From assembly GCA_016192905.1 (NCBI GenBank), contig JACPTG010000001.1, positions 505,935-569,934 of the forward strand: a stretch of DNA of 64,000 nt. The letters are read 5' to 3'. The position numbers and the translations under genes were made by a program. Positions within the stretch are counted from its first letter, which is position 1. Each line of letters opens with the position of its first letter. Source of the stretch: Candidatus Woesearchaeota archaeon. GTDB lineage: Archaea; Nanobdellota; Nanobdellia; Woesearchaeales; UBA10216. This document shows positions 1-64,000 of the stretch, one piece after another. The notes below the pieces were generated by a model that had not been told where the DNA came from, did not search any database, and saw only the letters and a program-made list of their open reading frames with translations.

Positions 1-123
1 AACAAGAACTTCGCCTTCACGGGTAAGCCTGGGATTTACGCGTATAGGCATACCCGGGTCTGCCAGGTAATTTGAAAGATGCCGAACTGCCTCAGCAGGA
101 TGTAACTCAAAAACATTGCCCAT
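1..123 (-). CDS. hypothetical protein, partial (runs off window start)
   Basis: Open frame from ATG at 123 (MGNVFELHPAEAVRHLSNYLADPG...) to the window edge; divergent from the EamA gene. Confidence 0.35.
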   Translation of the reverse strand, partial: MGNVFELHPAEAVRHLSNYLADPGMPIRVNPRLTREGEVLV

Positions 124-218
124 AGAAAAAGGGAACCCTTAGGCAAATAAAAAGCTTTTTCCCAGGCACTTTCGGGGCAGGGCAAGGTTTATAACCATGG
201 CCCTGGCTTTTGGAAAAA

Positions 219-1085
219 ATGGAAACATGGTTCATCCTGGCGCTGGCGGCAATGATTGGATACGGGGTGCAGCACTTCCTGTTCAAGGTGGCTGCTGAGA
301 ACGGGTACAATAGCATAAGGGTAAACACAGTATTCATGCTGACTGTGGCGGCAATATCTGGAATAGTCTACCTTTTATCCGATGCAGGCGTGTCCGGGCC
401 CTACTTCCTGCTGTTTGTGCTGGCCAATGCAATCACATACCTCCTCGCGAACATATGCAAGATAGAAAGCTACAGGTTCAGCCCTGCGACAGTGGCAGCG
501 CCAATATCAAAGATGTATGTTGCGCTGACGCCGCTGCTCGCATACTTCATATTCAGAGAGAGGATAACCATAACCCAGCTAATCGGGCTTACACTCGCCA
601 CATTCGCAGTGGTAACCCTCACTCATGCGCATCGGCATGAAACAAAGAAATTCAGGGGCATAGGTCTGGGGCTTGTTTTTGCCGCAGCCGCAGCCGCCTC
701 AACCAGCTTCAACAACCTGATAGGAAAATCAGCCGCAGCATCAGGAGACATCATGAGCTTCATATTCTTCTCATACCTGGCCAGCTTTGCACTCGCGCTT
801 GGATTGCAGAAACTCGTAAACAGGGAGGAAAGGCCGATAAGGGAGCTGGCCAGAAACCCGGGCGCCATAAGACTAGGAATCATAATTGGAATAGTGAACT
901 TCATATCCTACTATCTCCTGCTGACAGCCCTTACACAAGGCAAGGCAATGGTGATATTCCCGCTCATTGGAATCGGAATAGCCGTGACCCTCGGCCTCGC
1001 AATATGGATTTACGGCGAAAAGCTGAACAGGGAGAAGGCAATAGGAATAGGCTCATGCATAGCTGCGGCAGTCCTCCTAGCATAA
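219..1085 (+). CDS. EamA/DMT-family transporter (two EamA repeats)
   Basis: About 10 hydrophobic segments and the FRERIT/YGEKLN motifs typical of DMT; TTTATAA at 188 lies 31 nt before ATG 219. Confidence 0.85.
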   Translation: METWFILALAAMIGYGVQHFLFKVAAENGYNSIRVNTVFMLTVAAISGIVYLLSDAGVSGPYFLLFVLANAITYLLANICKIESYRFSPATVAAPISKMYVALTPLLAYFIFRERITITQLIGLTLATFAVVTLTHAHRHETKKFRGIGLGLVFAAAAAASTSFNNLIGKSAAASGDIMSFIFFSYLASFALALGLQKLVNREERPIRELARNPGAIRLGIIIGIVNFISYYLLLTALTQGKAMVIFPLIGIGIAVTLGLAIWIYGEKLNREKAIGIGSCIAAAVLLA

Positions 1086-1128
1086 GTTCACCTTAATTCC
1101 GGGTGCACGTGGCATTAAAAAATAGTGG

Positions 1129-1199
1129 TGTCGCTTCCGGCCCTGTATTTATTTGAGCAGCTAATTGGCAGATTGCTCGGAATGGGCCGCACTCCGACA
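1129..1199 (+). other. nested stem-loop in a convergent intergenic region
   Basis: Pairings TGTCG/CGACA, CGGCCC/GGGCCG and TTGAGCAG/TTGCTCGG (G-U pairs favour the + strand); flanked by A-tracts. Confidence 0.4.
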
Positions 1200-1262
1200 A
1201 AAAAAAAGGCAATGCCCAGAAGAAACAAAAGCAAACGGTCAATGTAAACGCAAAAAAAAAAA

Positions 1263-2201
1263 TCACTGCCTTTGCTGCTGGAACCAGCCTATTGTCATCC
1301 TCAGGCCGTCCTCAAGACTGACCCTCGGGCTCCAGCCCAGAAGCTGCCTTGCCCGCGTTATGTCAGGCCGCCTGGTCCTGGGGTCATCCGGGGGAAGGTC
1401 CTTGAAGACTATCCTGCTCCTGCTCCCGGTCATCTCAATGATAAGCCTTGCGAACTCAAGAATTGAATGCTCGTCAGGGTTGCCAAGGTTTACAGGCTCA
1501 TTAATCCTGGAAAGCATAAGCCTGACTATGCCATCCACTAAGTCGGAAATATAGCAGAAGCTCCTCGTATGGCTGCCGTCACCATAAACAGTCAAAGGCT
1601 CACTGGCCAGGGCCTGGCCTATGAAGTTTGGAACAGCGCGGCCGTCACTAAGACGCATATGAGGGCCAAAGGTGTTGAAAATCCTCGCAATCTTGGTATC
1701 AATCCCATGGGTGCGATGATAAGCCATGGTAATTGCCTCAGCAAACCTCTTGGCCTCGTCATAAACGCCCCTGGGGCCAACCGGATTGACGTTCCCCCAG
1801 TAAGACTCATGCTGCGGGTGAACAAGGGGATCGCCGTAAACCTCGCTTGTTGAGGCGAGCAGGAAAACGGCGTCGTTCTTCTTCGCCAGGCCCAGAGCAT
1901 TATGAGTGCCCATCGCCCCAACCTTCAAAGTTGGAATCGGATAACGCATGTAGTCAACAGGGCTGGCAGGGCTGGCAAAATGCAGGACAAAGTCAACCTT
2001 ATCCCTGTAATCAATCCTTTGGACGACGTTGTGATTTACAAACTCAAAATTGGAATTGCCTGCAAACTCACTGATATTCGAAAGAGAGCCTGTTATGAGA
2101 TTATCAACGCACACCACCCTAAAGCCGCGGCCCAGAAGCGCAGCGCAGAGATGCCTGCCGATAAAACCCGCGCCGCCAGTAATCACTACAGTCTGCGCCA
2201 A
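1263..2201 (-). CDS. UDP-glucuronate decarboxylase (UDP-xylose synthase-like SDR)
   Basis: [29 protein letters not shown] and RIFNTFGP motifs. Confidence 0.92.
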
Positions 2202-2926
2202 TGCTCCTCAGCCTCCCTGAGCTGGTCATGGCTCCCGATGTCAAACCACCTCTCTGAAAAGACAAAGCCGTAAACACTCTTCCTTGAGGAAAGCCATCTT
2301 ATGAAGTCGCCAAGATTGTCGGGCTTCCTGTTCTCGCGGATGCACTTCTCAAGCTCTGCCAAGTCCTCCCTTGTGAAAAAATAGCACGCAGTACTCGCCA
2401 GCGAACTTTTCGGCCTGGCGGGCTTCTCCTCAAAACCAACAATCCTGAATTCGCTGTCAACCGACGCAACACCATACCTGCCAGAGGCTTTAGATGGATC
2501 CTTCAAGTCATGCAACGCCACCACAGAAGCGGCCCTGGACCTGAAAAACCTGAAAAGGTCAACAAGGCTGAAATCAAAAAGATTGTCCCCTGCAATAACG
2601 AGCACGTCATCATTGACATTAGCCGACTTGACCGCAAAATCTATGTCGCCTATCGCGCCCAGCCGGTCATCATTGGAGCTTGAGCCATCATTGAGCACAA
2701 CCAGGGGAATTGGCGAAGTGTAGCCCGCAACCCAATCAAGAAAATTCTTATAGTATTTTTCATTGGTTACCAGAACAATCTCCTCAACGCGGGGCAACTC
2801 GGAAATCCTAAGCAAAATATGCTCAATAAGAGGCTTCCCTGCGACAGGTATCAGCGGCTTCGGGGTTGACTCGGTTATCGGATGCAGGCGGGTGCCATAG
2901 CCGGCAGCAAGAACAATCGCCTTCAT
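2186..2926 (-). CDS. sugar-phosphate nucleotidyltransferase
   Basis: LAAGYGTRL...[21 protein letters not shown] and WFDIG motifs. Confidence 0.9.
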
Positions 2927-4221
2927 CTTCCAATGCCCACATAACCAAAGCCGTGGGCCCTCATCTCATCAGGCTCATAAATGTTCCGCGCGTCAACGAT
3001 GCTTGGAGAATTCATAAGCGACTTCAACCGGACCCGGTCAAGCTCCCTAAACTCATCCCACTCAGTAACCACAACGATGCAATCCGCGGCCTTCGCAGCC
3101 TCATAAGGGTTTGAGGCGTACTCAACATTCTTCAGCAGCTTCCTGGCATTATTCATGGCAACCGGGTCAAAAACCGCGACTTGAACGCCATGCCTCTGCA
3201 GCTCGCTGATAATGACAATTGACGGCGCATCGCGCATATCATCAGTCTTCGGCTTGAACGAAAGCCCCCAGACAGCAACCTTTTTCCCTTTTGGATCACC
3301 GAGAACGCCAAGGACTTTTCTCGCCACATAAGCCTTCTGCAACTCATTCATCCTGTCCACTCCATCAAGAATTCCTGCAGGGAGGCTCCTGGACTTCAGC
3401 ATATGAACCAGCGCCTTTACGTCCTTAGGGAAACAGCTGCCACCATAGCCGGCACCTGCCTGCAGAAAGCGGGGCCCAATCCTGCTGTCCAGGCCAATGC
3501 CCTTTGCAACGACCTTAACATCCGCGCCCACAGCCTCGCAAAGCCTTGAAACCTCATTCATAAATGAAATCCTTGTGGCCAGCATGGCATTGCTCACATA
3601 CTTGACAAGCTCAGCAGTGTTTATGTCGGTAACCATTATCGGCCTGCCAGTCCTCTCGATAGGCTTGTAAATGTCTATCATAATCTTCTTCGCAGCCTCA
3701 CTCTCAGCACCTATAATGACGCGGTCAGGCAGCATAAAGTCGTGGACTGCCTCGCCCTCCCTCAAAAATTCGGGGTTGGAGACAACGTCAAAAGCCAGCT
3801 TTGACCTCTGGCTTGCTGCAATAGCCTCCCTGATTTTGGATGATGAGCCAACAGGAACAGTGCTCTTCACAACCACAACCTTATAGCTATCCATGGCAGC
3901 TCCGATTTCCCGGGCCGCAGCAAGCACATAAGACATGTCGCCCGAGCCATCAGCGGCAGAAGGCGTGTTGACAGCAATGAAAATAATGTCAGAATCATGA
4001 ACAGCCCGCTTCACGTCCACTGTAAACCTGAGGCGGCCCTCGCGCGAATTAAGCTCAACAAGGTCCCTCAGGCCAGGCTCATAGAAAGGCAAGATGCCCT
4101 GATTAAGCTTTTCAATCCTCTCCCTGTCAATATCCATGCAGGTTACCTCATTCCCAAGGTTAGCCAGGCAGGCACCTGTGACAAGACCCACGTAACCGCA
4201 GCCTATGACTGAAATCCTCAT
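2923..4221 (-). CDS. ugd: UDP-glucose 6-dehydrogenase
   Basis: GCGYVG, KSTVPVG, SNPEFLREG, GYGGSCFPKD and FKPKTDDMRDAP motifs. Confidence 0.95.
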   Translation of the reverse strand: MRISVIGCGYVGLVTGACLANLGNEVTCMDIDRERIEKLNQGILPFYEPGLRDLVELNSREGRLRFTVDVKRAVHDSDIIFIAVNTPSAADGSGDMSYVLAAAREIGAAMDSYKVVVVKSTVPVGSSSKIREAIAASQRSKLAFDVVSNPEFLREGEAVHDFMLPDRVIIGAESEAAKKIMIDIYKPIERTGRPIMVTDINTAELVKYVSNAMLATRISFMNEVSRLCEAVGADVKVVAKGIGLDSRIGPRFLQAGAGYGGSCFPKDVKALVHMLKSRSLPAGILDGVDRMNELQKAYVARKVLGVLGDPKGKKVAVWGLSFKPKTDDMRDAPSIVIISELQRHGVQVAVFDPVAMNNARKLLKNVEYASNPYEAAKAADCIVVVTEWDEFRELDRVRLKSLMNSPSIVDARNIYEPDEMRAHGFGYVGIGR

Positions 4222-4275
4222 GAGGCCGGGATGCCCGAAAGGTATAAATATCTTACCTTTATCCTACCTTATAGG

Positions 4276-5076
4276 ATGAAACAGAAGATAAGCATAACAA
4301 TAGATGAAAAAATACTAAAGGACATAGACAGCCTCATAGACAACCTGCTCATAAGAAACAGGAGCCAGGCAATAGAATACCTTGTGAAAAGCTCGCTGGG
4401 CGGCCACAGGACAGCGGTAATACTGGCAGGAGGGGATGAAAGGGAACTGGAACTGGCTCCCGGAGCATACAGCCCCACGGCAAACATGGGAAAGGCGACC
4501 GTGGCAGAAAAGGCTGTGGCCAAGCTAAGGGAAAACGGCTTCAAGGAAATACACTACATAGCCAGGCACAAGATACTAACCCAGGCATTTAACATACTAA
4601 AGGACGGAAGCGGCCACGGAGTAAAAATGCATTACATAGAGGAGAAAAGCTCCAGCGGGACAGCCTCAACACTCAGACTGGTCAAGGGCAAGCTGCGGAC
4701 AGGCTTCCTGGTGGTCTACGGAGACATACTTTTTGACAAGGTCAACATTGAAGAGCTCTGGAGCCAGCACGCCAGAAGCAACTCAATAGCCACAATAATG
4801 CTCACCACCTCTGCAAAGCCGGAGGAAAAGGGAACTGTGAAAATGGAGGGCAACAAGGTTCTTGAATTCGTACAGAAACCAAAAAAATCAGACATACACC
4901 TCGTATTCTCGCCCATAATCGCCGCATCTGAAGAGCTGCTGGACCATCAGGGAGCCAGCCTTGAGTACGACGTATTCCCAAAACTGGCCTCAAAAGGGCT
5001 CCTCCAAGGACACGTAAGCTCAGAGAAGGAAATACACCTGCACAGCATTGAGGACCTAAACAGGATTAAAAAGTGA
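4276..5076 (+). CDS. ribbon-helix-helix domain fused to a degenerate sugar nucleotidyltransferase domain
   Basis: N-terminal MKQKISITIDEKILKDID...NRSQAIE (RHH), then AVILAGG, YGDILF and FVQKP; TATAAATA at 4243. Confidence 0.8.
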   Translation: MKQKISITIDEKILKDIDSLIDNLLIRNRSQAIEYLVKSSLGGHRTAVILAGGDERELELAPGAYSPTANMGKATVAEKAVAKLRENGFKEIHYIARHKILTQAFNILKDGSGHGVKMHYIEEKSSSGTASTLRLVKGKLRTGFLVVYGDILFDKVNIEELWSQHARSNSIATIMLTTSAKPEEKGTVKMEGNKVLEFVQKPKKSDIHLVFSPIIAASEELLDHQGASLEYDVFPKLASKGLLQGHVSSEKEIHLHSIEDLNRIKK

Positions 5077-5193
5077 TGAACAGCGAACCTGGGTTCCCGC
5101 ATGAAAATGCAGTACTGCCTGGAACGTGCGCCCGCTTGACTGCTGAGTTCGGAAAGGGATCAGGTATTTCCGGGCGGCCATGGCCGTTCATCA
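5074..5193 (-). rRNA. rrf: 5S rRNA
   Basis: 120 nt; terminal helix TGATGAAC/GTTCATCA; conserved CCTGATCCCTTTCCGAACTCAGCAGTCAAG, AGTACTG and GGGAAC elements on the minus strand. Confidence 0.93.
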
Positions 5194-5214
5194 GTTGACG
5201 GGAGGAAGGCCTGG

Positions 5215-5223
5215 CTTATAAAG
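5215..5223 (-). promoter_or_regulatory. TATA box for 5S rRNA
   Basis: TTTATAAG on the minus strand ~22-30 nt upstream of the 5S 5' end. Confidence 0.6.
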
Positions 5224-5252
5224 TTAGCGGAAAGGTGTAATGAAAGGATGCC

Positions 5253-5996
5253 TTACATAAAATTACAGAGGCGGTCAACACCCAGCCGCACCCCTGCCTC
5301 AACCAGCGTGGAGCGCACCATAACCCTCTGGTAGCCAGATAGAATTGGCCTGCCACAATACCTTTCCTCCTGATAACTCGAAAAAGGGCCCCGCAACTCA
5401 TTCGGGTATAACTTGTCTGCGTCAAGCCGGACAAGCGGCCTGTTGTGGTACTGCTGGAGCAGGCAGGCCACCATGCTGTCCAAAGGCCGCCTGCTTCGCC
5501 CAACCGTATTTTTCATGTCATAGCTGATAGCCATTTCAAGCGCAGCGATGATGCCTGAAGTGTCAATAGCTGAAGATGCGACCAGCAAAGTATTATCCGG
5601 AATCTGCAAAAAATCAGAGTGGCAGGCTGAGACTATTACAACCTTCCTGCCAGAAATCCCGCCAACATAGTGGAAAAAAACGTCCTTATCCAGCCTGACT
5701 CCTGATGGAAGCACAAAATAATCCGGCATGCCATGGCCAAAGTAATAAACAACACTCGTATCCCCTACACCAGCCCTTGACCCAAGCGCGTCCAGCGAAT
5801 CCAGAATCTTATCTGCGCAGACCTGGCCGTCAAAAAGAAAACTGCACTCTGAAGGCCTCAAAACCATAAGCCTGCGGGAAAACGCCTTGCAAAAAGAAGA
5901 GCCCTGGATATGCCCATGCCCCCCGAAGGCAAAAACCCTGGTCGCGTTATTCCCAAGCTGCCTGACCCGGCCACCGGTAAGCTCCTCAAGCGACAT
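5253..5996 (-). CDS. caspase-like (clan CD) cysteine peptidase, putative
   Basis: VVYYFGHG and KVVIVSACHS match the His-Gly and Ala-Cys dyad motifs of the caspase/metacaspase fold. Confidence 0.6.
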   Translation of the reverse strand: MSLEELTGGRVRQLGNNATRVFAFGGHGHIQGSSFCKAFSRRLMVLRPSECSFLFDGQVCADKILDSLDALGSRAGVGDTSVVYYFGHGMPDYFVLPSGVRLDKDVFFHYVGGISGRKVVIVSACHSDFLQIPDNTLLVASSAIDTSGIIAALEMAISYDMKNTVGRSRRPLDSMVACLLQQYHNRPLVRLDADKLYPNELRGPFSSYQEERYCGRPILSGYQRVMVRSTLVEAGVRLGVDRLCNFM

Positions 5997-6185
5997 ATCG
6001 CATCATGAGTTATTCCCCCTAAGCGGGACAAACTGTCCCCTCCACAAATCAGACTCCCGCACAGAGGCAATAAGCCGCCCATTACTCCAGTTTACAGACC
6101 CTGACCCCACAACTGGGGGAAACTGGAGCAATATAAAAATTTTGAGCCACAACGCTAAAATACAAGCACGCCCAGCCAAAAGCCC

Positions 6186-6695
6186 ATGTTCATCCGCACC
6201 AAGAAAATATACGGCCAAGACTACGCCTACCTGGTAAAGAACACCTGGACAGGAGGCGGGGCAAGGCAGAAAGTCGCAAAATACCTCGGCAAGGTGCACA
6301 GGCCTGAAAAAGTCAGGAACAGGACATTCCAAGAACACATAAGCGGGCAGGGCCCTGAGGACTACTTCAACAGCAGGGAATTCAAGGAGATATTAAACGA
6401 GCTAATCAAGCTGGAGCTTCACAACCACGGGCTGGATGACCAGTACTATGTCGTGGGAAGCGAATTCAAAACCCTGTCTGGAAAAGACATTGTAGTTGCA
6501 ATGAACACCGGACACTTATGCACTGATACGGTCAAAGTGCTGCATGACTACAAGACAGAAAACGATGACGGGTTTATGCTTGCCAGCCTTATCACTGCAG
6601 CAGGGCTTAATGTTGAGCAGGAAATATTCGTGCTGCTCTTTGAAAAGGCGAAGGCTGAAAGCGCACAGCAGCCCAAAGGGGAGTTTTATTATTAG
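6186..6695 (+). CDS. hypothetical protein
   Basis: 169-aa ORF with normal codon usage; N-terminal FIRTKKI..YAYLV...RQKV..YLGK. Confidence 0.7.
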   Translation: MFIRTKKIYGQDYAYLVKNTWTGGGARQKVAKYLGKVHRPEKVRNRTFQEHISGQGPEDYFNSREFKEILNELIKLELHNHGLDDQYYVVGSEFKTLSGKDIVVAMNTGHLCTDTVKVLHDYKTENDDGFMLASLITAAGLNVEQEIFVLLFEKAKAESAQQPKGEFYY

Positions 6696-7426
6696 CCTGA
6701 AGCATCAAATTCCAACAGATTGTTCCGCAGGGATAAATCCACAATGCTGCTCTTTCCCACATCCAGCAGAACATTCCTTGCTATTGAATCAATTAAATCC
6801 GGCCGTGAAAGCAGCTTCTCAACTGCCTTTTTTTTAAGCTGCGTTGCCGCTATTTTCCGGCGGCCATACTGCAATAGTGAGTAAAAATCGCAGGCGTCCT
6901 TGTTTTCCTTGTCGGCCTTGTCCCTTTCAAACAGGCATATGGCCTTCAATTCCATCAAAGTATCCATATCTGCAAGCGGGTAACCATTAACGTTTTTTAC
7001 GGACACACTCTTTAAGGGGTCCAAATCGTTCCAGCTATGTATTGCTGTGGTTGGCTTATTCGAAAACAAGTCCAAAAAGACCCTAATCAAATTGTACGGG
7101 GGCTCCTTCCTGGACTCAATTATGGAAATGAACTTCCTCTTTTCCCTATGGTAAATTTTTTCGTACCTGAAGGGCAGGCCATTTTTTTCAAAGCCCAGCC
7201 CGAAAATCACCTTTGCAAAGCCCTTCTCGCTGAGAGGATCGAAAAAGAGGTCTATATCCCTTGAGGCAATGTAATCCTTACCGAAGGCCTGCCTGTATGC
7301 TTCATTTACATAAAAAAAGGCCGCCCATCCGCCAATAATGCAAAAGTTTACCCTTTCCTTCCTGCATGCCTGACAGATTAAATTGAGTTCGTTAAGTGAA
7401 ATGTCAGTTTCGGCTGGGTCATACAT
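6692..7426 (-). CDS. nucleotidyltransferase, AbiEii/type IV toxin-like
   Basis: IIGGWA and SRDIDL pol-beta-type motifs, C-terminal KD..D; overlaps the upstream antitoxin-like gene. Confidence 0.65.
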   Translation of the reverse strand: MYDPAETDISLNELNLICQACRKERVNFCIIGGWAAFFYVNEAYRQAFGKDYIASRDIDLFFDPLSEKGFAKVIFGLGFEKNGLPFRYEKIYHREKRKFISIIESRKEPPYNLIRVFLDLFSNKPTTAIHSWNDLDPLKSVSVKNVNGYPLADMDTLMELKAICLFERDKADKENKDACDFYSLLQYGRRKIAATQLKKKAVEKLLSRPDLIDSIARNVLLDVGKSSIVDLSLRNNLLEFDASG

Positions 7427-8078
7427 TTTTCAATTTTTCCCCAATCAGCTTCAGTATTTCCATTCCTGCCTCCTCCCCGCGGCCGCCATATGACCGCAAG
7501 TCTGCACATAACTGCGGCAGGGACACAACGGCCGCCCCCCTGGAATCCCAAACACCTTCAAAGTAACTTTCATCAACCAAAAAGCACACAATATTTCCAT
7601 TCCCCTCCGCTGATTGAATGTTCTGGGAGTTAAACACCCTTTGCCACTTCATTAAATCTGTTTTAAGAATGTACATATGCGTGTCTGCCGGGGCAACATA
7701 CGGGTGCATTTGTTCAGTGGCTGAGAAGAGCGTAAAGGCGTATTTTAAACCGTTAGCCCTCGCTGCATTGGCTATTTTCAGCATTACATACTGAGGCCTT
7801 TCAGCGGCAATAAATTCAGCTTTTTCAAGCTCCCTAATTGAGAAAAGGTAGCCCCATGCGCCAGCAAGCCTTTCAGGCCTGACCATCCTGATTCCCCGAA
7901 TACCCCTGCCAGCCGCTGCATACTCGCTTCTGATTAACTTCAGGGCCAGTCTCTTGGCCAGGGATGGGGTTGTATGGCACTTTTTAGCCAATTCTGAGAA
8001 AGTCAGGTTTGGCCTGCCTTCCACTGAATTGACAAGCAACACCCTGATTGCCGAGTTAAGCTTTTCCGAGATTAACAT
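7419..8078 (-). CDS. AbiEi-like antitoxin (HTH plus C-terminal domain)
   Basis: HTH (TFSELAKKCHTTPSLA) and C-terminal VVSLPQLCADL..GGRGEEAG. Confidence 0.7.
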   Translation of the reverse strand: MLISEKLNSAIRVLLVNSVEGRPNLTFSELAKKCHTTPSLAKRLALKLIRSEYAAAGRGIRGIRMVRPERLAGAWGYLFSIRELEKAEFIAAERPQYVMLKIANAARANGLKYAFTLFSATEQMHPYVAPADTHMYILKTDLMKWQRVFNSQNIQSAEGNGNIVCFLVDESYFEGVWDSRGAAVVSLPQLCADLRSYGGRGEEAGMEILKLIGEKLKNV

Positions 8079-8227
8079 TTCACTTTAGTTTATATATTTA
8101 CACTTTACTATATTTAAACTTATGCATACCGACCTGATTAGTGCTATATATATGTTCCAGCGGCTATTTTACAGTGGTTAATGCGTTGACTGGGTTATGT
8201 CTGCGCTGGTCCGGCTAAATACTGAGC

Positions 8228-8626
8228 TTACCCTGGCTCCAAAAGGCCGCCATATTTGGCCCAGAAAAGGAGCCCCACCGAAAGCACAAAGAAGGAAAAA
8301 TAAGCAGAAGTAAAAATCAAGCCGCCTCCGAAGCGATAACCTACTAAAGCCAGCAAAAACGACTCAACCAATGCATAAAGGAAACATCCAACGGCAAAAA
8401 ATGCCGAATAATTGCCCAGCCTATCTTTCCTGTCATGCGCCAGCCGGATGATAGCTATAGACAGCATCAGAAAAATATAGTAACCCAACAGTGCTGGGAT
8501 CAACAGCATAGTTGAATATGCGCGAAAAAACCAGCCTGATGAATCCGACCATACAACCCACATCGAAAAAAGTAGAGGAAGCCCAACAAGCAGGAAAAGG
8601 AGCACACGAACTGGCTTGGACACCAT
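8228..8626 (-). CDS. membrane protein, hypothetical (about 4 TM)
   Basis: Four hydrophobic stretches; ATG at 8626. Confidence 0.65.
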   Translation of the reverse strand: MVSKPVRVLLFLLVGLPLLFSMWVVWSDSSGWFFRAYSTMLLIPALLGYYIFLMLSIAIIRLAHDRKDRLGNYSAFFAVGCFLYALVESFLLALVGYRFGGGLIFTSAYFSFFVLSVGLLFWAKYGGLLEPG

Positions 8627-8633
8627 TGTGAAA

Positions 8634-9164
8634 TCAGCCCCCTTCCTCTTCACATGCAGGAAGACTGGAAGCATTCAATTCCATCACACTTTCACGATTT
8701 GAACATACAACCGGCTGGCCCTGAAGGTTGACTATTGGCATAACCCTTATAACCTCAACTCTGCCCACGTATTTGGCAAAGAGGTATGACAATCTGGCCC
8801 TGCCGTTTACCGGGATTTTTACTGCGATATCCCCATCGTTAATGCCCTCAGTGCCAATTGCCCGCACCTTGAGCCCTTCAATCTGCTTTAAGCCATCGTT
8901 AACAACAGTGATGTTCAGCAAATACTGCTCATCATATTCTGACAGGCACGCCTGAATCCGGCCTGCAAGCATTAGAGGCTTCACCCCGGCCTCATGTTTG
9001 CATGCATTGCCGGCCTGGCTGGCTGGCGAGACATCCTGGCGGGTTTCCTCAACATAAGTCCGGCTCCAGTCCGCAACAGAAAAGATGAAGGCTGCCAAGG
9101 CTGCTGAAATAATGAGCATAACTGCCACCACGATAAGAATAATCTTCCCTGCCTGGGTAGCCAT
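8634..9164 (-). CDS. membrane-anchored/pilin-like secreted protein
   Basis: N-terminal hydrophobic helix after QAG; beta-rich domain with Cys residues ending in VMPIV...PVVC. Confidence 0.55.
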   Translation of the reverse strand: MATQAGKIILIVVAVMLIISAALAAFIFSVADWSRTYVEETRQDVSPASQAGNACKHEAGVKPLMLAGRIQACLSEYDEQYLLNITVVNDGLKQIEGLKVRAIGTEGINDGDIAVKIPVNGRARLSYLFAKYVGRVEVIRVMPIVNLQGQPVVCSNRESVMELNASSLPACEEEGG

Positions 9165-9173
9165 CCGAAAGTT

Positions 9174-10292
9174 TTATGGCCGAAGATATATAAATTTTAC
9201 CTCAACAACAACCCTTCTGCTCTGCTCATCAATCTCCCGTATTACCTTATGCCCCTCCAGACGGGACTTAATCTCTGCCCAGGAATGCTTTTCCCTCGCC
9301 TTTGCGAGCTCCTCAAGGATTTTAATGACAACAGAATAGTTGTTGTAAATAGCCTCTGCCTTGGCGGTGTTCTCAGCCGCAGACGCCTCTGTCTCAGCAA
9401 TCATCTTTTCCTGCTCGGCAATTATCCGCTGAATATCGGCCACCCTGCGGTCGTGGGCTGTCGGAGGGCGGAACTCATGAGAATAGTAATAATCAATAGC
9501 CTCGCTGAAAGAGCCGAAGTTCCGGGGCTGCAACGACGAGTATATCTGAAGCGGAAAAGGAACGGCAGTAACAGCGGCTGGGCCGTCGTACAGAATGCAT
9601 GGCGCCTTTTTCCTGCCGAGCAAATCCCTGAGGGCAGCAACTATCCTGGCCTGGTCCTCCAATCCGACTGACGAAGGCGCGGCAGACTTATCAACTGAAG
9701 CAGCCAAGCATAACTCCTCAGCATAGACTCCTCCCAAGCCAAGGTCCATTGCCAACGCCTTCACAACAGAATCCTTGTTTGTAACCGAAAACAGGGTGGC
9801 AAGATGCTTCGCGTCGAGGCTGTAGAAGTTAATTTCCTTTTCAGGGTATGAGTATTTGTTACCAGGCGACACATTCCTAGTGCTCCAAACCTGCCTTTCA
9901 GCCACTGCAATGATGGCCTCATTTTCGCAGAGGACAATGTTCCCCTTGCTGAACAGTTCCACCACAAGGGAGCATTGCCTGCTGAAAGAGAGTTCAAGAA
10001 TCCTCTCGCTTCCGAACTGCCTTACCCCAGAAAGGCGGGCATTATCCAAATACTTCCTTAACTGCTGGCAGAAACCAGGCGGGCTTTCAGGGAAGTCAAG
10101 ACTGGCTGAAGTTATATAGGCAGCCCTCGGGGCCTGAAGCCTCACTTTTACCTTGCCCACAGAGGCAAGATGTAGCTGCAGTACGATGTCTTTGGCATCC
10201 AACTGGTAAATCTTGTCAATTCTGGCTCCTAGAAGGCCCTGCAGCTCATCTGCCAAGACACCCACTTCCAGGCTGGAAAGCTCTGTTTTCAT
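9174..10292 (-). CDS. NFACT family (Rqc2/FbpA-like), N-terminal part only
   Basis: GARIDKIYQ, FCQQLRKYL, ERILEL, ELFSKGNIVL and GLGGVYAEE motifs; no NFACT-R domain. Confidence 0.85.
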   Translation of the reverse strand: MKTELSSLEVGVLADELQGLLGARIDKIYQLDAKDIVLQLHLASVGKVKVRLQAPRAAYITSASLDFPESPPGFCQQLRKYLDNARLSGVRQFGSERILELSFSRQCSLVVELFSKGNIVLCENEAIIAVAERQVWSTRNVSPGNKYSYPEKEINFYSLDAKHLATLFSVTNKDSVVKALAMDLGLGGVYAEELCLAASVDKSAAPSSVGLEDQARIVAALRDLLGRKKAPCILYDGPAAVTAVPFPLQIYSSLQPRNFGSFSEAIDYYYSHEFRPPTAHDRRVADIQRIIAEQEKMIAETEASAAENTAKAEAIYNNYSVVIKILEELAKAREKHSWAEIKSRLEGHKVIREIDEQSRRVVVEVKFIYLRP

Positions 10293-10466
10293 ACGCCGCT
10301 TCCAGCAGTTCGCCTATATAAGGCTTTTCAGGGAGGCTCACTATTATGGTCATGGTGCCTAAAAGAAGGCTCACTTTTCACTCTTGAGACTTCTTTACAG
10401 CTCATCTGGCAGGCTTTGGACTAGCCCTGATTCAGAGGCTTTATGGCCATTAAAACCGGGCACTTA

Positions 10467-10562
10467 AAACTAAAAAGTAGCAGGCTGTTCCTACCTTTGT
10501 TTGGCAGCCCCTTTCGGGGGACTCGAGGCGTGTACTGTCTTACTTCGTGCACTACAGGCAAA
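10467..10562. repeat. 96-nt dispersed intergenic repeat, copy 1
   Basis: Gap-free alignment with 21825-21920; first 22 nt identical (AAACTAAAAAGTAGCAGGCTGT). Confidence 0.8.
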
Positions 10563-10636
10563 GAAATCAGGCTTGCAACGGGCATGCCTAAGAAAACTAT
10601 TTATATCGGCTTTCCGGAAAGATTCCGGTTGGGATT

Positions 10637-11206
10637 ATGAGAAAGATTTTGGAGCTGTTCAGGCAGGATGAGCGCTGGCATGAGCTGGACAAGGCGCTGA
10701 CTGGCGCCTTTGAGCGGATAAAGGGGGATGCCAGGAACCTTTACTCCTGGATAAAGTACTTCAGGCAGAAGGAGCTCCAGAATGATGCCAGGCATGAAAG
10801 CGCAAGCCGGGAGCTTGCAGAGCACTCTGCTGTGATAAAAGGCCTCCAGATGGAGCTGGCGATGGTAAAGGAAGAACTCAGGAACATCCACAGGATGAGC
10901 CAAACAAGTACGTTTCCGAACCAAATACGGACCAAGTACGGACTAGAAGGCGAACCTGAGCAGAAAGACAGGTTTGCTAGGAAGATAATTGCCATAAGCA
11001 GGCCTGTCAAGAAGGATTACATCATGCAGCAGATAGAGCAACTGATTGCCAAAAAAACCTACACCACGAAGCAGATTGAGGCAATAATAACGACGGAAAA
11101 AATGCTCTGCGGAAGGACTGCGTTCTACGATTACCTGAGGGAGATTCGAATCAGGAATGGCCAGGCGAGTGGAAGGGCGGGAGAAATTACAGAGTACGAA
11201 GATTGA
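10637..11206 (+). CDS. coiled-coil plus C-terminal HTH-like hypothetical protein
   Basis: Heptad-rich N-terminal half; C-terminal YTTKQIE...LCGRTAFYDYL helix-turn-helix-like segment; TTTATAT at 10600. Confidence 0.7.
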   Translation: MRKILELFRQDERWHELDKALTGAFERIKGDARNLYSWIKYFRQKELQNDARHESASRELAEHSAVIKGLQMELAMVKEELRNIHRMSQTSTFPNQIRTKYGLEGEPEQKDRFARKIIAISRPVKKDYIMQQIEQLIAKKTYTTKQIEAIITTEKMLCGRTAFYDYLREIRIRNGQASGRAGEITEYED

Positions 11207-11237
11207 CGATTTTCTGGATAAAATTTTAACTAAAAAT

Positions 11238-11354
11238 CGGTCCGTTTCCGGACTAAGTACGGACTAAGTACGGACCAGAAAGCGGACTTGTTTACCGTCG
11301 GTGAATACAGGTCCGGACCTGGTACGGAGCGGTCCGAATCCGGACTTGGCGGAC
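11238..11354. repeat. iteron-like CGGAC repeat cluster
   Basis: Tandem CGGACTAAGTA at 11249 and 11260, CGGACC at 11271, further CGGAC/GTCCG at 11238-44, 11283, 11311-18, 11330-36, 11341 and 11350; same motif at 10928/10939 inside the upstream ORF. Confidence 0.75.
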
Positions 11355-11361
11355 TTACGCG

Positions 11362-11871
11362 CTATTTGAGAAGTTTTGCGGCGTGCCTGGCCAGGGTGCG
11401 GGGGGAAGCGCGGGTGGTGTCGAGCTGCAAAATCCTGTGGCCTGCCTGCTGCGACTCAATGACGCATGTGTCAAAAATCTCTGCGTCAAGGTTTTCGCGA
11501 ACCTTGGCGGCCCTGTAGCTCCTGGACTCCAAACGCCTTTTCAAAACCCTAAGGCTGCAGGAAGTTACAAGGCACAAATCAACCCATTTTGAAGGCAAAA
11601 AGTGAGACATGTGGGAATCAATAACGACACCCTCAGGAGGCGGTTCGGCCTGCGAAAACCGGAAAAGCATGGCCTTGACAGCCTTCCGGAAAACCCAAGG
11701 AGAAACTACATAAGTTCGCCTAACATAGTCATACTCTTTGCTGACTTTACGAACCAAACGAGTGGGGCTGAAATACTTCCAGCGAAGCAAAATTGAGAGT
11801 TCCCTGGCAATGGCTGTCTTTCCTGTCCCAGGAGTGCCTGTAACTATGCAAACCCGGATGCCTTTGAACAT
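11362..11871 (-). CDS. adenylate kinase, AK6/Fap7 family
   Basis: TGTPGTGKT P-loop, IDSHMSH, RRLESRSY...KVRENLDAEI. Confidence 0.88.
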   Translation of the reverse strand: MFKGIRVCIVTGTPGTGKTAIARELSILLRWKYFSPTRLVRKVSKEYDYVRRTYVVSPWVFRKAVKAMLFRFSQAEPPPEGVVIDSHMSHFLPSKWVDLCLVTSCSLRVLKRRLESRSYRAAKVRENLDAEIFDTCVIESQQAGHRILQLDTTRASPRTLARHAAKLLK

Positions 11872-12040
11872 GTTGGGCAAAGCTGAAGGACAAAGTATAA
11901 TAAGGCTTCTGTGCAATTCACCTGCATTTTCTAAGCTATTTTAGGCACCATTTAAGAAAAGTGAGGCACATGAACTAAAGAGTTCGCCAAAGCAGGGGTT
12001 GGGGAATATTCTTATAGTACATCCCTTATACCCCCAGTGC

Positions 12041-12616
12041 ATGGCCAAGAAGGAAAGCACATTTCTGCTGGTATCGCTGGAAGAGGAAAAGGCGAAAAAG
12101 CTTGCCAATGTCATAAGCAACCAAGCGTGCAGAAAGATACTGGACTACCTGTCAGGCAGGGACGCCACAGAGACAGAGATAGCCAATAGCCTTGACATCC
12201 CAATCTCAACCGTGCACTACAATATAAAGCTGCTCAGCGAGGCAGGGCTTGTAAGGAGCTCTGAATTCCATTATTCCCCGAAAGGGAAGGAAGTCAACCA
12301 CTACTCGCTCGCCAACAAGTACATCATAATAGCGCCAAAAGGCACTGAAGACCTGCCCAGCAAGCTGAAGAAAATATTGCCTGCATTCGCCATAGCAGCT
12401 GGAGTCGGGCTGGCCATTCAGCTGCTCAACAGGCCAATGGAAACTGCACAAAAACAAGCTCTCAGGGAGGCGGCCACTGCTGCGGGAGAGCAGGCAGCCT
12501 ATTCTGCATCGCAGCCAGCAGCAGGCCAGCAAATCGCCTTCTGGATAATTGCAGGCGCAGCGCTGGCATTGCTCGTATACATCGCCATAGAATTCTTTAG
12601 GGAAAGGTTTAAATAA
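12041..12616 (+). CDS. ArsR-family HTH regulator with C-terminal TM helices
   Basis: TETEIANSLDIPISTVHYNIKLLSEAGLV, YSPKGKEV; two hydrophobic helices. Confidence 0.85.
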   Translation: MAKKESTFLLVSLEEEKAKKLANVISNQACRKILDYLSGRDATETEIANSLDIPISTVHYNIKLLSEAGLVRSSEFHYSPKGKEVNHYSLANKYIIIAPKGTEDLPSKLKKILPAFAIAAGVGLAIQLLNRPMETAQKQALREAATAAGEQAAYSASQPAAGQQIAFWIIAGAALALLVYIAIEFFRERFK

Positions 12617-12638
12617 AGTCAGGCAAAAAAGAGGCCAT

Positions 12639-13010
12639 ATGAGGATTGCAGCGGCTGCGTTAATTCTGGCAATAGCTTTGGTTGCCGCAGGGTGCGCCCA
12701 GCAGCAGACTGAAACAAGCCCTGACGTTGCAACAGCTCCTGAACAGAGCCCTCCTGAAAAAGCAGCTCCAGGAACGCTTAAGGCGTACTACGACTCAATA
12801 GACTACTCCTGCTCCAGCAGCCAGGACTGTGAAGTCAAGAACATAGGGAACTGCTGCGGAGAAGACCCGCGATGCGTCAACAGGAATTCAAGGGCTGACC
12901 CGCAGCAGGTTATAGAGTTGTGCGCAAAGGAAGAAGCCTCAAGCATCTGCGGCTTTCAGGCCATAGAGGCCTGCGAGTGCAAAAGCAGGAAGTGCCAAGC
13001 TGTGCAATAG
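12639..13010 (+). CDS. Cys-rich lipoprotein
   Basis: Lipobox VAAGC; CSSSQDC...CCG...C...CGF..I..CEC...C. Confidence 0.75.
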   Translation: MRIAAAALILAIALVAAGCAQQQTETSPDVATAPEQSPPEKAAPGTLKAYYDSIDYSCSSSQDCEVKNIGNCCGEDPRCVNRNSRADPQQVIELCAKEEASSICGFQAIEACECKSRKCQAVQ

Positions 13011-13071
13011 CTTCAAACCGGATTGAAGGCTTCTGCCGGGTATATAAACAAGCTGCTCCTACCATCCCAAA

Positions 13072-15237
13072 ATGATGAAGCAATACATTGGATTAATGCT
13101 GCTGGCCATTGCCTTAGTTGCAGCAGGATGCATACAGCAGCCAGGAGGAGGCATCCCGGATGATAAGGAGTCTACCGGGGTAAAGACATTCTCGTCATAC
13201 GCTGAGCTGAGCGAATTCCTGGCGACGAATGCGCAATCCGATTACGGCAGGTATGGCATTGGGGTAATGGCTGATTTCGGCCTTGCTAAATCCACAGCAG
13301 CTGAAACCGAGACTACTACACCCTCAGCAGACTACTCAAAAACGAACATACAGGTTGAGGGCGTTGATGAGGCAGACGTAGTCAAGTCTGACGGGAAATA
13401 CATCTATACAATAACAGGCAACCAGCTGGTCATAGTGGAAGCCTACCCTGCTGAATCTGCAAAACTCGCATACAAAACAGAGCTTAAAGGAACCCCCAGC
13501 GAGCTATTTGTAAAAGACGACAGGCTGGTTGTATTCGGCAGCGCGTATGAGCCAAGGCCGGTTGAAGGCACGGAAATACTCAGCCAGCTGCCATCGCCCT
13601 ATTATGCGTCCTATTACTCATACATTCAGGTGTATGACGTATCCTCAAGAGAAAAGCCTAGACTTATTGATGAAGTGAAGCTGACAGGCAACTACTTCAG
13701 CTCAAGAATGATAGGAGACAAGGTATATGCGGTTGTTAACATGCCCACGTACCACTACTACGGCGAGGCTGTTCCGCTCCCGGCCATAAGGCAGGATGGG
13801 AAAGAAAGGCTGATACAGCCAACCGAAATCCAGTACTTCCCATACCCTGACGTAAGCTATTCATACGTAACTATCGTTGCCCTGGATATCAAAGATCCAA
13901 AGGCCCTTACCAGCAAAACATACCTGGCAGGAGACACTCAGACTATGTACGTATCACAGGACAACATCTACCTGGCCTTCACAAGGTACAAAGACTACTT
14001 CAGGCCCCTCAATGTTATTGAGAACGCAATAATGCCTGTGCTTCCCCCAGAAGTGAGTTCGGAAGCCAAGGACACCACAGGGAGCGAGGATGAAAAGCAG
14101 CAGAAAATGGCTGAAGTAATAAACCGCTACCTTGACAAGCTGACCCCTGAGCAGATAAAAGAGCTTGACCGCAAGGCCAAGGAAAAGATGATAGAATACG
14201 AGAAGGAAATCGCGCGGGAAAGAGAGAAGACCATAATCCACAAGATATCAATAAAAGACGGCAGAATAGAATATGAGGGAGAAGGAAGCGTGCCAGGAAC
14301 AGTGCTGAACCAGTTCTCAATGGACGAACACAACAGAAAGCTGCGGATAGCAACCACAACAGGCAGGCAGTTCAGGTTCAGAGGTGAGGACGACATAAAG
14401 GAAAGGAACAACGTCTACGTGCTGGATGAAGACCTTGAGATTGTTGGAAGGCTTGAGAACCTGGCCCCTGGAGAAAAGATATACTCGGCGAGGTTCATGG
14501 GCGAAAGGGCATACCTGGTAACGTTCAAGAAGACCGACCCCCTCTTCGTAATAGACCTAAAAGAGCCTGAAAATCCAAAGGTGCTTGGCCAGCTAAAGAT
14601 ACCAGGCTACTCAGACTACCTGCACCCGTACGACGAAAACCACATAATAGGGATTGGAAAAGAAGCAGCCGAGGCAGAGAATGGAGACTTTGCATGGTAC
14701 CAGGGCGTGAAGATAGCCCTGTTTGACGTAAGCGACCCTGCAAACCCAAAGGAGATAAGCAAGTTCAACATAGGCGACAGGGGAACTGACAGCTATGCGC
14801 TGCAGGACCACCACGCATTCCTCTTCAGCAGGGAAAAAGGGATACTTGTAATGCCAATAAGCCTCGCTGAAATAGACTCTGCGAAGTATGAGGGCGGGAA
14901 AGTGCCTCCTTACGCCTATGGCGAGCAGAAATGGCAGGGCGCATATGTAATGAAGGTGACGCTGCAGGACGGAATACAGCTAAGGGGAAGGATAAGCCAC
15001 CTTGATGAGCTATATGACGGCAACGATTACTATTACTCCTGGCCGTACTATTACTCCTTGCTGTACTCAATCAAAAGAAGCCTGTACATAGGGGATACGC
15101 TTTACACTGTATCTGACCGGATGGTGAAGGCAAACAATCTTGAGGATTTGAAGGAAGTCAAGGCTGTTGAAATTTCCCACCGTGATCCAGATGACTGGGA
15201 CTGGATGCCGATTGATCCCATAAAAATAATGAAGTAG
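13072..15237 (+). CDS. beta-propeller domain lipoprotein (Beta_propel family)
   Basis: YSKTNIQVEGVDEADVVKSDG, LNQFSMDE, GEKIYSARF, DPLFVIDL and LKIPGYSDYLHP motifs. Confidence 0.9.
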   Translation: MMKQYIGLMLLAIALVAAGCIQQPGGGIPDDKESTGVKTFSSYAELSEFLATNAQSDYGRYGIGVMADFGLAKSTAAETETTTPSADYSKTNIQVEGVDEADVVKSDGKYIYTITGNQLVIVEAYPAESAKLAYKTELKGTPSELFVKDDRLVVFGSAYEPRPVEGTEILSQLPSPYYASYYSYIQVYDVSSREKPRLIDEVKLTGNYFSSRMIGDKVYAVVNMPTYHYYGEAVPLPAIRQDGKERLIQPTEIQYFPYPDVSYSYVTIVALDIKDPKALTSKTYLAGDTQTMYVSQDNIYLAFTRYKDYFRPLNVIENAIMPVLPPEVSSEAKDTTGSEDEKQQKMAEVINRYLDKLTPEQIKELDRKAKEKMIEYEKEIAREREKTIIHKISIKDGRIEYEGEGSVPGTVLNQFSMDEHNRKLRIATTTGRQFRFRGEDDIKERNNVYVLDEDLEIVGRLENLAPGEKIYSARFMGERAYLVTFKKTDPLFVIDLKEPENPKVLGQLKIPGYSDYLHPYDENHIIGIGKEAAEAENGDFAWYQGVKIALFDVSDPANPKEISKFNIGDRGTDSYALQDHHAFLFSREKGILVMPISLAEIDSAKYEGGKVPPYAYGEQKWQGAYVMKVTLQDGIQLRGRISHLDELYDGNDYYYSWPYYYSLLYSIKRSLYIGDTLYTVSDRMVKANNLEDLKEVKAVEISHRDPDDWDWMPIDPIKIMK

Positions 15238-15241
15238 TCCA

Positions 15242-15548
15242 ATGGCGAAGAAACTCCTTTGAGGAAAAAGAAGAAGAGTCCTGATTATATGGGCAGCAGT
15301 AGCATTGATGTGGGTGGCTTTTAACCTGTTTTTTCCAGCTTGCCCCACTGAAGGCGGTAAGTGTATTGTTATGAGTCCCCCTTCTTGCTTTGGCAGGATT
15401 TACAGCGGCATTTGTGCTGTACGTTCTTTACGATTACGGTCTGGACATTCAGTACGACTACTTTTGGGCAGGAATATATGCCGCAGGCCTATACTGCGGG
15501 TCAAAGCGGGACATAAGCCACGCAGTTTACCATAACAGCACTAAGTGA
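15242..15548 (+). pseudogene. disrupted small membrane-protein gene
   Basis: MAKKLL*GKRRRVLIIWAAVALMWVAFNLFF, a shift at a T6 run, then QLAPLKAVSVLL*VPLLALAGFTAAFVLYVLY... Confidence 0.35.
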
Positions 15549-15556
15549 AAATAAGA

Positions 15557-16330
15557 CTAATTGACCCTAACCCTCGGCATTGTGTAAATATTCGGAGCTG
15601 AATGCAGCCTGCCAGGAATGGTTGTAACAGCAGCCTTGTAAACCATCGCGACATCTGCAACAAGAGCCTGATTAAACACCCCGTTAGGGTAGGCGAATGT
15701 ATTAACAGGAGCCTGAATCAAATCCTCCAATTGCAGCTTTGCACCAAAGACCTCCTGCAAATAAGCTCCGAAGTTAACCTGCCGCAGCGCAATAAGGTTA
15801 GGAGGGTGATTTGCGGTATGGCAGCCAATCTCATGGCCTTCTTCGCTTAGGAAGACCTTGAAGTCATTGGAAAAATAAGAATTAACGCCATCACCCTGCC
15901 AGGAGGGAGCCATAATGTAAAAGGTTCCCTTAACTCCATGCCTGTCCAGTACTGGAACTGCCTGCTTCTGAACCAGATAGCCATCATCAAATGTGATTGC
16001 AGCATACCTGCCGCTTGTGAGTTCCTCACCCAGAACCAAGTCAGCAAGCTGATTTACGGTGACAAACTGCCGTCCTGCCGCCAAAGCCTGCCGGATAACC
16101 CAGTCCAATGCTGAGCCAGCCTCATGGTGGAACATGTAGATTTCGGCGTCTATTGAATGGGCGACCAGAAGCTTCCCATCAGGCAGGTACAGGCTCCTGA
16201 CGCCTAAATCTTGAGGCGACTTTTCAAACTGAGGTACAACGCCTTGCTGATAGGCGGCTGCTGTGCCTGGAAGGAATGAAGCCACAAGGAAAGCCGCACC
16301 TCCTGCCACAACCTGCCTGCGAGTTATCAC
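15557..16330 (-). CDS. polysaccharide deacetylase (NodB/CE4) with twin-arginine signal
   Basis: ITFDDGY, HEIGCHTANH and FAYPNG motifs; N-terminal (GTG) ITRRQVVAGGAAFL. Confidence 0.85.
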   Translation of the reverse strand: MITRRQVVAGGAAFLVASFLPGTAAAYQQGVVPQFEKSPQDLGVRSLYLPDGKLLVAHSIDAEIYMFHHEAGSALDWVIRQALAAGRQFVTVNQLADLVLGEELTSGRYAAITFDDGYLVQKQAVPVLDRHGVKGTFYIMAPSWQGDGVNSYFSNDFKVFLSEEGHEIGCHTANHPPNLIALRQVNFGAYLQEVFGAKLQLEDLIQAPVNTFAYPNGVFNQALVADVAMVYKAAVTTIPGRLHSAPNIYTMPRVRVN

Positions 16331-16394
16331 GAAACCAAGGGAAAAACCGGGGCGATAAAAAGATTTATATACCACTAAGGCAGATTTCGCAGTA

Positions 16395-16925
16395 ATGCTT
16401 AAAGGAAAAAGGGGTGAAAAGGAGATACAGATAGTTTTCGGGCTCCTTGTGCTCCTGATAATAACTGTGGTCGTGCTGGGCCTTTTCTTCAAGACCATCC
16501 AGCAGTCGCAGGAGCCCATAAAAGGCCAGCTTTCTGATGCGAAGAAGAAGCAGGTATGGGAATCTGCCATGCTGGGCTGCAAGCAGAAGTGCCTTGACAG
16601 CTCCAACAGGGATGCGGCAATAGAATTCTGCAAGTCCAGCGAAGCCATAGACATAAACGGAAACTCGATAACCAATGAGCTGGGCCAGTACGGCAAATGG
16701 GACTTCTGTGAGGACACAGTCCCATGCTTTGTCCTGCTGGACTCTGACCCTGAATGCAGCTACAAAGGCGCGGCCTGCAGAGAGCTTCTTGTCAAGTACA
16801 GGCCAGAGGTCTACACCTCAAAGTTCTACAGCGCTGACGGAAAGGGAAGCTGCAGGCTTCTCGATGCCTCCAAGACAACAAGCAACTGGATAGTGGCGTT
16901 TGGATTCAACAGGCCTGCCTCCTAA
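16395..16925 (+). CDS. type IV pilin-like protein (class III signal peptide)
   Basis: MLKGKRG|EKEIQIVFGLLVLLIITVVVLGLFF followed by a Cys-rich domain. Confidence 0.65.
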   Translation: MLKGKRGEKEIQIVFGLLVLLIITVVVLGLFFKTIQQSQEPIKGQLSDAKKKQVWESAMLGCKQKCLDSSNRDAAIEFCKSSEAIDINGNSITNELGQYGKWDFCEDTVPCFVLLDSDPECSYKGAACRELLVKYRPEVYTSKFYSADGKGSCRLLDASKTTSNWIVAFGFNRPAS

Positions 16926-16935
16926 AGGTGCCATA

Positions 16936-19059
16936 ATGGCACAGGATGACATTTTCCGCGACCTGGAAAAAAGGTATGGGAAGCGGATAAACGAACTTCT
17001 TGGCGAAAAGCAACTCCAGACAGAGGACTTCAGGCAATTTGTGGCTGAAGAACGCTCCTTCTTCCAGGTAAAGACCTGGTACGAGGCAGCCTGCAGGCTC
17101 TCAGGCAAAGTGCTCCCTTTTCTAAAGCCTGGCGCAAAGCTTGACGAAAGGATGAACGAGGACATAATTGTAGCCGGGGTAAACTGCACACCACCAGGCG
17201 TACTTGCACTCGCCCTCCTCTTTTTTGCCGTTACATCAGCCCTCAGCATATTTCTCTGGACCGCTGGCATAAAGGACCTTGCATTTTTTGCCATCACCTC
17301 AGGATTCATCATATCCCTGCTGCTCGCCAGATACCCCAACTTCCTGGCACAGATTGCCAAAATAAGGAGCCACCAGGAATCAATCCTGGCTGTCCTATAC
17401 ATGACCATCTACCTTAAGAGCAGCCCTGTACTTGAAAGCGCAGTCAGGTTCACCGCAGTACACCTAAACGGCCCGCTCGGCAGGGACATGAAGCAGATAA
17501 TCTGGCTGATTGAAAGCCACAAATACGCGAGAATTGAAGACGCGGTCAGCTATTTCATACCCCTGTGGAGCAAGCGAAACCCTGACTTCCTGAAGGCCAT
17601 GGTCACCCTCTACCAGATAACCGAACAGGCGGATGAGGCAGGCATGGACAAAGTCCTCAACAAGGCCCTGGACACCATATTACAGGACACATATGAAAAA
17701 ATGCAGCACTACTCCTACGACCTGAAGCTGCCCCTGGTCATGCTTGAGACCTTCGGGCTCATGCTGCCACTGCTGGGGCTCGTCGCCTTTCCCCTGATAA
17801 GCGTGTTCCTTTCAGAGGAAGTAAACATGAGCTACGTATTCTTCGGATACGTCGTAATACTGCCTGCAATCATCTTTGTCCTGTCCCAACGAATACTCGC
17901 CAAAAGGCCCGGGGCATTCTCAGCGCCGGACATCGAGCAGGCCGAGGGCCTTCCAAAGAAGGGAAACGCCGTGCTGTTTGGGAGGGAACTCCCTGTACTG
18001 CCAATTGCCCTCTGCATAGGCCTTTTCATAATGATTCCCGGGCTGCTGCACCTTTTTACAATAACACTGCCTGCATATGACTACGCCAAAAGCTCAGGGG
18101 CAACCATATCAAACCTGCCTGAGGCAGTTGAAAGGGAGTATGGCATACTCGCGCTCCTGACAGTTGCCACCATACCCCTTGGCCTGGCCCTTGGCCTCAT
18201 CGTATATTTTTACCTGACATCAAAGGACCGCCTGCGCCTAAGGGATGAGGTGCAGGAGATTGAAGAGGACAGCGATGAGACCATCTTCGCAATGACCAGC
18301 CAGTTCACAGAAAACATCCCCATCGAAGTGGCCATCAACAAGATAATAGCCGAATATGAAGTCCTGAGGATACAGCGCAGGAAATCCTACGATTTTTATT
18401 CAGCAATAAGGGAGAGGATGCAGCTCTACGGCAGGAGCTTTGAGCAGGCACTATTCGAAAGGCCAGGAGGCGTCCTGTCAAGGTATCCCTCAATCCTTAT
18501 GCGCGAGATATTCTGGGTATTAAGCGAAACCTCAAAGAAGGGCTCGGCCGTGCTTTACAATGTAGGCGGCAAGATTTCAGTTTACCTTTCAAATGTCAAA
18601 AGGATAAAAGAGCTAATATACGTCCTGCTGAATGAAACCGTATCGTCAATAAACCTCCAGGCCAGATTCCTGGCGCCATTCATCGCAGGCATAGTCAGCT
18701 CGATTACAATAATAATTATACGCGCACTCGCGAGCATGGGAAAGGCCTTCTCTGAAATCATGAGCGCCTTCTCATTTTCAGGCTCATCAGGGCCGAACGT
18801 CTTTGACCAGATATTTGACTTCTCAAACATAATTCCCCCCACGCTGTTTGCAGTGCTGATTGGGATATATGTTGTTGAAACAACTGTCCTGCTTTCCATA
18901 ATGTCCAGCGGGGTTGAATACGGCTTTGACAACGTCAAGACAAGGCACACAATCGGGAAGAACCTCTTATTTTCAATCGCCATCTACCTCACAGTCACCC
19001 TGATAGGGGTCTTTGTGCTCAACATTTTCCTTGTGAGAGGGAGCCAGCTGGGCGCGTAA
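16936..19059 (+). CDS. type IV pilus assembly membrane platform protein (TadC/ArlJ/T2SSF-like)
   Basis: Multi-TM; SPVLESAVRFTAVHLNGPLGRD and GLMLPLLGLV motifs; adjacent to pilin-like genes. Confidence 0.75.
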   Translation: MAQDDIFRDLEKRYGKRINELLGEKQLQTEDFRQFVAEERSFFQVKTWYEAACRLSGKVLPFLKPGAKLDERMNEDIIVAGVNCTPPGVLALALLFFAVTSALSIFLWTAGIKDLAFFAITSGFIISLLLARYPNFLAQIAKIRSHQESILAVLYMTIYLKSSPVLESAVRFTAVHLNGPLGRDMKQIIWLIESHKYARIEDAVSYFIPLWSKRNPDFLKAMVTLYQITEQADEAGMDKVLNKALDTILQDTYEKMQHYSYDLKLPLVMLETFGLMLPLLGLVAFPLISVFLSEEVNMSYVFFGYVVILPAIIFVLSQRILAKRPGAFSAPDIEQAEGLPKKGNAVLFGRELPVLPIALCIGLFIMIPGLLHLFTITLPAYDYAKSSGATISNLPEAVEREYGILALLTVATIPLGLALGLIVYFYLTSKDRLRLRDEVQEIEEDSDETIFAMTSQFTENIPIEVAINKIIAEYEVLRIQRRKSYDFYSAIRERMQLYGRSFEQALFERPGGVLSRYPSILMREIFWVLSETSKKGSAVLYNVGGKISVYLSNVKRIKELIYVLLNETVSSINLQARFLAPFIAGIVSSITIIIIRALASMGKAFSEIMSAFSFSGSSGPNVFDQIFDFSNIIPPTLFAVLIGIYVVETTVLLSIMSSGVEYGFDNVKTRHTIGKNLLFSIAIYLTVTLIGVFVLNIFLVRGSQLGA

Positions 19060-19060
19060 G

Positions 19061-19766
19061 ATGAAGAAAGGAGCGGCCTTCCAAGTGCTGTTTTTCGTAG
19101 CCCTTACAATGGCGATTTTCCTTATGATAAGCAGCCAGAGGGGCAACCTTTTCCAGGCCTCTCAAGGTAACCTTCAATTACGGGCCATACGATGTCCATC
19201 CCAGCCAAGCCAGCCACCTAAAAGTCGCATATTATGATTCCAGCAACGACCTCTGGATAAGCCAGCCAAGCAGCGTGGACGCCTCAGCCAGGAAAGTAAC
19301 CGCTGAAATCCCGCATTTCTCACTCCTGGCCCTAATCCTCTCATGCGAACCTGATTCCAACGAAGAGCAAATTGCCCAGCCATGCAACGACAGGATATGC
19401 GACCTTGACAAGGGCTGCCCTGAGAAACGCGCATTATACGGAAACAACCTCTTCAGCATCGCATACAAAGACAGGCGAATGCGCCAGTGCTGCCCAATGA
19501 CTGCCTTTGACACAGAGCCTGACAACTACCCTCGGATATATGACGACCTATTCTACGATTCCAGGCTTGCTGCGTACTGCGAAGTCATAGCATGCTCAAA
19601 CAACGCCGACAACCCGCAGTACATCTGGGTATTCACAGGAAGGGAAAAGCGGGAGGAGGCTTACCTTGACGGGGAATCAAGCCTATGCTGGGCCAAAAAG
19701 GGGCAGCCGGGAAACATAAGATTCAGAAACGTCTTCCTGGAAACAGGGTGTGGGCTCAATGTATAG
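19061..19766 (+). pseudogene. frameshifted class III signal-peptide surface protein
   Basis: MKKG|AAFQVLFFVAL... in one frame; ATFSRPLKVTFNY...YYD...W..VD...HFS domain in the +1 frame from ~19131. Confidence 0.55.
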
Positions 19767-19836
19767 AGTTAACAATCGTAAGTTTTATATATTTGAACAT
19801 ATTACACATATTTACACATAATTGGAGGCTGAAAAC

Positions 19837-20061
19837 ATGACTACGATGACTTTGGCAATACCGTCAGAACTAAAGGATAAGATGGAAAATTTTCCTGAAA
19901 TGAACTGGTCTGAAGTAGCCCGGCAAGCATTTATGCAGAGAATAAAAGATTTGGAATTTTTAAGAAAATTCAAGTCTGACAGCACTCTAACTGAGGAAGA
20001 CGCATTGAGATTAGGAAGAGACCTAAACAGAAATCTGGCCAAAAGATACAAAAAGGCTTAA
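19837..20061 (+). CDS. RHH-type antitoxin (VapB-like)
   Basis: MTTMTLAIPSELKDKMENFPEMNWSEVARQAF; upstream GGAGG and direct repeat TTACACATA x2. Confidence 0.8.
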   Translation: MTTMTLAIPSELKDKMENFPEMNWSEVARQAFMQRIKDLEFLRKFKSDSTLTEEDALRLGRDLNRNLAKRYKKA

Positions 20062-20063
20062 TC

Positions 20064-20135
20064 ATTGATTTAGTCATAGATTCAAATGTTCTTTTTGCAG
20101 CCTTGCTGAAAGAAAGCAGAACAGTCTACAGCTGA
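20064..20135 (+). pseudogene. PIN toxin N-terminal remnant
   Basis: IDLVIDSNVLFAALLKES then a stop, directly after the antitoxin. Confidence 0.65.
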
Positions 20136-20234
20136 AGTATTGCGTTTTTCCTTTTAAGTCGGATAAGATTTTTGAAGAAAAACTCCAGGGCATAATTAAC
20201 TTTATAAACCTGCCAGTTTTCTATCCCTTTTTTG

Positions 20235-21296
20235 ATGGACGCTTATATAGAGCTGGAAGACAGCACTAAATTCTACGGCAAATCATTCGGGTCGGAAGAG
20301 GCGGCGGCAGGAGAAGTTGTCTTTAATACCGGAATGGTCGGGTATCCTGAAAGCCTCACCGACGCCAGCTACAAGGGCCAGATACTGGTACTTACATATC
20401 CCCTTATAGGAAACTACGGCGTGCCAGGAGATGAAAAGGATGAACTCGGCCTCCTGGCCAATTTTGAATCCCCAAGAATACAGGTAAGGGGCCTGGTCGT
20501 TGCAGACTACTCAGCAAAATACAGCCACTGGAAAGCTGTAAGAAGCCTTGGAGACTGGCTGAAGGAGCAGCGAATCCCTGCCATAACAGGAGTTGACACC
20601 AGGGCGCTGACGAAAAAGCTGCGGGAGAAGGGAGTGATGCTCGGCGGAATTTCGGCAGACGGCAGCAGTCCTGAGCTAAAGGACCCGAACCTTGGAAATC
20701 TTGTCGCTGATGTTGCCGAGCCTGGAAGGATTATCTACAATGGCAGCGGCAGGAAGAAAATACTGCTGGTTGACTGCGGGGTAAAGAACAACATAATAAG
20801 ATGCCTGGCTGCAAGAGGGCTGCAAGTGATTAGAGTGCCGTGGGACTATGATTTCCTAAAGGAAGATTTTGACGGGCTGGTGATAAGCAACGGGCCAGGA
20901 GACCCAAAGATGTGCAAAGCCACGATAAGAAATGTGGCGGCAGCCATGGGCAAGGAAGTGCCAACATTCGGAATATGCCTGGGGAACCAGATAATGGCGC
21001 TTGCAGCAGGAGGGGACACATACAAGCTGAAGTACGGGCACAGAAGCCAGAACCAGCCCTGCATAAACCGAAAAACAGGAAGGTGCTGCATAACCACGCA
21101 GAACCACGGGTATGCGGTTGACTTTAAATCAATGCCCTCTGGATGGGAAGAGCTGTTTGTGAATGCAAACGATGGCACAAATGAAGGATTGAGGCACAGA
21201 AGCAAGCCTTTCATTTCCTGCCAATTCCACCCTGAGGCAACGCCTGGCCCCGTAGACACCCAATATTTGTTTGACGAGTTCCTGAGGATGCTGTAA
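20235..21296 (+). CDS. carA: carbamoyl-phosphate synthase small subunit
   Basis: GEVVFNTGMVGYPESLTD, SNGPGDP, GICLGNQ and QFHPEA motifs. Confidence 0.97.
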   Translation: MDAYIELEDSTKFYGKSFGSEEAAAGEVVFNTGMVGYPESLTDASYKGQILVLTYPLIGNYGVPGDEKDELGLLANFESPRIQVRGLVVADYSAKYSHWKAVRSLGDWLKEQRIPAITGVDTRALTKKLREKGVMLGGISADGSSPELKDPNLGNLVADVAEPGRIIYNGSGRKKILLVDCGVKNNIIRCLAARGLQVIRVPWDYDFLKEDFDGLVISNGPGDPKMCKATIRNVAAAMGKEVPTFGICLGNQIMALAAGGDTYKLKYGHRSQNQPCINRKTGRCCITTQNHGYAVDFKSMPSGWEELFVNANDGTNEGLRHRSKPFISCQFHPEATPGPVDTQYLFDEFLRML

Positions 21297-21298
21297 AA

Positions 21299-21811
21299 AT
21301 GGAAGAGATCGTAGACATAGTTGATGAGAACGACAGGTTTGTACGGAAGGCGACAAGGGATGAGATGATGGAGAAAGGCCTCCTCCACAGGGCTGCCAGG
21401 GTGATAGTCGTGAATGGCAAGGGAGAATATCTCGTGCATAAAAGGGCTGCTGCCAAAAAAATATACCCTGGAAGGTGGGACATAGGTATTGCAGAAACGC
21501 TTGTTTCAGGAGAAGGATACGAAGCAGCAGCAATAAGAGGCCTTGCAGAAGAGCTCGGAATACACGGAGTGTCAAACATGGAACTCAAGAGTTCGCTGCT
21601 GTTCAAGCTCAGGTATGCCTCAGAAATCAACAATGCATGGCTTAAGGTCTATGAGATAACCTATGACGGCGCCATAACTCCGCAGGCTGATGAAATAGAA
21701 GCTGTACAGTTTCTCCCTCTTAATGGTGTGATTGAGCTTTCCAAAGGCGATAATTTTTCGCCATCAGGAAAATTTGTGCTGGACAATTACCTGGAGGTGG
21801 GGCCTTATTGA
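21299..21811 (+). CDS. NUDIX hydrolase (YfcD/IDI-like)
   Basis: DIVDEND, LLHR, YPGRWD and GEGYEAAAIRGLAEELG motifs. Confidence 0.85.
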   Translation: MEEIVDIVDENDRFVRKATRDEMMEKGLLHRAARVIVVNGKGEYLVHKRAAAKKIYPGRWDIGIAETLVSGEGYEAAAIRGLAEELGIHGVSNMELKSSLLFKLRYASEINNAWLKVYEITYDGAITPQADEIEAVQFLPLNGVIELSKGDNFSPSGKFVLDNYLEVGPY

Positions 21812-21824
21812 AAGTCCGGCATTT

Positions 21825-21920
21825 AAACTAAAAAGTAGCAGGCTGTGGCTACCCCTATTTGGAAACTCCCTTCGGGAAACCGGAGGATTCAACGCAACAG
21901 CTTCGTGTACTGTAGCCAAA
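21825..21920. repeat. 96-nt dispersed intergenic repeat, copy 2
   Basis: Colinear with 10467-10562. Confidence 0.8.
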
Positions 21921-21955
21921 ACAAGAAAATTTTCAATGCAGCCGGAGGTGAAGAA

Positions 21956-22630
21956 ATGACATTATCCATAAGCCACAGGGGAGCTGGCTACCTTGAGCCT
22001 GAAAACACCCTGCGGGGCATACGAAAGGCAATAGAGCTTAAGGCTGACTATGCTGAAGTTGACGTCAGGCTGACAAAGGACCGGAAGCTTGCGGTGATAC
22101 ACGACGAGACAGTGGAGCGCACAACAAACGGCAGAGGGCTGGTGAGGGAAATGACTTTAAAACAGCTGCAAAAGCTGGATGCAGGCAAAGGCGATAGAAT
22201 ACCTGCGCTTGAGGAAGTCCTTGCCGAAGCGAAAGGCAGGATAAAACTGCTTGTTGAACTTAAGGAGGAAGGGCTGGAGCAGCAGGCGGTTGATGCGATT
22301 GAGAAAAGCGGATTTAAAGACGCGGCTATAATCTCCTCCCTAGCCCAACTGCTAAGGAGAGTGAGGCAGATAAGCAAGCTGAAAACAGGGCTGATTTTTC
22401 TGGGGGCGGACTGGAACGTAGAGCTTGCCGCAAAGCTCGGGGCATCATTAGCATTGCCAAACTTCCACTATACTGAGCGCGGGCTGATTGTAAAAGCCCA
22501 CAACGCTGGGCTGGAAGTTTTCACCGGGAACTGCGACAGCGAATATGACGTACGAATCATGAAGGCAATAGGCGCTGATGCGATATCGAGCAACAGGCCG
22601 GACATGCTCGTGAGGATGCTTTCAAAATGA
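21956..22630 (+). CDS. glycerophosphodiester phosphodiesterase family
   Basis: SHRGA..PENT, EVDVRLTKD and HDETVERTTNG motifs; SD GGAGGTG before ATG 21956. Confidence 0.92.
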   Translation: MTLSISHRGAGYLEPENTLRGIRKAIELKADYAEVDVRLTKDRKLAVIHDETVERTTNGRGLVREMTLKQLQKLDAGKGDRIPALEEVLAEAKGRIKLLVELKEEGLEQQAVDAIEKSGFKDAAIISSLAQLLRRVRQISKLKTGLIFLGADWNVELAAKLGASLALPNFHYTERGLIVKAHNAGLEVFTGNCDSEYDVRIMKAIGADAISSNRPDMLVRMLSK

Positions 22631-23157
22631 AAGAGGAATACCTTGACATTGTGGACGAGGAGGATAATGTAGTAAGGCAGGCCACCTGGAAGGAGATGAT
22701 GGACCGCAAGCTGCTACACAGGACGGCTAACGTATTTGTGCTCAATTCAAAAGGCGAGCTGTTCGTCCACAGAAGGGCAGAGCACCTCAGGCTTTACCCA
22801 GGCCTGTGGGATGTTAAAGTAGGGGGTTCTGTAAGGGCCGGGGAAAGCTATGAAGATGCAGGAAAAAGGGAGGTCATGGAGGAAACCGGAGCAACAAATG
22901 TCAAACTGACAGAAATTTTCAGGATAAAGTACAGGAAACCAGAGCACAATGTCAACAGGTGCGTGTTCAAGTGCGTTTACGACGGAAAGATAAAAATTGA
23001 CGAGACGGAAGTTGCTGAGGGGAAGTTCACAAGCATTGATGATGCAAAAAAGATGATGGCTGACGGGAAACTTTCACCTTCGGCAACTGATGTATTTATG
23101 CGATTTTTGAGGCAAAACAAAAATGACCAAAATCCGGAAAATTTACGGAAAAATTAG
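22627..23157 (+). CDS. NUDIX hydrolase (paralog of 21299-21811)
   Basis: DIVDEED, LLHR, YPGLWD and GGSVRAGESYEDAGKREVMEETG Nudix box. Confidence 0.88.
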   Translation: MKEEYLDIVDEEDNVVRQATWKEMMDRKLLHRTANVFVLNSKGELFVHRRAEHLRLYPGLWDVKVGGSVRAGESYEDAGKREVMEETGATNVKLTEIFRIKYRKPEHNVNRCVFKCVYDGKIKIDETEVAEGKFTSIDDAKKMMADGKLSPSATDVFMRFLRQNKNDQNPENLRKN

Positions 23158-23188
23158 CACTGGACACTGGACAAGTGCCCCCCTAAGC

Positions 23189-23392
23189 TTTATTAAGGGC
23201 TGTTTTTCAAGCTGTGTTGCGCTTCGGGCGCACGCAGAGCTGCTAAATTATGATTTTCCCCCCTTTGCGGGTCGGCCTGACAACCTAAAATCAATTATGC
23301 AGCTCTGCTTAACGCGCCCTTCGCTTCAGAACCAGAGTTCCTTCAGAGTGGAAGGAACTCTTACAAAAGCTAATAGTTCTGGAGGCAATAAA
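23189..23392 (+). promoter_or_regulatory. TATA box plus highly structured 5' leader
   Basis: TTTATTAA at 23189; helices GCAGAGCTGC/GCAGCTCTGC (23234/23299), AGAGTTCCTTC/GAAGGAACTCT (23334/23351) and CTTCAGAAC/GTTCTGGAG overlapping the SD GGAGG. Confidence 0.6.
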
Positions 23393-24412
23393 ATGAAAAA
23401 CGATTTTGAAATACATTTTTGGGAACTATCAGAAAGAGTAAGATTGCACATTAATGATGAATACTTAAAAAATCTTTTTGACAAAGCATCGGATGGAGGT
23501 TTGTATAAACTTGCTAAAACCCTTAATATTTCCTATCCGTTTATTATCGCTTTAAGACGAGGCGTTTATAGTATTCCAAGTAAGATTTTGGTTCAACTTG
23601 CTATAGAAGCTAATGAAGACCTTTATTCAATTGAGGACCAAATCAAAGAAATAGGAACACGAGCTGGAACTAAATGCAAAATCAAATTCCCTATTAAGAC
23701 AACTTCTCAAATGGCCTCCCTAGTTGGCCATGTTTTTGGCGATGGATATATTGGAAACAAAAAGCGGCAATTTGAATATTGTAATGACAATATTAATCTT
23801 CTTAATGAAGTTAGGGAAAATGTTAAAATAATTTTTGGATTAGATCCAATGACCGAAAGAATAAATAGAATAGGCTATCCCACAATAGTTGGAGAAGTGC
23901 TTGTAAAATTCGGGGCACATTTTTCGCCTAAAATAAGATCTGAAAAGCTTGTTCCAGAATGGGTAAAGTTTGGCTCAATAGAATATAAGAGAGCATTTAT
24001 TAGGTCTCTTTTCAATGACGACGGATCCGTTCTTTTTTCAGAAAATTACAAAGCGAAAGGCGTAAATTATTATCAAATTCGCCATAAAGATTTAACTGAA
24101 ACTTCACAACAGTTGCTTCAGGAAATAAAGGAAATGCTTGAAGATTTTGATGTTTTTTCAGGAAAACCTCACACAAGAAACACTTATGTTAGCCACGGCG
24201 AAGAACATACCATCAGTTATATAAATATAACAAATACTGCCAGCATTATTAATTTTCATAACCGAATAGGATTAGCAGAAGGGAATAAGTTCAACAGACT
24301 TAAAAAAATAATTAAAAGAGATGGAGGAATAGTGCTAAAAGATAAACCAAAAAAGGTTTTAGTGCTTGGAAGTGGCGCATTGAAGATTGGAGAGGCCGGC
24401 GAGAGTGCCTGA
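23393..24412 (+). CDS. free-standing LAGLIDADG homing endonuclease with N-terminal HTH
   Basis: SLVGHVFGDG and AFIRSLFNDDGSV motifs; SD GGAGG before ATG 23393; AT-richer than flanks; C-terminus reads into carB exon 1. Confidence 0.85.
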   Translation: MKNDFEIHFWELSERVRLHINDEYLKNLFDKASDGGLYKLAKTLNISYPFIIALRRGVYSIPSKILVQLAIEANEDLYSIEDQIKEIGTRAGTKCKIKFPIKTTSQMASLVGHVFGDGYIGNKKRQFEYCNDNINLLNEVRENVKIIFGLDPMTERINRIGYPTIVGEVLVKFGAHFSPKIRSEKLVPEWVKFGSIEYKRAFIRSLFNDDGSVLFSENYKAKGVNYYQIRHKDLTETSQQLLQEIKEMLEDFDVFSGKPHTRNTYVSHGEEHTISYINITNTASIINFHNRIGLAEGNKFNRLKKIIKRDGGIVLKDKPKKVLVLGSGALKIGEAGESA

Positions 24413-27400
24413 AAGCACCGCCATTTCGACTACTCCGGTTCACAGTGCATAAAAGCACTTAAAGAAGAAGGCATAAATGTAATTTTGGTAAATGGCAATA
24501 TAGCAACAAGGCAAACTGACCCTGGAATGGCGGACAGGATTTATTTCTTACCCATTACTCTTTTTTTTGTCGAAAAAATCATCGAAAAAGAAAGGCCTGA
24601 TGGAATCCTGCTGAGTTTCGGCGGGCAAACCGCTTTGAACTGCGGCGTTGAGCTTTATGACAATGGGGTTTTTGAAAAATACGGGGTCAAGGTTTTAGGC
24701 ACCCCGGTTGAAGCGATAAAGGCAACTGAAGACCGCGAGCTGTTTTCCATGAAACTTGCCGAAATAAATCTTAAGAGCCCAAAAAGCTTTGCTGTAAGGA
24801 AAGTCGAAGATGCTGTCAAGGCAGGCGACAAGATAGGATTTCCAGTCATAATCAGGGCCGCATATGCCCTTGGAGGGCTGGGAAGCGCCATATGCAGGAA
24901 TGAAGAGGGACTGGCTGACGCGGCGGGAAAAGCATTTGCCCACTCCAAACAAATACTGGTAGAGGAATACCTTGAGCACTGGAAAGAAATCGAGTATGAG
25001 GTTGTCCGGGACTCAATGGACAACTGCATAACCGTATGCAACATGGAAAACCTTGACCCAATGGGAATCCACACAGGAGAAAGCATTGTGGTAGCGCCAT
25101 CACAGACATTAACAAATTCCGAATACCACAAGCTAAGGGAAATATCAATAAGGCTGGTAAGGCACATTGGAATAGTCGGGGAATGCAATGTGCAATTTGC
25201 CCTCGACCCCAAGTCAGAGGACTACAGGATAATCGAGGTCAATGCAAGGCTTTCAAGAAGCTCGGCGCTCGCCTCAAAAGCAACGGGATACCCGCTGGCA
25301 TTCGTGGCTGCAAAGCTCGCGCTAGGATACGGCCTGACAGAAATACAGAATTCCATAACAAAATCCACCACCGCCTGCTTTGAGCCAGCACTTGATTACA
25401 TAGTCGTGAAGATGCCAAGATGGGACATGAAGAAATTCCGCCAGGTGTCCAGGAACATCGGAAGCTCAATGAAATCGGTCGGGGAGGTGATGGCTATAGG
25501 CAGAAAATTCGAGGAAGCCCTCCAGAAGGCAATAAGGATGCTGGACATTGGCGCGCAGGGACTGGTCTGCAACAGGGACAACTACAAGAGCCTTGACGTT
25601 GAAAAAGAGCTGGCAAATCCCACAGACGAGAGGATATTTGCAATTGCGGAAGCCCTGAATAAAGGATATCCTGTGGAAAAAATTTCTGAATTAACAGGGA
25701 TTGACAAGTGGTTCCTTGGAAAAATGGAAAACGTAACAGAAATGGAAAAGCAGCTTTCAACCGCCGGAAAACTTGAAAACCTCCGCAATGGCGACATTCT
25801 GAAGGCAAAGCAGCTTGGCTTTTCAGACAAGCAGATTTCAATCCTTCTGCAATGCTCCCATGCGGATGTCAGGAAATACAGGGATAAACTGGGAATCAGG
25901 CCGTTTGTAAAGCAAATAGACACACTTGCCGCAGAATACCCTGCAAAAACCAACTACCTCTACCTTACATACAACAGCATCGAAGACGACATAAAATCTG
26001 GAGCTGAGAGGAAAGTGATAGTGCTGGGCTCGGGCGTGTACAGGATAGGCAGCTCCGTGGAATTTGACTGGTGCTGCGTAAACTCAGCCCTTACACTCAG
26101 GGAGCTGGGATACGGCACAATAATGATAAACTACAACCCGGAAACAGTGAGCACTGACTACGACATGTGCGACAAGCTTTACTTTGACGAAATATCATTC
26201 GAGACAATCGCTGAGATATACGAAAAGGAAAAACCTGAAGGCGTCATTATCTCAATGGGCGGGCAAATACCAAACAACATGGCAATGAAACTCAGTGAGG
26301 CAGGGATAAAAATACTTGGAACCAAGGCACGCAGCATTGACGCAGCAGAGGACAGGCACAAGTTCTCAAAACTCCTGGATGAACTGGGAATACCACAGCC
26401 AAAATGGAGGGAGCTGACAAACTTTGAGGAAGCCAAGAAATTTGCAGCCAATGCGGGGTATCCTGTGCTTGTAAGGCCCTCCTATGTGCTCAGCGGAGCC
26501 GCGATGAGCGTCGCCTTCAACGACGAAGACCTTGAAACGTACCTTACCAGGGCATCAAAAGTAAACAGGGAACATCCAGTGGTAATAAGCAAATTCATGG
26601 TAAACTCAAAGGAAATTGAAATTGACGCCGTCGCATATGAAGGCAACCTGATTGCAGAAGCCATAACAGAGCACGTTGAAAACGCAGGAGTCCATTCCGG
26701 AGATGCCACAATGATTTACCCGGCAGCCGGGCTGTACCCTGAAACTGTTGAAAAGGTGAGGACAATCGCAGCATTGATAGCTGAGAAGCTGAAAATAACC
26801 GGGCCCTTCAACATACAATTCCTGGCCAAGGACAATGAGGTAATGGTAATAGAATGCAACCTGAGGGCGAGCAGAAGCTTCCCCTTTGTCTCAAAGGTAA
26901 AAAAGAGCAACATGATAGCAATAGCAACAAATGCGATAATGGGAAGGAAAATCCAGGAGGAAGCAAAGAGCATGGAGTATTTCGGCGTAAAATCGCCGCA
27001 GTTCTCCTTTTCAAGGCTGAAAGGGGCTGACCCGGTCCTAAGCGTTGAGATGGCGTCAACAGGCGAAGTTGCCTGCCTTGGGAGAAACGCGCATGACGCC
27101 TTCCTTAAGGCAACGATAGCCGCGGGCCTTAAAATGCAGCTGCTGCAAAACGGCGAAGAAAACCAAGGCCCGAAAAATGTGCTCTTAAGCATCGGCGGCA
27201 GCGAGAACAAGGAGAGATTCCTGGAACACTCAAGAAAGCTTGCTGACCTGGGGTTCAATGTTTATGCAACCGACAATACCTCACAGTTCCTGGCAGAAAA
27301 TGGGGTCAAAAACTTGATGCTGCACAAGGTCAGAGAGCAGAAATCGCCAAACATAATGGAGTACCTTAACAACCACAAGCTAAACCTGATAATCAATGTT

Positions 27401-27580
27401 TCAAAGCCAGGCTCAGGCAACGGGAAGGAAAAGATAAGGGACGGATATGTGATAAGGAGAAGCGCGGCTGATTACGGGATTCCACTTGTGACCAACCTGC
27501 AGCTGGCCAAAATGCTGGTGGATTCAATTGCAGAAGTAAAGCTGGAATCACTGGAAATCAAAGCATGGGATGAATACTGA
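24332..27580 (+). CDS. carB: carbamoyl-phosphate synthase large subunit, split: exon 1 24332-24403 and exon 2 24425-27580 (1075 aa after splicing)
   Basis: GTG 24332 after GGAGG; KKVLVLGSGALKIGEAGE|FDYSGSQ; two ATP-grasp domains and a C-terminal MGS domain intact. Confidence 0.95.
24404..24424 (+). other. putative 21-nt bulge-helix-bulge-type mRNA intron
   Basis: GGCG-AG^A-GTGC-CTGAAA-GCAC-CGCC-AT^T; removal gives GGC GAG TTC GAC TAC (GEFDY) and deletes an in-frame TGA. Confidence 0.85.
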
Positions 27581-27798
27581 TGAAACACACCTCCAGGCCA
27601 ACAGCTGCTGAAAAAAGAAAATACGTCCTTCGGACAGCAGAAGACAGGGAAATACTCGCCAAATGCAAGGCGCTTGAGGCATTAAGGCTCTCCAGAAGCG
27701 ATAAGCTTACTGTAAAGTTGATAAAGTCGCAGCTAATCAGGGAATGGAGAAATCCTCTAATCAAGAAACTTAACCAAATCGCAAGGAAGTACAAATGA
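27580..27798 (+). CDS. small basic hypothetical protein
   Basis: 72-aa ORF translationally coupled to carB and pyrD. Confidence 0.7.
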   Translation: MKHTSRPTAAEKRKYVLRTAEDREILAKCKALEALRLSRSDKLTVKLIKSQLIREWRNPLIKKLNQIARKYK

Positions 27799-28712
27799 AA
27801 CCTGACCTAAGAGCCAAGATACTAGGGGTGGAACTAGGGAACCCCACTATACTGGCATCAGGAATAATGGGCGTATCCGGGGCTGCATGCTGCTATGCGG
27901 CAAAGAACGGGGCAGGGGCTGTGATACCCAAGTCAATCGGGCCGAAGGAAAGGGAAGGCCACGCAAACCCTGTGCTTGTGGAATTTGACAAGGGATTCCT
28001 GAATGCAGTCGGCCTGCCGAATTCAGGAGTGGACAACAGCCTTGGCGAGATAGAGTTTGCAATGAAGAATTCCGGAGTTCCTGTCATTCCGAGCCTGTTT
28101 GGCGGGACCAAGGAGGAGTTCGGCATGGTCGCAGAGAAACTGGACACCCTAAGGCCACAGCTAATTGAGGTCAACCTTTCCTGCCCAAACACGCAAGATG
28201 ATTTCGGGCTGGCCTTTGCGCTCTCGGAAAAGGACGCTGGCGAAGTAATAAAGCTGGTCAAAAGCAAGGTCAGGGCAAAGGTGATAGCAAAGCTTGCGCC
28301 CAATGTTCCGGACATAAAGACAATAGCCAGGGCTGTTGAAAAAGCCGGGGCAGATGCAATCACCGCAGTAAACACCATGCCGGGAATGGCAATCGACGCA
28401 AAAACCGGAAACCCCTTACTTCACAACAAGCAAGGAGGAATAAGCGGCCCTGCACTCAGGCCGATAGCGGTAAACTGCATTTATGAAATATACAAGGCAG
28501 TCAACATCCCGATTATTGGGGCAGGAGGTGTAACACATGGGGAAGACGCTGCCGAGATGATAATGGCAGGGGCTGCGGCTGTTGAGATAGGCACAGGCAT
28601 ATACTACAGGGGGATAGACGTATTCAGGAAAGTCAGCGGAGAGCTGGAGCAGCTTATGGCTGAGAATGGATACGCCACAATAAAGGAAATGACTGGAGTT
28701 TCGCACAGATGA
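27795..28712 (+). CDS. pyrD: dihydroorotate dehydrogenase, catalytic subunit (family 1B)
   Basis: NAVGLPN, EVNLSCPN, KLAPNV and GGISGPALRPIA motifs. Confidence 0.95.
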   Translation: MKPDLRAKILGVELGNPTILASGIMGVSGAACCYAAKNGAGAVIPKSIGPKEREGHANPVLVEFDKGFLNAVGLPNSGVDNSLGEIEFAMKNSGVPVIPSLFGGTKEEFGMVAEKLDTLRPQLIEVNLSCPNTQDDFGLAFALSEKDAGEVIKLVKSKVRAKVIAKLAPNVPDIKTIARAVEKAGADAITAVNTMPGMAIDAKTGNPLLHNKQGGISGPALRPIAVNCIYEIYKAVNIPIIGAGGVTHGEDAAEMIMAGAAAVEIGTGIYYRGIDVFRKVSGELEQLMAENGYATIKEMTGVSHR

Positions 28713-29509
28713 AAATGGAAAGGCCGCAGATAGCCGCGATAAAAAGGGTTGAAGAAGAGGCTGACGGGATAAAGACAATATTCCTCAACAGCAGCATGAA
28801 AGCCAGGCACGGGCAGTTCATAATGCTCTGGCTTCCAAGAATAGACGAGAAGCCATTTGCAGTAAGCTACGCATCAAAGGGGGAAATAGGGATAACTGTC
28901 GCCGCGGTGGGCCCATTCTCTGAAAAACTGAGCCTGATGAGAGCTGGTGAAAAAATAGGGGTAAGAGGGCCATACGGAAGGCCATACACGCTTGCCAAGG
29001 GAAATCTTGTTATGATAGGAGGGGGCTATGGCTCTGCAAGCCTTGCGATGCTGGCAGAAGAAGCCGCCAGGAAGATGACAAGGGTCAAGTTTATCCTGGG
29101 AGCAAGGAGCAAAAGCAGGCTGGTCTATGTTGAGAGGATTAAGCGGCTAATAGGGGAAGAAAACCTGACAATAACCACAGACGACGGCAGCGCAGGAAGG
29201 AAAGGGCTTGTGACAGACGCGCTCAAGGAGATGATTGCCCGCGAGAAAATAGACAAGATTTATGCCTGCGGGCCGGATAAGATGCTAAAGGCAGTGGCCA
29301 GCATCGGACATGAAGCAGGGATACCAGGCGAGATAAGCATGGAGCGCTACATGAAATGCGGATTCGGGCTCTGCGGCCACTGCTGCGTGGACCCCATCGG
29401 AATAAGATTATGCGTTGAAGGGCCTGTAATTGACTTCGGGACTGCCATGCAGGTCAAGGAGCTGGGACTTTACCATAGATTGAAGAGCAGCAGGAAGGAA
29501 GCGATATAA
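28709..29509 (+). CDS. pyrK: dihydroorotate dehydrogenase electron-transfer subunit
   Basis: GQFIMLWLP, RGPYG, TTDDGS and ERYMKCGFGLCGHC [2Fe-2S] motifs. Confidence 0.93.
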   Translation: MKMERPQIAAIKRVEEEADGIKTIFLNSSMKARHGQFIMLWLPRIDEKPFAVSYASKGEIGITVAAVGPFSEKLSLMRAGEKIGVRGPYGRPYTLAKGNLVMIGGGYGSASLAMLAEEAARKMTRVKFILGARSKSRLVYVERIKRLIGEENLTITTDDGSAGRKGLVTDALKEMIAREKIDKIYACGPDKMLKAVASIGHEAGIPGEISMERYMKCGFGLCGHCCVDPIGIRLCVEGPVIDFGTAMQVKELGLYHRLKSSRKEAI

Positions 29510-30739
29510 GTGATTCTTCCGATAATAATACTCGCCGGAGTGCTGCTGCTCACTGCAGTGAGGCAGGTGGGCAGGATAAAGCTGGAAATCTGGCAGATAA
29601 TGCTCCTTGGAGCTGCAGCAGTGCTGATAACAGGCCAGATAAGCCCTGAAAGAGCCCTCCAGTCAATCAACATCGATGTAATGATTTTCCTCCTCTGCAT
29701 GTTCATAGTCGGGCAGGCCATGGAGGAAAGCGGGCTGCTGGAAAACATCGCATACAAAATGTTCAGGAAGGCGGAATCAACTGACGGCCTGCTGCTAATC
29801 ATACTCTTTGCATTCGGGGCTGCATCAGCATTTTTTATGAATGATACCCTTGCAATAATAGGGACTCCTGTAATGCTGGGACTGGCAAGAAAAAATGCGC
29901 TGCCATCCAAGCTACTGCTGCTCACACTGGCATTCGCCATAACCATAGGAGGCGTGATGAGCCCAATTGGAAACCCCCAAAACTTCCTAATAGCGGTGAA
30001 CGCCAACATCCCAGAGCCGTTTGTGACCTTCCTTGCCAGATTATTCATACCCACTATGATAAACCTGCTGCTGGCATACGTGCTCCTAAAAGCCTTTTAC
30101 GGAGGCAGCTTCAGGAAACTTGGCCCTGCCCAGCCAGAGCCGCTAAGAGACCTGCAACTGGCACGCATCTCAATGGCCGCTGTGGCAATAATGCTTGTGC
30201 TGGTAGCCGCCAAGGTGGCATTAACAATAGCCAAGCCTGAAGCAGACTTCAAGCTGACTTACATTGCGCTGGCTGCGGCACTGCCCATACTGGTTTTCAG
30301 CAGCAGAAGGCTACAGCTTGCCAAGAAGGTTGACTGGCGCACAATGGCGTTCTTCGCGGCGATGTTCATACTAACCAGCAGTGCATGGGAGTCAGGGTTT
30401 TTCCAGTCGGCCATTAGAAGGATAGACATACCCGTAACATCCACCATGTCCATCCTTACAATAAGCGTCCTATTAAGCCAGCTCATCTCAAACGTGCCAC
30501 TGGCTGCCCTCTACCTTCCGGTGCTCATGCATGCAGGAGCCCAGACAAGCCAGCTGATAGCCCTTGCTGCCGGAAGCACAATAGCAGGAAACCTCTTTAT
30601 CCTTGGAGCGGCGAGCAACATCATAATAATCCAGACTGCTGAACGCAAAAATGAGACCCTTACCTTCACCGACTTCGCACGGGTAGGCATCCCCCTCACA
30701 ATAGCCAATGTGCTGGTTTACTGGATTTTCCTGCGGTAA
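29510..30739 (+). CDS. ArsB/NhaD/SLC13-type anion permease
   Basis: FFMNDT, SPIGNPQN, SQLISNVP and GSTIAGNLFILGAASNIII motifs. Confidence 0.88.
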   Translation: MILPIIILAGVLLLTAVRQVGRIKLEIWQIMLLGAAAVLITGQISPERALQSINIDVMIFLLCMFIVGQAMEESGLLENIAYKMFRKAESTDGLLLIILFAFGAASAFFMNDTLAIIGTPVMLGLARKNALPSKLLLLTLAFAITIGGVMSPIGNPQNFLIAVNANIPEPFVTFLARLFIPTMINLLLAYVLLKAFYGGSFRKLGPAQPEPLRDLQLARISMAAVAIMLVLVAAKVALTIAKPEADFKLTYIALAAALPILVFSSRRLQLAKKVDWRTMAFFAAMFILTSSAWESGFFQSAIRRIDIPVTSTMSILTISVLLSQLISNVPLAALYLPVLMHAGAQTSQLIALAAGSTIAGNLFILGAASNIIIIQTAERKNETLTFTDFARVGIPLTIANVLVYWIFLR

Positions 30740-30795
30740 ACTCCGCTGAAAAGAGACTCACAACAATTAAATAAGACTAAAAACCCCTTACAACC

Positions 30796-32094
30796 ATGCT
30801 GCTAATAAAGAACTGCAAAGTCCTGGAAAACGGCAAAGCCGTGGAAAGGAACATCATTGCAGAAGGCGGCATAATACAGAAGATAACAGCCCCCTCAGCA
30901 GCCAAAAGTGCTGACGAGATTATAGATGCCAAAGGAAAGCTGGCCATTCCAGGACTGATAGACGCGCACGTCCACTGCCGGGAGCCGGGAATGACGCAGA
31001 AGGAAGACTTCAGGACAGCAGGATACGCGGCGGCGGCAGGGGGAGTGACAACAATCCTTGACATGCCAAACAACAGGCCAGCCACCACAACAGCCTGGCT
31101 TCTTGAGGAAAAGAGGAAGCTGGCCGCGGAAAAATGCATTGCAAACTACGGATTCCACTTCGGAGCCACAGAAGGCAACCTTGCAGAAATACGAAACGCA
31201 AAGAACATCGCATCGGTAAAGGTGTTTATGGGCTCAAGCACAGGCGACCTGTTGATAAGCAATGAAGGCACCCTTGACTCAATAATGGGCACTGGAAAAA
31301 GAATAGCGGTGCATGCAGAAGACGAGGCCATGCTGAAGGCAAATGAAAAATCCCAGGGAGCAGGGACATGGACTGCCGAAAGGCACCTTGAAGCAAGGAA
31401 CAAAATGGTGGCTGCATCAGCCGCCAGCCTGGCGATTACTGCCGCAAAAAGAAAAAATGCGCGGATGCACCTATGCCACATAAGCACAGCTGAAGAGACC
31501 GAGCTAATGGCCAAGTTCAGGCGAAACATGAACCTGAGCTGTGAAGTGACGCCACATCACCTATTCCTGCCTGTTGAAGACGCCGCCAAACTGGGGACAA
31601 TGGCAAAGGTCAACCCGCCGCTAAGGAGGAAAGAGGACGTGGCAGCCCTCTGGAATGCGCTAAACTCAGGCACCATAGACATGGTTGCGACAGACCACGC
31701 GCCACACCTCCTGGAAGAAAAGTCAAGCGACGAGCCGCCCTCAGGCATGCCAGGGCTCGAGACCATGCTGCCCCTCCTGCTTGATGCCATGAATAGGGGA
31801 AGGCTTTCCATGCAGCAGGTGATAAGCCTGACATCCGCCAACCCTGCCAGGGTATTTGGAATACAATCCAGAGGACACATAGCCGAGGGATACTTTGCAG
31901 ACATAACACTAATAGACCTGAAAAAAGAGAAAACTGTAAGGAACGACGAACTCCAGACAAAGTGCAAATGGAGCGCCTTTGAAGGGTGGAAACTGAAAGG
32001 AACAGTGGCCTCAACCATCATAAACGGAAGGCTTGCGTACGACGGCAGCCAGGTTATAGATGAGCACAAGGGAAATGAGGCGATGTTTGGATGA
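30796..32094 (+). CDS. pyrC: dihydroorotase
   Basis: PGLIDAHVHCREPG, DMPN, CEVTPHHL, KVNPPLR and TDHAPH motifs. Confidence 0.92.
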   Translation: MLLIKNCKVLENGKAVERNIIAEGGIIQKITAPSAAKSADEIIDAKGKLAIPGLIDAHVHCREPGMTQKEDFRTAGYAAAAGGVTTILDMPNNRPATTTAWLLEEKRKLAAEKCIANYGFHFGATEGNLAEIRNAKNIASVKVFMGSSTGDLLISNEGTLDSIMGTGKRIAVHAEDEAMLKANEKSQGAGTWTAERHLEARNKMVAASAASLAITAAKRKNARMHLCHISTAEETELMAKFRRNMNLSCEVTPHHLFLPVEDAAKLGTMAKVNPPLRRKEDVAALWNALNSGTIDMVATDHAPHLLEEKSSDEPPSGMPGLETMLPLLLDAMNRGRLSMQQVISLTSANPARVFGIQSRGHIAEGYFADITLIDLKKEKTVRNDELQTKCKWSAFEGWKLKGTVASTIINGRLAYDGSQVIDEHKGNEAMFG

Positions 32095-32726
32095 ATCCAG
32101 AAGAAAAAGTCGCTGAACTGCTTCTCCTTTCAGGAGCTGTGACGCTGAGGCCCACTGAGCCATTCAAATTCACATCAGGAATACTAAGCCCAATCTACTG
32201 CGACAACAGGATACTGCTATCCAAGCCCGACGCAAGGGACGCAATGATTGCCTTTTACCTGGAAAAAATGCAAGAGAGCGAGTTTGACGTGATTGCAGGA
32301 ATAGCAACAGCCAGCATACCATGGGCAAGCATCCTCGCAGACAGGCTGAGAAAGCCCACCATCTACATACGAAAAGAGCCAAAAGGCCACGGAATGCACA
32401 ACCTGATAGAAGGAGCGCTGGAAAAAGGCCAACGGGCAGTGATTGTAGAGGACCTCATAAGCACAGGAGGAACCTCGCTGAAAGCTGTAAACGCAGCCAG
32501 GGAGGCAGGGGCAATAGCTGATGAATGCATCGCCATATTCACATACGAGATGGAAGAGGCCCACAAGGGCTTTTATGATGCCATGTGCAAGCTAACAACA
32601 CTCAGCAACTTCACAACGCTCGTAAGAGTGGCGGCTGAAAAGGGCTACATCAAAGAGAAGGAAAGGGAGTTAATAACCAAGTGGAGCCAGAATCCTGCCG
32701 GGTGGAAGGGACTCAATCTCGCTTAG
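32091..32726 (+). CDS. pyrE: orotate phosphoribosyltransferase
   Basis: SGILSPIYCDNR, YIRKEPKGHG and VEDLISTGG motifs. Confidence 0.95.
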   Translation: MNPEEKVAELLLLSGAVTLRPTEPFKFTSGILSPIYCDNRILLSKPDARDAMIAFYLEKMQESEFDVIAGIATASIPWASILADRLRKPTIYIRKEPKGHGMHNLIEGALEKGQRAVIVEDLISTGGTSLKAVNAAREAGAIADECIAIFTYEMEEAHKGFYDAMCKLTTLSNFTTLVRVAAEKGYIKEKERELITKWSQNPAGWKGLNLA

Positions 32727-32832
32727 AATAATCATCATCTCCACTTACAAGATAACCCGCTTTCGCACTTTCCGCGCATTCAAGGAATTTATTATCTTTT
32801 GTGTTTGTATCAAGAACCAGTTTAAGCGGCAT
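32713..32832 (-). pseudogene. internally deleted PIN toxin (39 aa)
   Basis: MPLKLVLDTN joined directly to TKDNKFLECAESAKAGYLVSGD; overlaps the end of the AbrB gene. Confidence 0.7.
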
Positions 32833-33085
32833 TTCTTATATCATTTATGGCTTTTTTTACGTCAGCTTTTGTCAATCCTGCCTGTTTTGCCGCTTCCCGC
32901 AATGGCTTTGCCATTTCGTCAAACGTTTTTTTAATTGCCGGAGTTTCTATTTTCCTCAATATAACTGTTCCAGCTTCACCAAATACCATAAACTGATCCG
33001 ACTTTTTTATACCCATCTCCTTCCTCAACGAAGAGGGAATAACAACCTGTCCTTTTTCAGATATTCTGGTTAGTTCAACCTGCAT
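32822..33085 (-). CDS. AbrB/MazE-type antitoxin
   Basis: TRISEKGQVVIPSSLRKEMGIKKSD. Confidence 0.88.
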   Translation of the reverse strand: MQVELTRISEKGQVVIPSSLRKEMGIKKSDQFMVFGEAGTVILRKIETPAIKKTFDEMAKPLREAAKQAGLTKADVKKAINDIRNAA

Positions 33086-33210
33086 ATTGCATCACTTGTA
33101 GGATACGTAAAGGCTATCTTACTTATATTCTTTTCGGTTTTAGGCCGTAATACAGCCCTTCAACGAAAGATGTTTATACACTAATGCCACTTAGTGTGAT
33201 TAGTGGTAAA

Positions 33211-33447
33211 ATGTCGGTATCTATAAAGATAAGCCGGGAAAACTATGAGAGATTGTCCTCACTTTCAGGCAGGCTGAGGTCTGAACTTAACAGGCCAGTC
33301 TCAATTAATGAGGCAATAAGCTTTCTATACAGGAAAGGGAAGCTGAGCGATGTTGCAGGGACATGGAAAATGACTGACAGGGAAGCTGAAGGGTTTATGG
33401 CTGACCTCCAAAGGGGCTGGGAGAGATGGAAGCCAAAATCTGCATAG
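33211..33447 (+). CDS. VapB-like antitoxin
   Basis: SVSIKISRENYERL...SINEAI...LSDVAGTWKM; overlaps vapC. Confidence 0.75.
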   Translation: MSVSIKISRENYERLSSLSGRLRSELNRPVSINEAISFLYRKGKLSDVAGTWKMTDREAEGFMADLQRGWERWKPKSA

Positions 33448-33815
33448 ATACCGATTTCCTGGCAAACCTCCTTAGGGGAAGAAAAGACGAAATTGACTTT
33501 ATTAAAAGCCAAGAAACAAAGGCAGAACTTTCAACCACATACGTGAACCTGTTTGAGCTTTACTATTGGGCTTTCAAATCAATGGAAAGGGAAAACAACC
33601 TTGCTGCAATTTCCGCACTTTTGCCTAAGCTCAACCTTCTTAACTTTTCAGACGAAGCAGCCAAAAAGGCAGGTGAAGTGCTGGCAAAACTGGAGAGGGA
33701 AGGAAAGCCCATTGACTTCAGGGACCTTTTTATAGGAGCAATAGCCCTCACAAGCGGATATTCAATAAAAACCAAGAACCTGAAGCATTTCAACAGGATT
33801 GAAGGCAATTTCTGA
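33426..33815 (+). CDS. vapC: VapC PIN-domain toxin
   Basis: IDTDFL, NLFEL, DLFIGAIA and TKNLKHF motifs. Confidence 0.88.
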   Translation: MEAKICIDTDFLANLLRGRKDEIDFIKSQETKAELSTTYVNLFELYYWAFKSMERENNLAAISALLPKLNLLNFSDEAAKKAGEVLAKLEREGKPIDFRDLFIGAIALTSGYSIKTKNLKHFNRIEGNF

Positions 33816-33903
33816 TTAGCGGGTTGCATTCGCCTATTCGGCTTCTGCAAGGAACATCAACCCACAGTTAACTTTATAAAAAACAGAACCGGAGTCCTCG
33901 CTG

Positions 33904-34476
33904 ATGAAGCCAAAAATAGGCGTGATGGGCTCGGCGAATGAGAAGGGGAATGCGGGGAGGATACCTGCAAAATCCCTCAAGCTGGCATATGACCTCGGGC
34001 AGGAGATAGCCAGGCACAACTGCATACTCGTGAACGGGGCCTGCAACGGGATACCCAATGCTGCAGCAAGGGGTGCGATGAACAATGACGGGTTTGTAAT
34101 AGGAATAAGCCCTGCAAAGAACCTTGAAGAGCACGCAAAGAGGTACAGGTTCCCCACAAAATACTACTCTGTAATAATTTACACAGGCTTCGGATTCAAG
34201 GGCAGGAATGTGGTGAATGTCAGCAACTGCGACGCGGTAATCATAGTCGGCGGAAGGGTGGGCACGCTGAACGAGTTCACAATAGCATACGACGAAGGCC
34301 AGGTAATAGGGATAATGGAAGGCTCAGGAGGGGTGGCAGACAACCTCAAGAAGATAATAAAGATTGTTGACAAGAATACAGGAGCAATGGTAATATTCGA
34401 CAAGGAACCGCACACTCTGGTGAAAAGGGTACTGCGGGAGATAGAGAAGAGGGCCAAAAGCAGTAAGATTGAATAA
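33904..34476 (+). CDS. LOG family protein (nucleotide phosphoribohydrolase-like)
   Basis: IGVMGSA, GACNGIP, GRNVVNV and GGRVGTLNEF motifs. Confidence 0.85.
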   Translation: MKPKIGVMGSANEKGNAGRIPAKSLKLAYDLGQEIARHNCILVNGACNGIPNAAARGAMNNDGFVIGISPAKNLEEHAKRYRFPTKYYSVIIYTGFGFKGRNVVNVSNCDAVIIVGGRVGTLNEFTIAYDEGQVIGIMEGSGGVADNLKKIIKIVDKNTGAMVIFDKEPHTLVKRVLREIEKRAKSSKIE

Positions 34477-34510
34477 TGCGGGCGGGAATAAGCCACTAAT
34501 AAGTCAAATA

Positions 34511-34568
34511 GCAGGCTGTGGCCACCTCAGGTGAACTGTTTCAATTGCACAGCCTGCGGCTTTTTGTT
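34511..34568 (+). terminator. 10-bp perfect hairpin followed by a T-tract; left arm matches the dispersed-repeat core
   Basis: GCAGGCTGTG (34511) / CACAGCCTGC (34548), then TTTTTGTT. Confidence 0.5.
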
Positions 34569-34642
34569 ATAATGAAAAACAAGCCTTTGGATACGACCAT
34601 AAGGCAGCAAAAATTATAAACAGCAGCGGCAGCCACACCACA

Positions 34643-35467
34643 GTGAACAGCTATACTGAAGTTCTAAGGCAGAAAGCGGCAGAGACAGGCAGCATAATAT
34701 GCCTCGGCATGGACCCTGTAATTGAAAAGATACCAATAAAGGAGCAAAGCCCTGAGAAAAGGATTGTGAAATTCTATTCTGACATCCTGGCTGCGACAAA
34801 CAGCCTTATAGGGGCTGCCAAGCCAAACTACGCGTTCTATGCCCAGTACGGCTTCCCAGGGCTCAGGGCGCTGAAGAAGGTAATTACAGCCTGCAAAGGG
34901 TACAAAATACCGGTGATTCTGGACGCCAAGAGGGCTGACATCGGGAAAACAAGCGAAGCATACGCAAAGGAGGCATTTGAATTCTGGAAAGCAGACGCAT
35001 TAACCGTCCAGCCATACATGGGAATGGACAGCGTGCAGCCCTTCATAGAATACTGCAAAAAAGGCAAAGGAGTCTACCTTCTGGTCAGGACTTCAAACAA
35101 AGGCGCTGCTGATTTCCAGGAAAAAGGAATGGACGGCAAGCCATTCTACATGAGACTGGCTGAAAAAACAGTTGAATGGCACCAGCCTGGGACAGGGGGG
35201 GTTGTTGGGGCGACAAATATTGAAGAGCTAAGGGAAATAGCGGGCTACTTTAACGACAGCGGCAAAGAGATACCCCTGCTAATACCAGGAGTCGGCAGCC
35301 AAGGAGGAAATGCAGCTGACACTGCCAAGGCGCTAGCAAACCACAAAATACACAGGATAAACAGCAGCAGCGGGATAAACTACGCCTACGAAAAATACGG
35401 GACTGAAAACTATGCTGAGGCAGCTGTCAAGGCGGTCAGGGAACTAAACTCAGAAATCAGCTTTTAA
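34643..35467 (+). CDS. pyrF: orotidine-5'-phosphate decarboxylase (subfamily 2)
   Basis: CLGMDP, KPNYAFY, DAKRADIG, RTSN and LIPGVGSQGG motifs. Confidence 0.94.
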   Translation: MNSYTEVLRQKAAETGSIICLGMDPVIEKIPIKEQSPEKRIVKFYSDILAATNSLIGAAKPNYAFYAQYGFPGLRALKKVITACKGYKIPVILDAKRADIGKTSEAYAKEAFEFWKADALTVQPYMGMDSVQPFIEYCKKGKGVYLLVRTSNKGAADFQEKGMDGKPFYMRLAEKTVEWHQPGTGGVVGATNIEELREIAGYFNDSGKEIPLLIPGVGSQGGNAADTAKALANHKIHRINSSSGINYAYEKYGTENYAEAAVKAVRELNSEISF

Positions 35468-35473
35468 CAAGCA

Positions 35474-36763
35474 ATGGCTGAAAACACTATAATTATCGGC
35501 GCGTATTGGGGCGATGAGGGAAAGGGCAAGATAGTAGACCTGCTTGCCGCAGACGCTGACTGGGTGGCGCGATTCAACGGAGGCGACAATGCAGGCCACA
35601 CGATCGTGGCTGAAGGGAAGAAGACAATACTCCACATCCTGCCCTCAGGCGCGGTGCAGGGCAAAAACGTTGCAATCGGGCCAGACGTGTTCGTAAACCC
35701 TGAAGCCCTCCTGAAAGACCTGCAGTCAGTAAAGGATTACAAAGGCAGAATTGTCGTAGATGAAAGGGCGCACGTGATAATGCCCTACCACCTCACGCTT
35801 GACGACGGCGGAAAATTAGGCACAACAAAAAGGGGCATAGGGCCTGCGGCAGAGGACCGGGCATCAAGGACAAGGGACATTACATTCTCAGACCTTATTT
35901 CTGAAAAATTCAAAGAAAAGCTGCATGGAGTGCTGAAAGAGAAGGAGCTCATGCTGAGAAATACCGGACTCAACAGCATGGCTGACTACGAGAACGAAAT
36001 ATACAGGACAAGCAATGAGTATGCCTCCAGAGTGAGGCAACTGACCGGCAACGCAGGGCTTGAACTCCACAACGCAATTCAAAGAGGGGAAAAAGTCATC
36101 CTGGAAGGGGCACAGGGAGCGTTGCTTGACATAGTGCACGGGACAAGGCCCTACGTGACGAGCAGCAACACCACCGCAGGAGGGGCATTCGCAAACCTCG
36201 GCCTCAACCCAAGGCATTTCAAAGTTGTGGGGATTGCAAAGGCATACCCGACAAGGGTGGGCGAAGGGCCATTCCCGACCGAACTCAAAAATGAGCTGGG
36301 AAGGAGGATACAGGAAGACGGGCATGAATTCGGGGCAACAACAGGCAGGCCAAGAAAAGCAGGCATGCCAGACTTTGTAGCCCTGAGATATTCAGCCAGG
36401 ATAAATTCCTTTGACGAGATTGCAGTAACCAAGCTGGACGTGCTGGCTGGAAAGGAGTTTACAGCAGCCGTGAAGTATGAGAAAGGGGGCGAAACGACAG
36501 AAAACTTCCCATTCAGGCTTGAAGGATGGCAGCCGGTTTATGGGAAAACATATTACTTTGAAAGCTTTACCGAGGCAGAGGCTGAGAGAATGTGCAAGGA
36601 AGGATACACAAGCCTGCCTGAAGGAATGAGGGAATACCTTGAAGACGTGGCTGCTGCCATCAAAACGCCAATCAGCATGGTAAGCCTGAGCCCTAAAAGG
36701 GAGATAACAGTGGTAAAGGATGCGCTGGAAGAGACACGAAAATGCCTCACCTGGTTAATGTGA
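35474..36763 (+). CDS. purA: adenylosuccinate synthetase
   Basis: WGDEGKGK, GGDNAGHT, EGAQG and GATTGRPR motifs. Confidence 0.96.
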   Translation: MAENTIIIGAYWGDEGKGKIVDLLAADADWVARFNGGDNAGHTIVAEGKKTILHILPSGAVQGKNVAIGPDVFVNPEALLKDLQSVKDYKGRIVVDERAHVIMPYHLTLDDGGKLGTTKRGIGPAAEDRASRTRDITFSDLISEKFKEKLHGVLKEKELMLRNTGLNSMADYENEIYRTSNEYASRVRQLTGNAGLELHNAIQRGEKVILEGAQGALLDIVHGTRPYVTSSNTTAGGAFANLGLNPRHFKVVGIAKAYPTRVGEGPFPTELKNELGRRIQEDGHEFGATTGRPRKAGMPDFVALRYSARINSFDEIAVTKLDVLAGKEFTAAVKYEKGGETTENFPFRLEGWQPVYGKTYYFESFTEAEAERMCKEGYTSLPEGMREYLEDVAAAIKTPISMVSLSPKREITVVKDALEETRKCLTWLM

Positions 36764-37338
36764 ACACAGCCCTAATCAGCGTGCACGACAAGACAGGAGT
36801 AAAATACCTGTATTCCGAGCTGCTCAAAGTGAACCCCGACATCAGGGTAATTTCAAGCGGCGGAACCTATGCAGAGCTGGCAAATGTGAACGGCAAAAAC
36901 CTTGTCCAGGTCTCTGATTACACCGGCTTCCCTGAAATGCCATCAGGGCTGGTCAAAACGCTTCATCCTAAAGTCCACGGAGGCATACTGGGGAATGAGG
37001 GCGAGGCGGAGTTCATGCGGCAGCATGGAATCGAGAAAATAGACCTTGTTGTGGTGAACCTTTACCCGTTCAAAGGCGAAGGCAAGTTTCATGAGGCAAG
37101 AAAAAACATTGACATTGGAGGAGTAAGCCTGATTGAAGCAGGCTGCAAGAACTTTACAAGGGTGGCTGTGCTGACAGACCCCTCAGAGTACGAACGGTTT
37201 GTTTCCCTGCTGACTGAAAACAAAGGAACAGACCTGAAGACAAGACTAAACCTTGCCCAAAGGGCTGCAGGCAGGCTAAGCAGATATCTCAAGGCCATCT
37301 CAGAATATTTTGAAGGGCTACGGGAAGGGGACATATGA
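36742..37338 (+). CDS. purH: PurH N-terminal half: IMP cyclohydrolase (MGS-like domain)
   Basis: ALISVHDKTG, SSGGT, VKTLHPKVHGGIL and NIDIGG motifs. Confidence 0.88.
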   Translation: MPHLVNVNTALISVHDKTGVKYLYSELLKVNPDIRVISSGGTYAELANVNGKNLVQVSDYTGFPEMPSGLVKTLHPKVHGGILGNEGEAEFMRQHGIEKIDLVVVNLYPFKGEGKFHEARKNIDIGGVSLIEAGCKNFTRVAVLTDPSEYERFVSLLTENKGTDLKTRLNLAQRAAGRLSRYLKAISEYFEGLREGDI

Positions 37339-38573
37339 AAAAAGACCTGAAAAAGGACTATTCAACGGTTACTGAAGACCACTTCCCGGAAAAAATCGAG
37401 CTTAAAATTGGCGAGCAAAAGCTGGAGTACCTGAAAAGAAGATGGTCAGAAGGTGACTGGACCCGAATTGGCCTGAGGTACGGCGAGAATCCAGGGCAGG
37501 AGGCCGCGATGTATGAGCTTGTATCAGGAAGCCCTGGAGAAGGCTATGCAAAGGCAGGAATGCCGCTTGTCAGCGGAATACAGGATGCTGACATAATACA
37601 GGCCGGAAAGAGGCCGAGCATGAACAACCTTACAGATGTGGACAGCGCGCTCAACATCCTAAGGCATTTTGAAGAGCCAACTGCAATAATAATCAAGCAC
37701 AACAACCCAAGCGGGGTGGCGTCAAGGGCGACAGTCAGGGAGGCGTATACTGAGGCAAACCTTTCCGACAGCATAGCAGCATTCGGAGGAGTTGCAGTAT
37801 TCAACAGGAAAATAGACCACGCCACGGCTGAGGAAATCAGCAGAAACTACCTGGAGGTTGTCTGCGCCCCGGACTACGATTCGGACGCTGCCGAACTGCT
37901 GAAAAGGAAAAAAAACCTCAGGATAATCAGGATGGAAAGGATAAACCGCCTGAAAGACTTCTCCTTAACAAGGCATCTTGACATAAAGCCGCTAATAGAC
38001 GGAGGACTGATGCTTCAGCAGTCAGCAAGGATGAGCATAAGCAAAGCCGAGGACTTTTTGGCGGCGAAGGCTGAACACGCCGGCAGGCTGCATGAAGTGC
38101 AGAGAAAGCCAACTCAGGCAGAATATGAAGACCTGCTGTTTGCATGGAAAGTCCAGCAGGGCGTGACAAGCAACTCGGTCATATTCGTAAAGAACAAGGC
38201 CACTGTCGCCATTGGAACAGGAGAGCAGGACAGGGTAGGGGTTGCGAAGATAGCAGCATTCAAGGCATATGAAAAGTATGCCGCGCGGCTATCGCTTGAG
38301 AAACACAAAATGCCCTACTGGCTGCTTAACGATGAGGGAAAGAAAAAGCAAATAGACCTTGAAGTCGAGCAGCAGAAAGGAAACCTGATAAACTCTGTAA
38401 TGGCGTCAGACGGCTTCTTCCCCTTCCCAGACACGGTTGAAGTTGCGGCGAAGTACGGAGTAACAGCAATAGTCCAGCCAGGCGGCTCAATAAGAGATTA
38501 CGAAAGCATAGAAGCCTGCAACAGGCACGGCATGGCAATGGTCTTCACAGGGCAGAGGGCATTCAGGCACTGA
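37335..38573 (+). CDS. purH: PurH C-terminal half: AICAR transformylase domain
   Basis: LRYGENPGQ, KHNNPSG, AFGG, ASDGFFPF, QPGGS and GQRAFRH motifs. Confidence 0.9.
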   Translation: MKKDLKKDYSTVTEDHFPEKIELKIGEQKLEYLKRRWSEGDWTRIGLRYGENPGQEAAMYELVSGSPGEGYAKAGMPLVSGIQDADIIQAGKRPSMNNLTDVDSALNILRHFEEPTAIIIKHNNPSGVASRATVREAYTEANLSDSIAAFGGVAVFNRKIDHATAEEISRNYLEVVCAPDYDSDAAELLKRKKNLRIIRMERINRLKDFSLTRHLDIKPLIDGGLMLQQSARMSISKAEDFLAAKAEHAGRLHEVQRKPTQAEYEDLLFAWKVQQGVTSNSVIFVKNKATVAIGTGEQDRVGVAKIAAFKAYEKYAARLSLEKHKMPYWLLNDEGKKKQIDLEVEQQKGNLINSVMASDGFFPFPDTVEVAAKYGVTAIVQPGGSIRDYESIEACNRHGMAMVFTGQRAFRH

Positions 38574-38681
38574 CGTATCCAAATATCAATATTGAAAACA
38601 CTGACTTCAAAAATGACGGCGGGGTTCTCAACGGCGCCAACCGTGAAAAGCTTTATTAATGCTGCCTGATTACCCAAGCCC

Positions 38682-38921
38682 ATGACGGGGAACGATCGGG
38701 AGCAAATTTTTGCATCGTCAGTTGGAAACATGGCTGGCGATCGGCAAAGAGACCCTTATCACCTGGCAGGCCTAATAGCAGCTGGCTATGCTTCGTCAGG
38801 AACTTACATGTCCGCAGTATACGAAAGAATGAGAGGTGGTAATAGCCCCGCGATAAATCCAAATTACCTATCACCGGAGTCGTTTATAACTCCCCACAAT
38901 ACTATCCCAGGCAGACAATAA
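38682..38921 (+). CDS. hypothetical protein
   Basis: 79-aa ORF about 31 nt downstream of TTTATTAA. Confidence 0.35.
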   Translation: MTGNDREQIFASSVGNMAGDRQRDPYHLAGLIAAGYASSGTYMSAVYERMRGGNSPAINPNYLSPESFITPHNTIPGRQ

Positions 38922-39042
38922 TGCATCAATTAATGATACGAACCATTCTTGAGGGGGTTTTCCTTGCTGTCAGCAACCGCCATAGATTGGTTACTGTTGA
39001 GTAGAGAAAAATAGAAAGGCTTATTAAGTACTGCCGCATACC

Positions 39043-39333
39043 ATGTGCATGGATGAACAGCAGTGCGTAGAACAGATTCAGGCCTGCCTTAACGGCCCTT
39101 ACGACAGGAAAAGGTACGAAGACCTGATAAGTATTATAGCAGAACACCCGGATTTCACAAGAGTTGGCGGAATAGCTGGCATGGTTTATGGGGCGATAGT
39201 GGATGGCGAACTCGAGCTGGCCAAGTTGCACATTAAAGAAGGCAACAATGGCCTGGCACAGGAAGCGCTAACCAACGCACAGAATTACTACGCCCTCGTC
39301 AGATATGAGCAGGGAGAATTAGGATTCAGATGA
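39043..39333 (+). CDS. hypothetical protein
   Basis: 96-aa ORF preceded by TTATTAA. Confidence 0.45.
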   Translation: MCMDEQQCVEQIQACLNGPYDRKRYEDLISIIAEHPDFTRVGGIAGMVYGAIVDGELELAKLHIKEGNNGLAQEALTNAQNYYALVRYEQGELGFR

Positions 39334-39449
39334 TTTTCTAAAGGCTAACGGGCCTGCTGTATATATTGTTTGCGGCCAGAAGGCAGATGCAAGGGGCCAG
39401 GGCAAATAAACTATATATATGAGCCGCATTCCAGCCCTTTCAGAATGGG

Positions 39450-40862
39450 GTGGCGCAGTTGTGCGGAGTGTTTGGGGTAATCGGAAGCAGCCAAGCTGCG
39501 GCTGAACTATACATAGCGCTAACCCACCAGCAGCACCGCGGGCAGGACGCGGCAGGAATAGCAACTTCTGACAGCCAAGGAAAGCTTAACGTCCTGAAAA
39601 GCAGGGGGCTTGCCATTGAAATATTCAGCGAGGAAAACATAGCCAATCTTGACGGAGGGATGGGGATATGCCACAACCGCTACCCGACAGCAGGATACGG
39701 CGACGTCAAGGAATGCCAGCCATTCTTCCTTGACAAGGAAGGCATAGGAATAGCGTTCAACGGGAACATAATCAACTACCCCTACATGAAGAAGCAGCTT
39801 GAGGCAGCAGGCAGGGAATTTGAGTCAAGCTCAGACGGGGAGCTGCTCCTCTACATCTTCCAGGAAGGGTATGCCAACGGAGGCTTTTTTGAAGCGGTCA
39901 GAAACGTGCATGAGAAACTCATCGGAGGCTATTCAGTGGTTGGCATAATAGCAGGAGAAGGCATATTCGCCTTCAAAGACCCCAACGGGATAAGACCGCT
40001 CCTGATGGGAAAAAGGGGAACTGCATACGCGTTTGCATCAGAAAGCATAGCGCTCTCCATAGAAGGCTACAATGATATCCAAGACCTGAAGCCAGGCGAG
40101 GCCGCATTCATCCGAAAGGACATGGAAGCTGAAAGGCGGGTCGTAACAGCAGGGGAACCAAGGCCATGCGCATTTGAATTCGTATACTTTTCAACAGTGG
40201 AATCAAAACTTGAGGGAATCCCAGTATACCAGGCGAGAAGCAGGCTCGGCCAGGCACTCGCAAGAAAAGCCAGGGAAAAATGGCCAGAGCTTGAGATAGA
40301 CGTAGTAATACCAGTGCCTGACACAAGCAGGCCAGCTGCAAACGCCCTCGCAAAGGAGCTGGGAAAGCCATACGAGGAAGGGCTTGTCAAGAACAGGTAC
40401 ATCGGAAGGACATTCATAATGCCCACTCAGCGAATTAGGGAGAACGCGCTCAAGCTGAAACTCAAGCCAATCGAATCAGTAATCAAAGGCAAAAAGGTAA
40501 TGGTGGTTGACGACTCCATAGTAAGAGGGACAACATCAAAAAGAATAATCAGGCTTATAAGGGACTTCGGGGCTGAAAAGGTATACCTCCTCAGCACATT
40601 CCCGCCAATAAGAAACCCCTGCCTCTACGGAATAGACTTCACAAGCGAAAAAGAGCTCATAGCCCACGGCAAGACGATAAAGGAAGTTGAGCAGCATGTC
40701 GGGGCAGACAGGCTAATCTACATGAGCCCTGAAGACCTCAAGGAATGCATCGGGCTGAAAAGCCTCTGCATGGCCTGCATAACAGGCGAGTACCCGACAC
40801 CAACCGGGCACGCAAAGGAAATGCAGACGCAAAGGCAGGAGGACTACGCAAAGATAAAATGA
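39450..40862 (+). CDS. purF: amidophosphoribosyltransferase
   Basis: CGVFG, QHRGQDAAG, HNRYPT, PVPDTS and VDDSIVRGTT motifs. Confidence 0.96.
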   Translation: MAQLCGVFGVIGSSQAAAELYIALTHQQHRGQDAAGIATSDSQGKLNVLKSRGLAIEIFSEENIANLDGGMGICHNRYPTAGYGDVKECQPFFLDKEGIGIAFNGNIINYPYMKKQLEAAGREFESSSDGELLLYIFQEGYANGGFFEAVRNVHEKLIGGYSVVGIIAGEGIFAFKDPNGIRPLLMGKRGTAYAFASESIALSIEGYNDIQDLKPGEAAFIRKDMEAERRVVTAGEPRPCAFEFVYFSTVESKLEGIPVYQARSRLGQALARKAREKWPELEIDVVIPVPDTSRPAANALAKELGKPYEEGLVKNRYIGRTFIMPTQRIRENALKLKLKPIESVIKGKKVMVVDDSIVRGTTSKRIIRLIRDFGAEKVYLLSTFPPIRNPCLYGIDFTSEKELIAHGKTIKEVEQHVGADRLIYMSPEDLKECIGLKSLCMACITGEYPTPTGHAKEMQTQRQEDYAKIK

Positions 40863-42160
40863 GAGTCCTTGTAATAGGCTCAGGAGCAAGGGAGAACGCG
40901 ATAGCTGACGCGCTGCTGCACGGCGGAACAGAACTTTACGCCTACATGAGCACAAAAAACCCGGGGATATACAAATACTGCAGGGGATACACAACCGGGA
41001 ATTTAGAAGATGCCAAGGGAATAGGCGACTTTGCCACAGCAAACAAAGTGGAGCTTGCCGTTGTCGGGCCTGAGGCCCCGCTGGCAGCAGGGGTTGCAGA
41101 CGAACTTATCCGCATAGGGGTAAAATGCTTCGGGCCTACAAAAGAGCTGGCCAAGCTTGAGACCAGCAAAGCCTTCCTCCGCAGCCTCCTGGAAAAATAC
41201 AGGATAAACGCAAGCCCGAAATTCAGGGTATTCCGGAATTATGATGAAAAAGGCATGCTGGACTTACTGGAGGAATTGGGAGAGTATGTAATAAAGCCAG
41301 ACGGCCTCACAGGCGGCAAAGGGGTGAAACTCTCAGGCGAGCACCTGGCAGGAAAAGAAGACGCGCTGGCATACTGCGAGGAAGTCCTGCAGGGACACGG
41401 CTGCGTCATTATAGAAGAAAAGCTTTACGGAGAGGAATTCAGCCTCCAGACAATAGCAGACGGGATGACAGCCATAGACTGCCCGGCAGTCCAGGACCAC
41501 AAAAGGGCATATGAAAATGACGAAGGGCCAAACACAGGCGGCATGGGCTCGTACAGTGATTCAAACCACTCCCTGCCATTCCTGCAGAAAGAGGACCTTG
41601 AAGAGGCACACGAGATAACCGTAAGAGTAATGAGAGCACTCAAAAAGGAAACCGGAAGCTTCATAGGAATAATGTACGGAGGCTTCATGGCCACGAAAAA
41701 AGGCGTAAAGCTGCTGGAATACAACGCAAGGTTCGGCGACCCTGAGGCAATGAACGTGCTGCCCCTGCTGAAAGGAAAGCTGGCTGACGTATGCGCCGCT
41801 GCCGCCAATGAGGAGCTGGGAAGCGCAAGGGTGGAATTTGAAAAAAAAGCGACTGTCTGCAAATACGTAGTCCCAGAAGGATACCCAGACCGCCCGGTAA
41901 TCTCCAAGATTGAAATAGAAAAACTCCCAAACGCGCTCACATACCATGCAGCTGTTGAAGAAAGGGAAGACGGGCTGTACACCACAAAATCAAGGGCGGT
42001 TGCATTCGTCGGGGTAGCGGACACAATAGAAGAAGCAGAGAAGATTGCAGAGGATGCCGCAAATGGGGTAAAAGGAAGCGTATACCACAGGAAAGACATC
42101 GGAACCAAAGAGCTTGTCCAGAAAAGGGTGGAGCACATGAGGAGGATAATGAATGGATAA
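40859..42160 (+). CDS. purD: phosphoribosylamine-glycine ligase
   Basis: MRVLVIGSGARE, VGPEAPL, DHKRA..GPNTGGMG and NARFGDPE motifs. Confidence 0.96.
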   Translation: MRVLVIGSGARENAIADALLHGGTELYAYMSTKNPGIYKYCRGYTTGNLEDAKGIGDFATANKVELAVVGPEAPLAAGVADELIRIGVKCFGPTKELAKLETSKAFLRSLLEKYRINASPKFRVFRNYDEKGMLDLLEELGEYVIKPDGLTGGKGVKLSGEHLAGKEDALAYCEEVLQGHGCVIIEEKLYGEEFSLQTIADGMTAIDCPAVQDHKRAYENDEGPNTGGMGSYSDSNHSLPFLQKEDLEEAHEITVRVMRALKKETGSFIGIMYGGFMATKKGVKLLEYNARFGDPEAMNVLPLLKGKLADVCAAAANEELGSARVEFEKKATVCKYVVPEGYPDRPVISKIEIEKLPNALTYHAAVEEREDGLYTTKSRAVAFVGVADTIEEAEKIAEDAANGVKGSVYHRKDIGTKELVQKRVEHMRRIMNG

Positions 42161-42932
42161 CCACACACACAAAAGAAAAAGCCCGCTGATGATTGCGGCA
42201 TTCATGTCCGGAACAGGGACAAACCTCAGGAGGATACTGGAACTCCAGCATGAGCTTGGGAACGAGCTGTTTGAAGTGGCTGTGATATTCACAGACACAA
42301 GGGATGAAAAGAAATGCAGGGCGGCGGAAATAGCAGAGGAGTACAGCATACCATTGGTGGTAAATGACATGGAGGAGTTTTATGCTGACAGGGGCCAAGA
42401 AAACACAAAGGACATGACTGTACGCGAGGAATACGACCTTGAAACAGCGGCAGAGCTGGAAAAAAGGGAAGTGAGCGTCGTGGCGCTGTGCGGATACATG
42501 AGGCTGGTAACACAGGCAATATACTCAAACTATGTCACGCTGAACGTGCACCCTGCAGACCTCACAAAAAAAGACAAGGACGGAAGGAGAATCTACGCAG
42601 GCCTGGCAGGAGCAAACTGCCTGAAAAAAGCAATCCTGAACGGCGAGCGCGAAGTCAGGTCAACAGTGCACATAGTGAATGGGGAGCTTGACGGCGGGCC
42701 AATACTGGCAATTTCACCACCACTGCCAGTCAGTGCCCACCTAAAGGGATTGGGTGCTGAAGAGCTAAACAAGGCGGCTGAAGACATGCAGGCAGAGCTG
42801 AAACACAAAGGAGACTGGATAATATATCCGGAAGTGATAAAGATGATTGCGCAGGGAAGAATGAAAATAGACGACGACGAAAAAGTATATGTTGACGGAA
42901 TACTGATGAAGGAAGGGTTTAGGTTTGTATGA
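42153..42932 (+). CDS. purN: phosphoribosylglycinamide formyltransferase
   Basis: FMSGTGTNL, LCGYMRL, NVHPADL and STVH..GELDGGPI motifs. Confidence 0.85.
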   Translation: MDNHTHKRKSPLMIAAFMSGTGTNLRRILELQHELGNELFEVAVIFTDTRDEKKCRAAEIAEEYSIPLVVNDMEEFYADRGQENTKDMTVREEYDLETAAELEKREVSVVALCGYMRLVTQAIYSNYVTLNVHPADLTKKDKDGRRIYAGLAGANCLKKAILNGEREVRSTVHIVNGELDGGPILAISPPLPVSAHLKGLGAEELNKAAEDMQAELKHKGDWIIYPEVIKMIAQGRMKIDDDEKVYVDGILMKEGFRFV

Positions 42933-43465
42933 AAGGCAGGCTTAGGAAGAAATACATCATGGAAAGGCTAACCTTGAGCAGCCAGGAGTCTGCTGCAAAA
43001 AGCGCGCTGATACAGGAAAAGGCAATGGCCACCGAAGCATACAGGAAGGCAAGGCGAATAAGCCTGTACCTGGCCTCTGAAGGAGAAGCAAAGACTGAAG
43101 CGATAATGGAAGACTGCCTGAGGATGAAAAAGGAAACCTACGTGGCAAGAATCAATGGAAAAACGCTTGAGCCTGTCAAGGTCACAAAATCCACCGGATT
43201 TGCAAAAGGGATGCAGGGACTAACAGAGCCAGAGGGCAATGCCGCGCAAGTAACCGGGTTTGATGTAATAATTGTGCCACTGGTGGCATTTGACACTAAA
43301 AGAAACAGGCTTGGCCGGGGAGGAGGGCACTATGACCGCTACCTAAGCCAGCATCCGGGCTACAGGATTGGCCTTGCCTTTGACATGCAGGAAGCAGAGG
43401 AAATACCTGCAGAAGGCCACGACGAGAAACTTGATGCCATCATAACCGAGACAAGGACAATATGA
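42929..43465 (+). CDS. 5-formyltetrahydrofolate cyclo-ligase
   Basis: VPLVAFD..NRLGRGGGHYDRYL and HDEKLDAIITE motifs. Confidence 0.93.
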   Translation: MKGRLRKKYIMERLTLSSQESAAKSALIQEKAMATEAYRKARRISLYLASEGEAKTEAIMEDCLRMKKETYVARINGKTLEPVKVTKSTGFAKGMQGLTEPEGNAAQVTGFDVIIVPLVAFDTKRNRLGRGGGHYDRYLSQHPGYRIGLAFDMQEAEEIPAEGHDEKLDAIITETRTI

Positions 43466-44010
43466 AAACAACCCTTCCATACGCCAGGGAAGCGCTGCGG
43501 AAATACTGGCCTGCAATGATAATCGGCGCAATAGCCACCATTGTAGCCATATCCATGACCAAATACATCATAATAGGAGCACTCCTATTCCTGCATGCGG
43601 CCATGAGTGTCTTCACCAAGGTGCTGAAGAAAAACCATATAGGAATAGAGATTGTCACTCTGATAGCAGTCACCAGCGGAATTGCGTACGGGCCAAAAAT
43701 CGGGGCAATAGCAGGGGGGCTTGCAATGGTAATCGACTACATATTCTCAGGAAGGCTATCAATGTTCAGCATAGTGACAATACCCACATACGCGCTGATA
43801 GGCGTGATTGCCAGCGGCTTCGCCACAGCAAACATACTGACCCTCGGAATAGCGCTCACCATTTTTTACAACCTATTCACCTGGATATTCATACTCGGCT
43901 TCATGGGAGGCCATGTTGACAAGTGCCTAAGGTTCGGAGCAACTAATCTTGCATTCAACACATTCATGTTCGGCAGCATAGCGCCAATGCTGCTGGCAAT
44001 AATGAGCTGA
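43462..44010 (+). CDS. membrane protein, ECF S-component-like (possibly folate uptake)
   Basis: About 6 TM; GIAYGPKIGAIAG motif; lies among folate genes. Confidence 0.55.
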   Translation: MKTTLPYAREALRKYWPAMIIGAIATIVAISMTKYIIIGALLFLHAAMSVFTKVLKKNHIGIEIVTLIAVTSGIAYGPKIGAIAGGLAMVIDYIFSGRLSMFSIVTIPTYALIGVIASGFATANILTLGIALTIFYNLFTWIFILGFMGGHVDKCLRFGATNLAFNTFMFGSIAPMLLAIMS

Positions 44011-44024
44011 CGGAGGAAAAAAAA

Positions 44025-45356
44025 ATGAACCGAAAAGCGCCGCTGAAAGATGAAGACCCTGAGATATACGAGCAGATACAGAACGAGCTGAAAAGAAGAA
44101 GGGAAGGGCTGGAGCTTATACCCTCTGAAAACCTCACCAGCAAGGCAGTCCTGGAAGCGCTAGGAAGCATACTAACAGACAAATACTCAGAAGGATTCCC
44201 AGGAAGAAGATACTATGGAGGGAACGAATTCATAGACAAGATAGAAATGCTTGCGATAAAAAGGGCGATGAAGGCTTTCAAAGTACCCTTTGCAAACGTC
44301 CAGGCATACTCAGGAAGCCCTGCAAACCAGGCAGTTGCATTCGCAGTGCTGAAGCCCGGCGAAACGCTGATGGGGCCTGACCTGCCTGACGGAGGGCACC
44401 TGACCCACGGCTGGAAGGCAAACTTCTCAGGCATATACTACAAGTCAGTGCCATACCACTGCAGGGCAGACGGGTACATTGACCTTGAAGAGGCAAGGAA
44501 ACTCGCGCTTGAGCACAAGCCAAAGCTTATATGGACAGGGTTCACAGCATACAGCAGGGAATTCCCATTCGAGGAAATGGCAGAAATAGCTGATGAGGTG
44601 GGAGCCTACCTTGCGGCAGACATAGCCCACATTGCAGGCCTTGTAGTGGCGGGCGTGCACAAAAGCCCTGCACCCTACGCGCACATAATAACCACAACAA
44701 CGCACAAGACCCTGAGAGGGCCAAGAGGTGCGATTATAATGGCGACAGATAAAGGCCTTTCAAAGGAGCCTGAGCTGGGAAACAAGATAGACAAGGCGAT
44801 AATACCCGGGCTGCAGGGAGGGCCGCACAACCACCAGACAGCAGCCATAGCGGTTGCCCTGCACGAAGCCATGCAGCCGGAGTTCAGGGAGTACGCGCAG
44901 CAGATAGTGAAAAACTGCAAGGCACTGGCGCAGGCACTTATGGAAAATGGGCTGAAAATAGTCTCAGGGGGAACAGACAACCACCTGATGCTCATTGACC
45001 TTACACCCCACGGGAAAGGAAACGGCGTATTCGCGCAGGAAGCACTCGACGCAGCAGGAATAACAGTCAACAAGAACACAATCCCGCAGGAGCCAAGCTC
45101 GCCATTCTACCCAAGCGGAATAAGGCTTGGAACGGCAACAGTAACCACACAGGGCATGAAGGAAAGGGAAATGAAACAGATAGCAGAGCTGATGGCTGCG
45201 GTCATAGATGAAACAAGGCAGTACCAGCTGCCTGAGAAAAAAGAGGAAAGGACAGCCTACATAGCCAACTTCAAGAAGGAAATCCAGGCAAACCCGAGAA
45301 TAATGGGAACAAGGCAGCGGGTAAAGGAGCTCTGCTCAGGGTTTGAGCTGTACTGA
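44025..45356 (+). CDS. glyA: serine hydroxymethyltransferase
   Basis: LIPSEN, GRRYYGG, GGHLTHG and TTTHKTLRGPRG motifs. Confidence 0.97.
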   Translation: MNRKAPLKDEDPEIYEQIQNELKRRREGLELIPSENLTSKAVLEALGSILTDKYSEGFPGRRYYGGNEFIDKIEMLAIKRAMKAFKVPFANVQAYSGSPANQAVAFAVLKPGETLMGPDLPDGGHLTHGWKANFSGIYYKSVPYHCRADGYIDLEEARKLALEHKPKLIWTGFTAYSREFPFEEMAEIADEVGAYLAADIAHIAGLVVAGVHKSPAPYAHIITTTTHKTLRGPRGAIIMATDKGLSKEPELGNKIDKAIIPGLQGGPHNHQTAAIAVALHEAMQPEFREYAQQIVKNCKALAQALMENGLKIVSGGTDNHLMLIDLTPHGKGNGVFAQEALDAAGITVNKNTIPQEPSSPFYPSGIRLGTATVTTQGMKEREMKQIAELMAAVIDETRQYQLPEKKEERTAYIANFKKEIQANPRIMGTRQRVKELCSGFELY

Positions 45357-45359
45357 ACA

Positions 45360-46196
45360 ATGGCAATACTGCTAGATGGGAAGGCGACCGCGGAGAAGAT
45401 ACGCAAAAGGCTGGCTGAAGAAACAAAAAAACTCCCAGAAAAACCAGGCCTCGCCGCAATCTTGGTGGGAAGCAATCCCGCCTCCAAGATTTATGTGGAC
45501 ATAAAAGAGAAGACCTGCAAGGAAGTCGGAATATACTCTGAGAGGCACAACCTTCCTGAAAACACGGATGGGAAAGAGCTAATCGCGCTGATAGAGGGTC
45601 TTAATGCAAAGAGCAGCATACATGGAATACTGCTCCAGCTCCCCCTTCCAGGCCATATCAACACCCAAACTGCGCTGGACATAATAAGCCCGGCGAAAGA
45701 TGTTGACGGATTCACAAGCCGAAGCGTGGCAAAGCTTGCTGCCGGAAACGAAGATAATGTGCCATGCACGCCAAAGGGAATAATCAGGCTGCTTGAGGAA
45801 TACAAGATACCCATAGCCTCAAGGCATGCAGTTGTTGTCGGAAGAAGCATGATAGTCGGAAAGCCAACCGCGGCAATGCTGCTAAACAGGAACGCGACAG
45901 TAACAATATGCCACAGCAAAACCCCTGATTTGGGAAATTACACAAGGCAAGCGGACATACTAATCGTGGCAGCAGGAAAGCCCAAGCTTGTAACCGCAGA
46001 GATGGTAAAGCAGGGAGCAGCTGTTGTTGATGTTGGCATAAACAAGGTGGATGGGGGAATTGCCGGAGACGTGGACTTTGAAAGCTGCAAGGGAAAGGCG
46101 GGATGGATAAGCCCTGTGCCTGGCGGAGTGGGGCCTATGACTGTTGCAATGCTGCTTGAAAACACGCTGAACTGCTACAAGGGGATTGAAGGGTAG
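45360..46196 (+). CDS. folD: methylene-THF dehydrogenase/cyclohydrolase
   Basis: KDVDGF, PCTPKG, GRSMIVGKP and PVPGGVGPMT motifs. Confidence 0.97.
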   Translation: MAILLDGKATAEKIRKRLAEETKKLPEKPGLAAILVGSNPASKIYVDIKEKTCKEVGIYSERHNLPENTDGKELIALIEGLNAKSSIHGILLQLPLPGHINTQTALDIISPAKDVDGFTSRSVAKLAAGNEDNVPCTPKGIIRLLEEYKIPIASRHAVVVGRSMIVGKPTAAMLLNRNATVTICHSKTPDLGNYTRQADILIVAAGKPKLVTAEMVKQGAAVVDVGINKVDGGIAGDVDFESCKGKAGWISPVPGGVGPMTVAMLLENTLNCYKGIEG

Positions 46197-46267
46197 AATG
46201 AAAAACAAAAGATTTATATAGCACAATATAATCATGATTATATTACAATATAACAAAGGTTATATTA

Positions 46268-47695
46268 ATGGCAGAAGCTAAAACCGAGTTTTACAATAGG
46301 AAAGAAGAGCTTGCAATGCTCACTGAAAAACATGCGGCAATAGAGCGCTCCGGAAAGGGCGTCATGCTGGCCATATATGGCAGGAGAAGGGTTGGAAAAA
46401 CTGAACTCATAAAGAAATTCATCAAGAAGTGCAAGGAGCAAAAGCTGTATTTTTATGTTGATCTTGCTGAAAGGGTGGTAATCCTTAACTCCCTGTCAAA
46501 GGCCATAAAGGAGCAGCTGAACGAGGATATTATCCTTGCAGATTTTGAGGATTTTTTCAATTATCTGACTAAAAAATCGGATGAAAGCGGCTTTATTCTG
46601 GTCATAGACGAATTTCAGAGGTTTTCGGACGTGGCTCCTGAATTCATAACATCTTTGCAGAAGCATTGGGATAATACCCTCAAAAATAGCAGGGTCATGG
46701 TTTTTCTGGTAGGTTCTTCGATAGGGATGGTGCAAAAGATAACCAGCAGCAAGGCAGGGGCGTTATACGGCAGGGCTCAGAAAATCAAGATTTCCCCGTT
46801 TAGATATATTGATTTTAGGCGGATGTTCAGTGAATTGGATGAAGAGGAGAAAGTATTGAGATACGGGGTTTTTGGCGGGACCCCATTCTATCTTGAAAAA
46901 ACAAAGCCGTTCAAGAATACCCTTGATGCAGTCCATGAGTTGGTTATTAAAAAGGATTCCGAACTATCAGAAGAGCCGAAAAACCTGCTGGAGTATGAAA
47001 ATGTGAGGATTCATGCAAAGTATAATTCCATACTGCAATCAATATCGGCAGGAAAAGAAATCCTGAACGAAATAAAAGATTTCACAAAAATGCCTGCCTC
47101 CAGCCTTCCCCCTTACATAAACAGGCTTGATGGACTCTTGGACCTGGTCAGGAGAAACGATCCGATAAATGGCAAGGAGAGGCTTGGGAGGTATAAGATA
47201 ACCGACAATTTCTTCAGGTTTTGGTACAAGTTCGTATTTGAAAACCAATCTGCATTAAACATGGGTGCAAGGGACCAAATTCTAAAGCTGATAAAAAAAG
47301 AACTGAATGCCTACATTGGAAGGATATTTGAAGACATTATAAGGGAGATGCTTATTCTTTATAACGGAAAAGAAATTAATGGCCACAAAATAAGCTTTGA
47401 GAACATAGGCTCCTGGTGGGACAGGAATAATAATGAGGTTGATATTTTGGCTTATAATTCAAGGGAAAGAAGTTTTTTAGTTGGAGAGGTCAAGTGGTCT
47501 TCTGAAAAGCTGGATGTTAACATTGTTGAGGAATTGGCAAGAAAATCAAGATTGGTTGGATTAAGCGGATCATACAAGCTACTTTTTGTCTCAAAGAGCG
47601 GGTTTACCGGAAGCGCATTAACGCGCTTGCGGGAAATGAATGCTTTATACCTGGACTTAAATGATATGAAAAAGCTATACAATGCAATAGAATAA
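46268..47695 (+). CDS. archaeal ATPase (ATPase_2 plus DUF234/PD-(D/E)xK-like domain)
   Basis: FYNRKEEL, YGRRRVGKT, IDEFQ, DNFFRFW and WWD..EVDI..GEVKW motifs; AT-richer, with its own TATA. Confidence 0.9.
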   Translation: MAEAKTEFYNRKEELAMLTEKHAAIERSGKGVMLAIYGRRRVGKTELIKKFIKKCKEQKLYFYVDLAERVVILNSLSKAIKEQLNEDIILADFEDFFNYLTKKSDESGFILVIDEFQRFSDVAPEFITSLQKHWDNTLKNSRVMVFLVGSSIGMVQKITSSKAGALYGRAQKIKISPFRYIDFRRMFSELDEEEKVLRYGVFGGTPFYLEKTKPFKNTLDAVHELVIKKDSELSEEPKNLLEYENVRIHAKYNSILQSISAGKEILNEIKDFTKMPASSLPPYINRLDGLLDLVRRNDPINGKERLGRYKITDNFFRFWYKFVFENQSALNMGARDQILKLIKKELNAYIGRIFEDIIREMLILYNGKEINGHKISFENIGSWWDRNNNEVDILAYNSRERSFLVGEVKWSSEKLDVNIVEELARKSRLVGLSGSYKLLFVSKSGFTGSALTRLREMNALYLDLNDMKKLYNAIE

Positions 47696-47761
47696 AAATT
47701 TTGTGGCCGCAGAGCCGGCATTCAGAAACCAATAAAAAGACGGCCGAAATCCGCCAGGTTA

Positions 47762-48784
47762 ATGACCACCTACAGGGAAGCGGGAGTGGACATAGACGCC
47801 GCTGAAAAGGCGAAGCAGAGAATAAAAGAGTATGTAAAGGAAACCCGGAACGAGCTTTCTGTAATGGACGCCGGATTCTTCTGCGGAGGGATAAAAGCGG
47901 ATTTTGCAGGCTACAAAGAACCTGCGCTGATGCTAAGCACAGACGGAGTGGGCACAAAGATGGCAATAGCCAGGATGATGAGCAAGTATGACACCGTCGG
48001 ATATGACGTGGTAAACCACTGCGCCAATGACATTCTAACAAGCGGGGCAAAGCCAATCTTCTTTCTGGATTACATAGCCTCTGACAGGATAAACCCTGAA
48101 ATTGCTGCACAGCTTGTAAAGGGGGTGGCTGAAGCATGCAGGAAGCTTAATGTTGTTCTTGCAGGCGGAGAAACAGCACAGATGCCCGGCACATACATGA
48201 AAGGAGAACATGAACTTGCAGGCACCATGGGAGGCGTTGTAGAAAGGGCTGAGATAATAGACGGCAGCTCAATAAAAGAAGGTGATGCCCTGATAGGAAT
48301 AGCCAGCACAGGACTGCACACAAACGGCTATTCTCTGGCGAGAAAAATAGCATTTGAAACAGCAGGGCTCAAGACCGACAGCCACGTTCCAGAACTTGGG
48401 AGGGCCATTGGAAATGTGCTGCTTGAGCCGCACAGGGAGTATGTAACTGCAATACTTGAGCTTAAGAAAACATGCGGAATAAAAGGCATTGCCCATATCA
48501 CTGGGGGAGGGATAACAGACAACCTGCCAAGAATACTTCCAAATGGCATAGGCGCTGAGATAAGAAAAGGCGCCTGGGAAATCCTGCCAATATTCAAATG
48601 GCTCCAGGAAAAAGGAAACGTGCCTGAAGAGGACATGCACAGGACATTCAACATGGGAATCGGGCTCATAATAGCGGTTGACAAAAAGGAAGCCATAGGC
48701 ACATGGGGCAGGCTGAAGCAAATGGGCGAAAAGGCGTGGATAATAGGGCAAGCCAAGCCTGGAAAAGGGGTAATGTATGCCTAG
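47762..48784 (+). CDS. purM: phosphoribosylformylglycinamidine cyclo-ligase (AIR synthetase)
   Basis: YREAGVDI, TDGVGTK, GGETAQMPG, GLHTNGYSL and FNMGIG motifs. Confidence 0.97.
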   Translation: MTTYREAGVDIDAAEKAKQRIKEYVKETRNELSVMDAGFFCGGIKADFAGYKEPALMLSTDGVGTKMAIARMMSKYDTVGYDVVNHCANDILTSGAKPIFFLDYIASDRINPEIAAQLVKGVAEACRKLNVVLAGGETAQMPGTYMKGEHELAGTMGGVVERAEIIDGSSIKEGDALIGIASTGLHTNGYSLARKIAFETAGLKTDSHVPELGRAIGNVLLEPHREYVTAILELKKTCGIKGIAHITGGGITDNLPRILPNGIGAEIRKGAWEILPIFKWLQEKGNVPEEDMHRTFNMGIGLIIAVDKKEAIGTWGRLKQMGEKAWIIGQAKPGKGVMYA

Positions 48785-51611
48785 GATTGAGGTGTATCCA
48801 AGGGAAATGCACTCTGCCGAAAGGCTTGGCCAGGCACTGCTTGAAGACCTTGGAATAAAGGCCGGAAAAATAAAAACAGGAACAGCCTACACGATAAAGG
48901 GAATAAGCGTGGAACTGGCCGGGGAAATAGCGGCCAACGTGCTGGCCGATCAACTTGTACAGGAATACAGGCATGGAAGGGCAAGGCACCCGGCAAGCTG
49001 GGTGCTTGAAATATCCTACAAAAAGGGCGTGCAGGAGCCTGCAGAGCTCAGCGCAGCCAAGGCGTTAAGGCAGCTTGGAATCGCAGGCGAAGCAGGGGTA
49101 AAGATATCTGCAGTCACAGCAATAGAAGGAATAAATGCAGAGCAGGCCAAAAGGATAGCAGCATACCTGTCCAACAGCATAATACAGGACTGCAGGATTG
49201 GATATGAAAAGCTGGACGAAGAGGAAGAAACAAGCCATGAGAACGCTGCACACAGGGCAGAGACAGTACAGATAACCACATTAAAGGACGAGTACCTTCT
49301 GAAGCTAAGCAAAGAAGGACTGCTATCACTAAACCTCGAAGAAATGAAGGCCATACAGAAACATTTCGGGCATCTCGGAAGGGAGCCGACTGACGTGGAA
49401 ATAGAGACAATAGCCCAGACATGGAGCGAACACTGCAAGCACAAAACATTCAACTCTGAAATAGAGTTCGACAATGACGGAAGGCAGGAGACAATAGAGA
49501 ACCTGTTCAAGGAGACGATAGTTGCGGCAACCGGGAAGACAGCCAAGCCATGGCTTATATCCGTATTCAAGGATAACGCTGGAATAATAAAATTTGACGA
49601 AGCGCATAACGTAGCCTTCAAGGTTGAAACCCATAACCATCCAAGCGCACTCGACCCGTATGGAGGGGCTAACACAGGACTTGGAGGGGTGATAAGGGAC
49701 GTGCTTGGGGCTGGAATGGGGGCAAAGCCAATACTCAACACAGACATATTCTGCTTTGCAAGCCCTGACTTCAAGGATGAGCTGCCTGAAAGGATACTGC
49801 ACCCGAAAAGGATAATGAGGGGAGTCGTTGCAGGGGTAAGAGACTATGGAAACAGGATGGGAATACCAACAGTAAACGGCGCAATAGTGTTCCACAAAGA
49901 CTACCTTGGAGCTCCGCTTGTGTTCTGCGGAACAGCAGGAATAATGCCAAGCGGACTGCCTGGAAAAAAGGCTATGCCAGGAGACTTAATAGTTGTTATG
50001 GGCGGCAGAACAGGCCGTGATGGAATACACGGAGCCACGTTCAGCTCAGCAATACTGGACGAAAGCTCATCAAGCAGCGCAGTCCAGATAGGAAATGCGA
50101 TTGAGGAAAAAAAAATGCTTGATGCGCTGCTCATAGCCAGAGACAAAGGGCTGTACAACAGCATAACAGACTGCGGGGCAGGAGGCTTCAGCTCAGCCAT
50201 AGGCGAAATGGCAGCCGAAACAGGGGCAAGGGTTGAACTGGACAGGGCGCGGCTCAAATACGAAGGCCTAAGGCCATGGGAAATATGGCTGTCCGAGTCA
50301 CAAGAAAGAATGATAGTGGCTGTGCCGCCTGAAAAAATCCGCGAATTCCTCGAAATATGCGCAACAGAGGACACAGAAGCCACAGCAATAGGGGAGTTCA
50401 CAACAACCGGCCAGCTTGAAATATACCACAATGGACAAAAAGTTGCGGGGTTAGGCATGGAATTCCTCCACAAAGGCATTCCAATGAGCAAAAGAAAAGC
50501 CGTATGGAAGAAGCCAAAACTAAGCGAGCCACTCATCAAAGAGGAGGAAAACTACGGGGAGACACTAAAAAGACTGCTGTCACACCCAACAATAGCAAGC
50601 AAGGAATGGGTGATAAGGCAATACGACCATGAAGTGCAGGCTGGAACGGTAATCAAGCCGCTGGTAGGGGCAGAAAATGACGGGCCTGGCGACGCGGCAG
50701 TAATCAAGCCGCTGTTAAACTCCCACAAGGGAGTGGTGGTGGCAAACGGAATAAACCCGCTATACAGCCAGATAGACCCCTACTGGATGGCGGCCTCTGC
50801 AATAGACGAGGCAGCAAGAAACCTTGTGGCAACAGGAGGAAACACGGAGCACACGGCATTACTGGATAATTTCTGCTGGGGAAGCGTATCCGACGAGGCA
50901 AAGCTGGGGCCGCTTGTGAGGGCAGCGCAGGCATGCCACGACATTTCAGTGCTTTTCCAGATGCCATTCATATCAGGAAAAGACAGCCTCCACAACGAAT
51001 TCTCCTCCAAGGGAAAAACAATAAGCGTCCCGGACACGCTGCTAATCTCGGCAATAAGCGTAATTGAAGACATAAGAAAGTGCATAACGATGGATCTGAA
51101 AAAAGTGGGAAACAGAATATACGTTGTGGGAATGACATATGACGAGCTTGGAGGAAGCCACTACTACGAGCTGCATGGCGAAACAGGGAAAAACGTGCCC
51201 ACAGTCAGGGCAACCGCGGCTGACACATTCAAAAAGCTGCACGACGCAATCAGCCATGGCCTGGTAAAAAGCTGCCACGACTGCTCAGAAGGCGGAATTG
51301 CGGTTGCACTCGCTGAAATGGCCTTCTCAGGAGACCTGGGGATAAAGGCAGACCTTGGAAAAGTGCAGTATGAGGGCACCTTAAGAAATGACAAAATACT
51401 CTTCTCGCAAAGCAACACAAGGTTCATGGCTGAAATAGAAAGGGAGGCTGAGGAAGGGTTCCTCATCGCAATGGACGGAATTCCATTGGCAGCCATCGGG
51501 GAAACCACTGCTGAAAAAAGGCTAGTCATTCACGGGCTTAACCAGAAAGAAACGGTAAACGAAAGCATTTACGACCTGAAAAAAACATGGAAGGAGGGAC
51601 TGAAGCCTTGA
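48777..51611 (+). CDS. purL: FGAM synthase PurL with N-terminal PurS-like extension
   Basis: WSEHCKHK, KVETHNHPS, GRDGIHGA, SESQER and SGKDSLHN motifs; about 150-aa N-terminal extension. Confidence 0.95.
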   Translation: MPRIEVYPREMHSAERLGQALLEDLGIKAGKIKTGTAYTIKGISVELAGEIAANVLADQLVQEYRHGRARHPASWVLEISYKKGVQEPAELSAAKALRQLGIAGEAGVKISAVTAIEGINAEQAKRIAAYLSNSIIQDCRIGYEKLDEEEETSHENAAHRAETVQITTLKDEYLLKLSKEGLLSLNLEEMKAIQKHFGHLGREPTDVEIETIAQTWSEHCKHKTFNSEIEFDNDGRQETIENLFKETIVAATGKTAKPWLISVFKDNAGIIKFDEAHNVAFKVETHNHPSALDPYGGANTGLGGVIRDVLGAGMGAKPILNTDIFCFASPDFKDELPERILHPKRIMRGVVAGVRDYGNRMGIPTVNGAIVFHKDYLGAPLVFCGTAGIMPSGLPGKKAMPGDLIVVMGGRTGRDGIHGATFSSAILDESSSSSAVQIGNAIEEKKMLDALLIARDKGLYNSITDCGAGGFSSAIGEMAAETGARVELDRARLKYEGLRPWEIWLSESQERMIVAVPPEKIREFLEICATEDTEATAIGEFTTTGQLEIYHNGQKVAGLGMEFLHKGIPMSKRKAVWKKPKLSEPLIKEEENYGETLKRLLSHPTIASKEWVIRQYDHEVQAGTVIKPLVGAENDGPGDAAVIKPLLNSHKGVVVANGINPLYSQIDPYWMAASAIDEAARNLVATGGNTEHTALLDNFCWGSVSDEAKLGPLVRAAQACHDISVLFQMPFISGKDSLHNEFSSKGKTISVPDTLLISAISVIEDIRKCITMDLKKVGNRIYVVGMTYDELGGSHYYELHGETGKNVPTVRATAADTFKKLHDAISHGLVKSCHDCSEGGIAVALAEMAFSGDLGIKADLGKVQYEGTLRNDKILFSQSNTRFMAEIEREAEEGFLIAMDGIPLAAIGETTAEKRLVIHGLNQKETVNESIYDLKKTWKEGLKP

Positions 51612-52372
51612 AAGCAAAAGCGTTGGTACTGAGAGGAGCCGGGCTCAACTGCAATGACGAAACCGAGCATGCGCTGCAACTGGCAGGAGCGAACACCCAG
51701 CAGGCCCACATAAACGAGCTGATAAGAGGCAGGATAAAACTGGCAGACTGCCAAATAGCCGTAATACCCGGCGGATTCAGCTACGGAGACGACCTTGGCG
51801 CAGGAAGGATACTGGCCCTGCAGATAAAACAGGCCCTAAAGAGGGAGTTCCAGGAATTTGTGGATGAAGGAAGGATACTGGCAGGAATCTGCAACGGATT
51901 CCAGGTACTTGTAAAGACAGGATTCCTACCCGGAAACTGCACGGCAACACTAACTGACAACAACTCAGGGCACTTTGAAGACCGGTGGATTCACATAAAG
52001 GCCGCTGGCAGGGGAATATTCACCAAAGGGATAGAAAAAATATACCTGCCGGTCAACCATGGTGAAGGCAGGTTCATTGCAGAAGAAGAAACGCTGAGGA
52101 AGCTAAACAAGAACAGCCAGATAGCCTTCCGCTACTGCGACAGGGACGGAAATGAAAGCCCTGAATACCCGCACAACCCGAACGGGTCAATGCAGAACAT
52201 AGCCGCGGTGACAAATGAAAAGGGAAACGTATTCGGCATGATGCCACACCCTGAGAAAATAGTCAGCAAATACCAGCACCCAAGATGGACAAGGGAAGAG
52301 CTGCCAGAGGAAGGGCAAGGGCTGAAGATATACAGGAACATGGTGGAGCATGCCGAGGAGAGGCTGGTTTAA
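51608..52372 (+). CDS. purQ: FGAM synthase glutaminase subunit
   Basis: GGFSYGD, GICNGFQ, HGEG, NPNGS and MMPHPE motifs; probable TTG start. Confidence 0.95.
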   Translation: MKAKALVLRGAGLNCNDETEHALQLAGANTQQAHINELIRGRIKLADCQIAVIPGGFSYGDDLGAGRILALQIKQALKREFQEFVDEGRILAGICNGFQVLVKTGFLPGNCTATLTDNNSGHFEDRWIHIKAAGRGIFTKGIEKIYLPVNHGEGRFIAEEETLRKLNKNSQIAFRYCDRDGNESPEYPHNPNGSMQNIAAVTNEKGNVFGMMPHPEKIVSKYQHPRWTREELPEEGQGLKIYRNMVEHAEERLV

Positions 52373-52393
52373 GTGGTTGGTTGCAGGTAGTTA

Positions 52394-52585
52394 ATGGTTA
52401 GCGGCAGGCTGGATGACCCTGAAGACCTCATTCAGCTTTATTCGACCCTGGGCTTCACTAGAAAGGGCCTTGACTGCCGGCCAATCGCAAGCAGCACCGA
52501 TGACCTTGTAGCTGCTGCGCAAAGGGTAATACGCAATGTTGTGGCCGAGCATGTCGGAAGGGCATATGCAAATGAAAAAGCATAA
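52394..52585 (+). CDS. small hypothetical protein
   Basis: 63-aa ORF. Confidence 0.3.
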   Translation: MVSGRLDDPEDLIQLYSTLGFTRKGLDCRPIASSTDDLVAAAQRVIRNVVAEHVGRAYANEKA

Positions 52586-52621
52586 TTATACGCTTCCATT
52601 AAATTTGCAGCGAGTTTAAAT

Positions 52622-52864
52622 ATGGGAACTACCAAAGTGACAAGAGACTTCCGGATAACCCTGCCGAAGGATGTAAGGAAGGCGGCCAACATAAAGATAG
52701 GGGATACTCTTAACGTTGTTGCAGATGACAAGGGGGCAAGAATAATGAAGACGAGCGCAAGGGAAGCTATAATGAACATTGCAGGTTCGTTCAAAGAAAT
52801 CAAGGACTCTGCTGCATACGTAAGGGCCATGAGAGAAAGGTGGAAGGAAAGGCCAAGGCTTTAG
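52622..52864 (+). CDS. AbrB/MazE-type protein (orphan antitoxin)
   Basis: TKVTRDFRITLPKDVRKAANIKIGD; no toxin downstream. Confidence 0.82.
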   Translation: MGTTKVTRDFRITLPKDVRKAANIKIGDTLNVVADDKGARIMKTSAREAIMNIAGSFKEIKDSAAYVRAMRERWKERPRL

Positions 52865-52913
52865 CAAACCAAAAACCGCTTAATATAAAAACACGCCGCT
52901 TAACCCCTTTAAA

Positions 52914-53684
52914 ATGGGGCGCATACTTGTGCTGTTCGCAAGCAAAAGCAACAGGCAGGCATATGAGCGGGCTGTTTCTGAGCTTAAGGAAAGGGGGGCT
53001 GAATTTGACATAAGAATACTATCAGCGCACAAGACTTCTGAAGAACTTGGAAAGCTCCTGGCTGAAGAGGGGCATAAGTATTCGGTGATAATAGCAGGAG
53101 CCGGGCTGGCTGCGCACCTTGCAGGGGCAGTGGCTGCAAGGATGACTGTTCCGGTAATCGGAGTGCCATGCCCGGACAATTTTGACGGCCTGGATGCGCT
53201 GCTCTCAACACTCCAAATGCCGCCGGGCGTGCCTGTACTGACTGTCGGGGTCGGCATGGCTGAGGAAGCCGCTGAGGCGGCCATCGAGATAGCAAAGAAT
53301 GAGAAAAGGGAGATATACATAAAGGTAAGGAGCGGCCATGCTGAAAAGGCAGCAGACACGCTGGCCAAAATGAAGGTCAGGTATGAACTATCATACGCGC
53401 TTCATGACGAGGCTGTAAACATAAGATTTATTGACCTGGGAGAAATCAGCAGTTGTGAAGACGGCAAGGGCATAACGATAAACTGCCCAATTGCTACGGA
53501 AGCAAGGGCAAGTGACGCGCTGAAGCTGCTCGACATAAAAAAAGGCGTATGGGTTGGCCTGAACAGGGCTGAAAACGCGGCGATAGCTGCGGCACAGATA
53601 CTCGGAAAGGGCCTTGAGGTCAAGGAGCAGAGATGGGAGGCGGCGCAGGCTGTGCTGAAGGCAGATGAGGAGGCAAAGGGATGA
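52914..53684 (+). CDS. purE: AIR carboxylase/N5-CAIR mutase with a degenerate second PurE-like domain
   Basis: [20 protein letters not shown] and LQMPPGVPV motifs; extra C-terminal [14 protein letters not shown]. Confidence 0.85.
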
Positions 53685-54337
53685 TAAAAGCGGTTATATT
53701 TGACCTGGACGGGGTGCTTATCCAGTCGCAGGAACTGCACAGGCTGGCTTGGAACAAGGAGCTGGAAAGATTCGGGCTGTCATTCACCAAGGAGGAGTTC
53801 CAGCACTATTTCGGACTGAGGGGACAGGAAATAGTGAGGAAAAAATTCACCATAAGCGGCAAGCAAGCGCCTGAAGACATCCCAACAATGATATTCCAAA
53901 AAAACGCCTATTTCAGGCAAATTGCGGAAAACAGCCTTGAGCCGCTGCCAGGGGCAAAGGAGCTGCTCCAAAACCTCAAGAGGCAAAACTACAAAACCGC
54001 GCTGGGCACATCAGCGCCAAGGGAAAACGTGGAGTTCTTCATGAAGAAAACCGGGCTTGGAAAATACCTTGACGGATACGCATGCGCAGACGACGTGAGC
54101 AAAGGCAAGCCAGAGCCTGAAGTCTTCCTCAAGGCTGCTGAGAAAATAGGGGCGAAGCCTGCAGAATGCGTAGTAATAGAGGACGCAAGGCACGGGATAC
54201 AGGCAGCAAAGAAAGCAGGGATGAAATGCATAGCAGTTGCAACAACGCACCCCGCAGAAGACCTGAAGCAGGCTGACATAATAGAAAAAGACATGAGCAC
54301 AATAACAGTGGAAAAAATAAGGGGCCTAAATGACTGA
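53681..54337 (+). CDS. HAD-superfamily phosphatase (beta-PGM-like)
   Basis: FDLDGVL, GKPEPEVF and IEDA..GIQAA motifs. Confidence 0.9.
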   Translation: MIKAVIFDLDGVLIQSQELHRLAWNKELERFGLSFTKEEFQHYFGLRGQEIVRKKFTISGKQAPEDIPTMIFQKNAYFRQIAENSLEPLPGAKELLQNLKRQNYKTALGTSAPRENVEFFMKKTGLGKYLDGYACADDVSKGKPEPEVFLKAAEKIGAKPAECVVIEDARHGIQAAKKAGMKCIAVATTHPAEDLKQADIIEKDMSTITVEKIRGLND

Positions 54338-55298
54338 AGCAGAAACCCTGAGAAGGCAGCTGGAACACTGCCTGCAAAAGACCGACCTTCAAATCGGAGA
54401 AAAATATGAAGGCAAGGTAAGGGACAACTATGTGACAGGCGGCAAAAGGGTAATAGTGAGCACAGACAGGCTTTCTGCGTTTGACGTGGTGCTTACAACG
54501 CTGCCATTCAAAGGGCAGGTGCTGAACCAACTGTCAGCATTCTGGCTTGAGAAGACGAAGGGCATCGCCGCAAATCATATGATATCCGTACCTGACCCAA
54601 ATGTAATGACCGCGCGCAACTGCACTCCGATAGCTGTGGAATTCGTAGTAAGAGGGTACATAACAGGGGTAACAAAAACCTCGCTGTGGTACAACTACAG
54701 CCAGGGAGCAAGGGACTTCTGCGGGCACAGGCTTCCGGAAGGGCTCAAAAAGGACCAGAAGCTTGACCACCCAATCGTAACCCCAACAACGAAGGCAGAA
54801 AAGGGAATGCACGATGAATCCATCTCAAGAGAGGAGATAATAAGCAGGGGAATTATGGACGCTGAGGAGTTCGATGCAGTTGCTGAAACGAGCCTAAAGC
54901 TGTTTGAATACGGAACCAGGCACTGCGCATCAAACAGGATAATACTCGTTGACACAAAATACGAGTTTGGAAAGGATGAGAACGGGGAAATCCTCCTTAT
55001 AGATGAAATCCACACGCCAGACTCCTCAAGATTCTGGCACAAGGACAGCTATGACTCGCTGTTTGACAAGGGGGAAGAGCAGCGGAGAATAGACAAGGAA
55101 TACGTAAGGAAATGGCTGGCAGACAGAGGATACACAGGCGAAGGGAGGCCGCCTGCAATACCCGACGACGTAAGGGTAGAGGCAGCCACAAGATACATAG
55201 AGGCGTTTGAGAAGATAACCGGGCAGATGTTCAGGCCAGTGGAAGGGGACGCAGGGAAAAGGATAGCTGTGGCAGCACCCGGCTGGAGGCTGGAATAA
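54330..55298 (+). CDS. purC: SAICAR synthetase
   Basis: GKVRDNY, TDRLSAFD, TPTTK, VDTKYEFG and DEIHTPDSSRFW motifs. Confidence 0.96.
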   Translation: MTEAETLRRQLEHCLQKTDLQIGEKYEGKVRDNYVTGGKRVIVSTDRLSAFDVVLTTLPFKGQVLNQLSAFWLEKTKGIAANHMISVPDPNVMTARNCTPIAVEFVVRGYITGVTKTSLWYNYSQGARDFCGHRLPEGLKKDQKLDHPIVTPTTKAEKGMHDESISREEIISRGIMDAEEFDAVAETSLKLFEYGTRHCASNRIILVDTKYEFGKDENGEILLIDEIHTPDSSRFWHKDSYDSLFDKGEEQRRIDKEYVRKWLADRGYTGEGRPPAIPDDVRVEAATRYIEAFEKITGQMFRPVEGDAGKRIAVAAPGWRLE

Positions 55299-56689
55299 TG
55301 GACAGGTTTGACAGCATAAGCCCGCTGGACTACAGGTACTACACAGGGAACAAGGAACTGCATGACCAGATAAACGAGTTCCTGTCTGAAAAAGCAGCAA
55401 TAAGATACCTTTTGCTTGCTGAGGAAAAGCTCGCCGAGGCGCTGTGCGAAAGAGGGGTCTGCAGCAGGGAAACATATGCTGAAATTTCAGGGGTATGCAA
55501 ACAAGTAACCGCCCAGGAAGTCTATGAGGAGGAGGCAAGGATAAGGCACGACATAAGGGCGCTTGTGAACTGCATAAGAAGAAAAGTTTCCGAGAAGGCA
55601 AAGCCATACGTTCATTTGACTGCAACATCATCAGACATAACATGCACGGCAGACGCTGCAAGAATGAAGGACGCAGCAGAAAAGCTGCTCATTCCCCAGC
55701 TGCTGCAGCTTGAGAAGACTCTCATTGAAATCGCCCGCAGGGAAAAGGAAAGCCTGCAAATAGGAAGGACGCACGGCCAGCACGCAGAGCCAATAACATT
55801 CGGATACGCAATGTGCGAATACGTCAGCAGGCTAGGAAACAGGATACTTGCCCTAAAAAAAGCGGCAGCCAACCTCAGGGGAAAAATGTCAGGAGCTGTA
55901 GGAAACTATAATGCCTCCATGCTGTTCTTCCAGGAGCCTGAAGAATTTGAGAAGGAAGTGCTGGCGAAACTCGGGTTAACGGCTGCTACGCACTCCACGC
56001 AGATAGTTGAGCCTGAATACGCGGCAGACTACATGCACGCAGCTGTAAGCGCCTTTGGAGTCCTGGCAAACCTCGCTGACGACATGAGGCACCTCCAGAG
56101 GACCGAGATAGCTGAGATAGCCGAGGAGTTCGGCAGCGAGCAGGTTGGAAGCAGCACAATGCCGCACAAGCGCAACCCGGTAAATTTTGAGAATGTGAAG
56201 TCCATGTGGAAGGCCTTCATGCCGAGGATGACCACCCTCTACATGGACCAGATATCAGAGCACCAGCGCGACCTGACCAACTCAGCAAGCACGAGGTTCT
56301 CAACCGAGATAATAGCCGCACTGGCGCTGTCTGCCAACAGGATGGACAGGATAATGAAAAAGCTGGCGGTGAACAGGCAAAAGATGAAAGCCCACCTCCA
56401 GGAGAGCAGGCAGAGCATAGCCGCAGAGCCGGCATACATCCTGCTAGCAGCGCTTGGGCACCCGGACGCACACGAATATGTCAGGAGACTCACGCTAAAA
56501 GTGCAGAAAGACAGCAAATCCTTTTCTGACCTGCTGATGCAAGACAAGGAAGCCAGGCCATACCTGGAAAAAATGACTGAGGAGCAACTGGGCATAATAA
56601 GAAACCCGGAGAACTACACAGGCATCGCAGCGCGCAAAACCGAAGCAGTATGCAAACACTGGGAGGATGAACTGTGGAGCACAGGATAG
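55298..56689 (+). CDS. purB: adenylosuccinate lyase
   Basis: ISPLDYRY, GRTHGQHAEP and GSSTMPHKRNP motifs. Confidence 0.96.
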   Translation: MDRFDSISPLDYRYYTGNKELHDQINEFLSEKAAIRYLLLAEEKLAEALCERGVCSRETYAEISGVCKQVTAQEVYEEEARIRHDIRALVNCIRRKVSEKAKPYVHLTATSSDITCTADAARMKDAAEKLLIPQLLQLEKTLIEIARREKESLQIGRTHGQHAEPITFGYAMCEYVSRLGNRILALKKAAANLRGKMSGAVGNYNASMLFFQEPEEFEKEVLAKLGLTAATHSTQIVEPEYAADYMHAAVSAFGVLANLADDMRHLQRTEIAEIAEEFGSEQVGSSTMPHKRNPVNFENVKSMWKAFMPRMTTLYMDQISEHQRDLTNSASTRFSTEIIAALALSANRMDRIMKKLAVNRQKMKAHLQESRQSIAAEPAYILLAALGHPDAHEYVRRLTLKVQKDSKSFSDLLMQDKEARPYLEKMTEEQLGIIRNPENYTGIAARKTEAVCKHWEDELWSTG

Positions 56690-57675
56690 CAACAATAGGA
56701 AGCCACTCAGCGCTCCAGATACTAAAAGGCGCAAAGGACGAGGGATTCGGGACAATAGCAGTCTGCGAGCGGGAGAAAAGCTGGCCATACAGGAGATTCA
56801 AGGTTGCGGACAGCATAATAGAGCTGGACAGGATGAGCAGCTTCCCTGAAACCGAAAACGAGCTGATAAAGGAGAATGCGATACTAATCCCGCACGCAAG
56901 CTTCATGAACATAATGAGCATAGGGCAGATAGAAAACCTCAAAGTGCCATACTTCGGGAACAAGAGCATACTGAAATGGGAATCAGACAGGACACTGCAG
57001 AGGGAATGGCTCAGGAAAGCAGGGCTGACCCTGCCAGGGATATTCAAAAAGCCGGAAGACATAGACGTGCCAGCCATCGTCAAGTTCCACGGCGCAAAAG
57101 GCGGCAAGGGATTCTTCCTTGCAAAGAGCGGAGAGGAATTCCACCGCAAGATAGAGGAGCACCACGGAAAAACCTACATCATACAGGAATACATCGTAGG
57201 AGCGCCGATATACATACACTACTTCCACTCGCCGCTGGATGACGAGCTTGAGGTCATGAGCTTTGACAAGAGATACGAAAGCAACGTTGACTCAATCGGA
57301 AGGATAGCCGCAAAAGACCAGCTTGACATGGGGCTTGAAACATCCTACAACATAACAGGCAACGTGCCAATGGTAATAAGGGAAAGCCTGCTCCCCCAGG
57401 TATTTGAAATGGGAGAAGCAGTGGTTGAGGCCTCCAGAAAAATAGAAGGCAGGGGGCTGATAGGGCCATTCAGCCTGGAGACAGTAATAACGCCTGAACT
57501 GCAATTCTACGTCTTTGAAATATCAGCAAGGATAGTTGCAGGAACAAACCCATACATAAACGGAAGCCCATACACTGCACTAAGATACAAGGAGCCGATG
57601 AGCACAGGCAGAAGGATAGCCAGGGAGATAAGGCAGGCAATAAAAGACAGGGAGCTGCATAAGGTATTGGGATGA
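56674..57675 (+). CDS. purP: formate-dependent FAICAR synthetase
   Basis: [30 protein letters not shown] and [10 protein letters not shown] motifs. Confidence 0.9.
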
Positions 57676-58334
57676 TAAAAGCCGTAATATTCGACTGCGA
57701 CGGGACAGTGTATGACAACTGCGGGGCAGGCGACCTGGGTGATGTATTGGGGCTGAAAAGGGCTTATGACGAGCTGGGAATAAATGCAGAACTTCCTTCT
57801 AAGGAAACGCTCATGAAGAAAATGGGCAGCCCATACCCTGTCTTTTTCAAAGGCATAATCCCTGATGAAAGCTTTGAGGATGCAAACCCGCTGGCAATGA
57901 AGTATGCTGTGGAAGAAGCGGTCAAACTAGTCAGGGCAGGAAAAGGGAAACTGTACCCGGGAGCTATTGAAACAATGGCTGCGCTCAGGAAGGCAGGCAT
58001 AAGAATGGGCATGGCAACAAATGGCAACAAGCCATACATAAAAGCGGTTGTGGAAACATATAAGCTTGACAGGCTGCTTGACATTTACATGTCATACCAG
58101 GAGGTTAAAGGAGACAAGGGAGATGTTGTATCAGAGGAATTGCGGCAGCTGAAAGTGCGGCCTGAAAATGCCTTAATGGTGGGCGACAGGAAATCAGACA
58201 TGGAAGCAGCGCGGAAAGCAGGATGCAAGGCAATAGGAGCCACCTATGGATACGGAAGCAAGGAAGAGCTTAAAGACGCGGACTTCATGATAAGCAGGAT
58301 AACCCAGCTGCCTTCACTGGTGGAAAAATGCTAA
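57672..58334 (+). CDS. HAD-superfamily phosphatase (Gph-like)
   Basis: [17 protein letters not shown] and YGYG motifs. Confidence 0.88.
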
Positions 58335-58345
58335 GAGGTGCAAAG

Positions 58346-58771
58346 ATGGAAGCGTGGATAATCTACAGCCTGATAGCGCTGGTCGCATTCGGGGCAAACG
58401 TAATAGTATACAAGCTGGGATTCAACGGAGGGGTTAACCCATTTGTGGCTGCGGCACTCTACGGACTGGGAATAGTCATTGCAGCGGGCATAACGGCGGC
58501 TGTTACCAGGGCGGACATCAATGTACAGCCGCTGAACATCGCAATCCTGATAGCAGCAGGGGCGGTATTCTCAATAGGCCTCATCATGATAGGGCTTGGC
58601 GTATCCAAGAACGCTGATGTCTCCAAGATGGCGATAATATACGGCGGGAACATCATAATAACAGTCATACTCGGAATAGTGCTGCTGAAGGAGAACAGCG
58701 GAGCGCTGTGGAAGACCATGCTTGGAATGGGGCTGGTGGCGGCAGGAATAATCGTGGTAAGCGTCAAATGA
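58346..58771 (+). CDS. single-domain EamA/DMT transporter
   Basis: About 5 TM; LGIVLLKE motif. Confidence 0.8.
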   Translation: MEAWIIYSLIALVAFGANVIVYKLGFNGGVNPFVAAALYGLGIVIAAGITAAVTRADINVQPLNIAILIAAGAVFSIGLIMIGLGVSKNADVSKMAIIYGGNIIITVILGIVLLKENSGALWKTMLGMGLVAAGIIVVSVK

Positions 58772-59892
58772 TAAGCCAAGAGCAGATAAGGAAGGTGCTG
58801 GAAGCCTACGATAGCAGCAAGCTGACAATCGGAACACTGGGCGGCCACTCTGCGCTTGACATATGCCGCGGGGCAAAGGACGAAGGGTTCAGGACACTGG
58901 TTGCGTGCCAGAAGGGCAGGGAGAAAACATACACGAAACACTACAAAAGCCGGGGCAACAAGGGAATAGTGGATGAAACCATAATCCTTGACAGGTTTGC
59001 GGACATTACAATGGAAAAAGTGCAGCAGAAGCTGCGGGAGATGAACACCCTATTTGTCCACAGCAGATACTTCTGGGTTTACTGCGACTATGGCCAAATT
59101 GAAAATAATTTCAACGTGCCAATATTCGGAACCAGAAACATTGTCCGGGCTGAGGAAAGAGACCAGCCAAACAACCAGTATTTTTTGCTGGCTGAAGCTG
59201 GAATAAGGACTCCAAAAAGGTTTAACAGGCCTGAAGACATAGACAGGCTGGCCATTGTAAAGGCATCTGAAGCAGCAAGAGGCTATGAACGGGCGTTCTT
59301 CTTTGTAAGCAGCTTCAAAGAGTATGCGGCCAAGGCAAAAGAGCTTGTTGAGAAAAGGACAATAACAAAGGAAGCGCTCCAAAAAGCAGTAATTGAAGAG
59401 TTTGCAGTCGGGCCGCAGGTCAACCTGAACTTCTTTTACTCTGCGCTCACTGGAGAAGTTGAGCTGCTTGGAACAGACGCAAGAAGACAGACAAACATAG
59501 ACGGAATACTAAGGCTCACCTCTGAACAGCAGCTTGCAATAAAGAATTTCACGCCAAAATACATAGAAAACGGGCACATGGCTGTTACGCTTAAAGAATC
59601 GCTGCTTGAGAAGGCATTTGAACTTGGGGAAAGATTTGTTGACGCAACCAAGAAGCACTATCCGCCGGGAATAATCGGGCCGTTTGCACTGCAAGGAGCA
59701 GTGGTGGCTGAGGAAGGCAAGGAAGAATTCGTAATATTTGACTGCAGCCTGAGGATACCGGGAAGCCCAGGCATAAGATACACGCCTTATGGCCATTACC
59801 TGTACGGACAGGACATAAGCGTTGGAAGAAGGATAGCCATGGAGATAAAGGCTGCTGAGCAGGCTGGAAGGCTGCGGGAGATAGTTACATGA
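58768..59892 (+). CDS. PurP-like ATP-grasp paralog (DUF1246/DUF1297)
   Basis: GTLGGHSALDI, ERAFF, GPFALQG, SLRIPGSP and GRRIAMEIK motifs. Confidence 0.85.
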   Translation: MISQEQIRKVLEAYDSSKLTIGTLGGHSALDICRGAKDEGFRTLVACQKGREKTYTKHYKSRGNKGIVDETIILDRFADITMEKVQQKLREMNTLFVHSRYFWVYCDYGQIENNFNVPIFGTRNIVRAEERDQPNNQYFLLAEAGIRTPKRFNRPEDIDRLAIVKASEAARGYERAFFFVSSFKEYAAKAKELVEKRTITKEALQKAVIEEFAVGPQVNLNFFYSALTGEVELLGTDARRQTNIDGILRLTSEQQLAIKNFTPKYIENGHMAVTLKESLLEKAFELGERFVDATKKHYPPGIIGPFALQGAVVAEEGKEEFVIFDCSLRIPGSPGIRYTPYGHYLYGQDISVGRRIAMEIKAAEQAGRLREIVT

Positions 59893-61406
59893 TACTGATA
59901 ATCGACATGGGGTCGCAATACACGCATCTCATAACAAGGAGGATACGGCAGCTTAAGGTATATTCTGAAATAATTCCATGGACAGCCCCGCTGGCCGAGA
60001 TACAGGCAAAGAACCCTGAAGGGATAATACTTTCCGGCGGGCCAAGAAGCGTATTTGAAAAAAACGCCCCGACAGCGAGCAGGGAGATATTTGAGATGGG
60101 AGTTCCTGTCCTGGGAGTATGCTACGGCCACCAGCTGATAGCCCACCTTTACGGAGGCAGGGTAATCAGCAGCTCAAAAGAATACGGCAAGGAAACCCTT
60201 GCTGCCAGGCCCCTCCACCTGCTCAAGGGGCTTGGAAAGAAGGAGCAGGTATGGATGAGCCACGGCACATCTGTGGTAGAACTTCCCAAAGAGTTTGAGG
60301 TGACTGGAAGCACTCCTGACTGCAGGATAGCGGCATACGCAGAGCCAAAGAGAAGAATATACGGGCTGCAGTTCCATCCAGAAGTGCAGCACACTTTGAA
60401 TGGAGCAAAAATACTCAGCAACTTCCTTGACATATGCAAATGCAGGAGAACCTATACAGTGAAGGGCATGAGCGCAAGGCTAGTTGAGGATGCAAGAGCG
60501 GCTGTCCACAAGAAAGGGGTGATAATGGCAGTAAGCGGAGGGGTGGACAGCCTGGTTGCGGCAAGGATACTCCAGCAGGCAACAGACAACCTGCATCTGG
60601 TATTCGTGGACAACGGGCTGATGAGAAAAGACGAGCCAGAACAGGTAAAAACAACCTTTGTGAAGCTTGGCTTCAGGAACTTCCATGCAGTGGACGCAAG
60701 CGAGCTGTTCCTCAAGCGACTTAAGGGAATCACTGAGCCAGAGGAAAAGCGCAGGATAATAGGAAAGGCATTCATCAATGTATTTGAAGGCAAGGTAAAA
60801 GAGATTGGCAGCGGAATAGAATTCCTCGGCCAGGGCACAATCTACCCAGACAGGATAGAAAGCGCCCAGCCATCAAAGACCGCGGCAGTGATAAAAACAC
60901 ACCACAATGTCGGAGGGCTTCCAAAGAAGATGAAACTCAAGCTTGTTGAGCCCCTCAAAGACCTGTACAAAGATGAGGTAAGGGAACTGGGGCTTGAGCT
61001 TGGCCTTGAAAATGAGCTGCTGTACAGGCACCCATTCCCAGGACCAGGGCTTGCGGTTCGTATAATAGGGGAAGTGACCAAGGAGAAGCTGGAGCTGCTA
61101 AAGGATGCAGACCACATATTCATAGACGAGCTGAAGAAAAGCAAGCACTATGACAAAACCTGGCAGGCGTTCGCAGCACTGCTGCCAGCCAAGGCAGTTG
61201 GAGTAATGGGCGATGAAAGGACTTACGGCCACATTATAGTGCTAAGGGCAGTATCCAGCATGGACGCCATGACAGCAGACTGGGCAAGGCTGCCAGACTG
61301 GCTGCTTGAAAAAGCCGCGAGCAGGATAGTCAGGAACGTCAAAGGAATAAACAGGGTTCTTTATGACATCACCCAGAAGCCGCCTGCCACGATAGAGTAC
61401 GAGTAA
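59889..61406 (+). CDS. guaA: GMP synthase (fused glutaminase plus synthetase)
   Basis: GVCYGHQ, QFHPEV, SGGVDS, HPFPGPGL and KPPATIEYE motifs. Confidence 0.97.
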   Translation: MILIIDMGSQYTHLITRRIRQLKVYSEIIPWTAPLAEIQAKNPEGIILSGGPRSVFEKNAPTASREIFEMGVPVLGVCYGHQLIAHLYGGRVISSSKEYGKETLAARPLHLLKGLGKKEQVWMSHGTSVVELPKEFEVTGSTPDCRIAAYAEPKRRIYGLQFHPEVQHTLNGAKILSNFLDICKCRRTYTVKGMSARLVEDARAAVHKKGVIMAVSGGVDSLVAARILQQATDNLHLVFVDNGLMRKDEPEQVKTTFVKLGFRNFHAVDASELFLKRLKGITEPEEKRRIIGKAFINVFEGKVKEIGSGIEFLGQGTIYPDRIESAQPSKTAAVIKTHHNVGGLPKKMKLKLVEPLKDLYKDEVRELGLELGLENELLYRHPFPGPGLAVRIIGEVTKEKLELLKDADHIFIDELKKSKHYDKTWQAFAALLPAKAVGVMGDERTYGHIIVLRAVSSMDAMTADWARLPDWLLEKAASRIVRNVKGINRVLYDITQKPPATIEYE

Positions 61407-61463
61407 GCCACCGAAAGCTTTATAACTTGGCTGTTGCAGGAAATAAAGGAGGGTGATACTGGC

Positions 61464-62045
61464 TTGGGCTTTTTGAAGTTTCTAAAAAAGGGGGAGGCAA
61501 AACAGGAGGTGGCTGCCGACCACCTTGACATACCTCCGCCTCCGCAGATGGGCAGCTTTGGAACAGAGTTGCCAACCTTCCCAGGCCCGTCAATGGCTGA
61601 AAAAGGACTTGAAATACCCTCTTTTGATGCGGCACCTGCAATAGCGGAGCTTCCTGAAATCAAGCCATTCAGCTATGACGAATACGAAAAGAGCCTGAAC
61701 CAGACTTCTGCAGAGCCGCAGATGGCCCGGCAGCCAATAATAGTTCCGCAGCCACCGCAGGCGGTAATGGGATCTCCTCCACAGATGCCTGCGCCAATAA
61801 TGCCTGAGCTGCAAAAGCCAGAAATTGAATACAAACCTGCCAAACACGCAGGAGAAAGGGCTGTTTTCATAGAGGCGTCCACGTACAGGGAAGTGCTTGA
61901 ATACCTTGACTCTGTGCACGCCCACAAGGAATCTGAAAACAAGGCAAACGACGCCCGGGACAGTGAATACGCAAAAATGGCAGACTGCCTTGAAGACATC
62001 CAAAGGAAGCTCATGGACATAGACGAAAAGCTGTTCGAGGTGTAA
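61464..62045 (+). CDS. Pro-rich hypothetical protein with C-terminal coiled coil
   Basis: TTG start after GGAGGGTGAT; MGFLKFLKK. Confidence 0.7.
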   Translation: MGFLKFLKKGEAKQEVAADHLDIPPPPQMGSFGTELPTFPGPSMAEKGLEIPSFDAAPAIAELPEIKPFSYDEYEKSLNQTSAEPQMARQPIIVPQPPQAVMGSPPQMPAPIMPELQKPEIEYKPAKHAGERAVFIEASTYREVLEYLDSVHAHKESENKANDARDSEYAKMADCLEDIQRKLMDIDEKLFEV

Positions 62046-62048
62046 AAA

Positions 62049-62273
62049 ATGAACGCTCCCATGTTTGTAAAGATAGACCGGTACAAAAAAGTGAGTTTCA
62101 TCATGGACAGGCTGCACAAGAGACTGGGGGACGCAAAGGTCGTGCTGCGAAGGATAAGCGAACTGAAAAGAGCAGAGGACGAGGAAATAATAAGCTGGCA
62201 GAATGAAATATCCAAGATAGAAAGCAAAGTGGCATTCATAGAGGATGCACTTGCAAGGACAAAAGAGCAATGA
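62049..62273 (+). CDS. small coiled-coil hypothetical protein
   Basis: PMFVKIDRYKKV...EEIISWQNEI. Confidence 0.75.
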   Translation: MNAPMFVKIDRYKKVSFIMDRLHKRLGDAKVVLRRISELKRAEDEEIISWQNEISKIESKVAFIEDALARTKEQ

Positions 62274-62638
62274 ACAGCGACATTTTCTATGTGGGAATAG
62301 AGAACCCTGGCGCATTCAGAAGAAGCCTGCTTGAATGCTCAAAGGACGTCATCCACTTCCTGCAGAAATACGAGAAGCTGAAATCAATAAAGGCGCAAAA
62401 GCACGCACATCTGACAGAACTCAAGCTGATATACCAGGACCTTGCCCACCTTATGGCAGAGCTCAGGGCAGAGATGCCAAGAGTGGAGCCTGGCAGCCTT
62501 CCAAAGCCGAAGGCAGAAACGCCAAAGAAAGAGGAAAAGCACGAAGAAACACACAAGGCACCAAAGCGGCTGACAGGAGTGGAAAAGCTTGAGGCTGAAC
62601 TGGGAAGGATAGAGGAAAAGCTGAGGTCGATAAGCTAG
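62270..62638 (+). CDS. coiled-coil hypothetical protein
   Basis: FYVGIENP..FRRSLLE...LEAELGRIEEKL. Confidence 0.75.
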   Translation: MNSDIFYVGIENPGAFRRSLLECSKDVIHFLQKYEKLKSIKAQKHAHLTELKLIYQDLAHLMAELRAEMPRVEPGSLPKPKAETPKKEEKHEETHKAPKRLTGVEKLEAELGRIEEKLRSIS

Positions 62639-62959
62639 ATGCAAAAAGTGCCCCTCCCAAGAACCTTCATGCTGACAGGCATACTCGGGTTCATGATAAC
62701 AACAGTCTACACTGCCTCAGGCAAGCTGCCGCTAAAATGGGGGGCTGCCTTTGACCTTGTATTCATCCTGATGTTCATAGCATCAGTCCTTTCAATAACA
62801 CCGCCACCGGTTGGAAAGGAGCATGGGAAGAATGACTTTCCAGAGGCGAAGACAAAGCAGGCAGGAAGAGCCGCAAAGGCCAGCAGGCGGAAAGCTACAT
62901 CCAAAAAGGCCCCAAGGGCAGCAAAAAAATCAGGAAGGAAATCAGCCAAGAAAAGGTGA
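62639..62959 (+). CDS. 2-TM membrane protein with basic tail
   Basis: PLPRTFMLTGILGF...WGAAF..VFILMFIAS. Confidence 0.7.
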   Translation: MQKVPLPRTFMLTGILGFMITTVYTASGKLPLKWGAAFDLVFILMFIASVLSITPPPVGKEHGKNDFPEAKTKQAGRAAKASRRKATSKKAPRAAKKSGRKSAKKR

Positions 62960-62965
62960 TGCAGA

Positions 62966-63535
62966 ATGAAGCTGGCCACAATTGATGAAGCAACAGAATT
63001 ACCTGAAACACTCGGGGCAGGCTCATCATTAGTCACAGCAACATTCCAAAGAGGCCAAAAAATACCCTTGACACACGCCGCAGTCCTGCAGTTCCAGACG
63101 CCAGGAAGAGCGTCAATGTATAACCTAACCTTTGAAGAAGTTGGAAGGATTTTAGCAGCGCATGACACTCCATTATGGATGGAGGCCTCAAGAGACCTGC
63201 AGGCAACATATGCCTTTCAAGACTATAAGATACCAGACAACGGCCCAATCGTGGCAGTACCACAGCACATATTCATAAGCGCGGGAGCAGAGCCAGCAAA
63301 AATAGTCCTCACAGGGGAAAGGGCTGATCCAACATACAAAGCACTCAGGCAAAGCACGGCCAAGACAACAATATGCTGCCCGCAGATAGTCAGGATAGAT
63401 GACCGTCTTTACAGAAATGTTGACAGAGTTCAAGCTGAATTCTCAGGAACCCTGCACATAATACCTATTACCGCAGTGCCAGAGCATCTGAAGCCGGTAA
63501 GAATAGAAACGCCATACACGGCAAGAAATTTATAG
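62966..63535 (+). CDS. hypothetical protein
   Basis: 189-aa ORF. Confidence 0.55.
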   Translation: MKLATIDEATELPETLGAGSSLVTATFQRGQKIPLTHAAVLQFQTPGRASMYNLTFEEVGRILAAHDTPLWMEASRDLQATYAFQDYKIPDNGPIVAVPQHIFISAGAEPAKIVLTGERADPTYKALRQSTAKTTICCPQIVRIDDRLYRNVDRVQAEFSGTLHIIPITAVPEHLKPVRIETPYTARNL

Positions 63536-63556
63536 AGCCGCTGATTAACTTTCCCA

Positions 63557-64000
63557 ATGCCGGTTGCTGTACAGGGGACAGGCGTAGTGGATGCTCTGGT
63601 TCTAAGCGGGCAAACAGAATTCAGATGGAAGCCACGCCCAACAATGTCCGGCGGGGTAAAAATCCAGGGAGAGCTTGAGGCAATAATTGAAGGGAAAACA
63701 AGGCCAGCATCATCAGTCCAAATCCCGGGCAACTGCACATTCCAGGGCGAGATTGAACACGCTGTCCAGCTTAACGGCCCACTATACCTGATGACCATCG
63801 GCGGACTAAAGCGATACTACAGGCAGCAGTTCCCACTGGCACAAGGGGCCATAAACATTAATTCCTGGGACGAGGCAATGGCAAAGCTCTCAGAAGGAAG
63901 AAGCTTAATGATGCGATGGGGTTCTTTCTGGTCAACAGGCGAAGGGTTCAGCTACCGCACCTCAGACAACAGAAGCCTAACCGAGCTTTTAGGACCAGCC
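63557..64000 (+). CDS. hypothetical protein, partial (runs off window end)
   Basis: Open frame from ATG 63557 (MPVAVQGTG...) to 64000. Confidence 0.5.
   Translation, partial: MPVAVQGTGVVDALVLSGQTEFRWKPRPTMSGGVKIQGELEAIIEGKTRPASSVQIPGNCTFQGEIEHAVQLNGPLYLMTIGGLKRYYRQQFPLAQGAININSWDEAMAKLSEGRSLMMRWGSFWSTGEGFSYRTSDNRSLTELLGPA

Follow-up and report, generated by a model that had tools for sequence, protein, structure and literature searches.

The locus in this window (the whole analysed stretch, 64,000 nt of contig JACPTG010000001.1 of a Candidatus Woesearchaeota archaeon, genome designated G000) raises the question of how an intron of 21 nt, with no reading frame of its own, can spread. The intron interrupts carB and lies beside a free-standing endonuclease gene, and the first-pass annotation had proposed that both move together, as in the collaborative homing of phages. 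All sequences compared are from metagenome-assembled genomes, and related genomes among them are non-independent samples; G001 is a relative of the same genus. The host is a tiny groundwater archaeon (DPANN), and carB is an essential biosynthetic gene. The following features were located (a slash marks the insertion point within a motif):

22627..23157, + strand: NUDIX hydrolase gene (Pfam PF00293, E 9.5e-18), its 3' part from about 22837 within the tract
22837..24580, no strand: recombination (co-conversion-like) tract, delimited by blastn and pairwise alignment with G001, sliding-window identity, GC and trees
23158..23173, + strand: conserved element of 16 nt with a 7-nt tandem, bounding the cassette on the left, recognised by its recurrence across loci
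23188..23198, + strand: A/T box resembling an archaeal TATA box, recurring after the 16-nt element in most loci
23219..23361, + strand: structured leader predicted from sequence, with a long irregular hairpin (about 23219–23326) and a perfect hairpin (23334–23361)
23393..24412, + strand: ORF of a free-standing double-motif LAGLIDADG endonuclease, with ATG at 23393 and an HTH-like N-terminal domain
24332..24403, + strand: carB exon 1, 24 codons, likely GTG start at 24332 with GGAGG 5 nt upstream, homologous in relatives
24404..24424, + strand: predicted BHB-type micro-intron of 21 nt (intron b), inserted after the Glu and before the Phe codon of GEAGE/FDYSG
24425..27580, + strand: carB exon 2, 1051 codons and stop, first 156 nt in the tract, Pfam CPSase domains

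The endonuclease ORF abuts carB. It has no stop codon of its own and reads on across exon 1, in the same frame, until the TGA of the insert, its final 27 codons being carB exon 1 and the start of the insert. The product matches Pfam LAGLIDADG_3 (PF14528) with E 5.1e-9 and 36.7 bits, against a cut-off of 22.5. The motif Asp codons are at 23741–23743 and 24020–24022, and the GDG and DDG motifs, with both Asp residues, are invariant in six homologs of 34–60% identity. The AlphaFold2 model (pLDDT 92.1, pTM 0.89) has the pseudo-dimeric alpha-beta-beta-alpha-beta-beta-alpha fold, and its best Foldseek matches are the intein and intron LAGLIDADG enzymes TliVMA, PI-PkoII, PI-SceI, I-Tsp061I, and I-DmoI (E 7e-10 to 1e-5); WhiA is also among the fold matches. 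Weak matches to XRE-type regulators (E 0.06–0.4) were obtained for the N-terminal domain. The endonuclease ORFs are intact, with dN/dS of 0.08–0.12 among three close homologs. By motifs, profile and modelled fold, the gene product is a monomeric double-motif LAGLIDADG homing endonuclease with putative cleavage activity. An intein was rejected, as the gene has its own ATG and GGAGG, the NUDIX gene upstream is unrelated, and no Hint or intein domain was found in Pfam. An intron-encoded endonuclease of the I-DmoI type was rejected as well, as the ORF sits upstream of carB exon 1, outside the intron.

The insert in carB starts 72 nt past the likely start codon, at the GE/FDYSG codons, in agreement with the first-pass annotation, which had placed it about 70 nt into the gene, in its most conserved codons and next to the endonuclease gene. 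It contains an in-frame TGA. Inserts at GE/FD are 17–40 nt long, many are not multiples of three, and there is no room for an ORF in them. The G000 insert forms a BHB-like fold with a 4-bp helix, a 3-nt bulge, a 4-bp inner hairpin, and a second 3-nt bulge, and predicted cuts after the second bulge base take out exactly 21 nt. Compensatory changes were found by RNAalifold in five of the seven predicted pairs. Over the 18 alleles folded, pairing holds in 90.8% of cells, a value that none of 500 shuffles reached and that exceeded all slid controls. In 7 of these alleles a non-standard pair closes the helix at its outer end, and G000 has no outer helix adjoining the 3' bulge; a distal helix between exon 1 and exon 2 is predicted, in a register that differs between intron types. 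In a strict scan, the predicted cuts remove exactly the insert in 6/18 alleles (G000, G001, G012, G381, G372, and G368); by protein logic, removal restores the reading frame in 18/18. Genes for EndA (PF01974, 97.3 bits, 183-aa ORF) and RtcB (PF01139, 514 bits, twice interrupted) were identified, and the insert is most probably spliced out. A self-splicing group I intron was rejected, as the insert has only 21 nt, a comparison of 22900–24700 with Rfam matched neither group I nor any other family, and the fold is BHB-like instead. Other micro-introns in the G000 genome, such as the two in RtcB, have no adjoining endonuclease.

A carB pseudogene, a fault in the assembly, and readthrough, bypass or recoding of the insert are all very improbable. 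The length of the G000 insert, a multiple of three, would suit such a reading, but stop codons occur in it (TGA in G000, TAA in G008), homologous inserts of 17, 19, 20, 22, 23, 29, and 32 nt would put exon 2 out of frame, and the fold covaries. Past the break, carB runs through 999 codons without a stop in both G000 and G001 and is under purifying selection (dN/dS 0.18). Contigs of the two runs X1 and X2 span 22400 to 24991–25000 with zero differences, though they may be the source of the assembly itself.

The tract at 22837–24580 is 1744 nt long and comprises the 3' half of the NUDIX gene, the promoter-like leader, the intact endonuclease gene, carB exon 1, the insert, and 156 nt of exon 2. 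Its GC content is 0.377, compared to 0.491 for the whole genome; GC as low is found in 2.2% of 14,190 genome windows of 1744 nt, and GC as low as that of the endonuclease gene in 0.5% of 938-nt genome windows. By segment, the GC content is:

22627–22836, NUDIX 5' part: 0.510
22837–23157, NUDIX 3' part: 0.421
23158–23392, leader: 0.485
23393–24330, endonuclease gene: 0.326
24331–24580, carB 5' segment: 0.412
24581–27580, carB remainder: 0.479

Within the carA–pyrD region, near-identity between G000 and G001 is missing only at 22837–24580. It ends at about 22837–22875 inside the NUDIX gene and restarts at 24581 in carB, and the flanking genes are 94–99% identical. In carB exon 2, identity is about 65% over the first 52 codons and 96% past them, and the patristic distance between the two genomes is 0.69 in the tree of the 5' part of carB versus 0.04 in the tree of the 3' part. 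The AT-richer tract that had been seen by eye over the NUDIX end, the endonuclease, and the carB start is real, because the low-GC block coincides with this sharp break in relatedness to G001. Its proposed limits of 23070–24720 were shifted, the left end lying about 230 nt further left and the right end about 140 nt earlier. The first-pass annotation had also likened it to a co-conversion tract and expected a compositional or phylogenetic break inside carB. The break is present and sharp in both respects, and the tract does behave in the manner of co-conversion. The search for a donor of the G000 tract yielded no close sequence; the best match has 70.5% identity. Composition gives no answer as to whether the allele of G000 or that of G001 is derived.

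LAGLIDADG endonuclease genes were found at 19 distinct loci, i.e., G000, 16 loci on genome contigs (including G008, G381, G372, G342, and G368), and two new ones from metagenome contigs. In all 19, carB is directly downstream and carries an insert at the GE/FDYSG codons; several families are represented, and there is no intron-less recombinant. In the survey of 102 carB 5' ends (18 from the family and 84 from the order), the insert is present in 6/6 LAGLIDADG carriers versus 12/96 non-carriers (Fisher p 1.4e-5, kinship ignored). G372 has both endonuclease and intron and G401, of the same genus, has neither, as is also the case for family-mates of G381, G342, and G368. From G001, as from G401, the LAGLIDADG gene is missing. 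Intron and endonuclease are thus not distributed independently; this outcome, like that on the break inside carB, favours the first-pass annotation, which had named both as grounds for refutation had they turned out otherwise. A vertically inherited intron with an endonuclease gene beside carB by chance is hardly credible: the 12 introns without endonuclease and the micro-introns elsewhere in the genome would fit, but the co-occurrence counts, the contrast of G372 and G401, and the same slot in 19 loci contradict it.

An unrelated endonuclease, of HNH_repeat type with a PD-(D/E)XK-like tail, occupies the same slot before carB and is paired with a second carB micro-intron. The subgroup about 37–38% identical to the G003 query has intron a in 6/6 genomes (G016, G005, G175, G168, G202, and G186), and the other subgroup has a type-2 b intron in 2/3. 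In G097, an HNH_repeat-type endonuclease is present with no intron. Moreover, three genomes have a LAGLIDADG paralog upstream of cysS, and in each of them an insert of about 30 nt interrupts the CGP/TVYDY motif.

Upstream, the 16-nt element was recognised before 11/17 LAGLIDADG genes and 7/7 HNH_repeat-type genes (those examined). The A/T box at 23188–23198 is the putative promoter of the endonuclease gene. The leader hairpins have compensatory differences in G008, and no Rfam family matched the leader in 22900–24700. Old carB exon-1 remnants are left upstream of five cassettes (L167, L168, L179, L174, which is G381, and the second-endonuclease locus of G005) and stop just ahead of the 16-nt element. 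They are degenerate; recognisable homology ends after GSGS, LK or LKI(AG), slightly before GE/FD, and localises the cassette junction only to within about 30 nt. These duplicated remnants show that the cassette entered carB near the GE/FD site. Endonuclease and intron were transferred with flanking markers, as seen from the co-occurrence counts and the tract at 22837–24580. From co-occurrence, tract, the second endonuclease–intron pair, and the exon-1 remnants, it therefore follows that the endonuclease and the intron are a co-mobile unit.

A domesticated LAGLIDADG protein that is no longer mobile, acting on carB either as a WhiA-like DNA-binding regulator or as a maturase-like aid in splicing the relaxed BHB intron, would suit the fixed place upstream of carB, the HTH-like domain, the strong purifying selection, and the fold match to WhiA. 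This is nevertheless improbable, as both catalytic Asp residues are invariant, the gene occurs patchily (G001 and G401 lack it), and its GC is 0.326 in a genome of 0.491. The recombination tract, the duplicated exon-1 scars, the same association for an unrelated nuclease family, and the persistence of introns without the protein in 12 genomes also speak against it.

How the co-mobile unit would move is less firmly established, and the first-pass interpretation is supported in part. Slightly favoured is an equivalent, on an archaeal chromosome, of the collaborative homing of phages. The cassette would consist of the promoter-bearing leader, the free-standing LAGLIDADG gene, and a replacement carB 5' end with the BHB micro-intron. 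The enzyme would cut intron-less carB alleles at or beside the GE/FDYSG codons, and repair from the cassette-bearing allele would copy, along with part of the flanks, the endonuclease gene together with exon 1 and the intron. Where homology is lacking on the left, the old exon 1 of the recipient would stay as a remnant. In a carrier, the intron would split the presumed target and spare the chromosome from cutting, and EndA with RtcB ligase would excise the intron from the mRNA and keep carB functional. The cleavage site, the protection, and the splicing itself are inferred; a shielding of the cut site by the intron is plausible. Against homing stand the 12/96 non-carriers that keep the intron, G097, the RtcB micro-introns without endonuclease, and the lack of a close donor.

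The intron may instead be a linked passenger, with the target elsewhere in the carB 5' end (exon 1 or the junction of the cassette, for instance) and immunity due to other sequence differences. Complete co-occurrence could arise from linkage alone because the intron is 72 nt from the gene start, and the G000 tract extends 156 nt beyond the intron, so that anything this close would be co-converted. The remnants, whose recognisable homology stops before GE/FD, and the second type of endonuclease in G097 without any intron fit as well. Furthermore, G001 and G017 share the gene order HAD–carB, which is likely the older one, and have an intron at GE/FD. The G000 event thus need not have started with a cut at an intron-less site, and the G001 intron argues against the cut-and-protection account at the G000 locus. 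A passenger role is nonetheless rather unlikely: there is no intron-less recombinant among the 19 loci from several families, each of three endonuclease lineages is associated with one intron position or type (b for LAGLIDADG, a for one HNH_repeat subgroup in 6/6, and type-2 b for the other in 2/3), and the same layout recurs at cysS.

The pairing suggests how ORF-less mini-introns spread. With a probability put just short of even, BHB micro-introns in archaeal protein-coding genes are not inert relics, and each serves as the protective part of a bipartite selfish element. At least two unrelated free-standing endonuclease families (LAGLIDADG and HNH_repeat) would each be paired with a separate micro-intron within carB codons 1–25, and a paralog likewise at cysS. 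The endonuclease would drive gene conversion, the intron would shield the target, and the tRNA-splicing machinery would remove the intron, with an orphan intron left after decay of the endonuclease; this could be a general route for the origin and spread of ORF-less BHB introns in Woesearchaeales and other DPANN. The locus is a testable system with one enzyme, one 21-nt intron, one conserved target motif, alleles that occur in nature with and without the intron, and a tract whose limits are mapped. Should the enzyme prove to cut the site that lacks the intron, the reach of collaborative homing would widen beyond the group I introns of phages and take in protein-spliced introns of cellular chromosomes. 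For annotation, carB, cysS, and RtcB appear broken or truncated in these genomes unless micro-introns are recognised. No literature on protein-gene micro-introns of Woesearchaeota or their link to endonucleases was found in a full-text search, with subscription journals outside its range. In the reference list of a 2025 paper on archaeal splicing endonucleases, protein-gene introns are still represented only by the cbf5 work (PMC12397907).

Among known systems, phage collaborative homing is described, in the sections consulted, for free-standing F-CphI beside the ORF-less group I psbA intron of cyanophage S-PM2 (PMC6083498; review PMC3984707), and excerpts of PMC2790892 give T4 mobE with the defunct I-TevIII intron as another case. 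As there, a free-standing endonuclease gene adjoins a gene with an ORF-less intron in a conserved site, and the two are co-inherited with co-conversion of flanking DNA. Unlike there, a protein-spliced BHB intron of 17–40 nt takes the place of the self-splicing group I ribozyme, the unit resides in the cellular chromosome of a DPANN archaeon with the intron in an essential biosynthetic gene, and the enzyme is LAGLIDADG, whereas F-CphI relies on an Endo VII motif. For the phage, those sections give as demonstrated that the enzyme cuts at the insertion site and that the intron protects this site, both of which are predicted here. T4 intronless homing by SegF and SegG is similar in that an optional endonuclease gene lies between conserved genes; as outlined in parts of PMC6083498, these enzymes cut the neighbouring conserved gene and cause marker exclusion with co-conversion, but have no intron, and immunity is due to sequence polymorphism. 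Archaeal rRNA BHB introns with I-DmoI and I-Tsp061I share the enzyme fold, the intron kind (removed by tRNA-splicing endonuclease), and the homing logic, but their ORF is inside the intron, while here it is outside, upstream of the interrupted gene, the intron being too short. Also similar are the introns of cbf5 pre-mRNA in Crenarchaeota, BHB introns of 16–44 bp without ORF in an archaeal protein-coding gene, gained and lost among relatives; the passages seen of PMC2738675 consider them too short for a nuclease, leave their mode of spread open, and describe no endonuclease partner, whereas the carB intron has a neighbouring endonuclease gene and a recombination tract.

The LAGLIDADG endonuclease gene and the micro-intron beside it in carB are a co-mobile unit, and the tract at 22837-24580 is its footprint. 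The source genome (G000) has 1.43 Mb in six contigs, and its DNA is present in groundwater runs. Relatives in public databases carry the label Woesearchaeota or Nanoarchaeota (DPANN archaea); below, they have G numbers and their loci L numbers. The locus is arranged as follows:

20232-21296, forward strand: carA
21299-21811, forward strand: NUDIX gene
21845-22630, forward strand: GDPD gene
22627-23157, forward strand: second NUDIX gene, which holds the left edge of the tract
Between 23157 (NUDIX) and ATG 23393, forward strand: leader of 235 nt
From ATG 23393, forward strand: endonuclease ORF with LAGLIDADG_3 domain (Pfam, E 5.1e-9)
After the endonuclease ORF, forward strand: carB, probable start GTG 24332 with GGAGG 5 nt upstream
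From 24332, forward strand: carB exon 1, 24 codons, ending in GEAGE
24404-24424, forward strand: carB insert (intron b), 21 nt, with in-frame TGA
After the insert, forward strand: carB exon 2, opening with FDYSG, 1051 codons with all CPSase domains (Pfam)

No tRNA genes were found in the window, and an Rfam search of the leader and insert returned no family, with chance-level rows only. The endonuclease ORF of G000 has no stop codon of its own; it crosses exon 1 and terminates at the TGA within the insert (24332-24412), and a spliced polycistronic RNA would fuse it in frame to full-length CarB. Own stop codons are present in the endonuclease genes of G008 and others.

The first-pass annotation had placed the intron about 70 nt past the carB start in conserved codons, and the insert is indeed at 24404, with the GTG at 24332, between GEAGE and FDYSG. 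The AT-richer tract that it described over the NUDIX end, endonuclease and carB start was borne out as well. The G+C content is 0.510 in the 5' part of the second NUDIX gene, 0.421 in its 3' part, 0.326 in the endonuclease gene, 0.412 in the first 250 nt of carB, and 0.479 in the remainder, compared with 0.491 in the whole genome; 1744-nt windows as AT-rich as 22837-24580 are only 2.2% of the genome windows. Its likeness to a co-conversion tract can be confirmed in the sense of a recombination block. From carA to pyrD, G000 and same-genus G001 are 94-99% identical outside 22872-24383, and blastn of the two gave no match between these positions. In base-by-base alignment, similarity is lost at about 22837-22875 inside the NUDIX gene and regained after 24580, 156 nt into exon 2, where successive 50-codon windows are 66%, 81%, and then mostly 96-100% identical, with local dips to 85-92%. 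Separate trees of the 5' and 3' parts also place a break inside carB: the two genomes are sisters according to codons 53-480 (support 1.0, distance 0.04), while their distance is 0.69 in the first 52 codons of exon 2.

The endonuclease gene is absent from G001, where the block contains a HAD hydrolase gene, the NUDIX 3' end has diverged, and the carB 5' end is interrupted by two inserts. In G017, HAD is also directly upstream of carB, and therefore, by a weak argument, HAD-carB may be the older order and G000 the converted genome. Composition was uninformative on the direction of transfer, as both alleles have lowish G+C content at the NUDIX 3' and carB 5' ends. A donor search with the carB 5' segment of G000 gave no near donor, the closest allele being 70.5% identical, and a scan of metagenome contigs gave no close one, only three loci with 61-62% protein identity, one a duplicate of L168. 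The pair G372 and G401, tried as a second breakpoint pair, is 77% identical and too diverged for mapping edges.

Homologs of the endonuclease were searched for in 61 genomes (G000 and 60 relatives), with G008 found; in 401 genomes of the order, with G381, G372, G342, and G368 found (E <= 7e-52); in all GTDB species genomes, with 16 loci, five of them in these same genomes; and in metagenome contigs, with three loci, one a duplicate. All 19 distinct loci, including that of G000, have carB directly downstream with an insert at the GE/FD codons. One of them, L171, has an in-frame TAG roughly 100 nt past the start of carB exon 2, in the position of a Glu codon of its relatives; pseudogenization, a sequencing error, or another oddity could account for it. 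For the background, carB 5' ends of 18 family and 84 order genomes (80 fetched and four endonuclease carriers) were surveyed; carB was matched in 98 genomes of the order sample, eight of which were left out (four unpublished, two with truncated 5' end, two others). The GE/FD insert is present in 6/6 LAGLIDADG carriers versus 12/96 other genomes (Fisher p = 1.4e-5, uncorrected for kinship), and outside the family in 4/4 carriers versus 4/80 others. G372 has both endonuclease and insert, while G401 of the same genus has neither, nor do those members of the families of G381, G342, and G368 that were sampled. The linkage of endonuclease and intron across genomes that follows from the first-pass proposal of a joint unit was thus found, as the two are not distributed independently.

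The carB insert behaves as a bulge-helix-bulge (BHB) intron and, judging from its sequence, would be removed by splicing. A search for RNA runs covering 23100-24700 found none, and the four runs compared with the region consist of DNA contigs. In the predicted RNA of G000, the last exon-1 bases pair with the insert's 3' part in a 4-bp helix; this is followed by a 3-nt bulge, an inner hairpin of 4 bp closed by a 6-nt loop, and another bulge of 3 nt. BHB introns are canonically cut behind the second base of both bulges, and cuts at these bases remove exactly 24404-24424. Homologous inserts at the same codons are 17-40 nt long, and the G008 insert has TAA in place of the G000 TGA; translation of the insert can therefore be excluded, given the in-frame stops and the many lengths that are not multiples of three. 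The 18 alleles all share one architecture in their MFE folds, together with a closing helix between exon 1 and exon 2, formed with different synonymous codons in two allele types. RNAalifold gave seven pairs, five of them with compensatory changes. In our own 8-pair structure, 90.8% of cells are paired versus 72.2% in shuffles (0/500 as high), and the covariation score is 0.534 versus 0.02-0.10 for slid partners; 7 of the 18 alleles have a non-standard outermost helix pair. MFE folds and pair counts were considered more informative than a strict BHB scan, which flagged only 6/18 alleles plus many chance matches elsewhere. Past the break, carB is intact in G000 and G001, with dN/dS of 0.18 over 999 codons. 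G000 encodes one EndA catalytic-domain protein (183 aa) and RtcB, the ligase required for BHB splicing.

In six homologs of the endonuclease, 34-60% identical, both motif Asp residues are kept, and dN/dS is 0.08-0.12 among three close ones. Its AlphaFold2 model is confident (pLDDT 92.1) and matches the intein- or intron-borne LAGLIDADG enzymes TliVMA, PI-PkoII, PI-SceI, I-Tsp061I, and I-DmoI; the regulator WhiA is also among the matches. When PDB sequences were searched with the LAGLIDADG profile, only weak rows resulted (E 0.06-0.95). The N-terminal 90 residues weakly resemble XRE-type HTH domains.

In three genomes (G003, G016, and G005), a gene of another kind, about 440 aa in length (examples are L024 106-1413, L034 on the reverse strand, and L039 70-1437), takes the place upstream of carB; it has three to four HNH_repeat units (PF18780, E 4e-30). 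This second endonuclease adjoins carB in five more genomes of the order (G052, G097, G175, G168, and G202) and is on another short contig in G186, which makes nine genomes altogether. Pfam recognized HNH_repeat only and no nuclease domain; in our reading of the alignment, the tail seems to carry a PD..E.K motif. The whole-protein model (pLDDT 79, pTM 0.36) had no Foldseek match at E <= 0.001, and the weak rows include several PD-(D/E)XK enzymes and I-Bth0305I. Some genomes have another carB insert, intron a, of 32-39 nt between GSGA(L) and KIGEAGE, with a BHB-like fold. It is present in 6/6 members of the subgroup with about 37-38% identity to the G003 query (G016, G005, G175, G168, G202, and G186); in the G003 subgroup, two of three have a type-2 intron b, and the third, G097, has no intron. 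When either endonuclease type is set against either intron, 14/15 carriers and 7/87 non-carriers have an intron, where a non-carrier order genome is one without homologs of either family in genome-wide searches, and eight family genomes are classed only from 0.7-1.5 kb read upstream of carB.

A decayed second copy of the carB start lies immediately upstream of five cassettes, each of leader, endonuclease gene, exon 1, and intron: LAGLIDADG loci L167, L168, L179, and L174 (that of G381), and the HNH_repeat-type cassette of G005. The copy begins at the start codon, takes in the GSG codons, sometimes reaches LKI(AG), and differs at synonymous sites from the functional exon 1 downstream. Such a duplicate would be expected if a break near the GSG-LKI(AG) codons were repaired by copying a foreign cassette equipped with an exon 1 and an intron of its own. 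The scars locate the cassette junction only to within about 30 nt of GE/FD.

Just after the scar, a 16-nt tandem element (23158-23173) is common to both cassette types, upstream of 11/17 LAGLIDADG and 7/7 second-type genes, and may serve as an operator, as an RNA signal, or as the end of the cassette. A TATA-like box (23188-23198, forward strand) follows it in both types. On contigs of other organisms from the same groundwater runs, the leader and intron region are shared, with 1276 other letters between. The leader at 23219-23361 is predicted to form two hairpins, one long and irregular, the other perfect over 11 bp; the G008 differences in them are fully compensatory. In 6/6 loci first examined, the reading frame stays open upstream of ATG 23393, yet a protein extension was rejected because the TATA-like box lies inside and G000/G008 differences preserve base pairs, not residues. 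The leader's first bases as a copy of the exon 1-intron junction were inconsistent across loci.

Similar layouts were observed at other genes. The start of cysS coincides with or overlaps the end of a LAGLIDADG paralog in three genomes, G009, G015, and G022 (L005 2634-2760; L006; L007), and some 30 codons into cysS the CGP/TVYDY motif is interrupted by about 30 nt of inserted sequence, the same arrangement as at carB. In G025 the cysS insert is present with no endonuclease detected; family-wide, it is present in 4/18 parsed genes (23 in all, five left unparsed). The cysS of G000 (L203 1348-1400, C3) has no insert, and its first 17 residues resemble the C-terminus of the cysS-associated paralog; this start could be what remains of an endonuclease gene that has been lost. 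The RtcB gene of G000 (C2:112722-114070, L164) has two hairpin inserts of about 29 nt in catalytic motifs, after DAHEG and GIGF, with no endonuclease gene beside it, and therefore micro-introns also occur partnerless. Distant LAGLIDADG relatives with a winged-helix-like C-terminal tail (L009 and L010, of G012 and G021) immediately precede genes for a Hel308-like helicase and an RtcA-like protein.

The mechanism is most likely collaborative homing, in which a separate endonuclease and an ORF-less intron spread together. The endonuclease would cut the intron-less carB site, and the intron would protect the site of its carrier. A caution against this reading is that the G001 allele already has an intron at GE/FD. 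A full-text literature search found no description of the pairing of endonuclease and micro-intron. Collaborative homing is defined for phages (PMC3984707, PMC6083498); the unit at carB differs in having a protein-spliced BHB intron and in being located in a cellular chromosome.

Follow-up and report, generated by a model that had tools for sequence, protein, structure and literature searches.

Gene content of the carB locus

The 64,000-nt window analyzed here carries carA and carB on the same strand as pyrD and a pyrK-like gene, with a GDPD-family gene, a NUDIX-family gene, and a homing-endonuclease-like open reading frame (ORF) lying between carA and carB (Table 1). The PF00988 match in carA spans G000:C1:526184-526585 (window positions 20250 to 20651), and the second exon of carB matches CPSase_L_D2 (twice), CPSase_L_D1 (twice), CPSase_L_D3, and MGS. 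At the gathering score, 5S rRNA was the only Rfam family matched in the whole window; between positions 23050 and 24500, no Rfam family matched at an E value of ≤1.

Table 1. Genes and predicted RNA elements at the carB locus, in window coordinates
Feature	Position	Strand	Remarks
carA (carbamoyl-phosphate synthetase small subunit)	20232-21296	+	Intact; PF00988; no stops
GDPD-family gene	21845-22630	+	PF03009, E = 1.9e-36
NUDIX-family gene	22627-23157	+	PF00293, E = 9.5e-18
Homing-endonuclease-like ORF (LAGLIDADG_3)	23123-24331	+	PF14528, E = 8.5e-9, residues 287-383; directly upstream of carB
carB exon 1	24332-24403	+	24 codons; GTG start with GGAGG before it; conserved in all intron-bearing relatives
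Outer exon-exon helix	24385-24440	+	24385-24394 with 24430-24440 in the minimum free energy (MFE) fold; encloses the motif
Central helix H, 5' strand (GGCG)	24398-24401	+	In exon 1; pairs with 24419-24422
5' bulge (AGA)	24402-24404	+	3 nt, unpaired in the MFE fold; predicted cut 24403/24404, after the second nt
Putative mini-intron	24404-24424	+	21 nt; same site occupied by homologous 19- to 32-nt inserts in 9 more genomes and 2 metagenome contigs
Inner hairpin h'	24405-24418	+	GTGC 24405-24408, loop CTGAAA 24409-24414, GCAC 24415-24418
Central helix H, 3' strand (CGCC)	24419-24422	+	Inside the putative intron; MFE fold and covariation
3' splice-site loop	24423-24429	+	Predicted cut 24424/24425; F codon at 24425 sets the boundary
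carB exon 2	24425-27580	+	1051 codons plus stop; all CarB domains (Pfam)
pyrD (dihydroorotate dehydrogenase)	27795-28712	+	PF01180, E = 2.9e-70; downstream of carB
pyrK-like electron-transfer subunit	28709-29509	+	PF10418 and PF00175

A short insert with a stop codon interrupts carB

The insert in carB separates the E codon from the F codon in the conserved CarB motif GEAGE-FDYSG. The frame runs through ...LKIGEAGE into seven extra codons (S, A, stop, K, H, R, and H) and then resumes unchanged as FDYSGSQ..., the stop being a TGA at positions 24410 to 24412. A sequence-only reading of this DNA had reported the insert and its TGA at these coordinates and had argued that the cleavage rule of the archaeal tRNA-splicing endonuclease (EndA) would remove exactly these 21 nt, restoring G-E-F-D-Y and a 1075-codon carB; both statements hold. 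EndA cuts 2 nt 3' of each strand of a central 4-bp helix, inside the bulge, and removal of the insert leaves 24 + 1051 = 1075 codons. A group I or group II self-splicing intron was rejected on the grounds that no Rfam ribozyme matched at the site and that 21 nt is far too short.

Because the insert is in frame in the host genome, its seven codons might be translated into a 7-residue loop of CarB, either by recoding of TGA (as Sec, Trp, or Gly) or by readthrough. However, the 1051 codons of exon 2 include no TGA, and TGA is therefore not an ordinary sense codon in this genome; the insert of a same-genus relative is 19 nt long and those of others are 20, 29, or 32 nt; and the relative G008 has TAA where the host has TGA. 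We regard recoding as extremely improbable. An assembly or sequencing artefact appears just as remote: the genome is metagenome assembled, and the only runs covering the site may be its own source, but the insert is unchanged in two contigs from two runs (depths of 21.7 and 28.4), and homologous inserts occur in other assemblies and collections (Table 1).

Alternatively, carB might have become a pseudogene or lost its 5' end, the insert being an unremoved scar, perhaps of homing-endonuclease damage, with translation starting downstream (e.g., at TTG 24485). The longest plain ORF under table 11 does start at 24485, and homing-endonuclease genes adjoin the site. Selection argues otherwise. Over ~880 codons, comparison of the host carB with other intron-bearing carB genes gave dN/dS values of 0.19 against G001 and 0.075 to 0.10 against more distant genes, and purifying selection acts on both exons; the degradation elsewhere in carB that the sequence-only reading had named as evidence for a pseudogene is thus contradicted by dN/dS values of 0.08 to 0.19. 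Exon 1, its start codon, and its Shine-Dalgarno sequence are intact in 10 genomes, even where exon 1 is out of frame with exon 2; compensatory changes preserve the helices described below; and intact copies of carA, pyrD, and pyrK lie nearby. Moreover, translation from 24485 would omit the conserved GSG...GEAGEFDYSG segment, which is kept by all 12 intronless relatives. A decayed or truncated carB is accordingly very unlikely.

Predicted RNA structure at the junction

An unconstrained MFE fold reproduces the central helix, the inner helix, and the 3-nt 5' bulge, and every element that had been placed by the sequence-only reading (GGCG/CGCC, AGA, GTGC/GCAC, the loop, ATT at 24423 to 24425, GGAG at 24389, and CTCC at 24433) was located exactly. 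In this fold, the 3' splice site lies not in a 3-nt bulge but in the 7-nt strand of an internal loop facing positions 24395 to 24397, and this 3-nt/7-nt loop separates the outer helix from the central helix. Comparable exon-exon helices appear in folds of carB from relatives. The carB insert thus lacks the two 3-nt bulges on opposite strands that define the canonical hBHBh' motif. Since the 3' site sits in an internal loop (3/7 here and 3/3 in the 29- to 32-nt type), the structure fits only the relaxed HBh' class, as had been proposed; this class of archaeal introns is described in passages of PMC4090602 and PMC6379350.

In stability alone, the fold does not exceed chance expectation (z = -1.04, with 33 of 200 shuffled sequences equally stable), and matches to the bare motif abound in the host genome (53,050, or ~3e-4 per fixed position and length). 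What makes the insert significant is that the cuts predicted by structure fall exactly on the boundaries that protein homology defines independently, and that this agreement recurs in 9 additional genomes and in 2 contigs from metagenomes.

Distribution and covariation among relatives

Among the 18 carB genes of the host's family with a visible 5' end, 10 carry an insert at the identical codon boundary, compared with none of four carB genes from other families of the order; the two metagenome contigs are further cases. Presence or absence of the intron differs even between congeners. The 10 family inserts measure 19, 20, 21, 21, 21, 29, 30, 32, 32, and 32 nt. Six have lengths that are not multiples of 3 and shift the frame, and the four in-frame inserts each contain a stop (TGA, TAA, TGA, and TAA), so that none can be translated through. 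In each of these 10 genes, exon 1 is an intact coding piece with a start codon, conserved even where the two exons differ in frame.

All 10 inserts share a 3- to 4-bp helix, a 3-nt 5' bulge, and an inner hairpin. The inner three pairs of central helix H are kept in 10/10 and the outermost pair in 6/10, with G opposite A in the other 4; the 5' bulge reads A-G/A-A throughout. In the 10-sequence alignment, 93.8% of 80 paired cells are indeed paired, versus 30 to 56% in slid controls. Four of the eight pairs changed on both sides (17 cells), including three of the four pairs of the inner hairpin and a central-helix pair (column 9/40 of alignment A1) that went from C-G to U-A in 3 of 10 sequences. 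The observed covariation score was reached in 0 of 500 shuffles, a result that does not translate into a probability because the 10 aligned sequences are related. One covarying pair joins the synonymous third position of an exon-1 Gly codon to an intron base. The alignment of carB genes with and without the insert that the sequence-only reading had called for thus favors its proposal, with helices that covary, and a cut 2 nt 3' of each H strand coincides with the homology-defined boundary in 10/10 introns at this site (site B).

These observations also bear on removal or skipping of the insert without EndA and the ligase RtcB, by ribosomal bypassing ("hopping," as in phage T4 gene 60) or by some unknown RNA-processing activity. 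The gap is short, with a hairpin at its start and a stop codon within, and its 3' site is noncanonical for EndA, all of which would suit such a route. Matched take-off and landing codons are the defining feature of bypassing of the T4 gene 60 type, but exon 1 ends in GAG or GAA, and neither of these stands before the F codon in any of the 10 sequences. Furthermore, the conserved, covarying helix puts both junctions 2 nt from its ends, which is the geometry of EndA rather than that of a take-off hairpin, and the same geometry is found at three other sites in two genes. We therefore consider a route of this kind improbable. Overall, the insert in the carB pre-mRNA is very probably a real mRNA intron of the relaxed (HBh') bulge-helix-bulge (BHB) type.

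Further putative intron sites in carB and rtcB

Four relatives have a second putative intron site in carB (site A), and in some relatives the two carB sites lie within 21 nt of each other. The cut rule gave the correct boundary at site A in three of these four by scan and in the fourth by analogy. A genome-wide look for further cases, also suggested by the earlier reading, was productive: the host rtcB contains two predicted mini-introns of textbook form, with the same geometry as the carB insert. Site 1 of rtcB is occupied in seven genomes and site 2 in six, and the cut rule was correct in 13/13. For these further sites, RNAalifold recovered the helix, the 3-nt bulge, and the hairpin without manual input. 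A LAGLIDADG intein site lies in rtcB, 11 nt from rtcB intron 2.

Splicing machinery of the host

The host genome encodes one EndA of 183 amino acids (G000:C4:33480-34031) with both Pfam domains, PF01974 and PF02778; the catalytic alpha subunit of N. equitans is its closest solved relative. Three candidates were scored with PF01974 and one matched, and no beta subunit of the endonuclease was found in the host genome with this query. The size of the protein, like that of an alpha4 or alpha subunit, suggests an enzyme of the alpha4 type. According to passages of two reviews (PMC4090602 and PMC5829648), alpha4 endonucleases are restricted to canonical BHB motifs, which tells against cleavage of the relaxed carB motif by this enzyme; the latter review also describes DPANN lineages, rich in disrupted tRNA genes, whose alpha4 enzymes have an additional "L3" loop. 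ARAGORN predicted introns in 14 of the 34 host tRNA genes; the cut rule fits 5 of these 14 calls at zero shift, and many of the calls look unreliable. A single rtcB is present, on G000:C2, and since it is the gene interrupted by the two mini-introns, ligation capacity would depend on prior splicing.

Homing-endonuclease genes next to carB

The LAGLIDADG_3 ORF is in frame with carB, with no stop until the TGA of the putative intron. Its first ~90 codons are a leader common to HNH-repeat ORFs found at the same place in relatives, and the HNH_repeat ORFs of G016, G005, and G003 have both this leader and the tail. An ORF 55% identical to it adjoins carB upstream in G008. Of 12 intron-bearing carB genes, 7 have a homing-endonuclease gene immediately upstream, as against 0 of 12 intronless ones. 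The 5' end of carB is mosaic between lineages.

Proposed mechanism

We infer that the carB insert is excised at the RNA level by EndA and RtcB. In the proposed pathway, the GGCG of exon 1, four bases before its final two, would pair with the CGCC near the 3' end of the intron, and the 4-bp hairpin of the intron would stack on this central helix, leaving the 3-nt bulge at the 5' junction. EndA would then cleave twice, each time 2 nt 3' of a central-helix strand, and RtcB would join the exons, releasing the 21-nt intron, probably as a circle. The 1075-residue CarB would be encoded only by the spliced mRNA, as the unspliced mRNA would stop after 26 codons.

We tentatively offer an evolutionary reading that we think possible, if on balance doubtful, in which the mini-introns are the RNA-level half of an arms race and lie within DNA sites targeted by homing endonucleases, namely, the free-standing LAGLIDADG/HNH-repeat genes at the carB 5' end and the LAGLIDADG intein site in rtcB. 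Introns might spread together with these endonucleases as the adjoining exon undergoes gene conversion. Either the intron might make the host allele uncuttable while EndA and RtcB restore the message, as an archaeal, protein-spliced form of "collaborative homing," or the introns might be deletion remnants of endonuclease-bearing BHB introns. Were this reading true, the mRNA of the RNA ligase on which all such splicing relies would itself need that ligase in this lineage.

Comparison with known systems

The closest parallel is the cbf5 pre-mRNA of Crenarchaeota (Watanabe 2002; Yoshinari 2006; Yokobori 2009). Both genes have a short intron in the coding sequence (16 to 44 bp in cbf5 [PMC2738675] and 19 to 32 nt in carB) that breaks a conserved functional motif, both show a patchy distribution with gains and losses among relatives and some copies that are in frame yet must be removed, and the tRNA-splicing endonuclease is credited with removal. 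The cbf5 introns were themselves speculated to be deletion derivatives of endonuclease-bearing introns (Yokobori 2009; PMC2738675). In contrast to cbf5, the gene is carB, the superphylum is DPANN rather than TACK, and the habitat is mesophilic groundwater; carB has two sites within 21 nt (in some relatives), adjacent homing-endonuclease genes, and a mosaic 5' exon region; and splicing was shown experimentally for cbf5, whereas for carB it is deduced from sequence. One alpha-type EndA gene was found in the host, whereas cbf5 splicing is linked to a hetero-oligomeric enzyme. Yoshinari 2006 reportedly tied splicing of the cbf5 type to an (alpha-beta)2 or otherwise broad-specificity endonuclease.

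The HVO_1309 mRNA of Haloferax volcanii contains an EndA substrate in a noncrenarchaeal archaeon, as is proposed for carB, and removal of this BHB intron seems to matter for expression, but the intron lies in the 5' UTR rather than in the coding sequence and was shown in vivo and in vitro (PMC7714728). Noncanonical (HBh'/hBH) tRNA introns and BHB rRNA introns share with carB the central 4-bp helix, the 3-nt bulge, and the flanking helix, and the relaxed forms have one splice site outside a proper bulge; LAGLIDADG homing-endonuclease genes are often found within the BHB introns of archaeal rRNA (PMC4090602, PMC6379350, and PMC5829648). The carB intron resides instead in an mRNA; it is much shorter than rRNA introns that encode an endonuclease, and here the endonuclease gene is a neighbor of the intron rather than part of it.

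In collaborative homing, a free-standing homing endonuclease reportedly works with an ORF-less phage intron (work credited to Bonocora and Shub 2009 and Zeng et al. 2009). As at carB, a free-standing endonuclease gene adjoins a gene whose conserved target holds a small ORF-less intron and the flanking exon is co-converted; for carB, the link is correlative only. Unlike the self-splicing group I introns of phage genes, the carB intron would be protein spliced (by EndA and RtcB), in a cellular archaeon. The HAC1/XBP1 introns of eukaryotes resemble the putative intron of carB in being very short, spliceosome-independent introns of a coding mRNA with RtcB-type ligation, on whose excision translation of the full protein depends (PMC13149111 and PMC8718801). 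Joined by tRNA ligase or RtcB, they differ in their nuclease (IRE1), in their stem-loop motif, and in serving a regulated stress response.

Implications

The passages of papers from 2018 to 2025 cited here recognize BHB introns in a single archaeal coding sequence, cbf5, and in one 5' UTR (PMC7714728, PMC5829648, and PMC12397907). The earlier reading knew of no intron of this type in carB, and literature searches likewise found none. If the introns are real, the tRNA machinery also splices mRNAs in DPANN archaea, including those of central metabolism (carB) and RNA repair (rtcB), and relaxed motifs are processed by an endonuclease that is apparently of the alpha4 type, a point relevant to the debate over enzyme-substrate coevolution. 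Gene callers will then misannotate such genes as truncated, frameshifted, or absent, biasing the metabolic reconstructions that lie behind claims of DPANN auxotrophy and host dependence. Presence and absence among congeners, adjacent homing-endonuclease genes, and mosaic exon flanks would together make these genes a directly testable system for how protein-spliced introns arise and spread and, with it, for the old problem of the origin of the tRNA-type introns of archaea and eukaryotes.

The carB insert in the window and among relatives

In the window, the carB frame runs through K-I-G-E-A-G-E, continues across seven extra codons that include an in-frame TGA, and resumes as F-D-Y-S-G-S-Q without any change of frame. 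Exon 1 opens with a GTG preceded by GGAGG, exon 2 comprises 1051 codons with all CarB domains present, and the two exons read together match the 1,075-codon total claimed by the sequence-only reading. The surrounding gene order is carA, a 170-codon ORF, GDPD, NUDIX, a LAGLIDADG ORF, carB, a 72-codon ORF, pyrD, and pyrK; no Rfam family besides 5S rRNA reached its gathering score in the window. The genome of the window (G000; other G numbers denote compared relatives) is 1.43 Mb in 6 contigs, with 49% G+C and 95% completeness. The endonuclease ORF and carB exon 1 share a frame without a stop, forming a single 429-codon ORF from position 23123 to the TGA of the insert under translation table 11, and a gene caller could merge or mis-start the two genes.

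Exon 2 was searched for in 41 genomes from the same genus, family, and order, including G000 itself, and 25 gave a match. Within the family (26 genomes), carB was found in 19, and its 5′ end was visible in 18. An insert exactly at this E/F codon boundary (site B) was present in 10 of the 18 genes and absent from the other 8, as well as from all four genes of other families. Insert lengths were 19 nt in G001, which belongs to the same genus; 20 nt in G016; 21 nt in G000, G008, and G005; 29 nt in G006; 30 nt in G012; and 32 nt in G003, G018, and G017. Six of the 10 shift the frame, and each of the four in-frame inserts contains a stop codon, which is TAA in G008 versus TGA in G000. In all 10 genes, exon 1 retains its own start and an undamaged coding sequence.

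The public runs that contain this stretch are groundwater metagenomes, all of them DNA. Two DNA contigs, possibly the source data (X1 and X4), cross the insert site unchanged; contig X5, from a second study, covers only 24570 to 24674, and X6 covers nothing of the region. A G016-like carB with the 20-nt insert occurs on two metagenome contigs from other collections, one of which differs by a loop substitution only. The insert lengths, the stops, and the intact exon 1 across relatives, together with the metagenome contigs, rule out read-through, recoding, and artefact. Gene decay is likewise hard to reconcile with such varied lengths and stops and with an intact exon 1 in 10 genes; dN/dS over ~880 codons was 0.19 for G000/G001, whereas three pairs at greater distance gave 0.075 to 0.10 and a fourth was saturated. 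The insert is confirmed both in the sequence and among relatives. Its interpretation as a mini-intron is supported by comparative and structural evidence, and the best explanation, which we consider highly probable from these sequences, is that EndA (the tRNA-splicing endonuclease) and the RNA ligase RtcB splice it.

Coordinates of carB, rtcB, and associated features (L numbers, compared loci; C numbers, contigs within a genome; empty cells, nothing reported)
Feature	Location	Strand	Remark
5S rRNA gene	window 5075-5191	-	Rfam RF00001, 72.6 bits
LAGLIDADG_3 ORF	window 23123-24331		directly upstream of carB
Merged open frame	window 23123-24412		endonuclease ORF plus carB exon 1
carB exon 1	window 24332-24403		GTG start at 24332
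carB insert, site B	window 24404-24424		21 nt
carB exon 2	window 24425-27580		stop at 27578-27580
carB insert, site A	L002, L007, L014, L020	gene's strand	~60-100 nt upstream of position 1501
rtcB insert 1	G000:C2:112795-112823		29 nt; outside window
rtcB insert 2	G000:C2:112896-112925		30 nt; outside window
Upstream endonuclease-like ORF	L017:161-1411		
Upstream endonuclease-like ORF	L004:106-1413		
Upstream endonuclease-like ORF	L020:70-1437		
Upstream endonuclease-like ORF	L014:2733-4160	-	
Upstream endonuclease-like ORF	L188		
Upstream endonuclease-like ORF	L189		
carB 5′-end copy in G005	L020:89-140		17 codons
Intein-bearing rtcB	L186:1501-4191	-	
Intein-bearing rtcB	L181:1501-4212	-	
rtcB parts on two contigs, G018	C17:10839-11042; C11:13279-14511		N-terminal part and remainder
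rtcB parts on two contigs, G016	C22; C23		N-terminal part and remainder

Helix conservation and predicted cut sites

Unconstrained folding of 24380 to 24445 yields a central GGCG/CGCC helix, a 3-nt AGA bulge, and an inner GTGC-loop-GCAC hairpin, plus a 10-bp exon-exon helix on the far side of a 3-nt/7-nt internal loop that adjoins the central helix; every helix and bulge coordinate in the sequence-only reading proved exact. The stability of this fold is ordinary (z = -1.04, with 33 of 200 shuffles equally stable), and the G000 genome contains 53,050 instances of the bare motif, so structure alone proves nothing.

When the two helices were scored in a MAFFT alignment of the 10 insert regions, 93.8% of 80 cells were paired. 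The sequence-only reading had proposed looking for covariation among relatives, and the outcome was positive: four of the eight pairs show changes on both sides (17 cells), and none of 500 shuffles reached the observed pairing or covariation score, although these sequences are kin and the figures are therefore not probabilities. Sliding the partner strand by 1 to 3 columns, a control that retains this kinship, reduced pairing to 30 to 56% with zero double changes. The outermost central-helix pair is G opposite A in four introns of 29 to 32 nt, and the inner three pairs are intact in all 10.

The tRNA-splicing endonucleases of archaea cut after the second nucleotide of the bulge. Applied by placing each cut 2 nt beyond the 3′ end of a 4-nt helix strand, this rule reproduces the homology-defined boundary in all 10 site-B inserts. 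By arithmetic, a fixed position and length would show seven such pairs, no more than one of them G-U, with a probability of ~3e-4, and the empirical motif rate agrees. In all 10 genomes, the minimum-free-energy folds share a layout of exon-exon helix, internal loop, 3- to 4-bp helix, 3-nt 5′ bulge, and inner hairpin. Since a proper bulge is present at the 5′ junction and none at the 3′ junction, the motif belongs to the relaxed bulge-helix-bulge (BHB) class, Marck and Grosjean's HBh′ form (see PMC4090602 and PMC6379350).

Further probable mini-introns in carB and rtcB

Four relatives (G001, G012, G016, and G005) carry a second carB insert of 31 to 36 nt, which lies 21 nt 5′ of site B and inside the Leu codon of G-S-G-A-L-K-I-G (site A); the window has no such insert. 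In a local scan, the same cut rule correctly predicted the site-A junction in three of the four, and the fourth insert has the same ends as that of G005, with its inner helix interrupted.

A ligase-family search revealed that the rtcB gene of G000 is also interrupted, by two inserts. In both, a perfect 4-bp helix is accompanied by a 3-nt bulge and by a 9-bp inner helix that directly adjoins the 3′ strand of the first helix. Applying the cut rule restores the conserved segments H-E-G-Y-G-F-P-I-G-G and S-P-G-G-I-G-Y-D-V-N-C-G. Thirty rtcB loci were fetched, and among the 18 resolved by motif search, site 1 holds an insert of 29 to 32 nt in seven genomes and site 2 one of 29 to 34 nt in six. RNAalifold recovered the helix, 3-nt bulge, and hairpin at both sites from the sequences alone, with compensated pairs at 7 of 13 positions for site 1 and 2 of 17 for site 2. 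The site-1 intron is present in G000 and absent in its congener G001, a clean difference. Together, the site-A and rtcB introns strengthen the case for mRNA splicing in this lineage.

Some relatives carry an intein in rtcB. In G021 and G035 it is inserted ahead of the D-V-N-C Cys, a point 11 nt downstream of where other relatives have mini-intron site 2, and a LAGLIDADG domain was detected in the G021 intein; rtcB of G039 and G011 appears intein-like by ORF length. The N-terminal part of rtcB and its remainder lie on separate contigs in G018 and G016, with overlapping model positions, and G018 has a 532-codon open frame. Additional insertions, split genes, or breaks in the assembly around the introns and inteins may account for this arrangement.

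Genome-wide census

The sequence-only reading also suggested scanning the genome for more motifs of this kind; homology added the two rtcB introns, whereas motif scans alone did not rise above their controls overall. A relaxed motif combined with ORF joining, in which flanks had to span 80 codons or more, yielded 851 matches versus 464 in reversed sequence, a strict 10-bp motif gave 1,215 versus 1,240 in the control, and the motif with a coding-potential filter gave 1,505 versus 1,609 for random segments. Such scans are statistically uninformative and are useful only with homology.

The homology reference comprised ~62% of the G004 genome plus the carB and rtcB loci, so that introns shared with G004 or lying in uncovered genes escape. 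Among the 851 relaxed matches, 262 had a match in relatives, and the carB junction was the sole pass. Strong support (E ≤ 1e-17) was obtained for three of 1,506 junction peptides, those of carB and the two rtcB introns, in a reference set biased by its deliberate inclusion of carB and rtcB loci; eleven others were weak (E ≥ 0.004). The strict matches included 440 whose inner helix spans 7 bp or more; 17 of these passed the filter, and only the two rtcB introns had a junction recognizable by eye. A motif-free census (tblastn of 1,975 ORFs of G004 against G000) found the carB insert as the sole internal in-gap stop. Its input was 750,986 bases of the intron-poor G004, and it is blind to introns shared with G004 and to short first exons, having missed rtcB. 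One two-piece match in this census was rejected as an intron and proved to be a gene junction.

Splicing machinery and predicted tRNA introns

G000 encodes one EndA ORF of 183 amino acids with both Pfam domains, at G000:C4:33480-34031. Among proteins of solved structure, its best matches are the M. kandleri enzyme and the catalytic alpha subunit of N. equitans, and the segments bearing Y, H, and K align; a search of G000 with PF01974 found no second subunit. Part of PMC5829648 states that noncanonical introns are cut only by (alpha-beta)2 and epsilon2 enzymes, and that alpha4 enzymes with an L3 loop occur in DPANN lineages with numerous disrupted tRNA genes. Across all G000 contigs, ARAGORN predicted only 34 tRNA genes, 14 of them with introns at varied positions; the 34 include one intron-bearing "tRNA-Stop (tta)" and one undetermined tRNA, which suggests that many G000 tRNA genes are disrupted or noncanonical. 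The cut rule fits 5 of these 14 introns at zero shift with at least three of four helix pairs, a comparison in which several calls look unreliable (e.g., a 7-nt intron).

Homing endonuclease genes and a mosaic carB 5′ end

The ORF directly upstream of carB encodes a LAGLIDADG_3 protein, and a 55%-identical ORF occupies the same place in G008. In both metagenome contigs and in G003, G005, and G016, the ORF at this position carries HNH repeats of the "homing endonuclease associated" kind, three or four in number. The two kinds of ORF have an N-terminal leader of ~80 residues and a short tail in common and differ in the nuclease core. Four endonuclease queries (tblastn, E ≤ 1e-3, up to 1.5 kb upstream where available) detected such an ORF at 7 of 12 intron-bearing versus 0 of 12 intronless carB loci; these are raw counts among kin.

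We considered whether the 1.2-kb endonuclease element is itself an intron, of either the group I or the large BHB type. It has no Rfam match and, by eye, lacks a terminal G where its 3′ end would be. In G005, the HNH-repeat ORF opens with a copy of the carB 5′ end (M-N-L-P-K-K-V-L-V-L-G-S-G-A-L-K-I), and the second carB start, which is complete and has a Shine-Dalgarno sequence of its own, lies ~1.3 kb downstream of the copy. Judged by eye, the copy might, as a relic 5′ exon, pair with the 3′ splice site of site A, in which case the entire 1.4-kb element would be a BHB intron.

A CarB tree based on 470 residues of exon 2 tracks genera. Neither the presence nor the type of the intron follows them: sister genomes differ in presence (G012/G024, G017/G013, and G006/G010) and in type (G016/G018). 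Between G000 and G001, exon 2 identity is 90 to 100% in eleven windows from nt 150 to 480 and 57 to 83% in the first 150 nt, and G012/G024 show a similar pattern. Conversely, the distant G000, G008, G016, and G005 are 80 to 87% identical in the first 30 nt of exon 2 and mostly 50 to 77% identical in the next 120 nt, and distant genomes sharing the exon 2 start (loci L001 to L020, first 150 nt) also share the intron type. This suggests that a 5′ cassette of carB may have undergone gene conversion. The data fit a more speculative and rather doubtful scenario, in which the introns occupy putative endonuclease target sites and would move by gene conversion.

On a separate point, CarB is 62 to 69% identical to that of many Bacteroidota MAGs and isolates outside its own group, and these fill most of the best 80 loci in a pattern-based ranking, hinting that carB may be a bacterial-type gene acquired by transfer.

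Relation to known mRNA introns

We found no report of an mRNA intron in carB or rtcB, or of BHB introns in DPANN mRNAs, in full-text literature mostly outside subscription journals. An excerpt of PMC7714728 (2020) names cbf5 alone as reported previously, besides that paper's own 5′-UTR case, and for pre-mRNA, the citations in portions of PMC5829648 (2018), PMC6379350 (2019), and PMC12397907 (2025) are limited to the cbf5 papers, in part or in full. Sections of PMC2738675 (2009) give cbf5 introns as 16 to 44 bp and mention introns in other coding genes as predicted but unconfirmed. Compared with these known cases, the gene and the superphylum are new, and the enzyme type apparently differs. The context extends beyond one extra example, and the self-interrupted ligase gene, the second carB site, the adjoining homing endonuclease genes, and the mosaic exon flanks lend the carB intron more interest than a lone further case would have. 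If these transcripts are spliced, RtcB, the ligase that joins the exons, would be made from an mRNA that itself needs joining.
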